The notes under the pieces: generated by a model | What the model was told of the DNA's origin: nothing | Seen by the model: the letters and a program-made list of their open reading frames with translations, nothing else | Database searches by the model: none | Virus record (IMG/VR): IMGVR_UViG_3300031920_000373 | Location: 64,758-101,489 of that record | Strand: one strand, 5' to 3' | Length of the DNA: 36,732 bases | Source: a virus | Program-made: the position numbers and the translations under genes | In this document: piece after piece, positions 1 through 36,732 of the stretch | How positions within the stretch are numbered: position 1 is the first letter of the stretch | Layout of the letters: each line of letters starts with the position of its first letter

Positions 1-98
1 ATCAAAAATTAACCAATCTGGAACTTGCTCTTTATGACCATGATATAAAGAAGGGTAAAGAAATCATTCAGGAGATCAAAAAGGAAGTAGGGATATGA
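1..98 (+). CDS. Partial hypothetical protein (3' end)
   Basis: Frame 3 is open from the window edge (QKLTNLELALYDHDIKKGKEIIQEIKKEVGI*); its TGA overlaps the next ATG (ATGA, 95-98). Confidence 0.55.
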   Translation, partial: QKLTNLELALYDHDIKKGKEIIQEIKKEVGI

Positions 99-364
99 AC
101 AAAGTAAATACCTTAAAAGAGGTTCTGGATAAAATACTTTCAGAAATGTCCTTGCCCGACAGGAATAGACTTAAAAAAATAAAGGAAGATGATTTGATCA
201 TGCTACACCATACATTAGGTATGCAGATCAGAAACGTGTTCCTTCTTTGGGATGGCAATATTAATCTGGCAAAGGACATGGATCTGGCAAAGGATACACA
301 TGCTGATGAGGTTTCTCAAAAAATCATAGAAGCATTATGGAGGAGATTGCAAAATGAGCCATAA
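95..364 (+). CDS. DUF6794-like small protein
   Basis: Motif LHHTLGMQIRNVFLLW...HADEVSQKIIEALW recalls DUF6794; coupled to neighbouring genes. Confidence 0.6.
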   Translation: MNKVNTLKEVLDKILSEMSLPDRNRLKKIKEDDLIMLHHTLGMQIRNVFLLWDGNINLAKDMDLAKDTHADEVSQKIIEALWRRLQNEP

Positions 365-695
365 ATTCATGTTCGGTACAGATGATGATATACCTGTTAA
401 GTTAGCAGAGGGATTCAAATTCTCCTTATGTGATGATGAATGTCCTTATCTCTGCCCTACGGAGGCAGAACAAAATGCGGAAAAGAAGAGGAAAAAAGAA
501 TACAAGGCCAAAGTCCCCAGAGATTGGTGGAAACATGTGTGCTATAGGTATAATCAGCAAGTATATCACGGACCTATTCACCCAGAAATTATAGCAGTAA
601 AAGGATGTAAATATTCAATTAAAGGAGACAGAAAATGTCAGAAGGAAATACCAAATGTAAATTGTATGGAAATTGCCCTGAGTTCACCACAGTAG
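354..695 (+). CDS. Hypothetical Cys-containing protein
   Basis: 113-aa ORF with GGAGGAG SD upstream, overlapping the previous stop. Confidence 0.55.
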   Translation: MSHKFMFGTDDDIPVKLAEGFKFSLCDDECPYLCPTEAEQNAEKKRKKEYKAKVPRDWWKHVCYRYNQQVYHGPIHPEIIAVKGCKYSIKGDRKCQKEIPNVNCMEIALSSPQ

Positions 696-1096
696 ACAAA
701 TGCACCACAGGGTGTGACTATTACAATCCTAAAAACCCTGATGAGGAAATTGACATTCCGGAAGAAGTAATGGCAAAGACTGAGGCAGAAGAACGTCCGG
801 AGATTAAATTGATATTCAGTGATCTTCCCAAGTTTGACAAGATCCATGAATTTTTCGTCATGAAAAAACATGTGTTCATGATGCAAAGCATCAGCCCGAA
901 AAAGATTATCCTCAAATACAAGAGGAGATTGAAAGATACAGATAAATTGAATGATGGTTGTTACATCTTCAGGAATCAGAAAAATGAACTGCTTGAACCT
1001 GAAAAGGTATTCAAAAAGTTTGATCGCCAATCCAAAGAAAAATTGGCAAAGGCCGGGGCGGAAATAAAGGCAAAGAACACAGAAAAGGATAAATAA
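635..1096 (+). CDS. Hypothetical protein
   Basis: 153-aa ORF; AAGGAG SD before ATG 635; N-terminal Cys cluster. Confidence 0.7.
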   Translation: MSEGNTKCKLYGNCPEFTTVDKCTTGCDYYNPKNPDEEIDIPEEVMAKTEAEERPEIKLIFSDLPKFDKIHEFFVMKKHVFMMQSISPKKIILKYKRRLKDTDKLNDGCYIFRNQKNELLEPEKVFKKFDRQSKEKLAKAGAEIKAKNTEKDK

Positions 1097-1097
1097 A

Positions 1098-1298
1098 ATG
1101 AGCAACCCTGATAAGACTGTGGTAGATGTGCTGGATAAACCTTTCCCTGATTATTTGACCAGATATCAAAGAAAACCCAAAGAAATAAAAGGTTTAGATC
1201 AAAGTAGAATTGATGAAATCCTTGATAGACTGGACAGAATAGAACAAGGTGTTAGAAGTCTTACAGGGTTGCAACTCATTAATGGAATTTGGCAATAA
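1098..1298 (+). CDS. Hypothetical protein (short coiled coil)
   Basis: Tightly packed between neighbours; IDEILDRLDRIEQ heptad pattern. Confidence 0.65.
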   Translation: MSNPDKTVVDVLDKPFPDYLTRYQRKPKEIKGLDQSRIDEILDRLDRIEQGVRSLTGLQLINGIWQ

Positions 1299-1637
1299 AT
1301 GGAAAATCCTCTTGTACTGTGTAATAGATTTCCAAACGACAAGCTGACTTTGGAAAAACTCGCTGAGGAAGCGGCAGAAGTTATCCAGGCTAAATCAAAG
1401 ATCATTCATTTTGGTTTGCTGGACACATACAATAATACCAAAAATCATCCTGATCAGACAAATCAGGAGAAACTTGAAACTGAATTAGGCCATCTTTTTG
1501 CTGTTGTGGACATCCTTGTCGCTCGGGGAATAGTGCGATATGATAGGATATATGGAGTAAAAGAAGAAAAATGGGATAAGATGGAACACTGGAATAAACA
1601 CAAAGGATCTATAACGAAAAAAGGAGAATTATTTTGA
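1299..1637 (+). CDS. MazG-like all-alpha NTP pyrophosphohydrolase
   Basis: Acidic helical motifs KLAEEAAEVIQA and LETELGHL, typical of MazG/NTP-PPase folds. Confidence 0.65.
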   Translation: MENPLVLCNRFPNDKLTLEKLAEEAAEVIQAKSKIIHFGLLDTYNNTKNHPDQTNQEKLETELGHLFAVVDILVARGIVRYDRIYGVKEEKWDKMEHWNKHKGSITKKGELF

Positions 1638-2401
1638 TTAAAGTACTTATTATGAATGGACCCGCTGAATCTGGAAAAGGAACAGTTGCAAAGTATCTAA
1701 AAGAATTGTTTGAATTTAAAATTGGGGAATATTCTTCAATTACTTATGTCAAAGCAGTTGCAATCGGTACGTTCGACTGGAATGGCAAGAAGGACACGGC
1801 TGGAAGAAACCTTCTTGCAGGAATCAAACAAGCCATGATAGCTTACAATGATCTGCCTACAAAAAAAGTGATTGAGGAAATAGATCGTGCGTCTGCCTAT
1901 AACGTAGATATTCTTATAGTAGATATCAGAGAACCTGATGAAATTGAAAAACTGGTAACAATTTGTAAATTCAAGAGTTTGCAATGTGTTACCTGTCGTG
2001 TCATTAATACAAAGGCAGAAATCGAGGCTGAGAAAAATGATCTTAGTATAACTGGTGATCGTTTGTATGGTAAATATGATTACGATGTGGAAATTGACAA
2101 CAATGGTACTCTGGAACAGTTGAAAAATAATGTAAAGGCCGTCTTTGGGGATGTTTATGGTAGCGTGGGTTGTGGTACATCACCCGATCATGTGATTGAT
2201 TCCATGAAGTATGCCATGAAAGCGATGTCAGGCACAGTTAATGTTGTAAAAGGAAAAAACGAGAATAACCGTCAGCTTCCTTTCATTTCCTTGGTACATG
2301 GAAGGACTTGTAGTGAATGTGATTCTGAAAATGTATTCATGAGTCAGGCACACAATGCTATAGTTTGTGATTTTTGTGGACAACGATATAACGGGAGATA
2401 A
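1634..2401 (+). CDS. P-loop deoxynucleoside monophosphate kinase-like protein with C-terminal Zn ribbon
   Basis: Walker A GPAESGKGT; W-x-G-x-KD..GR.LL; DIREPDE; IDNNGTLEQL; C-terminal CSEC...CDFC. Confidence 0.75.
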   Translation: MIKVLIMNGPAESGKGTVAKYLKELFEFKIGEYSSITYVKAVAIGTFDWNGKKDTAGRNLLAGIKQAMIAYNDLPTKKVIEEIDRASAYNVDILIVDIREPDEIEKLVTICKFKSLQCVTCRVINTKAEIEAEKNDLSITGDRLYGKYDYDVEIDNNGTLEQLKNNVKAVFGDVYGSVGCGTSPDHVIDSMKYAMKAMSGTVNVVKGKNENNRQLPFISLVHGRTCSECDSENVFMSQAHNAIVCDFCGQRYNGR

Positions 2402-2402
2402 A

Positions 2403-2588
2403 ATGACACAATACGAGGAATTACACAATCAATTAATGTATAATCCTTGGACAGGTAATTTTTATTGGAAAATAGATAAAGCTAACGGCAAAGTAAAGGC
2501 AGGGGAACAGTGTGTTAATTGGGCGGGATGTGATGATAACAGTCCCGCATTTTAATATGTAAAAAATAATATACAAAAAGGAATTTAA
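2403..2588 (+). pseudogene. Internally deleted HNH-AP2 homing endonuclease remnant
   Basis: N-terminus (LMYNPWTGNFYWK...KVKAG) and C-terminus (AGEQCVNWAGCDDNSPAF*YVK) match the two ends of the intact HNH-AP2 at 32938-33471; nuclease core absent; in-frame TAA at 2553-2555. Confidence 0.8.
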
Positions 2589-2589
2589 A

Positions 2590-3438
2590 ATGGCACAAAA
2601 TGTAATCTTTGTGGAAGCAACAAACTTACCTGATCTATGGTATCAAACTCTATACAAAGCGGTAGAGTTTGGAAGAGATTTTACAGTAGATACGGGATCA
2701 TATGAAGGCCAAAGACGAAAAGAGTTCGATTTTGTTGTCCTACATTCTAAATGTCCTGGGGTGGGGGCACTTCTTCCGAAACTGAATCCCGCTTTGAATC
2801 TGGATGATCCTTGTGCCCAAGATTTTCTTGATCAATATATGCCTTACCTCATGACTGGAGAAGAACAACCTGGTGAGGCGTACACGTACGGACAAAGAAT
2901 ATGTGCCGCCAAACTTAGTGTGGCTGATATGAGTGCGAGTGGAATGGCTAACACTGACATCATGATATCAGGTTTCGGTGAGTTAGTGGAACAAGGAATA
3001 ATTTCTTTGTATAAAAATAATGAAAATGTAAAAGAAGGCGAAGGGTGGGACCATCTTCGTGTAAATCAATTGGAACTCATGATTTGGACATACAAAAATA
3101 AAGGATTTCGTAACAATCAAATGATTTTACAAGTAGGAAAACCTACTGACATGCTTCTGAAAGATCCTCCTTGTCTGCGCCACATTGGTACCAGGATTCA
3201 AGACGGTAAACTTCACTTCTATCCTTATTTCAGATCATGGGATTTATGGGGAGGTCTTCCTGCGAATCTCGCTGCCATAGAACTCATGAAACAATATTGC
3301 GCGGAACAGATTGGTGTTGAAAATGGAGAGATCATATGCTCAAGTAAAGGGTTACATTTGTATTCATATGTGTGGGAGATTGCAGAACTTGTAAGAGGAA
3401 AAACATCAAAAGAATTTGCAAAGGAACTGTCAAAATGA
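2590..3438 (+). CDS. thyA: Thymidylate synthase (ThyA fold, archaeal/deltaproteobacterial-like subtype)
   Basis: YTYGQRI, catalytic DPPCL, FRSWDLWGGLPANL (Asn at the dUMP-specificity position), GLHLY. Confidence 0.9.
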   Translation: MAQNVIFVEATNLPDLWYQTLYKAVEFGRDFTVDTGSYEGQRRKEFDFVVLHSKCPGVGALLPKLNPALNLDDPCAQDFLDQYMPYLMTGEEQPGEAYTYGQRICAAKLSVADMSASGMANTDIMISGFGELVEQGIISLYKNNENVKEGEGWDHLRVNQLELMIWTYKNKGFRNNQMILQVGKPTDMLLKDPPCLRHIGTRIQDGKLHFYPYFRSWDLWGGLPANLAAIELMKQYCAEQIGVENGEIICSSKGLHLYSYVWEIAELVRGKTSKEFAKELSK

Positions 3439-4043
3439 AAAAATTACTTAATGTCCTTCAAGAAAGGGAAATAGTGCATTCGTATTTGAAAAATGAAAAT
3501 ACCAAAAAGCTTGCCGAATCTTATGAAGTAAGTCAAGATACCATAAGAAGGACATTAAGTAGAAAAGGTGTTCTAAAAACAAAGATTGATATTAATAAAA
3601 AAATTAATATTTGGAATCATTATGAAGTATCCGAAAATAGTTGTTGGGAATGGACTCTTTCTCTAAGAACAGATGGGTATGGGCAATTTTGTGTAGAAGG
3701 AAAAATGCATGGAGCACATGTATTGGCTTATGAAGTACATAATAAAACAAAAGTTTCACGTGGTTTATTGGTATGCCATACGTGTGATAATCCTAAATGT
3801 ATTAATCCAGATCATTTATTTTTAGGAACTCATCAAGACAATAAAAATGATTGTGTTGGTAAGCATAGACACTCAAGGGGAGAAAAAGTCAATACCTCCA
3901 AATTGGATGAAAAACAAGTAATGGAAATTAGAAAAATATATGAAAAAGGAAATAAAAATCAAAAAGAATTGGGTATTATTTATGGAGTTTCACAAGTGCA
4001 AATCTCCAGTATAATCAGAAAACAATCATGGAGTCACATATGA
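3435..4043 (+). CDS. Free-standing HNH homing endonuclease with HTH domains
   Basis: CWEW...DGYG...AHVLAY...VCHTCDNPKCINPDHLFLGTHQDNKND; HTH-like segments at both ends; probable start is the ATG overlapping the thyA stop. Confidence 0.9.
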   Translation: MKKLLNVLQEREIVHSYLKNENTKKLAESYEVSQDTIRRTLSRKGVLKTKIDINKKINIWNHYEVSENSCWEWTLSLRTDGYGQFCVEGKMHGAHVLAYEVHNKTKVSRGLLVCHTCDNPKCINPDHLFLGTHQDNKNDCVGKHRHSRGEKVNTSKLDEKQVMEIRKIYEKGNKNQKELGIIYGVSQVQISSIIRKQSWSHI

Positions 4044-4204
4044 AGAATCTTTATAATTATGTCTGGGAAATTGCCGAAACGGTTCGTGGACGTTCTGCGG
4101 AAGAATTTAAAGCGGAAATGGGAAAAGATGCATCTAATATGGAAGGGCATGATTTCAGAATCAAACAAAATATACCCTATGGTAATCATATCTCGGGGGG
4201 GTAG
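4040..4204 (+). pseudogene. Displaced duplicate of the thyA 3' end (54-aa ORF)
   Basis: Reads MKNLYNYVWEIAETVRGRSAEEFKAEMGK..., matching the ThyA C-terminus LYSYVWEIAELVRGKTSKEFAKELSK. Confidence 0.8.
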
Positions 4205-4209
4205 AAAAA

Positions 4210-4374
4210 GTGGAAGCAATAATAATTGATGGCAGGCTCTGTATAAAAGTTGGTGAGGTTGAACATATGCTTAATCTTAAAGAGGCTGAAAAGCTCATGA
4301 CTGAAATATTCGTTGTCATAAAAGATATCAATCTTGCTAAATTTAGAGCCATAAGAAACCTAAAAGTAGATTAA
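4210..4374 (+). CDS. Small hypothetical protein (54 aa, GTG start)
   Basis: VEAIIIDGRLCIKVGEVEHMLNLKEAEKLMTEIFVVIKDINLAKFRAIRNLKVD; G-rich SD-like run upstream; below the ORF-track cutoff. Confidence 0.5.
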   Translation: MEAIIIDGRLCIKVGEVEHMLNLKEAEKLMTEIFVVIKDINLAKFRAIRNLKVD

Positions 4375-4462
4375 GAGGTTAACAGAAATGTGGAGAAGGA
4401 TTAGCCCGGATGACTGTCGCAATAAAAGCGAAGGAAGTTAAGTTCACTCCACATTATAAAAT

Positions 4463-4861
4463 ATGGGAATTAACATGCAAAACCAAATAAAGATTGAGGA
4501 TATTTGTAATATACTGGAAATTTCTCCTAATTCATATGGATTGCATGGAAACATGCAAAAAGAGGAAGCAGAAATAGCCCTTCAGGACTTTAAGGGTATC
4601 GTAAAGAAACAACATAGAGTTTTGGCGAAAAAGTATCATCCAGATCTTCCTTCTTCCGGTGAATCTGAATTAGCCAAAATGAAAGAGATCAATTCCACTA
4701 TTGACCTTATAATGAAACTTAAAATCACAAGAGTGGCACCGAGATCACAAAATATTCATTTTATAAGAAGGCAAGGATTTGGCGGAATGACATGGAGTAA
4801 TAATTCTTCTTCTACTTCTACTACTTCAAATTTCAACGAATTTAAGTTCTACAGATACTAA
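4463..4861 (+). CDS. J-domain (DnaJ-like) protein
   Basis: ILEI...VKKQHRVLAKKYHPD...KMKEINS with an intact HPD motif; real start may be the second Met (MQNQ). Confidence 0.8.
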   Translation: MGINMQNQIKIEDICNILEISPNSYGLHGNMQKEEAEIALQDFKGIVKKQHRVLAKKYHPDLPSSGESELAKMKEINSTIDLIMKLKITRVAPRSQNIHFIRRQGFGGMTWSNNSSSTSTTSNFNEFKFYRY

Positions 4862-4864
4862 AAA

Positions 4865-4927
4865 ATCACATTATGAAGAGTTTCTATAGCTGTATTACTC
4901 AGTTACAGAAACTCTTTATAGTGTGAT
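4865..4927. terminator. 28-bp imperfect inverted repeat between convergent operons (probable terminator or processing site)
   Basis: atcacattatgaagagtttctatagctg / cagttacagaaactctttatagtgtgat; 4 mismatches, 3 of which are G-U pairs on the + strand. Confidence 0.6.
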
Positions 4928-4958
4928 ATCAATTACAATCTAAGACTCTTAAAATAAG

Positions 4959-5363
4959 CTACCAAGAAACGTACTTTGTAACAAAAGAAGTTAAATTAAC
5001 TCCATATTTGTCCCACCCAAATTCAGCTCCGAGTTGTTCTAAGCGCACATAATAACCTATAACATACCCTTTTTCTTCGAAAGTTAAACTTTCCTTCTTT
5101 GCAAGAATATTCAACTCATTCATTATGCCTGTGAGTAACTTCGGCATTTCAAGATCAAAATTTGATGCCAGTAAGCCTTTAATTAATCCAGAAACATAGG
5201 GCCAAGCTTGTATGGATTGTTCAGCACTAATTATACCTTTATTTGCTGATTCTTGAAAAGATGATCCAATTATAACTCCAATGTCAGTGGCTATTTTTGT
5301 TGTGGCACATCCTGTAAAAAATAAAATACTAATCACCATCAATGATGTAATTATTTTTTTCAT
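4959..5363 (-). CDS. Lipoprotein, last gene of the lysis cassette (spanin role possible, unproven)
   Basis: MKKIITSLMVISILFFTG-C signal peptide II/lipobox; AAGGAG SD before ATG 5363. Confidence 0.75.
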   Translation of the reverse strand: MKKIITSLMVISILFFTGCATTKIATDIGVIIGSSFQESANKGIISAEQSIQAWPYVSGLIKGLLASNFDLEMPKLLTGIMNELNILAKKESLTFEEKGYVIGYYVRLEQLGAEFGWDKYGVNLTSFVTKYVSW

Positions 5364-5461
5364 TTTTTTCTCCTTTCCTTTATTCTTCGTTCCGGGCAAT
5401 ATGCCGTGTACAAAAATTGTCTTCTATCCTTTATTCCTCTTCTTTCTTTTTTGGTCAGCAT
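5360..5461 (-). CDS. 33-aa Arg-rich [D/E]RR-repeat peptide
   Basis: MLTKKERRGIKDRRQFLYTAYCPERRIKERRKK; GGAG 8 nt before ATG; starts just after the upstream stop and its TGA overlaps the lipoprotein ATG. Confidence 0.7.
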   Translation of the reverse strand: MLTKKERRGIKDRRQFLYTAYCPERRIKERRKK

Positions 5462-5463
5462 AA

Positions 5464-6000
5464 TTAAATCTCCGCAAATAGTCCTGGAAAATCAGCGTAT
5501 AAATTATTATTAGCTTTTCTATTTTCCCTCCATCCGATGTAACCCGCAACAGATAAAGTTTTCTTTGCAATATTGGAAGCTTTTTTAAACCCACTTTCCC
5601 AAGCACAAAGGCTTTCAAATATTTCATCAAGTTCACTTTTGGTAAATGTTTTGATATAAAGTTCCCCGGTCATCTCACTTACCAGAATCAAGCACTTATA
5701 ACGATAACCGAAGTCATGTGGCAGGGCACCCAGAAGCAACATTCCGTTTGTACTGAAAAGGCCATTCAATGCTTTGGGAACACTTGCTCCGTCCGATAGA
5801 AAAGAAACAGGCACAAATATGTAGGAGTTCAATAAAGGAACCCAAAGAACATAATCAACCATAACCTCACTCCATCTGCGATAGGTGAGAAATTTTATAA
5901 GTTTCTGATACCAATTACGCTTTGGCGGAACTTTATATACTGCCCTTGATATCGGAAAATGTATTTCTTTTGTAAAATTTACTGTATCCAGTATTCTCAT
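5464..6000 (-). CDS. DUF1353-family protein
   Basis: VP..FLSDGASVPK...GALPHDFGY...KSELDEIF pattern; the family is common near phage lysis genes. Confidence 0.8.
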   Translation of the reverse strand: MRILDTVNFTKEIHFPISRAVYKVPPKRNWYQKLIKFLTYRRWSEVMVDYVLWVPLLNSYIFVPVSFLSDGASVPKALNGLFSTNGMLLLGALPHDFGYRYKCLILVSEMTGELYIKTFTKSELDEIFESLCAWESGFKKASNIAKKTLSVAGYIGWRENRKANNNLYADFPGLFAEI

Positions 6001-6179
6001 AGTAGCTCCTTTGATGTCCTGCTTTGCAGTTCCAGTAAAAATCCTAATATCCTTGTATGCCTCTTTATAATATCAGGAGAGGTTTCTTTCTCCAATAAGG
6101 TTGACTCCTCTGAAATTAGTTTAACAAGCTCAACATGATCACCAAGTTCCGAACTGTTTATTTTTGTACAACTTATCAT
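5997..6179 (-). CDS. Small hypothetical protein (start uncertain)
   Basis: Fills the gap between endolysin and DUF1353; stop overlaps the next ATG; ATG 6179 has an upstream GGAG. Confidence 0.4.
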   Translation of the reverse strand: MISCTKINSSELGDHVELVKLISEESTLLEKETSPDIIKRHTRILGFLLELQSRTSKELL

Positions 6180-6651
6180 TGTCGAATAATCTCCAATACT
6201 CAGAGTTTTTCTGTGGATATCTATAACAATCGGAAATCTCTTTTGTTTCCCTGTCATAAAGTTTATGACAAAACCAAATCCAAGGATAAACTCTTTTCCT
6301 TATATCCAAATGAAACATGACCCAGGGTTTTACATCTGGTCCTGCTGTATCAAGATATATTCCAATACCTGTAAATAACCCGGAATGCAATATCTTTGAA
6401 TAAATTTCAAAAGGCACACCTTCAATGAACTGATCAGAAGCAGTAGATTTCCTTCCAATAGCATAGTGTTGTGAAGTCTTTGATCCATAATCTCTGGCCA
6501 ATGCTCCTGGGACGGGGGAAGGGAACATTCTATTGCCTAATAATTCCCTTAAAGCTCCTAAAGCATACATCAATTCAGGATCTGCATATTTATTTGGATC
6601 TTCTGAAAATTCCCCTGGTGATAGTTTATAAACATAATCCCAATTTATCAT
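6139..6651 (-). CDS. Peptidase M15 (M15A-like) Zn endolysin
   Basis: L..LRE...SQH(Y)...ASD...GIGIY...FHLDIR supply the His/Asp/His Zn ligands of M15 peptidases. Confidence 0.8.
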   Translation of the reverse strand: MINWDYVYKLSPGEFSEDPNKYADPELMYALGALRELLGNRMFPSPVPGALARDYGSKTSQHYAIGRKSTASDQFIEGVPFEIYSKILHSGLFTGIGIYLDTAGPDVKPWVMFHLDIRKRVYPWIWFCHKLYDRETKEISDCYRYPQKNSEYWRLFDNDKLYKNKQFGTW

Positions 6652-7421
6652 ATTATTTTTTCCTTTCTAAAACATCCCCCAAGATGATCACAAATGTTAC
6701 AATCCTTTTTTTCAACTCCATCCATAATATGTGGATTAGGACAAACATGTTTGAACAAGGAGCATTGATTCACCTCGGGAACAATGGCGTAACAAAACAC
6801 ATTATTATCATGGAATATCTTGGTGGCTAATTCATCGTAAATCCACCTGTTTAATTGCCCAGTTAAAAAGGAGGAACGACTCGTAACATCCCACGCAATG
6901 CCTATTGTGCCTATAAACTCTCCTTCGGAATTAAATTGTGGTGTTTTTATAGTATAAAGAAGGATTTCATCATTATCTATTTTTCCTGCTTCCAGAAAGT
7001 GAACAGGTATTCTTTTACTGGCACAATAAATGTCAGAGACAAAACAAATTTCCTCAAATGTATTAATTATTCCATTAGATGTGTATATTTTTTTAATAAG
7101 TTCCTCATCTGTTTTACCTATAACATAATTAAGACATTCCTGCGATCCCTCAAATCCGAAAAAAGACTTACAATGATTTGGATTTGCTAAAATATATTTA
7201 TGGCTTTTGTCTTTCTTCCATACCATTGCTTGGATAGCTTCTGTCAACATACTTAAAGTGGCAATGTATTGTTTATTCCATGAATACAAAGTGTCGTATT
7301 CCTTTTTAAGTAGTTTTATCCTAACTCTGTGGTCTTTTGCTTCTTTGGTGAGTTGCTTTGTAGCTATGGTGGGGTTAAAAAAATTGATTAAAAACTTTCG
7401 TGCCCTTATTATAGCAGTCAT
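6648..7421 (-). CDS. Stand-alone PAS/PAC-domain protein with Cys/His-rich C-terminus
   Basis: MVWKKD...YILAN...IGKTDEEL...TIKTPQFNSEGEFIGTIGIAWDVT is a PAS_4/PAC signature; no kinase or GGDEF output domain. Confidence 0.8.
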   Translation of the reverse strand: MTAIIRARKFLINFFNPTIATKQLTKEAKDHRVRIKLLKKEYDTLYSWNKQYIATLSMLTEAIQAMVWKKDKSHKYILANPNHCKSFFGFEGSQECLNYVIGKTDEELIKKIYTSNGIINTFEEICFVSDIYCASKRIPVHFLEAGKIDNDEILLYTIKTPQFNSEGEFIGTIGIAWDVTSRSSFLTGQLNRWIYDELATKIFHDNNVFCYAIVPEVNQCSLFKHVCPNPHIMDGVEKKDCNICDHLGGCFRKEKII

Positions 7422-7702
7422 TATACTCCCCCTTCATTGTCGGGATCACCGTCTCTATCAGAGTCCATGTAATTCTCAACGGGGGGGATGGGTCTGTGGT
7501 ACAAGACAGTAGGTTGTGATTTAAGGTGGCTGTATAGAGTGCCCAAGCTGGTAATTACTATAAACATAATTATGGCAACTACCAGCTTAGTCACAAGTCC
7601 AAGGATAGCGGCATTGGCATGAACTACTTCTGACAAATCAACTAACCGCTTGGAATGATTATCCAATTCAGTAAAGATCCGATCTATTATTTTCCCTTCC
7701 AT
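7421..7702 (-). CDS. Holin-like single-TM membrane protein
   Basis: N-terminal coiled coil, then hydrophobic LGLVTKLVVAIIMFIVITSLGTLY; first gene of the lysis cassette. Confidence 0.5.
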   Translation of the reverse strand: MEGKIIDRIFTELDNHSKRLVDLSEVVHANAAILGLVTKLVVAIIMFIVITSLGTLYSHLKSQPTVLYHRPIPPVENYMDSDRDGDPDNEGGV

Positions 7703-7740
7703 TTTTTATCCTTATGGCAGAAATATCAAACAATTAAGGA

Positions 7741-8754
7741 TTAAAGCGCCTTAGTAGAAATCTCGAGGACTGCGGCTGTCAAATTACCAGTCAATGTATT
7801 GTTATCAATCCGAAGATCAATATATTGGCCTGCGGTGAGTGCTACTCCTATGGGAGAAAGGTTCATGGATTTATTTTCTCCCGCAAGGCCTGACACAGTA
7901 AAGGAAGTATTAGGAATAATAATCCCATCTGCATACAGGGAAGCAGTTGCATCCCAGGCGGCGCCTTCAGTTGAATCAATCTGGGCAGAAAATCCAATAT
8001 TATAAAGATCAGCATACAGAACAGTATATCTGGCGGGTCTCGTCCATGATCCCGTTTCATCTGCAACAAATGTTTCAGTAATGATAAAATGATCCGTATC
8101 AGGAACAGCCACAACGGAATAATCTCCATTGTAACTTGTGGTACTGACAATTGTAATTTCATCTCCTGCAATCAGTCCATGTGCTCCATCACCAAGAAGT
8201 ATAGTACCATCACCAATATCAGCCACATCAGCAATTGCTCCCGTAAGGTAATTCTGATACAGAAAAACTTCCTGTTGTGTATTGTCGAGTTCAGTGGCAA
8301 AAGGAACAATAGCCAAGGCGGCCCATGCTGTGTTTGCCCAGGTTCCTGAATAACTTGTTCTGGCACTTAACGTCAATTCACTCAAAATACCATACATGGT
8401 AAGAGAAGCGGAATTGATGACATAGAAATCAAAAGAATTAGGGATTGCAGGGAGATCGAAAGAGGCATTTCCAAGACTAAATGTTTCAAGACCTGAAAGC
8501 TGAACAACAATTCCATTCGTGCCCACCACATGCATAATCGGAATTATGATACGATAATCATCAACAGGCCAACTTGCAATTGGAGGCAATGTGATCGTTA
8601 TTGCTCCTGCTGTAGTATCAACCATAAGTAGCCCATCTCCCGGATCATACGTATAATTGGCCGAAATATGTTTGATTTTCTGGAAGAAATTCCCGCCCAC
8701 TCCAAAGTTTCCATCCTTAAAGTTATACTTCCAATTTCTTTCCGCTAAAGACAT
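7741..8754 (-). CDS. Putative virion structural or fibre protein
   Basis: Beta-rich; VDTTAGAITITLP motif and AHGL..GDEITI...YNGDY.V module often seen in phage tail proteins. Confidence 0.6.
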   Translation of the reverse strand: MSLAERNWKYNFKDGNFGVGGNFFQKIKHISANYTYDPGDGLLMVDTTAGAITITLPPIASWPVDDYRIIIPIMHVVGTNGIVVQLSGLETFSLGNASFDLPAIPNSFDFYVINSASLTMYGILSELTLSARTSYSGTWANTAWAALAIVPFATELDNTQQEVFLYQNYLTGAIADVADIGDGTILLGDGAHGLIAGDEITIVSTTSYNGDYSVVAVPDTDHFIITETFVADETGSWTRPARYTVLYADLYNIGFSAQIDSTEGAAWDATASLYADGIIIPNTSFTVSGLAGENKSMNLSPIGVALTAGQYIDLRIDNNTLTGNLTAAVLEISTKAL

Positions 8755-8802
8755 GATTTTCTCCTAAATTAATGATTTATGATCAACGTTCATTATTTTT
8801 CG

Positions 8803-8831
8803 TTATTAACAGATTAAGATAAGAAAGTCAA
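8803..8831 (-). promoter_or_regulatory. Candidate sigma70-type promoter
   Basis: TTGACT-17 nt-TAATAA upstream of the 8754 start; same -35 as the candidate capsid promoter. Confidence 0.35.
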
Positions 8832-8840
8832 GTTGGGCCA

Positions 8841-9005
8841 CCAGACAAATCAAGGGAGTCAATACAAGGTGAGTGTCCTTGTGTGGAGCTTAAAACCCTT
8901 GCTGTCTGGATTATTGAAGCATTCTTTCCCTGCCGGCAAGGATACTGATTTGAACGCTTCAATCGGCTTCTCTGTATGCATAGTCATTGACTACACACAA
9001 AAAGC
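8841..9005 (-). ncRNA. Candidate structured RNA (three tandem hairpins)
   Basis: Stems at 8966-9005, 8913-8963 and 8841-8909 tile the intergenic region; most G-U pairs favour the - strand. Confidence 0.45.
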
Positions 9006-9262
9006 TATAAAAACGTTAAGGATTCAAGTCCTACAATCACAAACGCTCGTATGTATTGAAAAAAGAAAACAATTAACCACAGCATTGAAGCCCAGAATAT
9101 TCTCCATGTATTTGAATTATAAGAATTAAACCATTTATTCAAAATAAAATCACTATTCTTATTTTTTAATTTGGTTCTCTTGGATATAAAAATATAGATG
9201 GGTATAAATAAGCCTCGTATAACTATTAAAACAGCCATTATAGTAAAATAATCTTTAACCAT
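9005..9262 (-). CDS. Small AT-rich membrane protein (2 hydrophobic segments)
   Basis: AAGGAG SD; hydrophobic stretches at both ends with a basic loop between. Confidence 0.6.
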   Translation of the reverse strand: MVKDYFTIMAVLIVIRGLFIPIYIFISKRTKLKNKNSDFILNKWFNSYNSNTWRIFWASMLWLIVFFFQYIRAFVIVGLESLTFL

Positions 9263-9277
9263 TTTATATTTCTCCTT

Positions 9278-11263
9278 CTATGTTGCTATTTCTAAAATCC
9301 AAAATTCAGCACTTACTGTTCCTGTGCCTACACCAACACTTGCCATAACTCCAAAATCTGTTGCCCCTACAAAACTGGAATAAGGTTTAAAAAAATTACC
9401 TCCACCAGGAGCATCTAATCCGTCCCATTGATGAATCATCCTTCTTGCTCCTGTAAATGGCGTTATTACGTCATCAGCATTAGGTCTTAAAAACATTGTT
9501 ATATTTGCTACTTTTGTGGAATCAATTGTAAAATGGGGAGTAAATAATATTCCCTTTGATGCACTCGGAGTTGTGTACATTGCTACCTGACTTTGTCCTG
9601 CACTATTTCCTGTAGTAAATAATCCTATCACCAACCACGCTGCTCCAGCTCCGGCCTCTTGAATTGTAAGAGTTCCGACACCACTTACTGATGTAGGTGA
9701 GGCATAACCTTCTGTTTCACTTATGTAGGATCTAAATATCCTGATATAATCATTTGCAAGTGGAGAAGGAGTAGTGCCAGTTAAAGTTACCTCCTCACTT
9801 TGCGCTGACCATATTCCCGCCGTTTCAACAAGGCCGAAAACCATAACCTTTGTTGCACCACCCCCACCCACTGCATCACTTGTACTGGTTGATACAACCT
9901 CAAGCGCAGTATTTACCATTGGGGTAGGGTAAACCCCGCCAATAGCCACAACACTCGAGGTTGTTCCAATGACATCATTACGGCCAAATTTATGAATTAA
10001 ACTATAACCAGGGACATTTCCGAGTTTAACCTCAGTAAAGAAATCCCTTGATAAATCCAATCCGTTTAAATCAATATCCTTCTCTACTCCATCAGAATTA
10101 AATCTGGTAGTTCTTAATTGTGAATTATTATTTACACTTATACCTGATTCAAGTTCTTCCATAGATATTTTAAGATTTGAACCGGCAGTGGCCTCAATAT
10201 CTGTTATAGAACCATCAGGTTTCAATGCCTGTAATCTTGCTGCCACCTCAATGTGTTTGAATATACCATATAAACCTGTCGTGATTGTGTCTGATGTATG
10301 AAATTCAATCCGCATTTGACTGAACTTTAAAGGAGCTGTGGAAAATAAATTTATTTTATATTTAGTGTTATCAGAACTCTCATCCACAATTAAAAATTCT
10401 TCCTGGCCTTGCTTTATATAAATTTTAACATTACTAAAATCACCACTTGGTCCTGCATCTATACCAAAAGAAGTTGTTAAAATGGGCCGTCTAAACGCCA
10501 ATGTAACTATTTTGGGATTAGTAACAGAATCATCTTTCTTTTCCAACCAAACATCACTCACCATACTTGTTAATATTTCAGTTTGGTTTGCTGTAGGATT
10601 CGATGTAATTATAAAGCCGCCCGTATCACATTCCTGTAGATATAAATCTTTACCATATACACTGTCACCATCAGTAGGTAATGGATTTTGAGCATCAATA
10701 TTTTTATATGTTTCATCGTCATTGGTTTTAACTTTCAAAATGGAGGTAACAAGTTCCGTATCATCATCTCCTGTTACAGTATCGCCTATTCTGTGTGTGG
10801 TTGGTTTTGAGTAAACAGAGGAATATATAGTCTGAATTACAAATTCAGTTTGGTCAGAAGATCCATTGGTAAATTTTATTCTAAAATACTTAGCAACCGG
10901 ATTTATTGCGTAAAGTTTTTCCGTTCCACCTATGTAATTGTAAGAATCATCACCAATAAAGACTTGATCGGGACTTTGTTGAAAAACTAATCCATATTCT
11001 AAAGAATCTTGATCAGAAGAAATAAAAATCTTAATTAAGGCATAATCTCTTATAAGTTCCCAATCTCCTGTGAAAGTTTCTCCTGCATTAAGAGAGGTTA
11101 CAGTAGAATTTACAACTGATTCTGTTCCTATCACACCTGCTGAAACAGTAGTCAAATATCCTTCTGGTGTGATAGCTAAGGTTCTTGCCTCATTATCTGT
11201 GTCAACAAGAGTTCTGCCTCTGTCTATTCGGGCACGTTCATGTTGGAAGGGATTGCCAGCCAT
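9278..11263 (-). CDS. Putative virion structural protein (multi-domain, beta-rich)
   Basis: 661 aa; GGAGG SD; C-terminal domain starting GNVPGYSLIHKFGRN...LEVVSTSTSD recalls environmental phage structural proteins. Confidence 0.55.
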   Translation of the reverse strand: MAGNPFQHERARIDRGRTLVDTDNEARTLAITPEGYLTTVSAGVIGTESVVNSTVTSLNAGETFTGDWELIRDYALIKIFISSDQDSLEYGLVFQQSPDQVFIGDDSYNYIGGTEKLYAINPVAKYFRIKFTNGSSDQTEFVIQTIYSSVYSKPTTHRIGDTVTGDDDTELVTSILKVKTNDDETYKNIDAQNPLPTDGDSVYGKDLYLQECDTGGFIITSNPTANQTEILTSMVSDVWLEKKDDSVTNPKIVTLAFRRPILTTSFGIDAGPSGDFSNVKIYIKQGQEEFLIVDESSDNTKYKINLFSTAPLKFSQMRIEFHTSDTITTGLYGIFKHIEVAARLQALKPDGSITDIEATAGSNLKISMEELESGISVNNNSQLRTTRFNSDGVEKDIDLNGLDLSRDFFTEVKLGNVPGYSLIHKFGRNDVIGTTSSVVAIGGVYPTPMVNTALEVVSTSTSDAVGGGGATKVMVFGLVETAGIWSAQSEEVTLTGTTPSPLANDYIRIFRSYISETEGYASPTSVSGVGTLTIQEAGAGAAWLVIGLFTTGNSAGQSQVAMYTTPSASKGILFTPHFTIDSTKVANITMFLRPNADDVITPFTGARRMIHQWDGLDAPGGGNFFKPYSSFVGATDFGVMASVGVGTGTVSAEFWILEIAT

Positions 11264-11277
11264 CTTGACCTCCTATA

Positions 11278-11715
11278 TTAAACTACACAAGGTGTATTTT
11301 TAAGGTTATTAATCAGCACTTCTCTTTTAATTTCAAAGTGGCAAAAATTAACGGACTTCCTATTCATACCTGACCATTGTAATTCAGGACAAAGATCAAG
11401 CACTGAATTTCCAAAAAGAATATACCAAGAGTTAGTGGTAGTATCTCTTAAATTCCATGACCATTTTGTATCAAAGTAAACGTAATCAACAGCGGTTGCG
11501 TAAAGAGGTGGAACGTTTTTTAAATTGAACAAATGTCTGGATATGATATCCTTAGTCTTACCTTTATTAACCAGCATTTCATGACGATCATGATCTCTAC
11601 CAGTTTCAAATAATCGAATAGGCATATTATGTGCGTCAATAAGTTGGGAACTGATTCTTCTGACACATTCAGCCAATATAGGATGAAGTACGTCTATTGT
11701 CCTTTTGATTTTCAT
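11278..11715 (-). CDS. Peptidase M15 (CwlK/Ply500-like L-Ala-D-Glu peptidase) cell-wall hydrolase
   Basis: LHP.L...FETGR...SRH...AVD...LQWSG...HFEI. Confidence 0.75.
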   Translation of the reverse strand: MKIKRTIDVLHPILAECVRRISSQLIDAHNMPIRLFETGRDHDRHEMLVNKGKTKDIISRHLFNLKNVPPLYATAVDYVYFDTKWSWNLRDTTTNSWYILFGNSVLDLCPELQWSGMNRKSVNFCHFEIKREVLINNLKNTPCVV

Positions 11716-11942
11716 ATATTAAATTCCTTATAAGTTTGGGAACTTTTAGTTCTGCCTATAATAGTACCATTCTTAATCACAACTGACTGTCCTGGTAAAT
11801 AAATATCAGCGGCTTCAGCAATATACTTCCTACTTTTTCTGTCAATAACGGAGTAAGATGTATTGCCAACTCTATTCACAATCGTCACTATCTTGGATAC
11901 TTCTTCTGAGGAAGGCGTAATTAATGAAGTGATTGGATCCAT
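11712..11942 (-). CDS. Small tail-tip (spike-like) protein
   Basis: 76 aa, beta/OB-like pattern (PGQSVVIKNGTIIG); follows the tail hub genes. Confidence 0.5.
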   Translation of the reverse strand: MDPITSLITPSSEEVSKIVTIVNRVGNTSYSVIDRKSRKYIAEAADIYLPGQSVVIKNGTIIGRTKSSQTYKEFNI

Positions 11943-12283
11943 TATAAATTCCTCTCTATGGTCATGTTCGTGGCAGTTGAAAAGACATCACCACTCTTTT
12001 TGAGGGACAATTTTATGCTTTTCAACATGCCATTAACAATTATGCCATCATCATTTATCCCCACAAAACTTCCAGGGTATGCGTAAATCCTTGATGCAAG
12101 AGATATGTTGGAATTTATACGATTGGTATAGCCTTCATCAATCTCAACCCTGCCACGCTCCAATGCCACATCCTCATTTGTTAAGAGGACTTCGGAGATA
12201 TCATTGCCCCAATTCAATGCTGGATCAGTCTCTTTGCATTGACTTGGAAATGTGTTTCCTCTACATACCTTTATTCCGATCAT
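11942..12283 (-). CDS. Tail-tip/hub protein
   Basis: DISEVLLT...ALERGRVEID...PGSFV; coupled within the tail operon. Confidence 0.55.
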   Translation of the reverse strand: MIGIKVCRGNTFPSQCKETDPALNWGNDISEVLLTNEDVALERGRVEIDEGYTNRINSNISLASRIYAYPGSFVGINDDGIIVNGMLKSIKLSLKKSGDVFSTATNMTIERNL

Positions 12284-12287
12284 GACA

Positions 12288-12815
12288 TTATGCTCCTATC
12301 ATAAAGATAAAAATGGTGATCTGATAATTGCCATCCTCATCAAGAACTATCGGAGTGGGCGGGGTTAACATATATTGTTTTTGAAAAGTTACGTTAAGGG
12401 TAGCCTCTCCTGTACAAGGGCCTCCGGCGATAAGTTTCAAATTAGTATCACTTACCTCTACTGTGCCTGATAATCCTCCAACCCATGCAGGTTGTCCTAT
12501 CAAACTGGCATTTGCATAGGTTATACCCGAAGTATCTCCTACCTTTGAAAAGGTAACATCATCCTTTCTTTCCTGTGTGAGTGGTCCGCCAATTTCTGAA
12601 AGTGTACCTGCTGTGAGTGATATAGAACCTACGGATAAGGTACTTCCATAATGAAGAAGGATAACAGGCTGATCAGGAGCATCCGAATCAAATGTACTCT
12701 TGACATTACCGTCAGAGTCAAGGTTATTAGTGTGTTCTGGATCAAATTCCACCACAACCGTGTCACTTATTACACCTTCACCGAATGATACAACTATACT
12801 TGCTTCTACTGCCAT
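12288..12815 (-). CDS. Tail-tip protein (possible distant paralog of the 16.5-20.3 kb genes)
   Basis: AGGAG SD; N-terminal IVVSFG resembles the VVNFS/VDFS/VNFG starts. Confidence 0.55.
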   Translation of the reverse strand: MAVEASIVVSFGEGVISDTVVVEFDPEHTNNLDSDGNVKSTFDSDAPDQPVILLHYGSTLSVGSISLTAGTLSEIGGPLTQERKDDVTFSKVGDTSGITYANASLIGQPAWVGGLSGTVEVSDTNLKLIAGGPCTGEATLNVTFQKQYMLTPPTPIVLDEDGNYQITIFIFMIGA

Positions 12816-12830
12816 TTTTTTATCTCCTAT

Positions 12831-14861
12831 TTAAATTGTCTCTAATTCCGGTACATAAACCTGTGCATAAGCATTAAGCGGTCCTCTGACTGTCCATTTC
12901 CAATATTTCGTTTTATACTTAATCCTCAATAAGGATTCTTTCAAACTATCATCTTGTGTAATGGCTGTCAACGTTCCATTTTCAGATATCTGAAAGGCTC
13001 CCATATCTTCAGCCACCCATTCCCAATCAATAATCTCATAGATCGGGAAATTAGTTGTTCCAACCCAATCAATAAATTCAACATATTCCCATTCTTCTTC
13101 ATCTTCTGTGAAGTCTCCAGGGAGGCTGGCCTCTATATAAGAGGAGTCTTTAACAACTGAAATAGTGGGACCACCCGAAGTCACAAGTTCAAAAGGACCT
13201 GAATCAAAAGGAACTCTGAATCCTCTAATTATTTTGGTGGTGCCGTCAACATCAATTTCTACCAATTTAATATCTGCCGCTGAACTGCCCTGGTCTGTGA
13301 TTAAGAAGGCATTTTTACCTTCATTTATAATCATAGAATCGGCAATGGATACTATATCCGTTTCAGAACTAAAAATTACGGAGGGTATAGTTACATCCCA
13401 TAATGTTGGAGATACAGGGTATTTACTGGTAATCAACATATCACCATTAGGTTTAGTTTGGATAATCCCTCCTACTGCATTTACCACTTTCTTTATTACA
13501 GCAAAGGGTGTTTCATCATTTGCAGAAATGGCATAATTAGGAATAGCCCAATCAATTATATCCCAATCAACTGCGATACTTTGATAATCTGCCATTTGTT
13601 GTACAAGTGCGGAAGCATAAATCCCATCAGTGAAACTCTTTACCATTGTTTTAGAATAGGGTGAATCCAGTTTCGCTGTAGGACTTATCATATCTATTGC
13701 CCAAGTGGCACCAGTGGCGTTTGTTTTCTTCTTTCCTCTGGTTTCAATAAAGAGATTAAAAGTCACACCATCAATTATGCATGCCACCTCTCCATCCACT
13801 GGACAATTTTGATAATCAACCTCGGATGCTAATTCCATGTTTCCGATAATAACGTATTTATCCATTCCTGCTTCTATATCGACTGAAAAGAAATCAATAG
13901 GAGTGCCATTTACTTCCACAGAAACACTTACTGTATTTTCCACCGATGTTTCCGATACCAAATAGTAAGGCATAGAAAAATCATTTGTTATTTTATTCAA
14001 GTTCTCCAATTCATAATTTTGTTCAAATGATGCAATGATATCCGTAGATGATATTCCCCAGGATTCATTTACAACCAATGTTGCTCCTGTAGTGAAAACA
14101 TACAATTCAGTTACTTGGTTTCGTGATAATAATGCATCATTATACCTCTGTTCAATTGCTTTGTATAATACTGAAGTATCTCCGTAAAATTCAGCATATG
14201 TTTTAAGTGTTGTAGGTCTATTTCCGTACAATAAGTCTTTAGACGAAATAGAAAATGGAGCATCATTATAAAATTCCATATAAAATTCAGTAGCTACGGG
14301 TGAATCTGTATATGGTAAAATTTTAGAACTAACAGAACAAGGTTTATCCTCGTACAACTCAATGAAATTCTTAATAGGTACAAGTGCGTCTGAGTATCTT
14401 AAAGAAATAATCCTTTTAAGAATAGAAGAATCAGCATAGTATTCATTAATAAGTGCAAGTGAGACTGGTTTATCTCCATACCACTCTACACACGTTATTC
14501 CCATCTTTAATCCATAGATCTCAGAAACAAAATTTATATTAGGACGAGAAATACCCCAAATTTCCTCAATTGCTTTTATATTATCCGTACTAAAGGAATA
14601 GAACTCCTCAAAAACATGCGCAAGAGGAGGTGGTAATATCCACGGTAAATCAAACGCTCTATATGCATACGTATAATAAATCCATTCCTGATCAAAACTA
14701 TGTACCGCATAAATATAGGAGGAGTAAGGTTCGTTAAATGTAGCTCTAACAGAGGTAATAACTGTACCTAATTCAAAATCTAATCTACCATTAGTTGGCG
14801 GAGTATAACCACCAACTAATGTAAAACTCACCTCTATTTCTGGAGGAACATATACTGCCAT
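12831..14861 (-). CDS. Tail protein with 14-residue repeats and a hub-like C-terminal half
   Basis: Aromatic residue every 14 aa over ~aa 41-300; C-terminal VDWDIIDWAIP...ETPFAVIKKVVNAVGGIIQTKPNG is hub-like. Confidence 0.65.
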   Translation of the reverse strand: MAVYVPPEIEVSFTLVGGYTPPTNGRLDFELGTVITSVRATFNEPYSSYIYAVHSFDQEWIYYTYAYRAFDLPWILPPPLAHVFEEFYSFSTDNIKAIEEIWGISRPNINFVSEIYGLKMGITCVEWYGDKPVSLALINEYYADSSILKRIISLRYSDALVPIKNFIELYEDKPCSVSSKILPYTDSPVATEFYMEFYNDAPFSISSKDLLYGNRPTTLKTYAEFYGDTSVLYKAIEQRYNDALLSRNQVTELYVFTTGATLVVNESWGISSTDIIASFEQNYELENLNKITNDFSMPYYLVSETSVENTVSVSVEVNGTPIDFFSVDIEAGMDKYVIIGNMELASEVDYQNCPVDGEVACIIDGVTFNLFIETRGKKKTNATGATWAIDMISPTAKLDSPYSKTMVKSFTDGIYASALVQQMADYQSIAVDWDIIDWAIPNYAISANDETPFAVIKKVVNAVGGIIQTKPNGDMLITSKYPVSPTLWDVTIPSVIFSSETDIVSIADSMIINEGKNAFLITDQGSSAADIKLVEIDVDGTTKIIRGFRVPFDSGPFELVTSGGPTISVVKDSSYIEASLPGDFTEDEEEWEYVEFIDWVGTTNFPIYEIIDWEWVAEDMGAFQISENGTLTAITQDDSLKESLLRIKYKTKYWKWTVRGPLNAYAQVYVPELETI
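13960..14741 (-). repeat. Degenerate 42-nt (14-aa) tandem coding repeat
   Basis: WYGDKPVSLALINE/YYADSSILKRIISL/RYSDALVPIKNFIE/LYEDKPCSVSSKIL/PYTDSPVATEFYME/FYNDAPFSISSKDL/LYGNRPTTLKTYAE/FYGDTSVLYKAIEQ/RYNDALLSRNQVTE. Confidence 0.8.
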
Positions 14862-14876
14862 TTTATTTCTCCTATT

Positions 14877-15170
14877 CTATCCTGTAAAAGGAACGTGTTC
14901 ATAAATAAGTGAATTTTCATCTACACCACCTATGCATATGACTCTAAATTCAGTATCCAAATCAATTACTTTAACCGAGATACTCCATATGCCTGTTGTT
15001 GGATCAGATGTGGTAGTTCCAGCTAATTCAGTTGTACCATTTAATATTGTATACACAAGAATAGTCCTTTCTACAGGCACCCCACTTACTGTGACTACTC
15101 CCCAAAGAGATTGTGAGGCAACTCTCGCTCCCTTAAATACAGGAATAAATTTACCAGCTAATACAGCCAT
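14877..15170 (-). CDS. Small beta-sandwich tail-fibre-associated protein
   Basis: GVVTVSGVPVERTILVY...TTTSDPTTGIW motif common next to fibre genes. Confidence 0.6.
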   Translation of the reverse strand: MAVLAGKFIPVFKGARVASQSLWGVVTVSGVPVERTILVYTILNGTTELAGTTTSDPTTGIWSISVKVIDLDTEFRVICIGGVDENSLIYEHVPFTG

Positions 15171-15173
15171 TTT

Positions 15174-16217
15174 TTATACCTCCAATATAGCAAAATATAG
15201 ATTGCTATAAAATTTATGACATCTCCATTTTGTTCCGTCTACTTCAAGAAGTAGGTCATGTATCGTATAAAATGCATTAAAAGTGCCTGTTTTGCAATAT
15301 TTGTCCAGATACCCCGGACATCCTGATGCATGTGTGAGTAATGTTTGGTATATGCCTACAAAATCACTAAAACTTTCAGGATCATAATTACTTACAGGTA
15401 AATTAGGAGTAATTAGCATAGGAGTAGATTGTATTAAAGTCCCATCTGGCAGTATTAAAGACACTACTGTACTATATGAGATAGTGGAGTTTTGTGCAAA
15501 TAATCCCACATGATCTGAGAATTTACATCCTGTGGTATAACTATTTACTAAATCAACTGTTATGATATTTCCAGATAATGTAATAATTGTTGATTTTTCT
15601 ATTTTAACTGTGGAATTATCATTAGTATGGGTAGTCCTTACATATACATCCATACCAATGAACCAATGAGAAGGAATAGCATCAAGGGTAACAGACACAC
15701 CACTACCCGCCGTTAACGAAGAAGCACTAATCCCTGCCACCCCTGTTAAACCTGGGTATATGGGAAGGGCTCTTCCCATAATAGTAGGATAGGAATAAGT
15801 TACATCTTTATCAAATATAGGGAGAATGTAGTCAAGATTTCCATATACCCATAAGTATGAATTGGAAGTAGTATCACTGACCTGTGCAAGGGTCGTACTG
15901 GTATTTACCTGATTAGCTCCTGTGTGTGTTGTGGGGTCCCATGCCTGAAATAAATGAAAGTTCATATAACTGGAAGCCCACGACATCCTAATGTACATGT
16001 CATCATCTCCACCTTCGCCCGGAGAATAAAAAACACACCAATCGTTAAGTTGTGGATTGTCCTCATCTACTGCGTAAGAAGAATCAAATAAGGTCCACCC
16101 TATTCCTGTTGTAGAATAATCATAAGTTCCATTTCGGGCACAAATAAAATCTCTCCATCTTGAAAATACTTCTTTTTTGCTCGTCACATTAACATTTAAC
16201 AAGTTTTTATATGCCAT
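15174..16217 (-). CDS. Putative tail fibre or virion protein
   Basis: 347 aa, Thr/Ser/aromatic-rich; GGGAG SD; tail operon context. Confidence 0.55.
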   Translation of the reverse strand: MAYKNLLNVNVTSKKEVFSRWRDFICARNGTYDYSTTGIGWTLFDSSYAVDEDNPQLNDWCVFYSPGEGGDDDMYIRMSWASSYMNFHLFQAWDPTTHTGANQVNTSTTLAQVSDTTSNSYLWVYGNLDYILPIFDKDVTYSYPTIMGRALPIYPGLTGVAGISASSLTAGSGVSVTLDAIPSHWFIGMDVYVRTTHTNDNSTVKIEKSTIITLSGNIITVDLVNSYTTGCKFSDHVGLFAQNSTISYSTVVSLILPDGTLIQSTPMLITPNLPVSNYDPESFSDFVGIYQTLLTHASGCPGYLDKYCKTGTFNAFYTIHDLLLEVDGTKWRCHKFYSNLYFAILEV

Positions 16218-16240
16218 TTTGTTTCTCCCTGTTTGATACT

Positions 16241-16549
16241 TTATTTCATTATCTCACTATACCTACATTTTTTACACCCAAGTATCAATAACTTTTCTGC
16301 ATTTATTATAGGTAATAATATTCCTTCATCACACATAGGGCATTTATACCCTTGTCTCTCTTTATGAACTTTGGTAATTACCTCTTTTTGATGTTTTTTA
16401 CCAACTACTATTCTTAGTTGTAAATGATCCTCTATTTCTTTTTTTAAAACAGATATAGTATCAATTCCTTCTCTCTCACAAATAGTTAATAAGGCGATTG
16501 CATTTTGTAAATCTCTTCCTGTAAATGCTTCAAAATTTAACATATCCAC
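16241..16549 (-). CDS. Zn-ribbon protein
   Basis: CPMC...GCKKCRYS at the C-terminus. Confidence 0.65.
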   Translation of the reverse strand: MDMLNFEAFTGRDLQNAIALLTICEREGIDTISVLKKEIEDHLQLRIVVGKKHQKEVITKVHKERQGYKCPMCDEGILLPIINAEKLLILGCKKCRYSEIMK

Positions 16550-18516
16550 TCCTGAACATAAATAGCGTTATTATACATTTTCCATCCGTACCCTGCTTGA
16601 CAAGTACATTCCGGGTAACAATCCTGGTAAATAGTGCTTGGTTTACAATAAGGAGTATGCTCCGGATTTAATAAAAAACCACAAGCATCCTCCGATTCCG
16701 GAAAGGATACTTCCCCTGCATTCATTACAGCAAGAGTTACTGAAATTACGCCATTTATAGACCAACCAGCATAAGAGCTTGTTATTGGTTTGGCACACGC
16801 CGCACCACTTCCCGGAGCATAAATGTCCCAACCATTTGTTGGACAAACAGGACCACACGCTTCACTTACATATTCAAATAAAGTATAGGAAGTATAAACA
16901 TTTTGTGAATATTTATACTTCCCTTCATACGCTATTGCTGTACTTCCTGAATATTCAGTAGCTACAAAAGTTCTTGGATAAAGAGATGCTGAGTACTCAA
17001 CAGCAACACCCCACCCACCCGCCGTAGATCGTACAGAACCACTTGTATCAGAGCATATATCCTCAATATTTACAACACACATACCACAAGCATCCATATC
17101 AGCATAAAGAGTAACATACTGCTTTGTTGTAATTATGGTTGTTTTTGAATGTACAGGATCTAAATAAAAACCTTCACCATTGACAGAAACAGTGGTGAGG
17201 CCTCCTACAAAACCGCCTGTCCAATAAACCATTCCAGCTGTATCAGGAGCTATAGTATCCACACTATTTATTTCATCATATAACAAAGAATCATAAGATT
17301 CAGAATCACAACATCCTTTAGGATTAACCTCTTGAACATATTTAATAGTCCCACAAACTCCGTCCTCTGGACCTACCCCAACTAATATAACTCGCTCATC
17401 ATGAAAGGCATTATCTAAATGAAAATCTGGACCCTTTATTATACCGGCACCCCCTAACCAATTTGATGTTCTAACCTCGCAAGAAGGAAGACTAACCTGA
17501 GCCTCAACAGTAGAAACACAGCAATTGTCTACATAAAAATCCTCTTCACTTCCCTCCCATGTCTCTTCTTCATAACAAGGAACATACGTGTTTATATGTC
17601 TCGCCTGCCACCAAAAATTCAAAGCACCTTGTTCTGTATCCGAATGAGGTGTTGCGGGGGAATCTGGACAGGGTACTTCTGCAACAACACTGTAAGAATC
17701 CTTAATATTACCCGAACATTGGCATATTTGACTATAAATATACCTTTGATAACAAACATCAAGATCAGTTGGTTCCTCTGATTCATCGGGAGTGCTTTTC
17801 CCATTTGTTGAAGATATGGGATTACACCCTAAAAGATTTACGGCAGTTGCATCCTCTGTTGGTTTGCTCACATTTTCACTGTAGGCGATCTCTTTATAAA
17901 ACACAATACATTTTGCATCTTGTGCCTCAGAATCAGTACCGTTGACTTTAATGGTTACTTTATCATATTTAGTAAGGTAAGAAAATGACAGATGTTTTGT
18001 GTAATCATTTTTCAATAATGCCCGTGCTCCTACAAAAGATACAATTTCTTCATCACATTTGATATGGCCTACAATAGGGTAATCCACCTCAATTTTTCTT
18101 TCTTCAGGAAATACTAATGTTTCTATTGTTTTTTCTACCACCTCGGTACTAAGAATAGTCCCATCATTAATAACCAATTTATAAGGAATATCAAAATGAG
18201 ATCTATAAATATACAAAGTTGCCTCATAACTATATGAATTGGCATCATATTTACAAGGATCATAACTTATAGAACCAAAAGCAACAGATAGGAGTGGTTC
18301 CACTTCTTCTTCTTCAAAGACTTTGGCTTCTTGACCTCCTACTAAAGCAGAATCCTCATTACAAGGATCAATATCATATATGGAATCAATTACGGTTGCG
18401 GCATCAGATAAAGATACAAAATCTGATTCAGGTGGCTGTACTTCAATCCTTGCCCAGAATTTTTCAGTAAGCCCATCAACACTTCCAAAATTTACGTTTA
18501 TATTTACATCATTCAT
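16537..18516 (-). CDS. Cys-rich acidic tail-tip protein
   Basis: ~660 aa with about 28 Cys by manual count; probable start MNDVNINVNF at 18516. Confidence 0.65.
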   Translation of the reverse strand: MNDVNINVNFGSVDGLTEKFWARIEVQPPESDFVSLSDAATVIDSIYDIDPCNEDSALVGGQEAKVFEEEEVEPLLSVAFGSISYDPCKYDANSYSYEATLYIYRSHFDIPYKLVINDGTILSTEVVEKTIETLVFPEERKIEVDYPIVGHIKCDEEIVSFVGARALLKNDYTKHLSFSYLTKYDKVTIKVNGTDSEAQDAKCIVFYKEIAYSENVSKPTEDATAVNLLGCNPISSTNGKSTPDESEEPTDLDVCYQRYIYSQICQCSGNIKDSYSVVAEVPCPDSPATPHSDTEQGALNFWWQARHINTYVPCYEEETWEGSEEDFYVDNCCVSTVEAQVSLPSCEVRTSNWLGGAGIIKGPDFHLDNAFHDERVILVGVGPEDGVCGTIKYVQEVNPKGCCDSESYDSLLYDEINSVDTIAPDTAGMVYWTGGFVGGLTTVSVNGEGFYLDPVHSKTTIITTKQYVTLYADMDACGMCVVNIEDICSDTSGSVRSTAGGWGVAVEYSASLYPRTFVATEYSGSTAIAYEGKYKYSQNVYTSYTLFEYVSEACGPVCPTNGWDIYAPGSGAACAKPITSSYAGWSINGVISVTLAVMNAGEVSFPESEDACGFLLNPEHTPYCKPSTIYQDCYPECTCQAGYGWKMYNNAIYVQEWIC

Positions 18517-19411
18517 TGTCACACCCTGTTCCACCTAAATCAGATCTGACTGTATCAAGAATCTCGCCTGTGCAAGTTGAATAATAAATTGTAGTGGAAT
18601 ACGTTTGATTTTCCTCAGTGTCTAATATACTACCAGCACATCGGGGCCATAATGTAGGATACCCATCATCACATTCAGCTAAAAAATCCAGTACAGGTTT
18701 TGGTATTTTTAACTCAAGCATCTCTTCTTGTTCCTCTCCATTCTCATCTATATAGGTACAAATCACACTACACCTCACATTGGTAATAGAAGTATAAGAA
18801 GTTTGATTGGCTATTATTCCAAATATTTCAGCCCTGCCTGTTTGTGACTTAGGAAATGATAGGGTTGCGGTGTATTTATATCCCTGGGCCATTATATTTG
18901 CACGAACAATACCGAATACATCTTGTGTGAATGTAAGATAAGGTCCATTTACAGTTATATCGGGTGAATCTAATAAATGTCCTAAATCATCATAAACAGG
19001 AGATTCCCAACCAAAAGAGGATACCACAGGATCAATCAGATAAGGCATTTGCACTTTATCATCCAGTGGAATTACTATATTTCCCACCTTCGGTACTGAA
19101 TCATGAATCCGACTGGACAAAGAACCTTGATTAATTGTCATAGAATAAAGCAAATCCATGTTGGAAGGGAATACCCAAAAATCCAATTTAATCTCTATAG
19201 TTGTAGGGGTGAACATTACATAATCAAGGCTTGTAGGAACATAAGAGAAGGATGTTAATCCAGATGCAGATCTATTTATCATTTGAAAAATATCAAATAG
19301 ATTGGCATCTAAAGAGGTCTCAGGTATTACTTCCTGTTCCATCTTTACCCATATTTCCTGTTCGTTTATGTCTGCACTACTAAAATCAACTGTCTTTATT
19401 GCTGTACTCAT
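18509..19411 (-). CDS. Tail-tip protein (paralog)
   Basis: Shares W-x-x-x-VYD..G....P and terminal C-x-x-x-[IV]L motifs with 19478-20284. Confidence 0.65.
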   Translation of the reverse strand: MSTAIKTVDFSSADINEQEIWVKMEQEVIPETSLDANLFDIFQMINRSASGLTSFSYVPTSLDYVMFTPTTIEIKLDFWVFPSNMDLLYSMTINQGSLSSRIHDSVPKVGNIVIPLDDKVQMPYLIDPVVSSFGWESPVYDDLGHLLDSPDITVNGPYLTFTQDVFGIVRANIMAQGYKYTATLSFPKSQTGRAEIFGIIANQTSYTSITNVRCSVICTYIDENGEEQEEMLELKIPKPVLDFLAECDDGYPTLWPRCAGSILDTEENQTYSTTIYYSTCTGEILDTVRSDLGGTGCDNE

Positions 19412-19477
19412 ATCATCAACATTTCCCTTCTGTTTAAGACTGTTTTAAAAGTTTTTGATAGTGATGTATGCGCTTTA

Positions 19478-20284
19478 TTATATATACGTCACAACATCGC
19501 TTAAAACTAATTGGGAACAATAGTCAGTTGTTATAACCCTATCTACTTTTGGTGCTTTTGTAGGGGGACTACCAGCATCATCCCCATCCTCTGGATCTTC
19601 TACAGAAAATCCACCACAATTCATTGTTCCTTCTAAGAGTTCATCAAGATTTGGTGGGTTGTCTAACTCTAACCAAGATATGCCTTGATCATAAACACCG
19701 TAAACAACGGCACCAAAAAGGTCTGTTCCTGTATCTCTGCGAGTAACTTTAAGTGAATATTTGTGCTGTGTAACTTGATATTCAACCTTCAAAGTGCCAT
19801 ACACTTTTGAAAATAAGGAAACTTTACCATTTGAATCTATAACCAAAGAAGGGGGACTCACTACATTTCCAAAACTATCATAAACAGAACCTAACCAAGA
19901 ATAACTAACATTTCCCACAGGGGTAAACGTTAAATCTGATTCTTTGGAAATATCAAATGAAATTAATTCTTGGTGTGCATATGAATCAACAATGCGTTCA
20001 TATAACTCGCCATAACTGGTGTGTAATTGATAGGACAAATCTGAAACTCTCGGATAAGCGTATATAATGGATGTGCAAGATCCGTCAGAATTTAATCCAC
20101 AATCAATATCGTTTGATATGGTATTACTTAAAAGAACGTTATGGGTAAAATTATAAAAATCAGACATTCGTACCTTGCCTATATTATCTATCCAATCCTC
20201 TTGAGTAAGAATCAACATATCTCGTAATCCCGAGTCTTCTTTGGCTTCAGAAAAATTCACAACCATTGAGGTTTCAATTGACAT
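19478..20284 (-). CDS. Tail-tip protein (paralog)
   Basis: Start MSIETSMVVNF at 20284 with AAGGAG SD. Confidence 0.65.
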   Translation of the reverse strand: MSIETSMVVNFSEAKEDSGLRDMLILTQEDWIDNIGKVRMSDFYNFTHNVLLSNTISNDIDCGLNSDGSCTSIIYAYPRVSDLSYQLHTSYGELYERIVDSYAHQELISFDISKESDLTFTPVGNVSYSWLGSVYDSFGNVVSPPSLVIDSNGKVSLFSKVYGTLKVEYQVTQHKYSLKVTRRDTGTDLFGAVVYGVYDQGISWLELDNPPNLDELLEGTMNCGGFSVEDPEDGDDAGSPPTKAPKVDRVITTDYCSQLVLSDVVTYI

Positions 20285-20298
20285 TCTATATCTCCTTA

Positions 20299-20330
20299 TA
20301 TAGTGTCCCCAAAAAACAGGGGACACTATA
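20299..20330 (-). terminator. Perfect 12-bp hairpin (terminator or mRNA stabiliser)
   Basis: tatagtgtcccc-aaaaaaca-ggggacactata, intergenic; no clear U-tract. Confidence 0.45.
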
Positions 20331-20338
20331 ATCAGACC

Positions 20339-21376
20339 TTACGCACTTTCACCAGAAAAAACAACTGTAACTTTATTGCCTGTCAAGGATGCGGCTCCAG
20401 CAGGAACAACTCTCATCTGCCAAATTCCTTCCGTAGATGGCACAGTATGGAATACAATAGTATCGCCCAAGGCCCACGTTCCGGAAAAACCCGCAGTTTC
20501 CAAAGTGAAATAAGGTTTAGTAACGTCAGAATTGTTTGGAAGATAATCAGTATTTTTATCCCCTCCTGACAAAGTTACACCTGCTACATTGGACGCCGCT
20601 GTAAAATTTATGGCGTCAGTAAAGGTTATTGTAACAGTTTGATCAATGGATCCGATATTGTCAAGAAGAACAGGATTTGTGGCATCGTCATACGCCCCGT
20701 CACCTACGGTAGTATCTACAAAACTATCAAATGATCCTACAATATCCCCCGGCTCAAGAACAGACATGATTCTTGTGCCATTTGTATAATCATCTGTATT
20801 ATAGGCATTTGCAAGAGTTCCAACAATGGTTATGGTTACATCCAGAGTTGACACAGTTGGAACACCTGAGATCACATGAATCTCTTCTGTTCCCGATCCT
20901 GATGAGGGGGCATCCTTATTGGTTATTCTAATTGTGTCACCATCACGGAAAATTTCATCGGCACCTCCCGGAACAAGAGATGCATTCTCAACTGTAACGG
21001 TAAAGACCGAAACACCTGAAGCAATATTCGCCTGAAGAGTAGCACAACCATAATGATCCTCTGTTCCTACTATATCAGCCTGTGTGTCTGTCTGAGTTCC
21101 CAGAAACAAGGTGACCCAATCATCGCCCTGAGTTATGATGTCCATCCAAATCTGGGTGTTGTACAATGTTTCATCGGCATCATTAGCAACTTTCAAAAAG
21201 GTTTTTCTATACTTGGTTGATCCAGCAGTTCTTTCCGCTTTAAAAACAGAAGGCCATACGTTGTTCACAACTCCAGAAGTGACAACGGCAGTATTATCCA
21301 ATAAACCTCCGTTGGCACCCACATCACTTACCACTTTACTTTTTAACATTACAAGTTCACTGTCTACTATTGCCAT
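20339..21376 (-). CDS. Minor tail protein
   Basis: MAI...KSKVVSD...NGG...SGVVNNVWP.V...ER.AG..KYRK.F recalls a family found downstream of tape measure genes. Confidence 0.7.
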   Translation of the reverse strand: MAIVDSELVMLKSKVVSDVGANGGLLDNTAVVTSGVVNNVWPSVFKAERTAGSTKYRKTFLKVANDADETLYNTQIWMDIITQGDDWVTLFLGTQTDTQADIVGTEDHYGCATLQANIASGVSVFTVTVENASLVPGGADEIFRDGDTIRITNKDAPSSGSGTEEIHVISGVPTVSTLDVTITIVGTLANAYNTDDYTNGTRIMSVLEPGDIVGSFDSFVDTTVGDGAYDDATNPVLLDNIGSIDQTVTITFTDAINFTAASNVAGVTLSGGDKNTDYLPNNSDVTKPYFTLETAGFSGTWALGDTIVFHTVPSTEGIWQMRVVPAGAASLTGNKVTVVFSGESA

Positions 21377-21388
21377 AATCTTTTCTCC

Positions 21389-21769
21389 TTATACTTCTAT
21401 TAAAATTAGTTGTCCAGAATACAAATCACCGACTGCCTGATTCGGACGAGGAATTAAAGGAGTTACTTGAACACCCCCTGCCTGAATTTTGACATCATAA
21501 TCAGTACCCTCATAATGAAAAACTATTGTGGATCCTGCTTGTTCAAGGAACTTGAACTCAATTATTTGTGACCTGGTAAAAAACCCTTCATAAGAGCTAT
21601 CACTTGCCACAGCAACAAGGTTAATTGTTCTACCTTTTGATAACGGTAAATTCTGAATAACCAAATTACCTAATATGGTTCTTTGGGTGTTCTGGGAGAT
21701 GGCTGGATTATCAAACTCATTCTCCCAAATCAAATCCTCACTTAATGTCTCTCCATTTAATGTTATCAT
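21389..21769 (-). CDS. Distal tail (Dit-like) protein
   Basis: ITL....L..DLIW.NEF...QRT.LG.LVIQ...GR.I.L; immediately after the tape measure gene. Confidence 0.65.
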   Translation of the reverse strand: MITLNGETLSEDLIWENEFDNPAISQNTQRTILGNLVIQNLPLSKGRTINLVAVASDSSYEGFFTRSQIIEFKFLEQAGSTIVFHYEGTDYDVKIQAGGVQVTPLIPRPNQAVGDLYSGQLILIEV

Positions 21770-24700
21770 GTTGCAAACCTTTTTAAATTATTTAAATGAG
21801 TGGTTAACTGGCCAACAACGTCCTGTTGCACTATGGCGGGTATTCTTGCTGTGCCTGTATCTAAACTTATTGTGCCAAAATTAGCAAGACTTCCTAAGAT
21901 GGAGCTTGATTTTGTTGCAGTTGAATTAGGAACAGAAACTTTGCCACCATTTTGAAACTTAGGTAATGTCATGTTGTTTATGCTGGACATAAAATCATCT
22001 CCAAACTTCCTAACTGCAAACTTGTTAATAACCCATTCACCATCCTCTGCAAGGATTTGTCTCCTATCGCCCCCCCCAAATCCTGGAAGTCTTCCTCCTC
22101 CCTTGTATCCTGTAACAGATTGGCCTTGTGTAACATACTTTGTTGTTATAGTTACTACTTTGTCCTTAAGTTTGTCAATAGATTTTTGAAGGTCTTCAAC
22201 ATCATCTTTTCCTAATACTTTTGCAAGAACATCCAGAACAGTATCATGAATATTTTCCAGTAACGATTGAGTTTCAACAACCTCTGTATCATCCACTTCA
22301 ATTTCCACTGGTGTATCTGATATCCCATCAAGGGTACTGCCCACAAGTTTGGCAAGCTCAGGGAGGGTCTTTAAAAATTCATCAAATCCCATATCCAGTT
22401 CACTCTGGGATAAGGCGTATTTGTCTATCTCATTTTTCGCCACAGTGTACTTTTCTTTTATGGCATTTTTCTCTGCCTGAATATTCTGTAATTCATTAGC
22501 AGATCGTTGATCTTCGGCGGCCAAGGCTTTAGCATCTTCAGCGGTCGTATCAACTGTGGGAGCGGACTGTAATCTACCTGTTGCTATTCTGATTTTTTCC
22601 TCGTACTTGGCAATCTCTGCATCCAAGTTTGACATTTCCTCTTTATGTCTACTTGCCTCTTTTGCGGCTATCTTATCAATGGCATCAATGGCAGCCTGAA
22701 CCTTTGTGTCATAAAAGACTTTCTCTCTTGCCTGTTTTTCGGCGGCTTCAGCAATTTCCTCATTCTTCTTTTTAAGAAGGTCGAGTTCTTTTAATTCACC
22801 TTTTATATTCCGGGCATCTTTCAAGGAAGCAAGGGTGTCCCGTACTAATCGAACTGCGGTCCTTTCATCTTTTAAACCACCCACAAGACTTTCCGACATC
22901 TTTATTAGATCAGTACCACGATCAAGTTTCTCTTTGTCCTTTTCAGCTTCAGCCTGTGCAAGTAGTGTACGGCCTTGGGCAAGATACAGTAGGGCGGCTC
23001 TTTGGTCATCTGCATCTTTCTGGGCATCGGTAAAACTTCTCTGCTTGATATTCCTTATTTTTTCTTCTGTGGTAATTTCAAGACTTAGAATATCAGAAGA
23101 GGTAGAGGCTCTATTATCTTGGATATCTTCATTGATATCTTTGAGTTTGTCCTGGAGGGCCTTTTCAATTGAAATCCTTTTGTCCTTATAATCTGTTGCC
23201 AGTTTTTCTAAATCTGAGTTCCTTTTGTCGGTAATCTCAACAAGCTTATCAGCATTCTTACTGGTTTCAGATTCAATATCCGAATGAGCATCAGCTATTT
23301 TTTTATTGGAATTAGTTACCTCTTTATTATAAGTATTGATATATTTGGCACGGGCTTTATAAAACACCTCTTCAGCTTTTAGAACTATTAGGTGGCGCTT
23401 GTCGTACTCTGCCTTATTTTCTTCCTCTGTAACCATGCTCTGGAATCGTTTGGCTTCCGTCAACATATCCTGATACATTTGTGTCTGGATAAGTAAACGA
23501 CCCGCCGCGGCATCATCAGCATTAATTAAACCCCTTGCCTCTTCATCTGCAACATCTGCAATGTATTTAGCGGAAAGATTTTTTCTTTCAACCAGATAGG
23601 CTTTATAATCATCCTCCTGTTGTGAATAATCAATGGAGATACCTTCAAGGAGTTTTTTCTCTTTTTTAATGTATTCCCTGGTTGCCTCTTCTTGGTGTTT
23701 TATGCGGAGCTTGGCGTTGGTCTTATATTTTACCGCAATTTCCTCTAATTGTTTATCTAAGGCTTCCTTTTCATGCTGAAGGACAATTATGCTTTGGGCG
23801 GCGGTATTTTCAGCTAATTCCTTTTTAAGATCAGAGGCTTGTTTAAGTAGCGCCCTTTCACCTGCGTAATAGTTTTTCCAACTTTGTTCTATACTGATAC
23901 CTGCCTTTTCTTCAGCCTTTTGTATTTCCTTCAATGACTCTAAACGATCAACGAGCCTTTGCCTCTGGGCGGCATTCTCCCTGATCTGAGCCTCTTCTCC
24001 ATCTGAGAATACTCCACCTAATTTTTTGTATTCTTCAATGAAATCAGTAACGGCAGTTGTTCCATCTTCTCCCCATTTCTCAATGATGTTTTCAAAAGAG
24101 CCTGAACTGGCTTCTTTAAGGAGTTTGATCTTTTCAATGACGGCGGTTAAAGCTGTTCCTGTGAGACCCGCGTCCTCTGCAACTTGCTGGATACTTTCAA
24201 TAGTATCATCAAGGCCTATCTTATTTGTTTCCACAAGGAATTTAACAAATTTATCTGCCTGTTCTGTAAGTATCTCGTAACTGCGGATCAATTGTTTTTG
24301 CTGGGCATTCAATCTGGTATGATCGAGTTTGGCAACATAATCACCAAGTTCTTTCATATTCACGGAACCACTTGCTATCTCTTTAGCAAAATCTCTGGCC
24401 TCTGTGGCTCTTTTACCGAACCCCACAAAATCCTCCGTGAATAAGTATTTCCATTGATTCCAATCTGCAATGGCTTTATTAACAATCCTGCCCATAAGGC
24501 TGTTTTGTTCTGCAATGGCTTGATTAACTTTATTGCCCGCCTTTGCTAAATTATCAAACTGGAGTCTATCTAATTCTTCATTGTATTTTTTTAAAGCATC
24601 AGCCCCTTCATCAATCTCACCTGTGAGAGGATTAATACTGGCTGCCGCGTCCTTTGCAAAGGATGATATATCTGTGTAACCAGAGGCGGTTTCTAACAAG

Positions 24701-26706
24701 CTTTTCCTTAAAGCTTTATTGGCATCAGTTAATTCTTTTGACCCTTCTTTAAATGAGGCTGTCTTTATTTCATAATCCTGGAAGCTTTTGGCAAGGGTGC
24801 CAAAATTGTCAGCAAGTTTAAAGAACTCCTCTGAGGTAGTTTGTGCGTCCTCACGGAGAATTATAAGCAAAGCACTAAGGGCAAGTAATCCTATTCCTAT
24901 AGGGCCAAGCACTGCCAAGAATGCTCCCACACCTGTGGTAGCGGCTCCCATAGAAGCAGTAAAAGATACCACACTTGTAGCCATTGCCTGGAACAGTGTG
25001 GATTTCATGGCAAGACTTACAGCCCCCATGACGGCAGCAAGAGCATAACCTGCCGCTACTGCTAATCCTGCGGATACAATGAACTTTCCTAACGCTGTAT
25101 CAACCAGAGCAGTTAATACATCAATCAAATCACGGGACACGTTGATCACAATCCTCATGGCATCGGCTATACCTGCTTTACCTAAAGTGATTGCAAATAT
25201 ACCAATCTTGTCTTGTAAATTCTTAAAAGACACGCCGAGACCTTCCATCTGAATGGCGGCTTGTTGGGCGGCGGTACCTGATCGTCCTACTGTCTCAAGC
25301 ATTCCTTCAAAATTAGATTCAGTGCTTGACAGAGCCAATACAGCGGAGGCTCCCCTTTTACCAAATACGTCAAAGGCGACAGATGCATCGTCAACTACCA
25401 AATTAAGATTGGACATTACACTTGAAAGACTGGAAGTCCTGGGATCAAGTTCAGAAAGTGCAACGCCTGCCTCTCTGGCTGCCGCCTTCAGTTTCTTGGA
25501 GGGATCAATCAGTTCTGCGAAGACTCTCCTGAGTCCTGTACCGATTGTGGATGCCCTCAAGCCTGAGTTAGCAAGAGTTCCCATTGCTGCCGCAAGCTCT
25601 TTAAAAGATACTCCTGAATCTCTCGCAATAGGGCCTACATAATTCATTGCTGTACGGAGTTTATCAATGGTAAGTTTGGATTTATTTACTGCATTGGCGA
25701 AAACATCTGATACCTCGGCTGACTGAGAGGCCTCTATACGGAATACCCTCATAGCAGTGGTTACTAAATCAACTGTTGAACTCATGTCGGACAAGGTGCC
25801 CGTTGCGAGATCTGATACAGCTTGCATGGTCTCTACCGCTTCACTTGCACTGAAACCAGCCTGTCCTATAGTCCTCATACCCTGAGCTACTTCGGAGGCA
25901 GAAAATTTAGTTGTGGATGCTACCTCAAGAATCTTTAGGCCCATCTGAGCGACTTCAAGGGTTGTGGCTCCTGTTATTGCTTGGAGATCTTTTAAGGCCT
26001 GATCATATTCAATAATGGCAGTGACACCGTTCAATATAGATGACTTAACAAACTGGAAGGCTTCTGATATTCCTCTGAACTCTAAAACTGTCCGTATCTT
26101 ATCAGCAAAGGTGCGAATCTTCAATCCTGACCTGTCTGCCTGTGTTCCTGTATCTTTCATGGCTTTGTTCATGTGATTCATTGAAGAAGCCGCGCTACCA
26201 AACGCTAATTGGAGACGGCTGACATCGTTTGCAAAGTTTTTGAATGCAGAGATACCACCACGCTTGTCAAGATCTTTTAAAGCTGTATTAAGCGAACGGA
26301 TTTTATTCACTACTCCATTGACATCCAATTCAATGAGCTTTTTGAATCCTGTAACAAGGGCTGTTATTCCGGGAAGCTTAATTCCTGATAATTTACTTAA
26401 TTCCTGAGCAAATTTACTGAGATCAGGAGGAGTTTGCATCTTCCCTATTTTATCAAAACCATTAGCAATTGCGTTAAGATTTGGAACTTTTATCTTATCC
26501 AACTGCTTTAAGGTATTTATTGTCGAGGTTAAAGTGGGAGGGGGTTTAATAGTATCCAAGGCCGCCTGAAAACTTTTTACGGATTCAGTGGCCTTAGTAA
26601 CTGACTTCTGGACATTTTCGAATATAGTGGCAATGGCCTTTACTTTTGAGGCATCAAATCCTACTACCTGTAAAGCTATTTCCACTGTCTTTCTTACGTC
26701 AGCCAT
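21766..26706 (-). CDS. Tail tape measure protein (TP901-type core)
   Basis: 1646 aa, helical; TKFSASEVA...GQAGF...LAT.T...YVGPIA...G.RAS..GT.LR core; central hydrophobic segments. Confidence 0.95.
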   Translation of the reverse strand: MADVRKTVEIALQVVGFDASKVKAIATIFENVQKSVTKATESVKSFQAALDTIKPPPTLTSTINTLKQLDKIKVPNLNAIANGFDKIGKMQTPPDLSKFAQELSKLSGIKLPGITALVTGFKKLIELDVNGVVNKIRSLNTALKDLDKRGGISAFKNFANDVSRLQLAFGSAASSMNHMNKAMKDTGTQADRSGLKIRTFADKIRTVLEFRGISEAFQFVKSSILNGVTAIIEYDQALKDLQAITGATTLEVAQMGLKILEVASTTKFSASEVAQGMRTIGQAGFSASEAVETMQAVSDLATGTLSDMSSTVDLVTTAMRVFRIEASQSAEVSDVFANAVNKSKLTIDKLRTAMNYVGPIARDSGVSFKELAAAMGTLANSGLRASTIGTGLRRVFAELIDPSKKLKAAAREAGVALSELDPRTSSLSSVMSNLNLVVDDASVAFDVFGKRGASAVLALSSTESNFEGMLETVGRSGTAAQQAAIQMEGLGVSFKNLQDKIGIFAITLGKAGIADAMRIVINVSRDLIDVLTALVDTALGKFIVSAGLAVAAGYALAAVMGAVSLAMKSTLFQAMATSVVSFTASMGAATTGVGAFLAVLGPIGIGLLALSALLIILREDAQTTSEEFFKLADNFGTLAKSFQDYEIKTASFKEGSKELTDANKALRKSLLETASGYTDISSFAKDAAASINPLTGEIDEGADALKKYNEELDRLQFDNLAKAGNKVNQAIAEQNSLMGRIVNKAIADWNQWKYLFTEDFVGFGKRATEARDFAKEIASGSVNMKELGDYVAKLDHTRLNAQQKQLIRSYEILTEQADKFVKFLVETNKIGLDDTIESIQQVAEDAGLTGTALTAVIEKIKLLKEASSGSFENIIEKWGEDGTTAVTDFIEEYKKLGGVFSDGEEAQIRENAAQRQRLVDRLESLKEIQKAEEKAGISIEQSWKNYYAGERALLKQASDLKKELAENTAAQSIIVLQHEKEALDKQLEEIAVKYKTNAKLRIKHQEEATREYIKKEKKLLEGISIDYSQQEDDYKAYLVERKNLSAKYIADVADEEARGLINADDAAAGRLLIQTQMYQDMLTEAKRFQSMVTEEENKAEYDKRHLIVLKAEEVFYKARAKYINTYNKEVTNSNKKIADAHSDIESETSKNADKLVEITDKRNSDLEKLATDYKDKRISIEKALQDKLKDINEDIQDNRASTSSDILSLEITTEEKIRNIKQRSFTDAQKDADDQRAALLYLAQGRTLLAQAEAEKDKEKLDRGTDLIKMSESLVGGLKDERTAVRLVRDTLASLKDARNIKGELKELDLLKKKNEEIAEAAEKQAREKVFYDTKVQAAIDAIDKIAAKEASRHKEEMSNLDAEIAKYEEKIRIATGRLQSAPTVDTTAEDAKALAAEDQRSANELQNIQAEKNAIKEKYTVAKNEIDKYALSQSELDMGFDEFLKTLPELAKLVGSTLDGISDTPVEIEVDDTEVVETQSLLENIHDTVLDVLAKVLGKDDVEDLQKSIDKLKDKVVTITTKYVTQGQSVTGYKGGGRLPGFGGGDRRQILAEDGEWVINKFAVRKFGDDFMSSINNMTLPKFQNGGKVSVPNSTATKSSSILGSLANFGTISLDTGTARIPAIVQQDVVGQLTTHLNNLKRFAT

Positions 26707-26711
26707 ATCAT

Positions 26712-27104
26712 TTATCCTTGCTTAGACATAAAGGTTGCTAATCGTTTCCAGTCTTCATTCACTTCATCGACTGAGGGTCCTTTTGGTTTCTGTTTTGAAG
26801 GACTCACTCCTAACTCTTTTAAAACTTCCTTCAACCCTTCTAAGGTAAGATTATTCGCCTGCCACTTTTCGGAAATGCTTCGGGCTTTTTCCTCCCTTTC
26901 CATTATTACTATTGTTTTGAAAAAGGTTCCTACTTCTGATAACGTATAGGTTTTAATGCTTGACCAGTTGTGTCCATTGGCAATCAGTGTTTGGACTGCA
27001 AATGTTATTTCCCGGGTATCTTTTTCAGAGGAGTCGGTTCCAGAATTGGTTCCGGAGTCTTCTCCTGGGGAAACAATCTCTTGATCAAGCTCCCGAAGTT
27101 TTTT
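26712..27104 (-). CDS. Tail assembly chaperone, -1 frameshift extension (gpT-like)
   Basis: The -1 frame is open from the A AAA AAC heptamer (27104-27098) to 26712 and encodes AVQTLIANGHNWSSIKTYTLSEVGTFF. Confidence 0.75.
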   Translation of the reverse strand, partial: KKLRELDQEIVSPGEDSGTNSGTDSSEKDTREITFAVQTLIANGHNWSSIKTYTLSEVGTFFKTIVIMEREEKARSISEKWQANNLTLEGLKEVLKELGVSPSKQKPKGPSVDEVNEDWKRLATFMSKQG

Positions 27105-27469
27105 AATAGCAGTTCCTTAGATTCAAGGTTGACTTCAATCACCTTATCTACTACCCGGGCAATGAGGCCAATTGGCATTTTCTTGATATCAGCAATATCA
27201 AGGTTTGCGGCTTCTTCAAGAACATCAGGAAAATTGTCAAACAATACTCCTGCGATTTTTAGAATGCTTTCTGGATGGTTCCAGTTATCAAAGGTGACCC
27301 CCACTTTTTCAAGAAGTTTTGTTACCCCTGTGAGTCTTTTTGAAATTTCGGAAATTTGTTCAAGGCCTAAAGGCTTGATTACGATGGATTGGGTACCTAT
27401 TTCTACAGTACCTCCGGGGAATAAAGATTCGAGGTCTACTGTTAATTTCTGCCGTGTTTTGTCTGACAT
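27005..27469 (-). CDS. Tail assembly chaperone (gpG-like)
   Basis: Lies between tail tube and tape measure; carries a slippery site near its end. Confidence 0.8.
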   Translation of the reverse strand: MSDKTRQKLTVDLESLFPGGTVEIGTQSIVIKPLGLEQISEISKRLTGVTKLLEKVGVTFDNWNHPESILKIAGVLFDNFPDVLEEAANLDIADIKKMPIGLIARVVDKVIEVNLESKELLLKNFGSLIKRLFPQEKTPEPILEPTPLKKIPGK

Positions 27470-27502
27470 GGCTCTTTCCTTCTTTTTATATAAGGGTGAA
27501 GG

Positions 27503-27539
27503 GTCTGGAGGACTCTTTTCTTTTGGTTGTCCTCCAGAC
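27503..27539 (-). terminator. 11-bp hairpin after the tail tube gene
   Basis: gtctggaggac-15 nt-gtcctccagac; position fits attenuation after a highly expressed gene; weak U-tract. Confidence 0.45.
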
Positions 27540-27560
27540 TCGTTAATTAAAGGTTAAATA

Positions 27561-28613
27561 TTACGTGGCCATCTGATTCATAATGATGTCCATATAAGGA
27601 GACAGTGGGTGGTTGGTCTCGTCTTTCAGAATCTCACCTGTAAAACCAAGAGTTGACCAGTCATCACCAATCAATGCGGTATCTCCGGCAGGCACAAGAG
27701 ATACACTCCATACTCGGAGTTCCTGCTGATTACCTGCTGGATTGTCGGAAACAAAACGAAGTTTACCAACAACCTGTGTATTGGCAAAACCCGCGATCTG
27801 GGTCCAGGACAGGGCGTCATACTGATAAGACACATGCAGGGTCTCCCCCACTGTTATCGAACCAGTTTCAATAACTCTGATACGGCCCAGTTTTTCATCA
27901 CTGAGGGAAATATCAATTTCATAATCGGTACCTGCAACATAGGTTGTGGTATCGGTAGAATCCTGTACAAGGACGAGGGGTGTGGTTGTAGCAGGAACCT
28001 GTGTTCCACCTGTCAGTGAATTAACCTCCGCAATACCTGCGGCTCCGCCAGTGAGGACTTCATCATCAATAAAGGCAGTGGTATTGGTTCGGGCAATGAT
28101 CAGGGTTCCCGTGGTAGCAGTTGCTCCAGCAGAAAGACCCAAAACAATTCCAGTGGCTCCGCCCGCTCCAGTAACAACTTCTCCTACAGCGAACAGGACG
28201 TTATCTGCGGCGGATTCATCATAGGGAAGATACCAGTTAATGATTCCACGGAAAGCAAGATCAACTCTGTTCCCGAGCGTATTGGGTGCCAGGACAACTT
28301 CAGCGGCAACAGAACCTGCTACCTGTGTTTCGGTTGTAACATCGCCCAAGGTGAGCAACGCCATGTTTTCTTTATTGACTTCATCAAGGGTAAAGGCAAG
28401 ACCCGGTGTAATCTGGGAAATGATTTCTTTATCCTTGGCTTTCAATCCACCACGTGAACTGTAATGTTCCAGGGTTTCAAGAGCAATGTTAAAAGTGAAG
28501 GCAGGGGCATTCCCGAGATCACGTTCTCCCTGATAAGTTCCAGAGACAAGCTGATCGAAGAACACCACGCCTTTTCCTAAAGTGTAATTGTCGGTATTTG
28601 GTGATGTGGCCAT
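27561..28613 (-). CDS. Major tail tube protein
   Basis: NYTLGKG...ERDLGNAPAF...LEHYSSRGG...G.LRFVSDNP.G...P.GD.ALIGDDW; GGAGG SD before ATG 28613. Confidence 0.9.
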   Translation of the reverse strand: MATSPNTDNYTLGKGVVFFDQLVSGTYQGERDLGNAPAFTFNIALETLEHYSSRGGLKAKDKEIISQITPGLAFTLDEVNKENMALLTLGDVTTETQVAGSVAAEVVLAPNTLGNRVDLAFRGIINWYLPYDESAADNVLFAVGEVVTGAGGATGIVLGLSAGATATTGTLIIARTNTTAFIDDEVLTGGAAGIAEVNSLTGGTQVPATTTPLVLVQDSTDTTTYVAGTDYEIDISLSDEKLGRIRVIETGSITVGETLHVSYQYDALSWTQIAGFANTQVVGKLRFVSDNPAGNQQELRVWSVSLVPAGDTALIGDDWSTLGFTGEILKDETNHPLSPYMDIIMNQMAT

Positions 28614-28614
28614 G

Positions 28615-29076
28615 TTAAAATCCTCCATCTGTATAAATTAAGTCCAAAACGAGCCTCATTACTTTGATATCAGGAAGCCCATATCCTACTGGTCCTTCTG
28701 TTCTATTCTCATTGATAAAAACGTCATCCGCAATAATCGAGCTATACGTAGGCTCTGCATTCGGATCATTCTCGTTCCTAACTTTGAAAATCGTTTTTCT
28801 CAGTTCCAGGAACAGTGCTTTAATATCAGGAGTGTCAACTTTATTAACTACCAGTTCAACAATTGTCTCCAGATCCCTTTGGGCGGGATATCCAAGTTTA
28901 TTCCTTGAAGCACGTTTAAAAATATTGTCAGTACCTTCCAGCAAAATCACACAAGGCAAATCCTCTGATTTTAAAGGGTCTGTCGGAGTACGCTTAAAGG
29001 TCTTTAAACCAAGGGAAGTTCTATCTGCCTTAATCCTTGCCTTTATTTCAAGTAGTCCTAATTCCCTATTTTCCAT
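28615..29076 (-). CDS. Tail terminator/completion protein
   Basis: Position before the tail tube; DLPCVILLEG motif. Confidence 0.65.
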   Translation of the reverse strand: MENRELGLLEIKARIKADRTSLGLKTFKRTPTDPLKSEDLPCVILLEGTDNIFKRASRNKLGYPAQRDLETIVELVVNKVDTPDIKALFLELRKTIFKVRNENDPNAEPTYSSIIADDVFINENRTEGPVGYGLPDIKVMRLVLDLIYTDGGF

Positions 29077-29537
29077 TAGATGACCTTTATGATACTGTTG
29101 GCTACCGTTTTTGCAATCTGCAACTGCCTGTCTTTATTATTCAAAAGAATCGGTCCCATAGCACCCCCTATTGTAAGTGCATGGCCTGGGCTCAATCCTC
29201 CTGCCCAAATACGCCCACCCGATTCAACGAGTTTGCCTGTTGGTTTTTTCTGACTTGGAAAGTACCATGGAGCGGCTCCAGGTGCTATCCCTTCATTCAT
29301 TATGCCTGCTTTAGGATCATCATTTAAAACACTTGCACTGGCAAGAACTCCCGCAGGAGAAAAACGAGGAGAAGACTTTTTCCAGCTTGACCGATATGCA
29401 CCGGTGTCTACAGGAGACCTCTCCTGCAAATCAGAAACCAATTTCGGGATTTCTGAATCTAATGCCGCTTGAGAAGCTTGTTTCATCCTCTTAGGCAGAC
29501 TATTCAAGTCCCTGATTAATTCCTTCAAAGTTCCCAT
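29076..29537 (-). CDS. HK97 gp10-like tail completion protein
   Basis: RSPVDTGAYRSSW motif. Confidence 0.8.
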   Translation of the reverse strand: MGTLKELIRDLNSLPKRMKQASQAALDSEIPKLVSDLQERSPVDTGAYRSSWKKSSPRFSPAGVLASASVLNDDPKAGIMNEGIAPGAAPWYFPSQKKPTGKLVESGGRIWAGGLSPGHALTIGGAMGPILLNNKDRQLQIAKTVANSIIKVI

Positions 29538-29902
29538 TAGTTTCTCCTAAGTAGCAAGGTGTAAAGAACATCCATTGGATCGAGATCGAATCCTTCTAAG
29601 GTATATCTCTTTCCTTCAAAAATGCAGTACCCCTGTGTATTCATTTCACAATTCACCAGATCAACACTTGGCATCAGCCCTTTAATATCCTGCGGCTGAA
29701 TCAACTTAGAGAATGTAAGAAGTTCTACATCCTTTTCAGTAAACTTCTCAAAAAGACACCTAACAACGTCTGTAGTTACTACAGGTGTATCCTCGAACCC
29801 GTCATCATCACTGGTGTTATACGTGCCAGTTTTGACAGCCTCTTCAAAAGTCTTGAAAATAGTCTCAACACCTTTTAGGAATATATTTCTGAGTTTTGCC
29901 AT
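29537..29902 (-). CDS. Head closure (stopper) protein
   Basis: Size and position between adaptor and gp10-like gene; beta-rich C-terminus. Confidence 0.6.
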   Translation of the reverse strand: MAKLRNIFLKGVETIFKTFEEAVKTGTYNTSDDDGFEDTPVVTTDVVRCLFEKFTEKDVELLTFSKLIQPQDIKGLMPSVDLVNCEMNTQGYCIFEGKRYTLEGFDLDPMDVLYTLLLRRN

Positions 29903-29903
29903 T

Positions 29904-30407
29904 TTATGCCCTCAATAAACGGACTACGCCACCCCTGTTATACAGATCCGAAACAATGTTATACACATTATCGGGAACAGGTTTAGCATTGGTTTGATTT
30001 GGTTTTTCAGCTCCTGCCTGGATCATAAGAGATCCCGCCCTAAGTTGTCCGATTCCTGCTAAGGGATCATCTTCCATTCGGTCAGCATCAATGTTGGCAA
30101 AGGCTTGCTCATACGTGGCCGTTTTTACTTCAGGAGGCAAGACACCATCATCAATCTCCGTTCCATCGGGCCTAATAGCTCCTGTTCTGGGCCATTGCAT
30201 TGATTGAGCAACTATAACCTTTGTACCTTTCCATTTAATATACCAATCCAACATCTGGGATGAGGAAATTAATAAGCTGGATTTCACTTCATCTGTCAAT
30301 GCCTCCCAGGCTGAGGCATGCATACGATCTGCAAAATAGATCTCTGCCTCAGCGAGGGTTACATAGGAGTTGGCATCGCTGGCACCTAATGTTGCATTTA
30401 AGGCCAT
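29904..30407 (-). CDS. Head-tail adaptor (DnaT-like phage family)
   Basis: ANSYVTLAEA..YF...W.G......Q...WPR...P.EVK.A. Confidence 0.8.
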   Translation of the reverse strand: MALNATLGASDANSYVTLAEAEIYFADRMHASAWEALTDEVKSSLLISSSQMLDWYIKWKGTKVIVAQSMQWPRTGAIRPDGTEIDDGVLPPEVKTATYEQAFANIDADRMEDDPLAGIGQLRAGSLMIQAGAEKPNQTNAKPVPDNVYNIVSDLYNRGGVVRLLRA

Positions 30408-30416
30408 TTATTCCTC

Positions 30417-30680
30417 CTACTTACTTTTCTTGGAGGTTATAATTTTTACTGTCTTCAATGGTGCGGGGGCAGAATCTTTTTTGGAGGCATCTTCATTTGC
30501 TGCCGCTTCTTCGGCTTCGATTTGTGCCTGTAGTTCAGCTTCCTCGGCCACCTCAGCATCCGCTTTGGCTTTGGCTTCCTCTGCCACCTTATCCGTTCTG
30601 CTCCAGCCGGCATCAAGGCATGTACTCAGTTGGTCTTTATCAACAAACTGCATACATTTCCCGTCCTTATAAAGCTTCAT
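30417..30680 (-). CDS. Small Ala/Glu/Lys-rich protein after the capsid gene
   Basis: AAGGAG SD; LDAGW motif followed by a low-complexity tail. Confidence 0.65.
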   Translation of the reverse strand: MKLYKDGKCMQFVDKDQLSTCLDAGWSRTDKVAEEAKAKADAEVAEEAELQAQIEAEEAAANEDASKKDSAPAPLKTVKIITSKKSK

Positions 30681-30730
30681 ATCGTGTCTCCTTTAACTTT
30701 GAAATTAATGACTATACCCAGCCTGATGTA

Positions 30731-31906
30731 TTAGGCGGTCTTGTCACCAATGAGGGTCATACGTCTCGGATCCAAAGCAAACGCACCGCACAGGAGATCC
30801 ATGGACATTGTGGTTTTCTTGCCACTCAGATCGTAACCTTTAACAATACGGATGCCAATACCATTGTTCGTGGCTGTAGCGGCAACTCTGTCTTCCGGAA
30901 GATCGAGCATGGGGAAGGCAACTGCAAGGGATCTGTCATCCATTATAACACCGTGATGCTGAACATCTTTACCGGAGGCAACAATTGTAACCGCGGCTCC
31001 GTCGGGGATGATTTCAGTGATAGGGTCAACAAGCACAATGGATACAGTGGAATCGCCAGTAGTGGAACCAGTATCAGCAACAGCTGTTTTAACAATCAAG
31101 GGCCGTCTCACGCCTGCAATTTGGATTCTGTCACCAACTACAAGAGTCAGGGCGGTAGCAATCACATCACAAGTCAAAATTTCATCACCGATGAGATTCT
31201 TGGTACCTGAGGCATTGTCGGTAGTGGTTACATGTGTACCAACTGTATAAGCGGCCGTTTCAGTCGGATAGGCGATGCTGGAATAAAAGTCCATTCCCAT
31301 AACACGTCCCATGTCAGCATTACGGAGGGTAGTCTCGCCGTCTGCGCCACGAGTCTGACTCTGGTTAAACCAGGTCTGTCCCAGGAGGGTTGCTTCAATG
31401 TCCAGATCGACCAGACAGAAACGATTCATGGCCAACTGTTGCAATGTGGCAGTTTTTCTCGCCAGGGCAATATCAGCGGCAGTTTCATAAAGGGCTGTAC
31501 TGTAATAAGCACCCGCGGCCTGGAGAAGTTTGGTACCGATGTAGGCGTCAACTTTTTCAGCCAGTTTGTAGGTGGCGGGCTGGATGACCTGTTCTACGAA
31601 AGAGTCCAGATCAAGTGCGGCCTCTCGGGCAGTCACTTCGACGGAAATATCGAAATGTTTTTCAATACTCATGGGCCTGGTGCTGGAACCGATGGACTGA
31701 GTGGAGATAGTGGTTGAAAATTCATCAACCTCATACTCACCGTGTGTCCTGAATGATACAGAGTCTCCGACTTTCCAGCCATTTGCCTTAGTGGTAAAAT
31801 CACTGGTCTTGTCTTTGGCACAAAGAGGTGCAATTACGAGTGCGTCCTCAAGATGTGTCAATGCCTCTGCGGCGATTATTGATGGGTGTTCCCAAATGTT
31901 TGCCAT
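30731..31906 (-). CDS. Major capsid protein, P22 coat (gp5)-like
   Basis: MAN...IIAAEAL..LE..LV...KVGDSV...V..TARE..L.LD.F...A...LAEKVD...G..IRIV..YD; GGAGG SD before ATG 31906. Confidence 0.9.
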   Translation of the reverse strand: MANIWEHPSIIAAEALTHLEDALVIAPLCAKDKTSDFTTKANGWKVGDSVSFRTHGEYEVDEFSTTISTQSIGSSTRPMSIEKHFDISVEVTAREAALDLDSFVEQVIQPATYKLAEKVDAYIGTKLLQAAGAYYSTALYETAADIALARKTATLQQLAMNRFCLVDLDIEATLLGQTWFNQSQTRGADGETTLRNADMGRVMGMDFYSSIAYPTETAAYTVGTHVTTTDNASGTKNLIGDEILTCDVIATALTLVVGDRIQIAGVRRPLIVKTAVADTGSTTGDSTVSIVLVDPITEIIPDGAAVTIVASGKDVQHHGVIMDDRSLAVAFPMLDLPEDRVAATATNNGIGIRIVKGYDLSGKKTTMSMDLLCGAFALDPRRMTLIGDKTA

Positions 31907-32053
31907 TTTAAATTCCTCCAATTAGAATTAATTACGTTCACCGATCTAAATGAAAAGGGCCGGTGAAACTTTTACTTTTCAATAAATGTTTTTCCGACCC
32001 CCGAGGTCTTCAAAATGTTGGTGCTTCACAGAAACACCCTTAGGCTATTTGAC

Positions 32054-32082
32054 ATAATAATTAATAAAAATACATAAGTCAA
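32054..32082 (-). promoter_or_regulatory. Candidate sigma70-type promoter for the capsid gene
   Basis: TTGACT-17 nt-TATTAT in the scaffold-capsid gap. Confidence 0.55.
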
Positions 32083-32095
32083 GCCAAAAATAAAA

Positions 32096-32878
32096 TTATT
32101 TTTTAGCCTTGTTGTGTTTGTCCCTCAAGACACGATAACCTTTCATATCACCTTTGGCGGCCAGTTCAGCAAGCTTTGTGGTGTGGTCACTATCATTTCC
32201 GCCAAGGCCTCCTTCAGCTCCAGCTCCTTCTGATCCTGGCCAGTAATGGGGAGAGGTGTCTTTCAATCCTTCTATCCAATTTTTGGGGTTAAGAACTTTC
32301 TTGTCTTCGGTAACAGAGAGTTTACCCTCATTATCCCGTGCCTCAATCTGTTTGCTGTCATCAAGGGAAAAGATTCCTCTCCCTCTAAGGATAATATCTT
32401 CAACAGCTTCCGATCGAACACCTTGTTTGATTGCTTCCGCCCTCAACCCATCATCAATGACTTTGGATTCAAAGAGAGTCTGGTAAGTGGTGCCATGTGT
32501 CTCGGCGACAGTCAACTTACCTGATAGTTCGGTTACCACTGTTTCATGGTCCGACATTAACTGGGAAGTTTTCTTTTCAATCAATTCCTCAACCGTTCCA
32601 TCCTTCAGGAACTCTGCATCCTTGTTCTTTTCATAGAAGTCGGTAGCCGTCTTGACAGTATCAACATTGATGCCGTCAAATTTCTTCAAGCTTTCCTGTA
32701 AAGTTTTCTTTTCTCCAAGAATCTCTGCGTTTTTGGTTTTAAGTCCTGAAACCGCTTCATCTACTTGGGTCTTGGCTGAGTTGGTCAAATTGACTGTTAA
32801 CTCATCAACCTCAAGCTTATGGGCGTTTTCTACCCTCTCCCTGATGTCTGTGTCTTCGATAAATGTAAAATCTGGCAT
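32096..32878 (-). CDS. Capsid scaffolding protein
   Basis: Coiled coil GLKTKNAEILGEKK; PHYWP.S.GAGA.GG tail; directly before the capsid gene; GAGGAG SD before ATG 32878. Confidence 0.85.
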   Translation of the reverse strand: MPDFTFIEDTDIRERVENAHKLEVDELTVNLTNSAKTQVDEAVSGLKTKNAEILGEKKTLQESLKKFDGINVDTVKTATDFYEKNKDAEFLKDGTVEELIEKKTSQLMSDHETVVTELSGKLTVAETHGTTYQTLFESKVIDDGLRAEAIKQGVRSEAVEDIILRGRGIFSLDDSKQIEARDNEGKLSVTEDKKVLNPKNWIEGLKDTSPHYWPGSEGAGAEGGLGGNDSDHTTKLAELAAKGDMKGYRVLRDKHNKAKK

Positions 32879-32937
32879 TTTCTTTCTCCTCAATTATGAA
32901 ATCCTCAGGATTTCAGTTATGGAACCCCTGGTTCCTG

Positions 32938-33471
32938 TTATATTATCCTTTGTACATATAAATAAGCAGGACTATCAATATCACATCCCGCCCAATCTAA
33001 GCATTGTTCTCCCGCCAGTCTGGCACAAACGGCATTGTCAAAATCTTTGTAGGACCCAAGTTGTTTTTGCTTCTTATCTACACAAATTTGGGCTCTCCAT
33101 TTATTTGTATTTTTATTCCAGAAAACACCTTTTACTCCACTGGTATTATTTTTAAAATTACCTCTATTCCTCATTTGGCATTGGTGAGATGCTTCCCTAA
33201 GGTTGGAAATCCAATTATGATGCCTATGTTCGGGTAGCTTATCAATGTGATCAATTTCACTTTCTGGCATATACCCATAATAAAAGAACCAAGCTAAACG
33301 ATGGGCCTTATAAGATGCGCCCTCAACTATTATTTGGATATAACCCTCAATACCCTTGCTTCCTGCGATATCTCCTATTTTTATACACACGTTCGGAGAA
33401 ACTTTCCATTTAAATATACCTGTAAATTCATTATATTCCAATAAATGAATTAATCTTTCATAGGTTAACAT
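32938..33471 (-). CDS. HNH-AP2 homing endonuclease
   Basis: YKAHRLAW...EIDHID...NWISNLRE, then NTSGVKGV.W.....KWRAQI...LG (AP2/IENR-like). Confidence 0.9.
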   Translation of the reverse strand: MLTYERLIHLLEYNEFTGIFKWKVSPNVCIKIGDIAGSKGIEGYIQIIVEGASYKAHRLAWFFYYGYMPESEIDHIDKLPEHRHHNWISNLREASHQCQMRNRGNFKNNTSGVKGVFWNKNTNKWRAQICVDKKQKQLGSYKDFDNAVCARLAGEQCLDWAGCDIDSPAYLYVQRII

Positions 33472-33573
33472 GACTATATTTGATCCTCTGGACCTTCGCT
33501 TTTGGTCGCTGTGGATTTAACATTCGTTTCTTTTTTGGTAGTACTGGTGGATGCTGTAGTCTTTTTAGTGCCG

Positions 33574-34974
33574 TCATTCATTAAGATCATCATCCTCTTG
33601 GGGCGGTTTATTCTGAGCAAGCAATAACAGGTAATCATTGAAACCGATTGTCTGATCAAGCAGGCCTGAATAAACAAGGTATCTATGTACTACAGGAAGT
33701 GGAATAACTTCTTTACCGTACCCTTCAACTATTTCCTTCAATACGGAAGAATCAGGAATACCCTGAGTTAATGACGAGGGAGCATCAAGTATAACATCCT
33801 CTTCATTATATCCTCCCCACTTACACATTGCGAGTAGGCCTTGTTTGATCGCATTCATTGCGGCAAGGTATACTGAATAAATGGAAGCTGATTGGGTGGA
33901 CTGTCTGATCCTTAATGATTCTGCGGCTTCAACACCTTTACGGGCATCAAGAATTGCAACTCCATGACGAATGGCCTCATCGTATAGATCACTTATATGA
34001 TCCTTAACATGCGACAGTGCGGCTGTATCTGTTTGAGTATAAAATATCCGGGCGGCTTCATTGGGCAAAACAATCATGACAGATGAGCCGACTACATTGG
34101 GCAAATCCTTGTCGTTTGTTGCGCCGACTATGCATAGGGTGGGGTTGCATGACAAATACTCTGAATTGGCTAAATCCGCTTCTTTCCTGTATATCTGAAC
34201 AGAGCAGTTGGCGACAGAGATAAGTGGAATCGGTTGCATATCAAAGGAGTTATTGATTGATCCTGCGAGGAATAAAGGAATCTCATCAATAGATTTCCCT
34301 CTGAATTTAGGAACAACTATGGATCCTTTAATCTCTCCATCTTCTCCATGAAGTTTGGTATAGTAGTTACCCTTATCATCCAGGTGAAGGACTCGGAAAA
34401 CATCTTCGGTTTCATGGGAAAAAGGGTCAAGGTCGGCAGGTTTTGTTTCTTTTAATACACCCAATGACAGGCTTCTTTCATCCTCAACCAGTGCTGTCTG
34501 CCAATTAATGAACTCCTCTGCCTTGTATTGGACAAATCGGAACTCATTCTTGGCAGAAATAATATCAACCAATATAGGAGATCGTCCAGTCTGGAATATT
34601 TCAATGATCATATCAAGGAAAAGTTGTTGTAATGATCTCCCATCCTTGGTTGCTGTCTTTATAATGTATTCAAGTTTCTTGGGAACGTTGAACTCAGGGA
34701 GTTTGGTAATGACAATGCCTAAGGCTCCCTGTAAGGCGTATGAAGTGATTAATGGGAAATGGGCACGTTCCACGTAAGGAGCATATGCACTCGCATAATC
34801 TCCGGTCATTCCAGAAGGACGGGGAAGATACGCTTCTCCCTTTGCTTTGACAACATCCTCACCGTCCATACAGTCACGGATTTTTGCCCAAGCGTTTTTA
34901 AATTTAATATAATCAGGGTGCTCCGTATCTACAGAACCTGTATAAAAATTTGCGGTGGGTTTGTCATCAGGCAT
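33574..34974 (-). CDS. Portal protein (DUF4055-type)
   Basis: HPDY...W..IRD...GE..VK..GE.YLP...Y..Y..RA...EAAESLRIR; lies between terminase and scaffold. Confidence 0.9.
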   Translation of the reverse strand: MPDDKPTANFYTGSVDTEHPDYIKFKNAWAKIRDCMDGEDVVKAKGEAYLPRPSGMTGDYASAYAPYVERAHFPLITSYALQGALGIVITKLPEFNVPKKLEYIIKTATKDGRSLQQLFLDMIIEIFQTGRSPILVDIISAKNEFRFVQYKAEEFINWQTALVEDERSLSLGVLKETKPADLDPFSHETEDVFRVLHLDDKGNYYTKLHGEDGEIKGSIVVPKFRGKSIDEIPLFLAGSINNSFDMQPIPLISVANCSVQIYRKEADLANSEYLSCNPTLCIVGATNDKDLPNVVGSSVMIVLPNEAARIFYTQTDTAALSHVKDHISDLYDEAIRHGVAILDARKGVEAAESLRIRQSTQSASIYSVYLAAMNAIKQGLLAMCKWGGYNEEDVILDAPSSLTQGIPDSSVLKEIVEGYGKEVIPLPVVHRYLVYSGLLDQTIGFNDYLLLLAQNKPPQEDDDLNE

Positions 34975-34977
34975 GTC

Positions 34978-35253
34978 TTATCTCCTTTTTGTTACACCGG
35001 GAATATTCGTGTTGCTTCGGATAATTGCTCCACCGGAACGAGTAGAACTGGCTTTTTGTACATTTGCCTTTCTTCTGGGAGCAGGTTTTGCTACCTTATT
35101 AAAAGATTTTGCACGAGTTTCCGCTTGCTTTGCCATTTTCTTTGCTTCTGTTTTCGCTCCCTTTAACCTTGCGGGGGATTGTTTGATTACTTCTGCCTCT
35201 GCCAATGCGTTTGCATCTGATTCCCTTTGCCATTTTTTTTCATTCCATGCCAT
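34978..35253 (-). CDS. Small basic protein between terminase and portal
   Basis: EKKWQRESDANALAEAEVIK...RL..A followed by a Lys/Arg-rich tail. Confidence 0.7.
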   Translation of the reverse strand: MAWNEKKWQRESDANALAEAEVIKQSPARLKGAKTEAKKMAKQAETRAKSFNKVAKPAPRRKANVQKASSTRSGGAIIRSNTNIPGVTKRR

Positions 35254-35254
35254 G

Positions 35255-36732
35255 TTAACACCCCACCTTTCTTCTTTTTAATGTGGTTAATTTTCTTGCC
35301 ACAAGATATCTCAAGGAATCCATGCAGTGGTCTTCTAAATCAGTATTTGACACAAGACCTCCATTTGCATAGTACATCCCTGCTTGTTCCGTTGTCAAAT
35401 TATATACTGCTTTTTCTTTTTCGGAGGTCCCATCCACACTTGTAACTACAAGTTGCCGAATCTTGTGGTCGTCCTCTAAAGATTTTTTTACATATTGGAC
35501 ATTCTCTTTTAATTTTTTTGGATTCTTCTCTGCATTCAATTGAGCAATATTTCTGTGAGGAACTTGCTGGAGTAAAATCATTACAACAATAAAGGCACGT
35601 GTATTTTCGTTTAAGTGTTTTTTTAACACACTTTTCCATATTAATTCTAAGCTGTTCTTTACCTTTATCAGATTTTCTCCATCGTTTAAGTGTGTCGTGC
35701 AAATCCCCACCTTCTTTAAGTCTTTCTTGCATATGGAATCTTGCGTGATCGCTGCCATGAAGGAGTTCAAGATTTTTACGACTGCAATCATATTTAATTC
35801 TGTTTTTGTGGTGTAATTCATAATCTTTAGGAATTGGTCCAATATAATATTCCCATTTAACTCTGTGCAATAATGTCTCCCCATCAAAAATTTCACTATG
35901 ACCTGGACTGCATTCAAAATATCCTTCATCGACACTAATGAATTTGATTTCTTGGAAATATGTAATGAGTCTTGACATAAAACATCTCCTTCTTTTAATT
36001 CACATAAAGGAACAAGTCCTTTGGAATTTATAAATATCTTGTGATTGTGCTTTCCTTCTAATTGCAAATTGTTTGATAATGTTACACAATAAGTTCTAAC
36101 TTTTCCTGAAATTCCAGACTTAATGACTTTTCTTAAACCTATTGGTGTATGAACTAAATCACCAATTTTAATGTTTTCAATTAGAACCTGTCCTTTTTCA
36201 GTCTTTACAAAAGTGCCTGCAACAAAACAATCAATGTCCTCTGGCTTCTTTTTATCTCTCTGCATGATGGGCAATGTCCTTATATGGTGTTGGGCTTGCG
36301 GAAAGAAGTATAAATGAGGAGACTCCAATTCTTGTCTCTTTGCCGCACCCAACATTTGTCTTATAATTGACCATCCTGCTATCCTTGATCCTGATCCTTT
36401 ATATGCTTTGGTCCAATAACAACCATGTGATTCTAAATTGCTACCAATGGATGTTCCGTCCCTAACATCATAAATGGACGTATCAGCGGGACCAGGAACA
36501 CATCGAGTATTATATTCGGTCATCATATTATTGTCAATAGCTAATACACGGGCGGCGATTTGTTGTGAGGTTGCTTGGTCTCCCTCATTGATAGTTCCAT
36601 TCCATCCATATAATTCATTTGGAACAATTATTGATCCTCTGGGAATATAAGGAACTCTCATTCCACCTAGGTGATTGGGATTGGGTTGTTCTCCGTTTGC
36701 TTCAAATCCATATGTAACTGCCCATGGCTTAG
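35255..36732 (-). CDS. terL: Terminase large subunit, C-terminal nuclease part (5'-truncated, intein-containing)
   Basis: Frame open to the window edge (KPWAVTYG...); GPADTSI, KGSGSRIAGW, IRTLP..RD...PEDID|intein|TDLEDHCMDSLRY. Confidence 0.9.
   Translation of the reverse strand, partial: KPWAVTYGFEANGEQPNPNHLGGMRVPYIPRGSIIVPNELYGWNGTINEGDQATSQQIAARVLAIDNNMMTEYNTRCVPGPADTSIYDVRDGTSIGSNLESHGCYWTKAYKGSGSRIAGWSIIRQMLGAAKRQELESPHLYFFPQAQHHIRTLPIMQRDKKKPEDIDCFVAGTFVKTEKGQVLIENIKIGDLVHTPIGLRKVIKSGISGKVRTYCVTLSNNLQLEGKHNHKIFINSKGLVPLCELKEGDVLCQDSLHISKKSNSLVSMKDILNAVQVIVKFLMGRHYCTELNGNIILDQFLKIMNYTTKTELNMIAVVKILNSFMAAITQDSICKKDLKKVGICTTHLNDGENLIKVKNSLELIWKSVLKKHLNENTRAFIVVMILLQQVPHRNIAQLNAEKNPKKLKENVQYVKKSLEDDHKIRQLVVTSVDGTSEKEKAVYNLTTEQAGMYYANGGLVSNTDLEDHCMDSLRYLVARKLTTLKRRKVGC
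35345..36229 (-). mobile_element. Intein (295 aa) in TerL
   Basis: Block A CFVAGTFVKT...IENIKIGDLV; block B region HNHKIF; block F VYNLTT; terminal VSN with +1 Thr; removal restores PEDIDTDLEDH. Confidence 0.92.
35400..35978 (-). CDS. HNH endonuclease with C-terminal Zn fingers, nested out of frame inside the intein
   Basis: LHRVKWEYYIGPIPKDYELHHKN...NLELL...H...H; CLYC..KYCSIEC and CPIC..TCSYKC; AAGGAG 7 nt before ATG. Confidence 0.88.
   Translation of the reverse strand: MSRLITYFQEIKFISVDEGYFECSPGHSEIFDGETLLHRVKWEYYIGPIPKDYELHHKNRIKYDCSRKNLELLHGSDHARFHMQERLKEGGDLHDTLKRWRKSDKGKEQLRINMEKCVKKTLKRKYTCLYCCNDFTPASSSQKYCSIECREESKKIKRECPICKKIFRGRPQDSATCSYKCGWDLRKRKSSI

What the first reader, a model, noticed from the sequence alone, without database searches (positions are those of the whole stretch)
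6648..7421. Stand-alone PAS sensor between holin-like gene and endolysin
Seen: a 257-aa protein with an N-terminal coiled coil, a PAS/PAC domain ending in the DVT motif, and a C-terminus C..C..HVC...H...CNICDH...C instead of a kinase or cyclase domain. It overlaps both neighbours (at 7421 and 6648-6651), so it is co-translated with the lysis genes. Known: PAS domains sense redox, O2 or ligands and usually feed kinases or diguanylate cyclases. Inference: a sensor gating lysis timing (antiholin-like), or a decoy for host signalling proteins. The Cys cluster could bind Zn or Fe-S.
Basis: partly seen in the sequence, partly recalled or inferred. Interest (0 to 1): 0.72.

Follow-up and report, generated by a model that had tools for sequence, protein, structure and literature searches.

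The report
Membrane-paired PAS sensor in phage lysis cassette
An uncultured ~100-kb phage encodes, between a tiny membrane protein and its cell-wall-cutting enzyme, a sensor-type (PAS) protein related to the quorum-sensing receptor VqmA but lacking any DNA-binding part; the same gene pair recurs beside lysis genes in many unrelated phages, so it probably ties host bursting to a chemical or redox signal, which nobody has tested.

Summary
ORF 6648-7421(-) encodes 257 aa: a long N-terminal helix, a confident PAS fold, a helix-hairpin and a Cys/His tail. It overlaps both neighbours (TAATG, ATGA).

The PAS core is homologous to VqmA-type ligand-binding domains (hhalign 91%, E 1e-6; Z 13.2). It has no HTH. 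The ligand-binding Lys is kept, and Thr replaces one DPO-stacking Phe. Cys126 aligns to another Phe; I did not confirm that this Phe is the second stacker.

The downstream 170-aa protein is a LAS/M15-type metallopeptidase, the only muralytic candidate found in the 101-kb record. The upstream 93-aa protein is a single-pass membrane protein in the holin slot.

All 19 distinct loci that carry a relative have a small membrane partner or a fused membrane anchor. Ten have a firm wall hydrolase of three unrelated families within two genes. One related cassette has a GAF protein in the same slot.

My best reading is a membrane-tethered cytoplasmic sensor that modulates lysis timing. This rests on gene context and homology only; ligand, metal content and effect on lysis are untested.

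This scan reported the same two-gene unit twice before on other DNA (e1-3507133, e1-5798437). I found no paper on it.

The parts
7421..7702 (-). 93-aa partner protein: about 30-residue N-terminal amphipathic helix, one transmembrane segment (about residues 26-60 by hydropathy) and an acidic Pro-rich tail. It lies in the holin slot and its stop overlaps the PAS start.
   Evidence: A protein of the same build lies directly upstream of the PAS gene in 15 of 19 loci, downstream in 2, and is replaced by a fused anchor in 2. There is no significant Pfam, PHROG or NCBIfam hit.
6648..7421 (-). 257-aa stand-alone VqmA-type PAS protein (the finding).
7236..7373 (-). Residues 17-62: one long N-terminal helix (coiled-coil candidate, probable docking or dimerisation element).
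   Evidence: AF2 secondary structure with pLDDT 86-95. W48, Y52, L56, L59 and T60 are conserved.
6882..7232 (-). Residues 64-180: PAS core. Signature: W68-x-K70-D71, Y76, A79-N80, H83-C84, C96, G102-x-x-D105, F122, C126, D130, H141, E144, K159-T-P, G171, G174, D178-x-T180.
6777..6881 (-). Residues 181-215: helix (QLNRWIY) plus beta-hairpin (VFCYAI) that follows the PAS core. It is shared with many phage-type relatives.
6651..6776 (-). Residues 216-257: Cys/His tail, C220-x2-F-x-H225-x-C227-P followed by C241-x2-C244 and C250. Candidate Zn knuckle or ribbon.
   Evidence: pLDDT is below 50 here.
6139..6651 (-). 170-aa LAS/M15-type metallopeptidase (endolysin candidate) with no signal peptide or SAR segment.
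   Evidence: AF2 pLDDT 97.4. VIA-wide top hit is 1lbu Zn DD-peptidase at Z 8.1, then hedgehog-N at Z about 6, then Ply500, LysB4 and T5 endolysins at Z 4.6-4.9. H62, D73, H114 and D116 are invariant. The family has at least 230 members. Holin-like and lipoprotein genes flank homologues.
5997..6179 (-). About 60-aa soluble helical protein (the listed ORF runs to 6257; homologues start at the internal ATG). It overlaps the endolysin 3' end and, by ATGA, the next gene.
   Evidence: L001, L002 and L009 homologues of 60-69 aa.
5464..6000 (-). 178-aa DUF1353 protein, a conserved member of the cassette.
   Evidence: Pfam PF07087 at 25 bits; phrog_1158; synteny.
4959..5363 (-). Lipoprotein (lipobox LFFTGC; probable start at MKKIIT). 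Last gene of the cassette and an outer-membrane-step candidate.
   Evidence: Lipoprotein genes end the cassette in L001, L002, L005, L007, L015 and L019.
9005..9262 (-). 85-aa two-TM protein between the tail-fibre-like genes: a second holin-like candidate.
   Evidence: conserved in L001 and L005. No family hit.

Best explanation
The 257-aa protein is a cytoplasmic sensor that has no output domain. Its PAS core is homologous to the ligand-binding domain of VqmA-type receptors. I propose that it docks through its long N-terminal helix onto the cytoplasmic N-terminal helix of the co-translated 93-aa single-pass membrane protein, which lies in the holin slot of the lysis cassette. The pair would then advance or delay membrane permeabilisation, acting like an antiholin or holin co-factor, and so control release of the cytoplasmic LAS-type endolysin. 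The input would be an intracellular small molecule and/or the redox or metal state, read by the Cys/His-lined PAS pocket (H83/C84, C96, C126, H141, with D130, E144, K159) and the Cys/His tail. Shown here: the fold, the homology, the conserved residues, the gene pairing and the recurrent linkage to lysis genes. Inferred: the physical interaction, the membrane topology, the sensing and the effect on lysis.
For: (1) The fold is PAS. (2) The PAS core is homologous to VqmA_Phage of VP882: hhalign with a 71-sequence profile gives Prob 91%, E 1e-6. W-x-KD, AN, G-x-TD, F...D, KTP and GT...D-x-T all align. K159 aligns with the Lys of the VqmA F-x-K-T-P motif; in V. cholerae VqmA that Lys, K101, hydrogen-bonds DPO. 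(3) The same core signature is kept in more than 70 cellular multi-PAS sensors, which points to a conserved ligand pocket rather than a mere scaffold. (4) Phage-type proteins gain extra Cys: Cys at all four of positions 84/96/126/140 occurs in 21/71 of them against 2/72 cellular ones. VqmA itself uses a PAS-domain disulfide (C48-C63) as an O2/redox switch (PMC7387800). (5) All 19 distinct loci have a small coiled-helix plus one-TM partner next to the PAS gene, or a fused membrane anchor. (6) A firm muralytic enzyme lies within two genes in 10 of 19 loci. It comes from three unrelated families (LAS-170, GH108+PG_binding_3, M15_3), with three further weak cases and a GTA_holin_3TM. (7) In LAS cassettes without the pair, a holin-like TM protein occupies the same position. 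(8) In L029 a coil+GAF protein plus a one-TM protein sit in the same slot before a homologous endolysin. (9) Start/stop overlaps run through the whole cassette. (10) No other endolysin family was found in the 101-kb record.
Against: There is no experimental or structural evidence for an interaction or for any effect on lysis. In one lineage (L022-L026) the pair lies between the portal and MuF head genes. In L008, L012, L020 and L021 no wall enzyme was seen nearby. Related LAS cassettes work without the pair (L031, L034, L036, L039), so at most it is accessory. The only one-TM fusion (P0032/L015) would put the PAS domain on the opposite membrane face from the partner's N-helix. It also keeps an internal GGAGGA plus ATG and an out-of-frame TAA, so it may be an indel artefact. 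A separate two-TM holin-like gene exists at 9005-9262, so the 93-aa protein need not be the holin. Pocket geometry and Cys proximity could not be measured because no coordinates were available. The loci are not phylogenetically independent.
Confidence: 0.5

Rival explanations
1. Decoy or dominant-negative of host signalling. A VqmA-like PAS protein without a DNA-binding domain soaks up a host autoinducer-like ligand, or heterodimerises with host VqmA-type PAS sensors (kinases, transcription factors), to blunt host quorum-sensing or stress responses. The small membrane protein merely places it at the membrane.
For: The PAS core is homologous to the PAS domains of cellular sensor kinases and phosphatases at E about 1e-20 to 1e-27 and to VqmA. 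The protein lacks any output domain. VqmA dimerises through its PAS domain and N-terminal helices.
Against: This does not explain why the gene pair sits next to unrelated endolysin families in different phage types. It does not explain the replacement by a GAF protein in the same slot, nor the expression at the far end of the late operon with translational coupling to lysis genes. No host is known, so no host target can be named.
Confidence: 0.17
2. Non-sensory adaptor. The PAS fold and coiled coil serve only as a protein-protein scaffold, and the Cys/His sites are structural Zn. The protein might, for example, hold or chaperone the cytoplasmic endolysin at the membrane or help the small membrane protein oligomerise.
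For: The PAS gene overlaps the endolysin start in the window's clade. The Cys/His tail with CxxC looks like a small Zn module. Many PAS domains act as dimerisation modules (established knowledge).
Against: Charged residues at positions that align with VqmA binding-site positions are invariant (K70, D130, E144, K159), and the same residues are kept in cellular sensors. The endolysin partner changes family between loci while the PAS protein stays the same. The GAF swap in L029 points to ligand sensing.
Confidence: 0.15
3. A late membrane function unrelated to lysis, for example superinfection exclusion, defence against other phages, or control of a virion-assembly step.
For: In L022-L026 the pair lies between the portal and MuF genes. 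In the window it follows tail-fibre-like genes. Several loci show no nearby wall enzyme.
Against: Ten of 19 loci have a firm muralytic enzyme within two genes, where a random gene in a roughly 100-gene phage would have about a 5% chance (my rough estimate). A GTA-type holin is adjacent in L013. Lipoprotein genes close the cassette.
Confidence: 0.1

Closest known systems
VqmA quorum-sensing receptors (Vibrio cholerae VqmA, PDB 6ide/6ugl/6kju; vibriophage VP882 VqmA_Phage, PDB 7dwm)
   Same: The PAS ligand-binding domain is homologous: VIA Z 13.1-13.2 over 135-142 residues at 18-20% identity, and hhalign Prob 91%, E 1e-6. W-x-KD, AN, G-x-TD, F...D, K-T-P and GT...D-x-T are shared. The Lys that hydrogen-bonds DPO is kept (K159). 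VqmA_Phage is likewise phage-encoded and linked to the decision to lyse. VqmA also uses PAS-domain cysteines as a redox switch.
   Different: There is no LuxR-type HTH. A helix-hairpin plus Cys/His tail takes its place, and a 60-residue N-terminal helix is added. T157 replaces the Phe of the F-x-K-T-P motif, and C126 aligns with VqmA_Phage F71, so DPO is unlikely to be the ligand. The gene lies in the late lysis cassette, coupled to a membrane protein, not in an early regulatory region driving an antirepressor. Any action would therefore be post-translational. The Cys positions differ from VqmA C48/C63/C134.
Cytoplasmic and periplasmic antiholins of T4 lysis inhibition (RIII, RI) acting on the single-TM holin T
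   Same: The concept is the same: a separate soluble protein binds a terminal domain of a single-pass holin and shifts lysis time in response to a signal (established knowledge; review PMC6832632, listed but not read).
   Different: No sequence or fold relationship was found. The T4 proteins have no PAS domain. Here the interaction and the holin identity are only inferred.
Phage Mu releasin gp25 (DUF2730)
   Same: It is a membrane-tethered, mainly cytoplasmic lysis accessory protein that is not a holin (PMC9239132).
   Different: [quoted passage not shown] Here the tether and the soluble domain are two genes, the partner's TM is C-terminal, the endolysin has no SAR or signal segment, and there was no DUF2730 match.
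Thiol- or Fe-S-based PAS redox sensors (ArcB PAS cysteines; NreB [4Fe-4S] PAS)
   Same: Conserved Cys inside a cytoplasmic PAS domain is the probable sensing element (recalled knowledge, not tested here).
   Different: The Cys spacing differs (here 84, 96, 126 and 140/141, against two CxxC pairs in NreB). There is no kinase output, and no cofactor evidence.

Membership tests
PAS fold superfamily | Five-stranded antiparallel beta-sheet flanked by helices (A-beta/B-beta, C-F alpha, G-I beta) | tested here: met
   The AF2 model has strands 66-71, 76-79, 140-148, 151-163 and 169-178 and helices 81-134. Foldseek hits at E<=1e-3 are PAS domains. VIA gives Z 9-13 to many PAS structures.
PAS fold superfamily | Score above the curated cut-off of a Pfam PAS family | tested here: not met
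   PAS_4 scores 16.5 bits against a cut-off of 23.1 and matches only residues 140-183. A family profile nevertheless hits bona fide PAS_4/PAS_9 sensors at E 1e-20 to 1e-27.
VqmA-type receptor/transcription factor | VqmA-like PAS ligand-binding domain | tested here: met
   hhalign Prob 91%, E 1e-6 against VqmA_Phage. Z 13.2 to V. cholerae VqmA.
VqmA-type receptor/transcription factor | C-terminal LuxR-type helix-turn-helix DNA-binding domain | tested here: not met
   There is no HTH family in Pfam or NCBIfam. The model shows one helix, a hairpin and a disordered Cys tail after the PAS core. The protein ends 78 residues after the PAS domain.
VqmA-type receptor/transcription factor | DPO-contact residues (V. 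cholerae F67, F99, K101) | tested here: not met
   The Lys is kept (K159 = VqmA_Phage K104). The Phe of the F-x-K motif is Thr157. Cys126 aligns with VqmA_Phage F71. The mapping of V. cholerae F67 onto VqmA_Phage F67 or F71 was not verified.
Antiholin / holin regulator | Binds a holin and changes the time of hole formation | not testable with these tools
   Only gene position and coupling are available.
Holin (for the 93-aa partner) | Small protein with at least one TMD and a charged hydrophilic C-terminus, encoded next to the endolysin | tested here: met
   It is 93 aa with one hydrophobic segment at about 26-60 and an acidic tail. It lies one gene from the endolysin, in the position taken by holin-like genes in L031, L034, L036 and L039.
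Holin (for the 93-aa partner) | Lethal, timed permeabilisation of the cytoplasmic membrane; membership of a described holin family | tested here: inconclusive
   There is no significant Pfam, PHROG or NCBIfam hit (XhlA E 0.94). The Atlas lead reached only 0.85-0.87. Function is not testable here.
LAS / peptidase M15 endolysin (for the 170-aa neighbour) | LAS fold with Zn-ligand His...Asp...His-x-Asp motifs | tested here: met
   Z 8.1 to 1lbu, Z about 6 to hedgehog-N, and Z 4-5 to Ply500, LysB4, T5 endolysin, VanX and MepA. H62, D73, H114 and D116 are invariant in 41 sequences.
LAS / peptidase M15 endolysin (for the 170-aa neighbour) | Score above the cut-off of a Pfam M15 family | tested here: not met
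   No Pfam hit for five members. The Atlas lead was PF08291 in 12% of one neighbouring cluster.
Fe-S or Zn-binding PAS sensors | Bound metal cluster ligated by the conserved Cys/His | not testable with these tools
   C84, C96, C126, H141, C220 and C227 are invariant. No coordinates or chemistry were available.

The most novel reading that the evidence does not exclude
Many uncultured phages set their lysis clock post-translationally with a dedicated two-part sensor. A stand-alone VqmA-type PAS protein (or, interchangeably, a GAF protein) is tethered to a single-pass holin-like protein. It reads an intracellular metabolite, an autoinducer-like molecule or the redox/O2 state through a Cys/His-lined pocket and gates hole formation. 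This would be a ligand-gated holin system, a class of lysis control not described so far.
Probability: 0.35. Interest if true: 0.85.

Novelty: new variant of a known kind. Interest (0 to 1): 0.66.

Why it matters
Lysis timing sets phage burst size and fitness. The well-studied case of signal-responsive control at the protein level is T4-type lysis inhibition. A sensor-domain protein wired to the membrane step of lysis would be a second, chemically addressable way of timing lysis. The pair recurs in many unrelated phages and appears to swap between PAS and GAF. It would also extend the VqmA story from transcriptional lysis-lysogeny switches to late, post-translational control. In addition it would give a compact, possibly ligand- or redox-gated lysis module for synthetic biology. 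The family has no cultured representative and no PHROG or Pfam family of its own, so it is currently invisible to annotation.

Tried and rejected
1. PHROGs gave no family for the window protein or for ten distant relatives.
2. tblastn against 50,697 phage records found nothing for the window protein or for P0066.
3. The genome-contig scans with A1 and A6 found no prophage copy, so the host stays unknown.
4. PDB sequence searches with profiles A1 and A4 returned only coiled-coil noise (geminin, myosin) and no PAS structure.
5. hhalign of the 25-sequence A1 profile against VqmA_Phage matched only the KTP...GT...D-x-T stretch at Prob 1.9%. The 71-sequence profile was needed.
6. hhalign of the shallow LAS alignment against two Pfam-supported M15 neighbours failed. 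The fold search settled the point instead.
7. An XhlA relationship for the 93-aa protein is rejected as unsupported: E 0.94 in the window copy and no hit in nine other copies.
8. Mu releasin (DUF2730) membership is rejected because of opposite TM placement, a SAR endolysin partner and no sequence match.
9. An i-spanin reading of the 93-aa protein is rejected, because the TM is not N-terminal and most relatives have almost no periplasmic tail.
10. P0032 as Rosetta-stone fusion evidence is downgraded, because it keeps an internal SD plus ATG and an out-of-frame TAA at the junction.
11. The promoter and terminator scan was at the shuffled-control level.
12. Broad alignments A4, A5 and A7 were too diverse for the search for related loci.
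I redid it from locus references.
Full report
**1. What is at the coordinates**

The window is the last 36.7 kb of a 101,489-bp IMG/VR virus record that CheckV estimates to be 76% complete. Its minus strand carries a late operon. That operon includes an intein-containing protein, a DUF4055 portal and a P22-type coat protein, tail-fibre-like genes, and finally the cassette studied here.

- The upstream 93-aa gene ends in TAA, and its last A is the A of the PAS gene's ATG (TAATG at 7421). A GGGGGAG run lies just upstream.
- The PAS gene's TGA overlaps the ATG of the next gene (ATGA, 6648-6651).
- Further downstream, the roughly 60-aa gene overlaps the endolysin's 3' end. Its own stop overlaps the DUF1353 start (5997-6000).

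The whole block is therefore built for coupled translation.

**2. The protein itself**

A search of 5.8 billion proteins found 25 relatives of 240-283 aa at 41-73% identity. All come from metagenomes or viral contigs and none is named.

Their alignment shows these conserved residues:
- Invariant: W48, T60, A65, W68, K70, Y76, C84, F87, C96, G102, D105, F122, C126, D130, H141, E144, L154, Y156, K159, G171, G174, L190, W193, Y211, C220, F223, C227.
- Near-invariant: H83 and H225.

With this alignment AlphaFold2 gives a confident model (pLDDT 83.6, pTM 0.70). It contains:
- a long helix, residues 17-62;
- a PAS core, residues 66-178, ending in the W-D-V-T 'PAC' motif;
- a helix, residues 180-195;
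- a beta-hairpin, residues 199-213;
- a low-confidence Cys/His tail.

Foldseek and VIA-align both place it among PAS domains. The best matches are V. cholerae VqmA (Z 13.1-13.2, 135-142 residues aligned at 18-20% identity) and vibriophage VP882 VqmA_Phage (Z 11.3). BFVD returns phage 'PAS domain' and 'histidine kinase' proteins. Pfam alone would not have called the domain: PAS_4 scores 16.5 bits, below the cut-off.

**3. Which PAS**

A profile of the 25 sequences was run against 1.84 billion cluster representatives. It hit 2400 proteins at E<=1e-3 and 881 at E<=1e-10.

Among the 150 best hits, two groups stand out:
- about 70 stand-alone proteins of 180-360 aa with the same coil-PAS-helix-hairpin build;
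- about 70 long cellular multi-domain sensors with PAS_4/PAS_9 repeats plus HisKA_2/HWE kinase, SpoIIE phosphatase or GAF domains.

Both groups keep the same core signature: W68, K70, D71, Y76, C84, G102, D105, F122, C126, D130, E144, K159, G171, G174.

I fetched VP882 from GenBank and aligned VqmA_Phage to a 71-sequence profile of the stand-alone group. hhalign gave Prob 91%, E 1e-6 over 194 columns. The aligned motifs are:

| This protein | VqmA_Phage |
|---|---|
| VW-KKD | PWGIKD |
| LAN | YAN |
| GKTD | GLTD |
| FEEICFVSD | FADSFQAQD |
| LYTIKTP | FTFTKTP |
| GTIGIAWDVT | GTIFHGQDLT |

Positions are given.

In V. cholerae VqmA the autoinducer DPO is held by stacking on F67 and F99 and by a hydrogen bond from K101 (bioRxiv 10.1101/2019.12.19.881847).
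- The F-x-K-T-P motif maps K159 onto that Lys.
- The same motif maps T157 onto the Phe.
- C126 aligns with VqmA_Phage F71, and D130 with D75.

The protein is therefore a VqmA-type PAS domain with the ligand Lys and the acidic pocket residues kept, and with at least one aromatic DPO contact replaced. I could not verify which VqmA_Phage Phe (F67 or F71) equals V. cholerae F67.

There is no HTH. Nothing after the PAS core matches a DNA-binding family, and the model shows only a helix, a hairpin and the tail.

**4. The cysteines**

C84 and C126 are general features of this PAS subfamily: 54 of 72 cellular members have exactly these two. The phage-type proteins add C96 (45/70) and C140 (40/70). Cys at all four positions occurs in 21/71 phage-type proteins against 2/72 cellular ones.

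In the window's own clade position 140 is variable, but H141 is invariant and H83 is 24/25. That gives a possible H/C84-C96-C126-H141 site at positions that align with VqmA binding-site residues.

The tail adds C220 and C227 (25/25), H225 (24/25) and a distal CxxC (18/25). Tails in the wider group usually keep at least one Cys (59/71).

VqmA itself uses a PAS-domain disulfide (C48-C63) to report oxygen and redox state (PMC7387800), but at different positions. Whether the Cys here form a Zn site, an Fe-S site or a thiol switch cannot be decided without coordinates or chemistry.

**5. The neighbours**

The 170-aa protein has no Pfam, PHROG or NCBIfam hit. It belongs to a family of at least 230 members with invariant H62, D73, H114 and D116.

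Its AF2 model is excellent (pLDDT 97.4). An all-against-representatives structural search gave these matches:
- Streptomyces Zn DD-peptidase 1lbu first (Z 8.1, 107 residues);
- hedgehog N-domains (Z about 6);
- phage endolysins Ply500, LysB4 and T5 L-alanoyl-D-glutamate peptidase (Z 4.6-4.9);
- VanX, VanY and MepA (Z about 4).

This is the LAS family. The protein has no signal or SAR segment, so it needs a membrane lesion to reach the wall.

Searches for Phage_lysozyme, Amidase_2, GH108 and SLT in the whole record found nothing. For GH108 the control genomes also gave nothing, so that negative result is weak.

Homologous LAS genes in other phages are flanked by holin-like TM proteins upstream and lipoproteins downstream (L031, L034, L036, L039). 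That fixes both its role as an endolysin and the meaning of the slot in which the 93-aa gene lies.

The 93-aa protein has an amphipathic N-terminal helix of about 30 residues, one hydrophobic segment and an acidic Pro-rich tail. It matches no described family.

**6. Neighbourhood survey**

I collected 19 distinct loci that carry the window protein or relatives down to about 20% identity.

Membrane partner:
- In 15 loci a 63-125-aa protein with the same build (N-terminal helix with a D/E-hydrophobic-x-x-hydrophobic-x-E-hydrophobic pattern, then one TM close to the C-terminus) is encoded directly upstream, usually with overlapping stop and start.
- In 2 loci (L019, L020) a one-TM protein follows the PAS gene instead.
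- In L015 the two reading frames are joined.
- In L016 and five other representatives (P0064, P0101, P0102, P0107, P0126) the PAS module is fused to an N-terminal multi-TM domain. From the charge distribution I read this domain as three TMs with N-out/C-in topology.

Wall enzyme within two genes:
- LAS-170 in 7 loci.
- GH108+PG_binding_3 in L006 and L014, the latter a T4-like phage with Gp23, Gp5 and gp53 genes.
- Peptidase_M15_3 in L010.
- Weaker matches: M15_3 in L013 (21.2 bits against a cut-off of 23.2, next to a GTA_holin_3TM), M15_4 in L015 and M23 in L019.
- GH108 lies 2.2 kb away in L016.

Exceptions:
- In L022-L026 the pair sits between the portal and MuF genes.
- In L008, L012, L020 and L021 no wall enzyme was recognised.

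For a gene in a phage of about 100 genes with one or two wall enzymes, chance proximity would be about 5%. That figure is my rough estimate, and the loci are not independent. Even so, at least four different cassette types are involved.

L029 encodes a 46%-identical LAS endolysin. It has, in the same upstream slot, a 218-aa coil+GAF protein (PF01590 at 23.1 bits, cut-off 22.4) and a 128-aa one-TM protein. This is a single case, but a swap of one small-molecule-sensor fold for another at the same position is what a sensing role predicts.

**7. Mechanism proposed, and its status**

Shown here:
- a VqmA-type PAS protein without an output domain;
- invariant pocket-position residues and cysteines;
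- obligatory pairing with, or fusion to, a membrane element;
- repeated linkage to lysis genes;
- translational coupling.

Inferred:
- The partner is tail-anchored, N-in. Relatives have 35-95 hydrophilic N-terminal residues, no signal peptide, and only 4-8 residues after the TM.
- The PAS protein's helix 17-62 bundles with the partner's N-helix.
- The complex tunes hole formation according to a ligand and/or redox state.

Weak points:
- The single one-TM fusion would contradict the proposed topology if it is real. However, it keeps its own Shine-Dalgarno sequence and ATG, and an out-of-frame TAA, at the junction.
- A second, two-TM holin-like gene exists at 9005-9262.
- Related cassettes do without the pair.

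**8. Comparison with what is known**

The closest characterised relatives are the VqmA receptors. The protein works with the same kind of domain, but it is not a member of that transcription-factor family: the HTH is absent and an aromatic ligand contact is replaced.

Functionally, the nearest analogues are T4 RI and RIII acting on holin T, and, as a membrane-tethered non-holin lysis factor, Mu releasin (PMC9239132). Neither is related in sequence or architecture.

Full-text searches for PAS domains in lysis cassettes, with antiholins or with lysis timing found no relevant paper. The library covers open-access papers and bioRxiv only.

**9. Earlier notes of this scan**

After my own survey I found that two earlier agents had described the same two-gene unit on other genomes and also named VqmA as the closest relative (e1-3507133, e1-5798437). 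Others had noted membrane-anchored PAS proteins beside lysis genes. These notes agree with my reading, but they are not independent experimental evidence.

**10. Verdict**

- The protein is a new variant of known kinds (PAS sensors; lysis-timing regulators), with no cultured representative and no annotation family.
- Interest is moderate to high, because the unit is widespread, compact and directly testable.

Noticed in passing
window 5464-6000 (-): The DUF1353 protein (178 aa, invariant FDGASVPK...PHDFGYRY) is a constant member of the lysis-type cassette here and in L001, L002, L005, L008, L011 and L031. PHROG calls its family 'tail assembly chaperone', which fits poorly with this position. 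Its role is unknown.
   Followed up: partly
L029:3000-3656 (+): A stand-alone coil+GAF protein (PF01590 at 23.1 bits), followed by a 128-aa one-TM protein, lies directly upstream of a homologous LAS endolysin. This looks like a PAS-to-GAF swap in the same cassette slot. Only one case was seen.
   Followed up: partly
window 4463-4861 (+): A 132-aa protein has a J-domain-like stretch (KKYHPD; DnaJ at 22 bits, below the 27.8 cut-off). It is encoded convergently just after the cassette. Opposite-strand genes of 127 and 128 aa lie at the matching place in L001 and L002; I did not compare their sequences with this one.
   Followed up: no
window 3372-4043 (+): An HNH_3 homing-endonuclease-like protein carries Sigma70_r4- and Mor-like HTH segments. 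L001 has an HNH_3 gene at a different place, which suggests mobile endonucleases in this phage group.
   Followed up: no
window 35255-36661 (-) and L022:3989-6040: Intein/Hint domains lie inside late genes: the window's 468-aa protein near the record end, and a MuF-like protein in L022 that also carries a Vsr/DUF559 endonuclease domain.
   Followed up: no
window 2590-3438 (+); L001 and L002: A divergent thymidylate-synthase-like gene (Thymidylat_synt, E 1.6e-9) lies in the window. The related phages L001 and L002 carry ThyX (PF02511, Thy1) at the matching side of the cassette.
   Followed up: no
P0064, P0068 (L016:4001-4903), P0101, P0102, P0107, P0126: These are fused forms in which a roughly 120-residue N-terminal multi-TM domain precedes the same coil-PAS module. 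From the charge distribution I read the domain as three TMs, N-out/C-in, like class I holins. P0068 lies in a 287-kb jumbo-phage contig with a GH108 gene 2.2 kb away.
   Followed up: partly
P0038, P0076: Proteins of 401 and 431 aa carry GAF or GAF_2 in front of the same PAS module, with the PAS module at the very C-terminus. Their genomic context was not examined.
   Followed up: no

Follow-up and report, generated by a model that had tools for sequence, protein, structure and literature searches.

Within the window, by which we mean the whole stretch of 36,732 nucleotides that was analysed (positions 64,758 to 101,489 of the IMG/VR virus record IMGVR_UViG_3300031920_000373), the minus strand carries the C-terminal part of a terminase large subunit gene (terL), the N-terminal part of which corresponds to G000:C1:2-2083. 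The terL frame runs without a stop codon through a 295-codon insert with the features of an intein, and a second, complete ORF for an HNH endonuclease lies on the same strand inside this insert, at an offset of +2 (the -1 frame) relative to terL (Table 1). A sequence-only reading of this DNA had described the stop-free passage of the terL frame across a 295-aa intein, the nested ORF with its own Shine-Dalgarno (SD) sequence and ATG, and a TGA a few codons upstream of that ORF in the same frame; its coordinates all hold, and the TGA could be located precisely.

Table 1. Features of the interrupted terL region, in window coordinates
Feature	Position	Strand	Remarks
terL, C-terminal 491 codons	35255..36730	-	frame open at 5' end; runs on across contig ends
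Intein, 295 aa, Cys1-Asn295, then Thr(+1)	35345..36229	-	
Hint N-lobe, intein residues 1-88	35966..36229	-	AlphaFold2 block pLDDT 85-98, mostly 96-98
Host-frame linker, intein residues 89-259	35453..35965	-	stop-free, without amino-acid constraint
Hint C-lobe, intein residues 260-295, blocks F and G, end VSN	35345..35452	-	pLDDT 93-98
C-extein, 29 codons and stop	35255..35344	-	nuclease-domain motif D-x-L-R-Y
HNH_3 and zinc-ribbon endonuclease gene, 192 aa and TAA	35400..35978	-	wholly inside intein
Shine-Dalgarno-like AGGAG	35986..35990	-	7 nt before HNH ATG
TGA in HNH frame	36000..36002	-	8 codons before ATG

Several hallmarks of a class 1 intein are present in the insert. Its N-terminal nucleophile is the Cys encoded at 36229-36227, and its C-terminal Asn is followed by Thr; among 54 aligned host ORFs, Cys1, the block-B His63 and the terminal Asn295 are all invariant, and every one of the 54 has C, S or T at position +1. 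Two positions depart from the usual pattern in the window, namely the penultimate intein residue, which is Ser and not His, and the first position of the block-B TxxH motif, where Lys60 replaces the Thr found in at least 90% of sequences. When compared with the Pfam families Intein_splicing and Hint_2, the flanks of the window intein scored 27-33.5 bits, just below the respective cut-offs (28.4 and 35.8 bits), and no Pfam family matched its centre in the terL frame. A perfect sigma-70 consensus occurs within the N-extein, outside the intein; the relative L001 has a different peptide there.

Structure prediction with AlphaFold2, for which the intein model was built with a 42-sequence alignment, yielded a Hint fold composed of the N- and C-terminal segments, with block pLDDT values of 85-98 for residues 1-88, 93-98 for residues 260-295 and 39-72 for the centre. 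In Foldseek searches the intein model matched the gp41-1 intein (6qaz) at E 2e-6, and it superimposed on the Mtu RecA mini-intein with a TM-score of 0.78-0.81 (normalised to the target) in an alignment that skipped the centre. The possibility that the centre forms a real domain in the terL frame was rejected on account of its pLDDT of 39-72, a dN/dS near 1 and the absence of any Pfam match.

The nested ORF matched Pfam HNH_3 (PF13392) with E 1.8e-11 and 43.9 bits, well above the cut-off of 24.8, and HNH_3 was likewise matched by all five of the first homologues. Across 42 HNH sequences H56, H57, N69 and H78 are invariant, so that the catalytic His/Asn/His is kept, as are the cysteines of the first zinc ribbon (C128, C131, C145 and C149); the window ORF is intact and has every invariant catalytic and zinc-binding residue in addition to the SD sequence and ATG, and AGGAG recurs with the same 7-nt spacing in L001, L005 and L089. 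The predicted product is modelled with a mean pLDDT of 94.7 and no residue below 70. A profile search of PDB sequences gave the homing enzyme I-HmuI as the best solved relative, weakly (E 0.025), and a Foldseek search with the whole HNH model against the PDB returned nothing at E <= 0.001, only short matches to the HNH core and the zinc fingers, an outcome probably due to the extended, multi-domain chain of the model. Pfam assigned HNH_3 only, and not the endonuclease VII family (IPR004211 / PF02945), to the window HNH; blastn of the region against GenBank phages found no match.

Nesting and frame-specific selection among relatives

When IMG/VR was scanned with a profile, at least 434 proteins were confirmed as relatives of the HNH, and the best 80 were kept. 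At 54 of the 85 loci examined the HNH ORF was nested in a much longer ORF, every time at offset +2, and at none of the 85 was it in frame with the host ORF; three further loci look nested too, though each is truncated at a contig end or carries a frameshift. The arrangement seen in the window recurs in L001 (63% identity) as well as in Acinetobacter phage Highwayman, Rhodobacteraceae phage LS06-2018-MD07 and Tetrasphaera phage TJE1, and the family as a whole occurs in phages of Proteobacteria, Firmicutes and Actinobacteria, many of its members having a clear SD sequence and ATG. Of the 54 host ORFs, 45 matched Intein_splicing (E <= 0.001), 17 matched Terminase_3 and 16 matched Terminase_6N; at least two terminase families are among the hosts of the overprinted state, which the window shares with at least 53 others. 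No HNH family of Pfam matched any of the 54 host-frame ORFs, which extends to the whole set what had been noted by eye for the window, that the in-frame centre carries no endonuclease motifs.

The position of the nested gene is also conserved. Its start lies 215-317 nt into the intein; the distance from its stop to the end of the intein is usually exactly 55 nt, which puts the stop immediately in front of blocks F and G. In 53 of the 54 nested homologues the HNH frame contains a stop codon inside the intein, 3-80 nt before the start codon, and a recognisable SD sequence precedes the gene in only about half of them. In a quick tree of 81 HNH proteins nested and free-standing forms cluster strongly but are not strictly monophyletic; the well-supported branches cannot be explained with fewer than 2-3 changes of state, and we therefore make no claim of a single origin.

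Two kinds of randomization indicated that the openness of both frames is not a by-product of the HNH coding sequence. With synonymous codons shuffled within the HNH ORF, the terL frame was stop-free in 0.49% of 20,000 trials (P = 0.0049); with synonymous codons resampled from the phage's own usage, a mean of 7.4 stops appeared and the frame was stop-free in 0.015% of trials (P(0) = 0.00015), a value in line with the chance of about 1e-4 estimated earlier for a double-open frame. In 27 clearly free-standing HNH homologues, the frame matching that of terL holds 3-17 stops. Taken together, the two randomizations and the stops in free-standing homologues exclude chance, and the open terL frame is therefore under selection. 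The third frame contains about 20-26 stops in all forms, nested or free-standing, and in free-standing homologues the terL-equivalent frame is the least stop-prone (about 7 stops versus about 26 in the other frame). The offset may therefore be identical at every locus simply because the frame in use is intrinsically the cheapest to keep open, an explanation that could by itself suffice.

Substitution patterns differed between the two frames. Between the window and L001, mismatches at terL codon positions 1, 2 and 3 numbered 38/24/76 in the N-extein and 28/16/43 in the Hint N-lobe, while across the overlap this periodicity was lost (36/51/47) and nucleotide divergence was lower as well. Amino-acid identity was higher in the HNH frame for all 19 pairs compared, and dN/dS was 0.13-0.45 in the HNH frame versus 0.57-1.36 in the host frame across the overlap, as had been predicted in the form of constraint on the HNH frame and mere stop avoidance in the intein frame. 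Purifying selection thus acts on the HNH frame, and over the overlapping stretch the intein frame evolves almost neutrally. Mismatches peaked at the third HNH codon position in 16 of the 19 pairs, the exceptions being window-L005, L001-L005 and L019-L031, two of which fall in the window's own clade. In that clade the contrast between frames is smaller (HNH dN/dS 0.42-0.45, host frame 0.57-0.71), and the HNH there may for this reason be under relaxed selection.

Empty, occupied and decayed sites and the interpretation of the element

The insertion site was compared in 20 close terL relatives that share 63-81% identity with the window in the adjacent N-extein. Twelve of them, including the closest (L088), have the uninterrupted site PEDID^TDLEDH or a close variant, so that the insertion is precise; six carry an intein at the same site, L091 carries one at a different site a few residues away, and the contig of L094 ends before the insertion site. 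In the extein tree each intein-bearing sequence has intein-free nearest neighbours, and L100 (occupied) and L101 (empty), whose exteins hardly differ, group as sisters. In L093, L096 and L107, which represent one distinct sequence from three metagenomes, the HNH ORF is broken by a stop at codon 43 and terL is still open. Such a mosaic of empty, occupied and decaying states fits a homing cycle, and the patchy distribution and empty sites lend indirect support to site-specific cleavage and homing by the HNH protein.

The reading that we favour, at a probability of about 0.85, is that of a mobile intein in terL whose homing endonuclease is encoded by an overprinted gene, not by an in-frame domain; its mode of initiation, its splicing and its target are parts that we infer. 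Translation of the terL mRNA in frame 0 would yield a precursor in which a Hint N-lobe of about 88 aa and a C-lobe of about 36 aa are separated by a linker of about 170 aa, unconstrained except for the sole requirement that it contain no stop codon, and the Hint lobes would splice TerL back together as PEDID-TDLEDH. That the window intein splices is suggested by the essentiality of terL together with the kept frame. Initiation at the internal AGGAG and ATG in the -1 frame would produce the 192-aa HNH_3 nuclease with its two C-terminal zinc ribbons, which probably cuts, close to the insertion site, the intein-free terL of relatives that infect the same cell, after which repair of the cut allele would copy in the whole element; both the internal start and the target are presumed. 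Counted against this scheme are the fact that ribosomes elongating on terL traverse the internal ribosome-binding site, the lack of a recognisable SD sequence in about half of the nested homologues, the smaller contrast between frames in the window's clade, the Lys60 and penultimate Ser of the window intein, and its Pfam Hint scores just short of the cut-offs. What the sequence-only reading had called a composite selfish element, with a separate nested nuclease and a tolerated meaningless linker, is supported in its core by the nesting at 54 of 85 loci, the confinement of selection to the HNH frame and the predicted folds; translation, splicing and cleavage keep their conditional standing. Four other explanations jointly account for the small remainder of the probability.

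Foremost among these, though unlikely, is that the HNH protein serves DNA packaging and is merely stored inside terL, and so is not a homing enzyme at all. Terminase-associated HNH proteins with a packaging role occur in HK97-like cos phages, and free-standing relatives of the present HNH lie directly downstream of terL in L035, L051, L079, L103 and L106, terL being intein-free in the last two. The idea itself was raised in the 2015 brucellaphage paper (PMC4422536). A packaging function is difficult to reconcile, however, with the finding that this HNH is missing from the locus examined in 10 of the 12 close relatives that lack the intein, or with the intein lineage from three metagenomes in which the HNH is prematurely stopped and terL remains open; the mosaic of states, with a stop-broken HNH among them, speaks for a nuclease that the phage can do without. 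Moreover, the element is patchy with precise empty sites, and its domain is of the HNH_3 type, with a homing enzyme as its best, albeit weak, solved match.

Somewhat less probable still is that the nested ORF died recently and is now a relic, with no nuclease being made any longer and the intein persisting only because terL needs splicing. Decay does occur in the clade, as evidenced by L093, L096 and L107, and selection on the HNH frame is weaker there; the window ORF itself, however, is intact, with its invariant residues, confident fold, SD sequence and ATG all retained, and at about 0.42 its dN/dS remains under 1.

We consider it very improbable that the HNH product arises by a programmed -1 frameshift as a fusion to the Hint N-lobe, without internal initiation. 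The HNH ORF does always lie in the -1 frame relative to terL, and in TJE1, which is GC-rich, the open HNH frame reaches back to the start of the intein, but the uniform offset is more simply explained by use of the least stop-prone frame, and the stops that precede the start codon in nearly all nested homologues led us to reject frameshift entry. In the window only 21 nt would be available for such an event and no X-XXY-YYZ slippery heptamer was seen there; furthermore, the ATG and AGGAG are conserved at ideal spacing in the window's clade. An assembly or sequencing artefact, in which two compensating indels displaced an HNH that is really in frame, was named in the sequence-only reading as a refuting case; nothing was found in its favour, and it can be dismissed almost entirely, given that the same offset appears in 54 assemblies made independently, four cultured phages among them (Highwayman, LS06-2018-MD07, TJE1 and the window's relatives), that no relative has the HNH in frame, and that selection itself keeps the host frame free of stops.

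Relation to described systems and biological meaning

The general layout of an intein with an out-of-frame nested endonuclease is already published, for Brucella phage terL (2015) and for actinophage and dnaX inteins (2025-26 preprints), which settles the doubt of the sequence-only reading as to whether the architecture had been described; the window therefore adds a member, not a principle. With a complete homing endonuclease (HEN) ORF between the splicing blocks, a stop-free host frame and no in-frame HEN, it belongs with the out-of-frame, same-strand HEN inteins. In the actinophage inteins of Gosselin, Arsenault and Gogarten (bioRxiv 10.1101/2025.01.02.630785) an endonuclease VII-like HEN is encoded in frame 3, and antisense HENs are described as well; these authors propose that the arrangement originated when a free-standing HEN invaded an intein. 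Like the window element, those inteins reside in phage genes (terL among them), carry a same-strand HEN between the splicing blocks at offset +2 and have an in-frame centre without a recognisable fold. They differ in the nuclease, which is of the IPR004211 type and not HNH_3 with zinc ribbons, and in having been described from actinophages, whereas the present family occurs in phages of Proteobacteria, Firmicutes and Actinobacteria, many of them with a clear SD sequence and ATG; in tblastn searches with three family members, none of the actinophages named in that study was among the matches listed.

The terL of Brucella phage Tb/Pr (Perisivirus; NC_019446, gp07/gp08), annotated "intein present", resembles that of the window in having a same-strand HNH gene wholly inside the intein and out of frame, a fact stated explicitly in the brucellaphage paper (PMC4422536, 2015). 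There, however, the HNH lies at offset +1, and is a classical PF01844 protein with its catalytic core at the C-terminus, and the intein sits in the N-terminal ATPase half of TerL, in contrast to the window intein near the TerL nuclease motif. The brucellaphage HNH was considered as a member of the same family and rejected, as only a 39-residue beta-beta-alpha-metal core could be aligned (hhalign probability 84%).

In the fractured genes of Dassa et al. (2009, PMC2677866), split inteins flank a free-standing endonuclease gene that, like the one in the window, lies between the coding parts for Hint-N and Hint-C and has a start and a stop codon of its own. The endonucleases of those genes appear to belong to a different family, called VSR-like by Gosselin et al. 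The fracture that defines such genes is absent from the window, where the terL frame is continuous and the intein is contiguous and presumably cis-splicing. Within the present family, L052 and L015 have terL divided into two ORFs by a split intein, with an HNH relative between the halves.

A further parallel is offered by the ShiLan domain, an HNH concealed out of frame within a mycobacteriophage methylase (Arsenault et al. 2025, PMC11855218), which likewise is an HNH ORF inside a host gene whose own frame stays free of stops; it has no Hint domains, so that the insert is presumably retained in the protein, and it lacks a ribosome-binding site and begins with GTG, as against the AGGAG and ATG of the window. 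Inteins of the canonical kind, with the HNH in frame, and the cyanobacterial dnaX intein, whose homing endonuclease lies out of frame (bioRxiv 10.64898/2026.09.14.751524) share with the window a Hint domain coupled to a homing endonuclease and a sporadic distribution. The canonical inteins differ in that the nuclease is a domain of the intein polypeptide, and the dnaX intein in being cellular and in residing in another host gene.

In the literature searched, we did not find this particular lineage, in which an HNH_3 nuclease with two zinc ribbons is encoded in the -1 frame close to the nuclease motif of TerL in phages of many phyla. The interest of the locus lies mainly in the size of the family and in its series of states (free-standing, nested, decayed and split), and its hosts extend far past the actinophages for which the layout was formally described, with split-intein and decayed-HNH variants included. 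Gene callers miss the nested nucleases and label the host ORF simply as terminase large subunit, as in Highwayman, LS06-2018-MD07, TJE1 and phiCDHM19. If splicing proceeds as proposed, a Hint core of roughly 124 aa would tolerate an arbitrary insert of 170 aa, and a new site-specific nuclease may be at hand in the compact HNH with its two zinc ribbons. To our knowledge, bacteria and phages rarely have overprinted genes as long as about 190 codons, and with the second frame kept open only because terL is essential, the window would be a clean natural case of pure stop-avoidance selection. Tentatively, and at slightly less than even odds, we suggest that the terL-linked endonucleases of the HNH_3/zinc-ribbon type make up a single large lineage, as yet undescribed, that displays in living phages every stage of the route proposed to connect free-standing homing endonucleases, contiguous inteins and split inteins, from free-standing through overprinted to decayed and split. 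If this is true, such a natural series would allow the scenario in which splicing comes first and the endonuclease invades later, as well as the origin of split inteins, to be tested directly.

Splicing residues and a second intein in the window's terL

Two residues of the 295-aa intein that interrupts TerL in the window depart from expectation: at position 60, in block B (window 36050-36052), a Lys stands in place of the Thr (TxxH) found in at least 90% of family members, and Ser rather than His precedes the terminal Asn. Given the block-B Lys and the penultimate Ser, splicing of this intein may be slower or conditional. At the other end of the virus record, the N-terminal portion of this terL is interrupted by a further intein, of canonical type, whose LAGLIDADG endonuclease is in frame (Table). 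This second intein is inserted directly behind the Walker-A GGGKG, ends in ...THN/T (slash, splice junction) and is also present in L001, the 63%-identity relative with the same nested layout. The complete terL precursor would be ~1,140 aa long and contain two inteins.

Promoter-like sequence and ends of the virus record

The N-extein (the TerL part preceding the intein) contains a perfect sigma-70 consensus (TTGACA, 17 nt spacer, TATAAT), the sole perfect match in the 36.7-kb window, against 0.03 expected per window, which precedes the intein by 280 nt and the ATG of the HNH gene nested in that intein by 531 nt. The corresponding stretch of L001 codes for another peptide, so the consensus probably does not belong to the mobile element. 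Within terL, the ends of the 101,489-b virus record show an overlap of ~141 nt with 96% amino-acid identity. On this evidence the genome is probably circular or circularly permuted, the record having been opened within terL with a slightly variant terminal repeat.

Table. Coordinates of features in the window, the virus record and related loci
Feature	Location	Strand	Remark
Perfect sigma-70 consensus	window 36509-36537	- (terL coding strand)	inside terL N-extein
Terminal overlap of record	window 36590-36730 and G000:C1:2-142		inside terL
Second terL intein, LAGLIDADG	within G000:C1:2-2083 (L087)	-	Pfam LAGLIDADG_3, E 8.5e-11
Fractured terL, two ORFs, HNH homologue between	L052:1023-3407; L015:832-3237
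Intein with stop-broken nested HNH	L093:1946-2533; L096:3238-3825; L107:3238-3825
Free-standing HNH homologue directly downstream of intein-free terL	L103:1152-1727; L106:3157-3732		AGGAGG SD

Variant states and insertion sites among relatives

In the two relatives with a fractured terL, a first, stop-terminated ORF encodes TerL-N and Hint-N, a short second ORF with a Met start encodes Hint-C and TerL-C, and a homologue of the window's HNH lies between them. This layout has the appearance of a split intein accompanied by a free-standing endonuclease, resembling the arrangement described by Dassa et al. 2009 (PMC2677866). Three loci from different metagenomes share an identical intein whose nested HNH ends prematurely with a stop at codon 43, the 780-aa terL frame being still open. 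This intein appears to represent the stage of homing at which the endonuclease decays. A further relative, L006 (intein and HNH at 2-1400), encodes the same HNH protein as L007; its terL frame is shifted inside Hint-N (ORFs 2-601 and 507-1400), so that either the assembly is in error here or terL is broken.

L091, on the same contig as L062, encodes a TerL closely related to that of the window, in which a related HNH-nested intein is inserted six residues beyond the window's site (SEDH/C...VSN/CGDS). Different family members therefore use adjacent sites within the same TerL nuclease motif.
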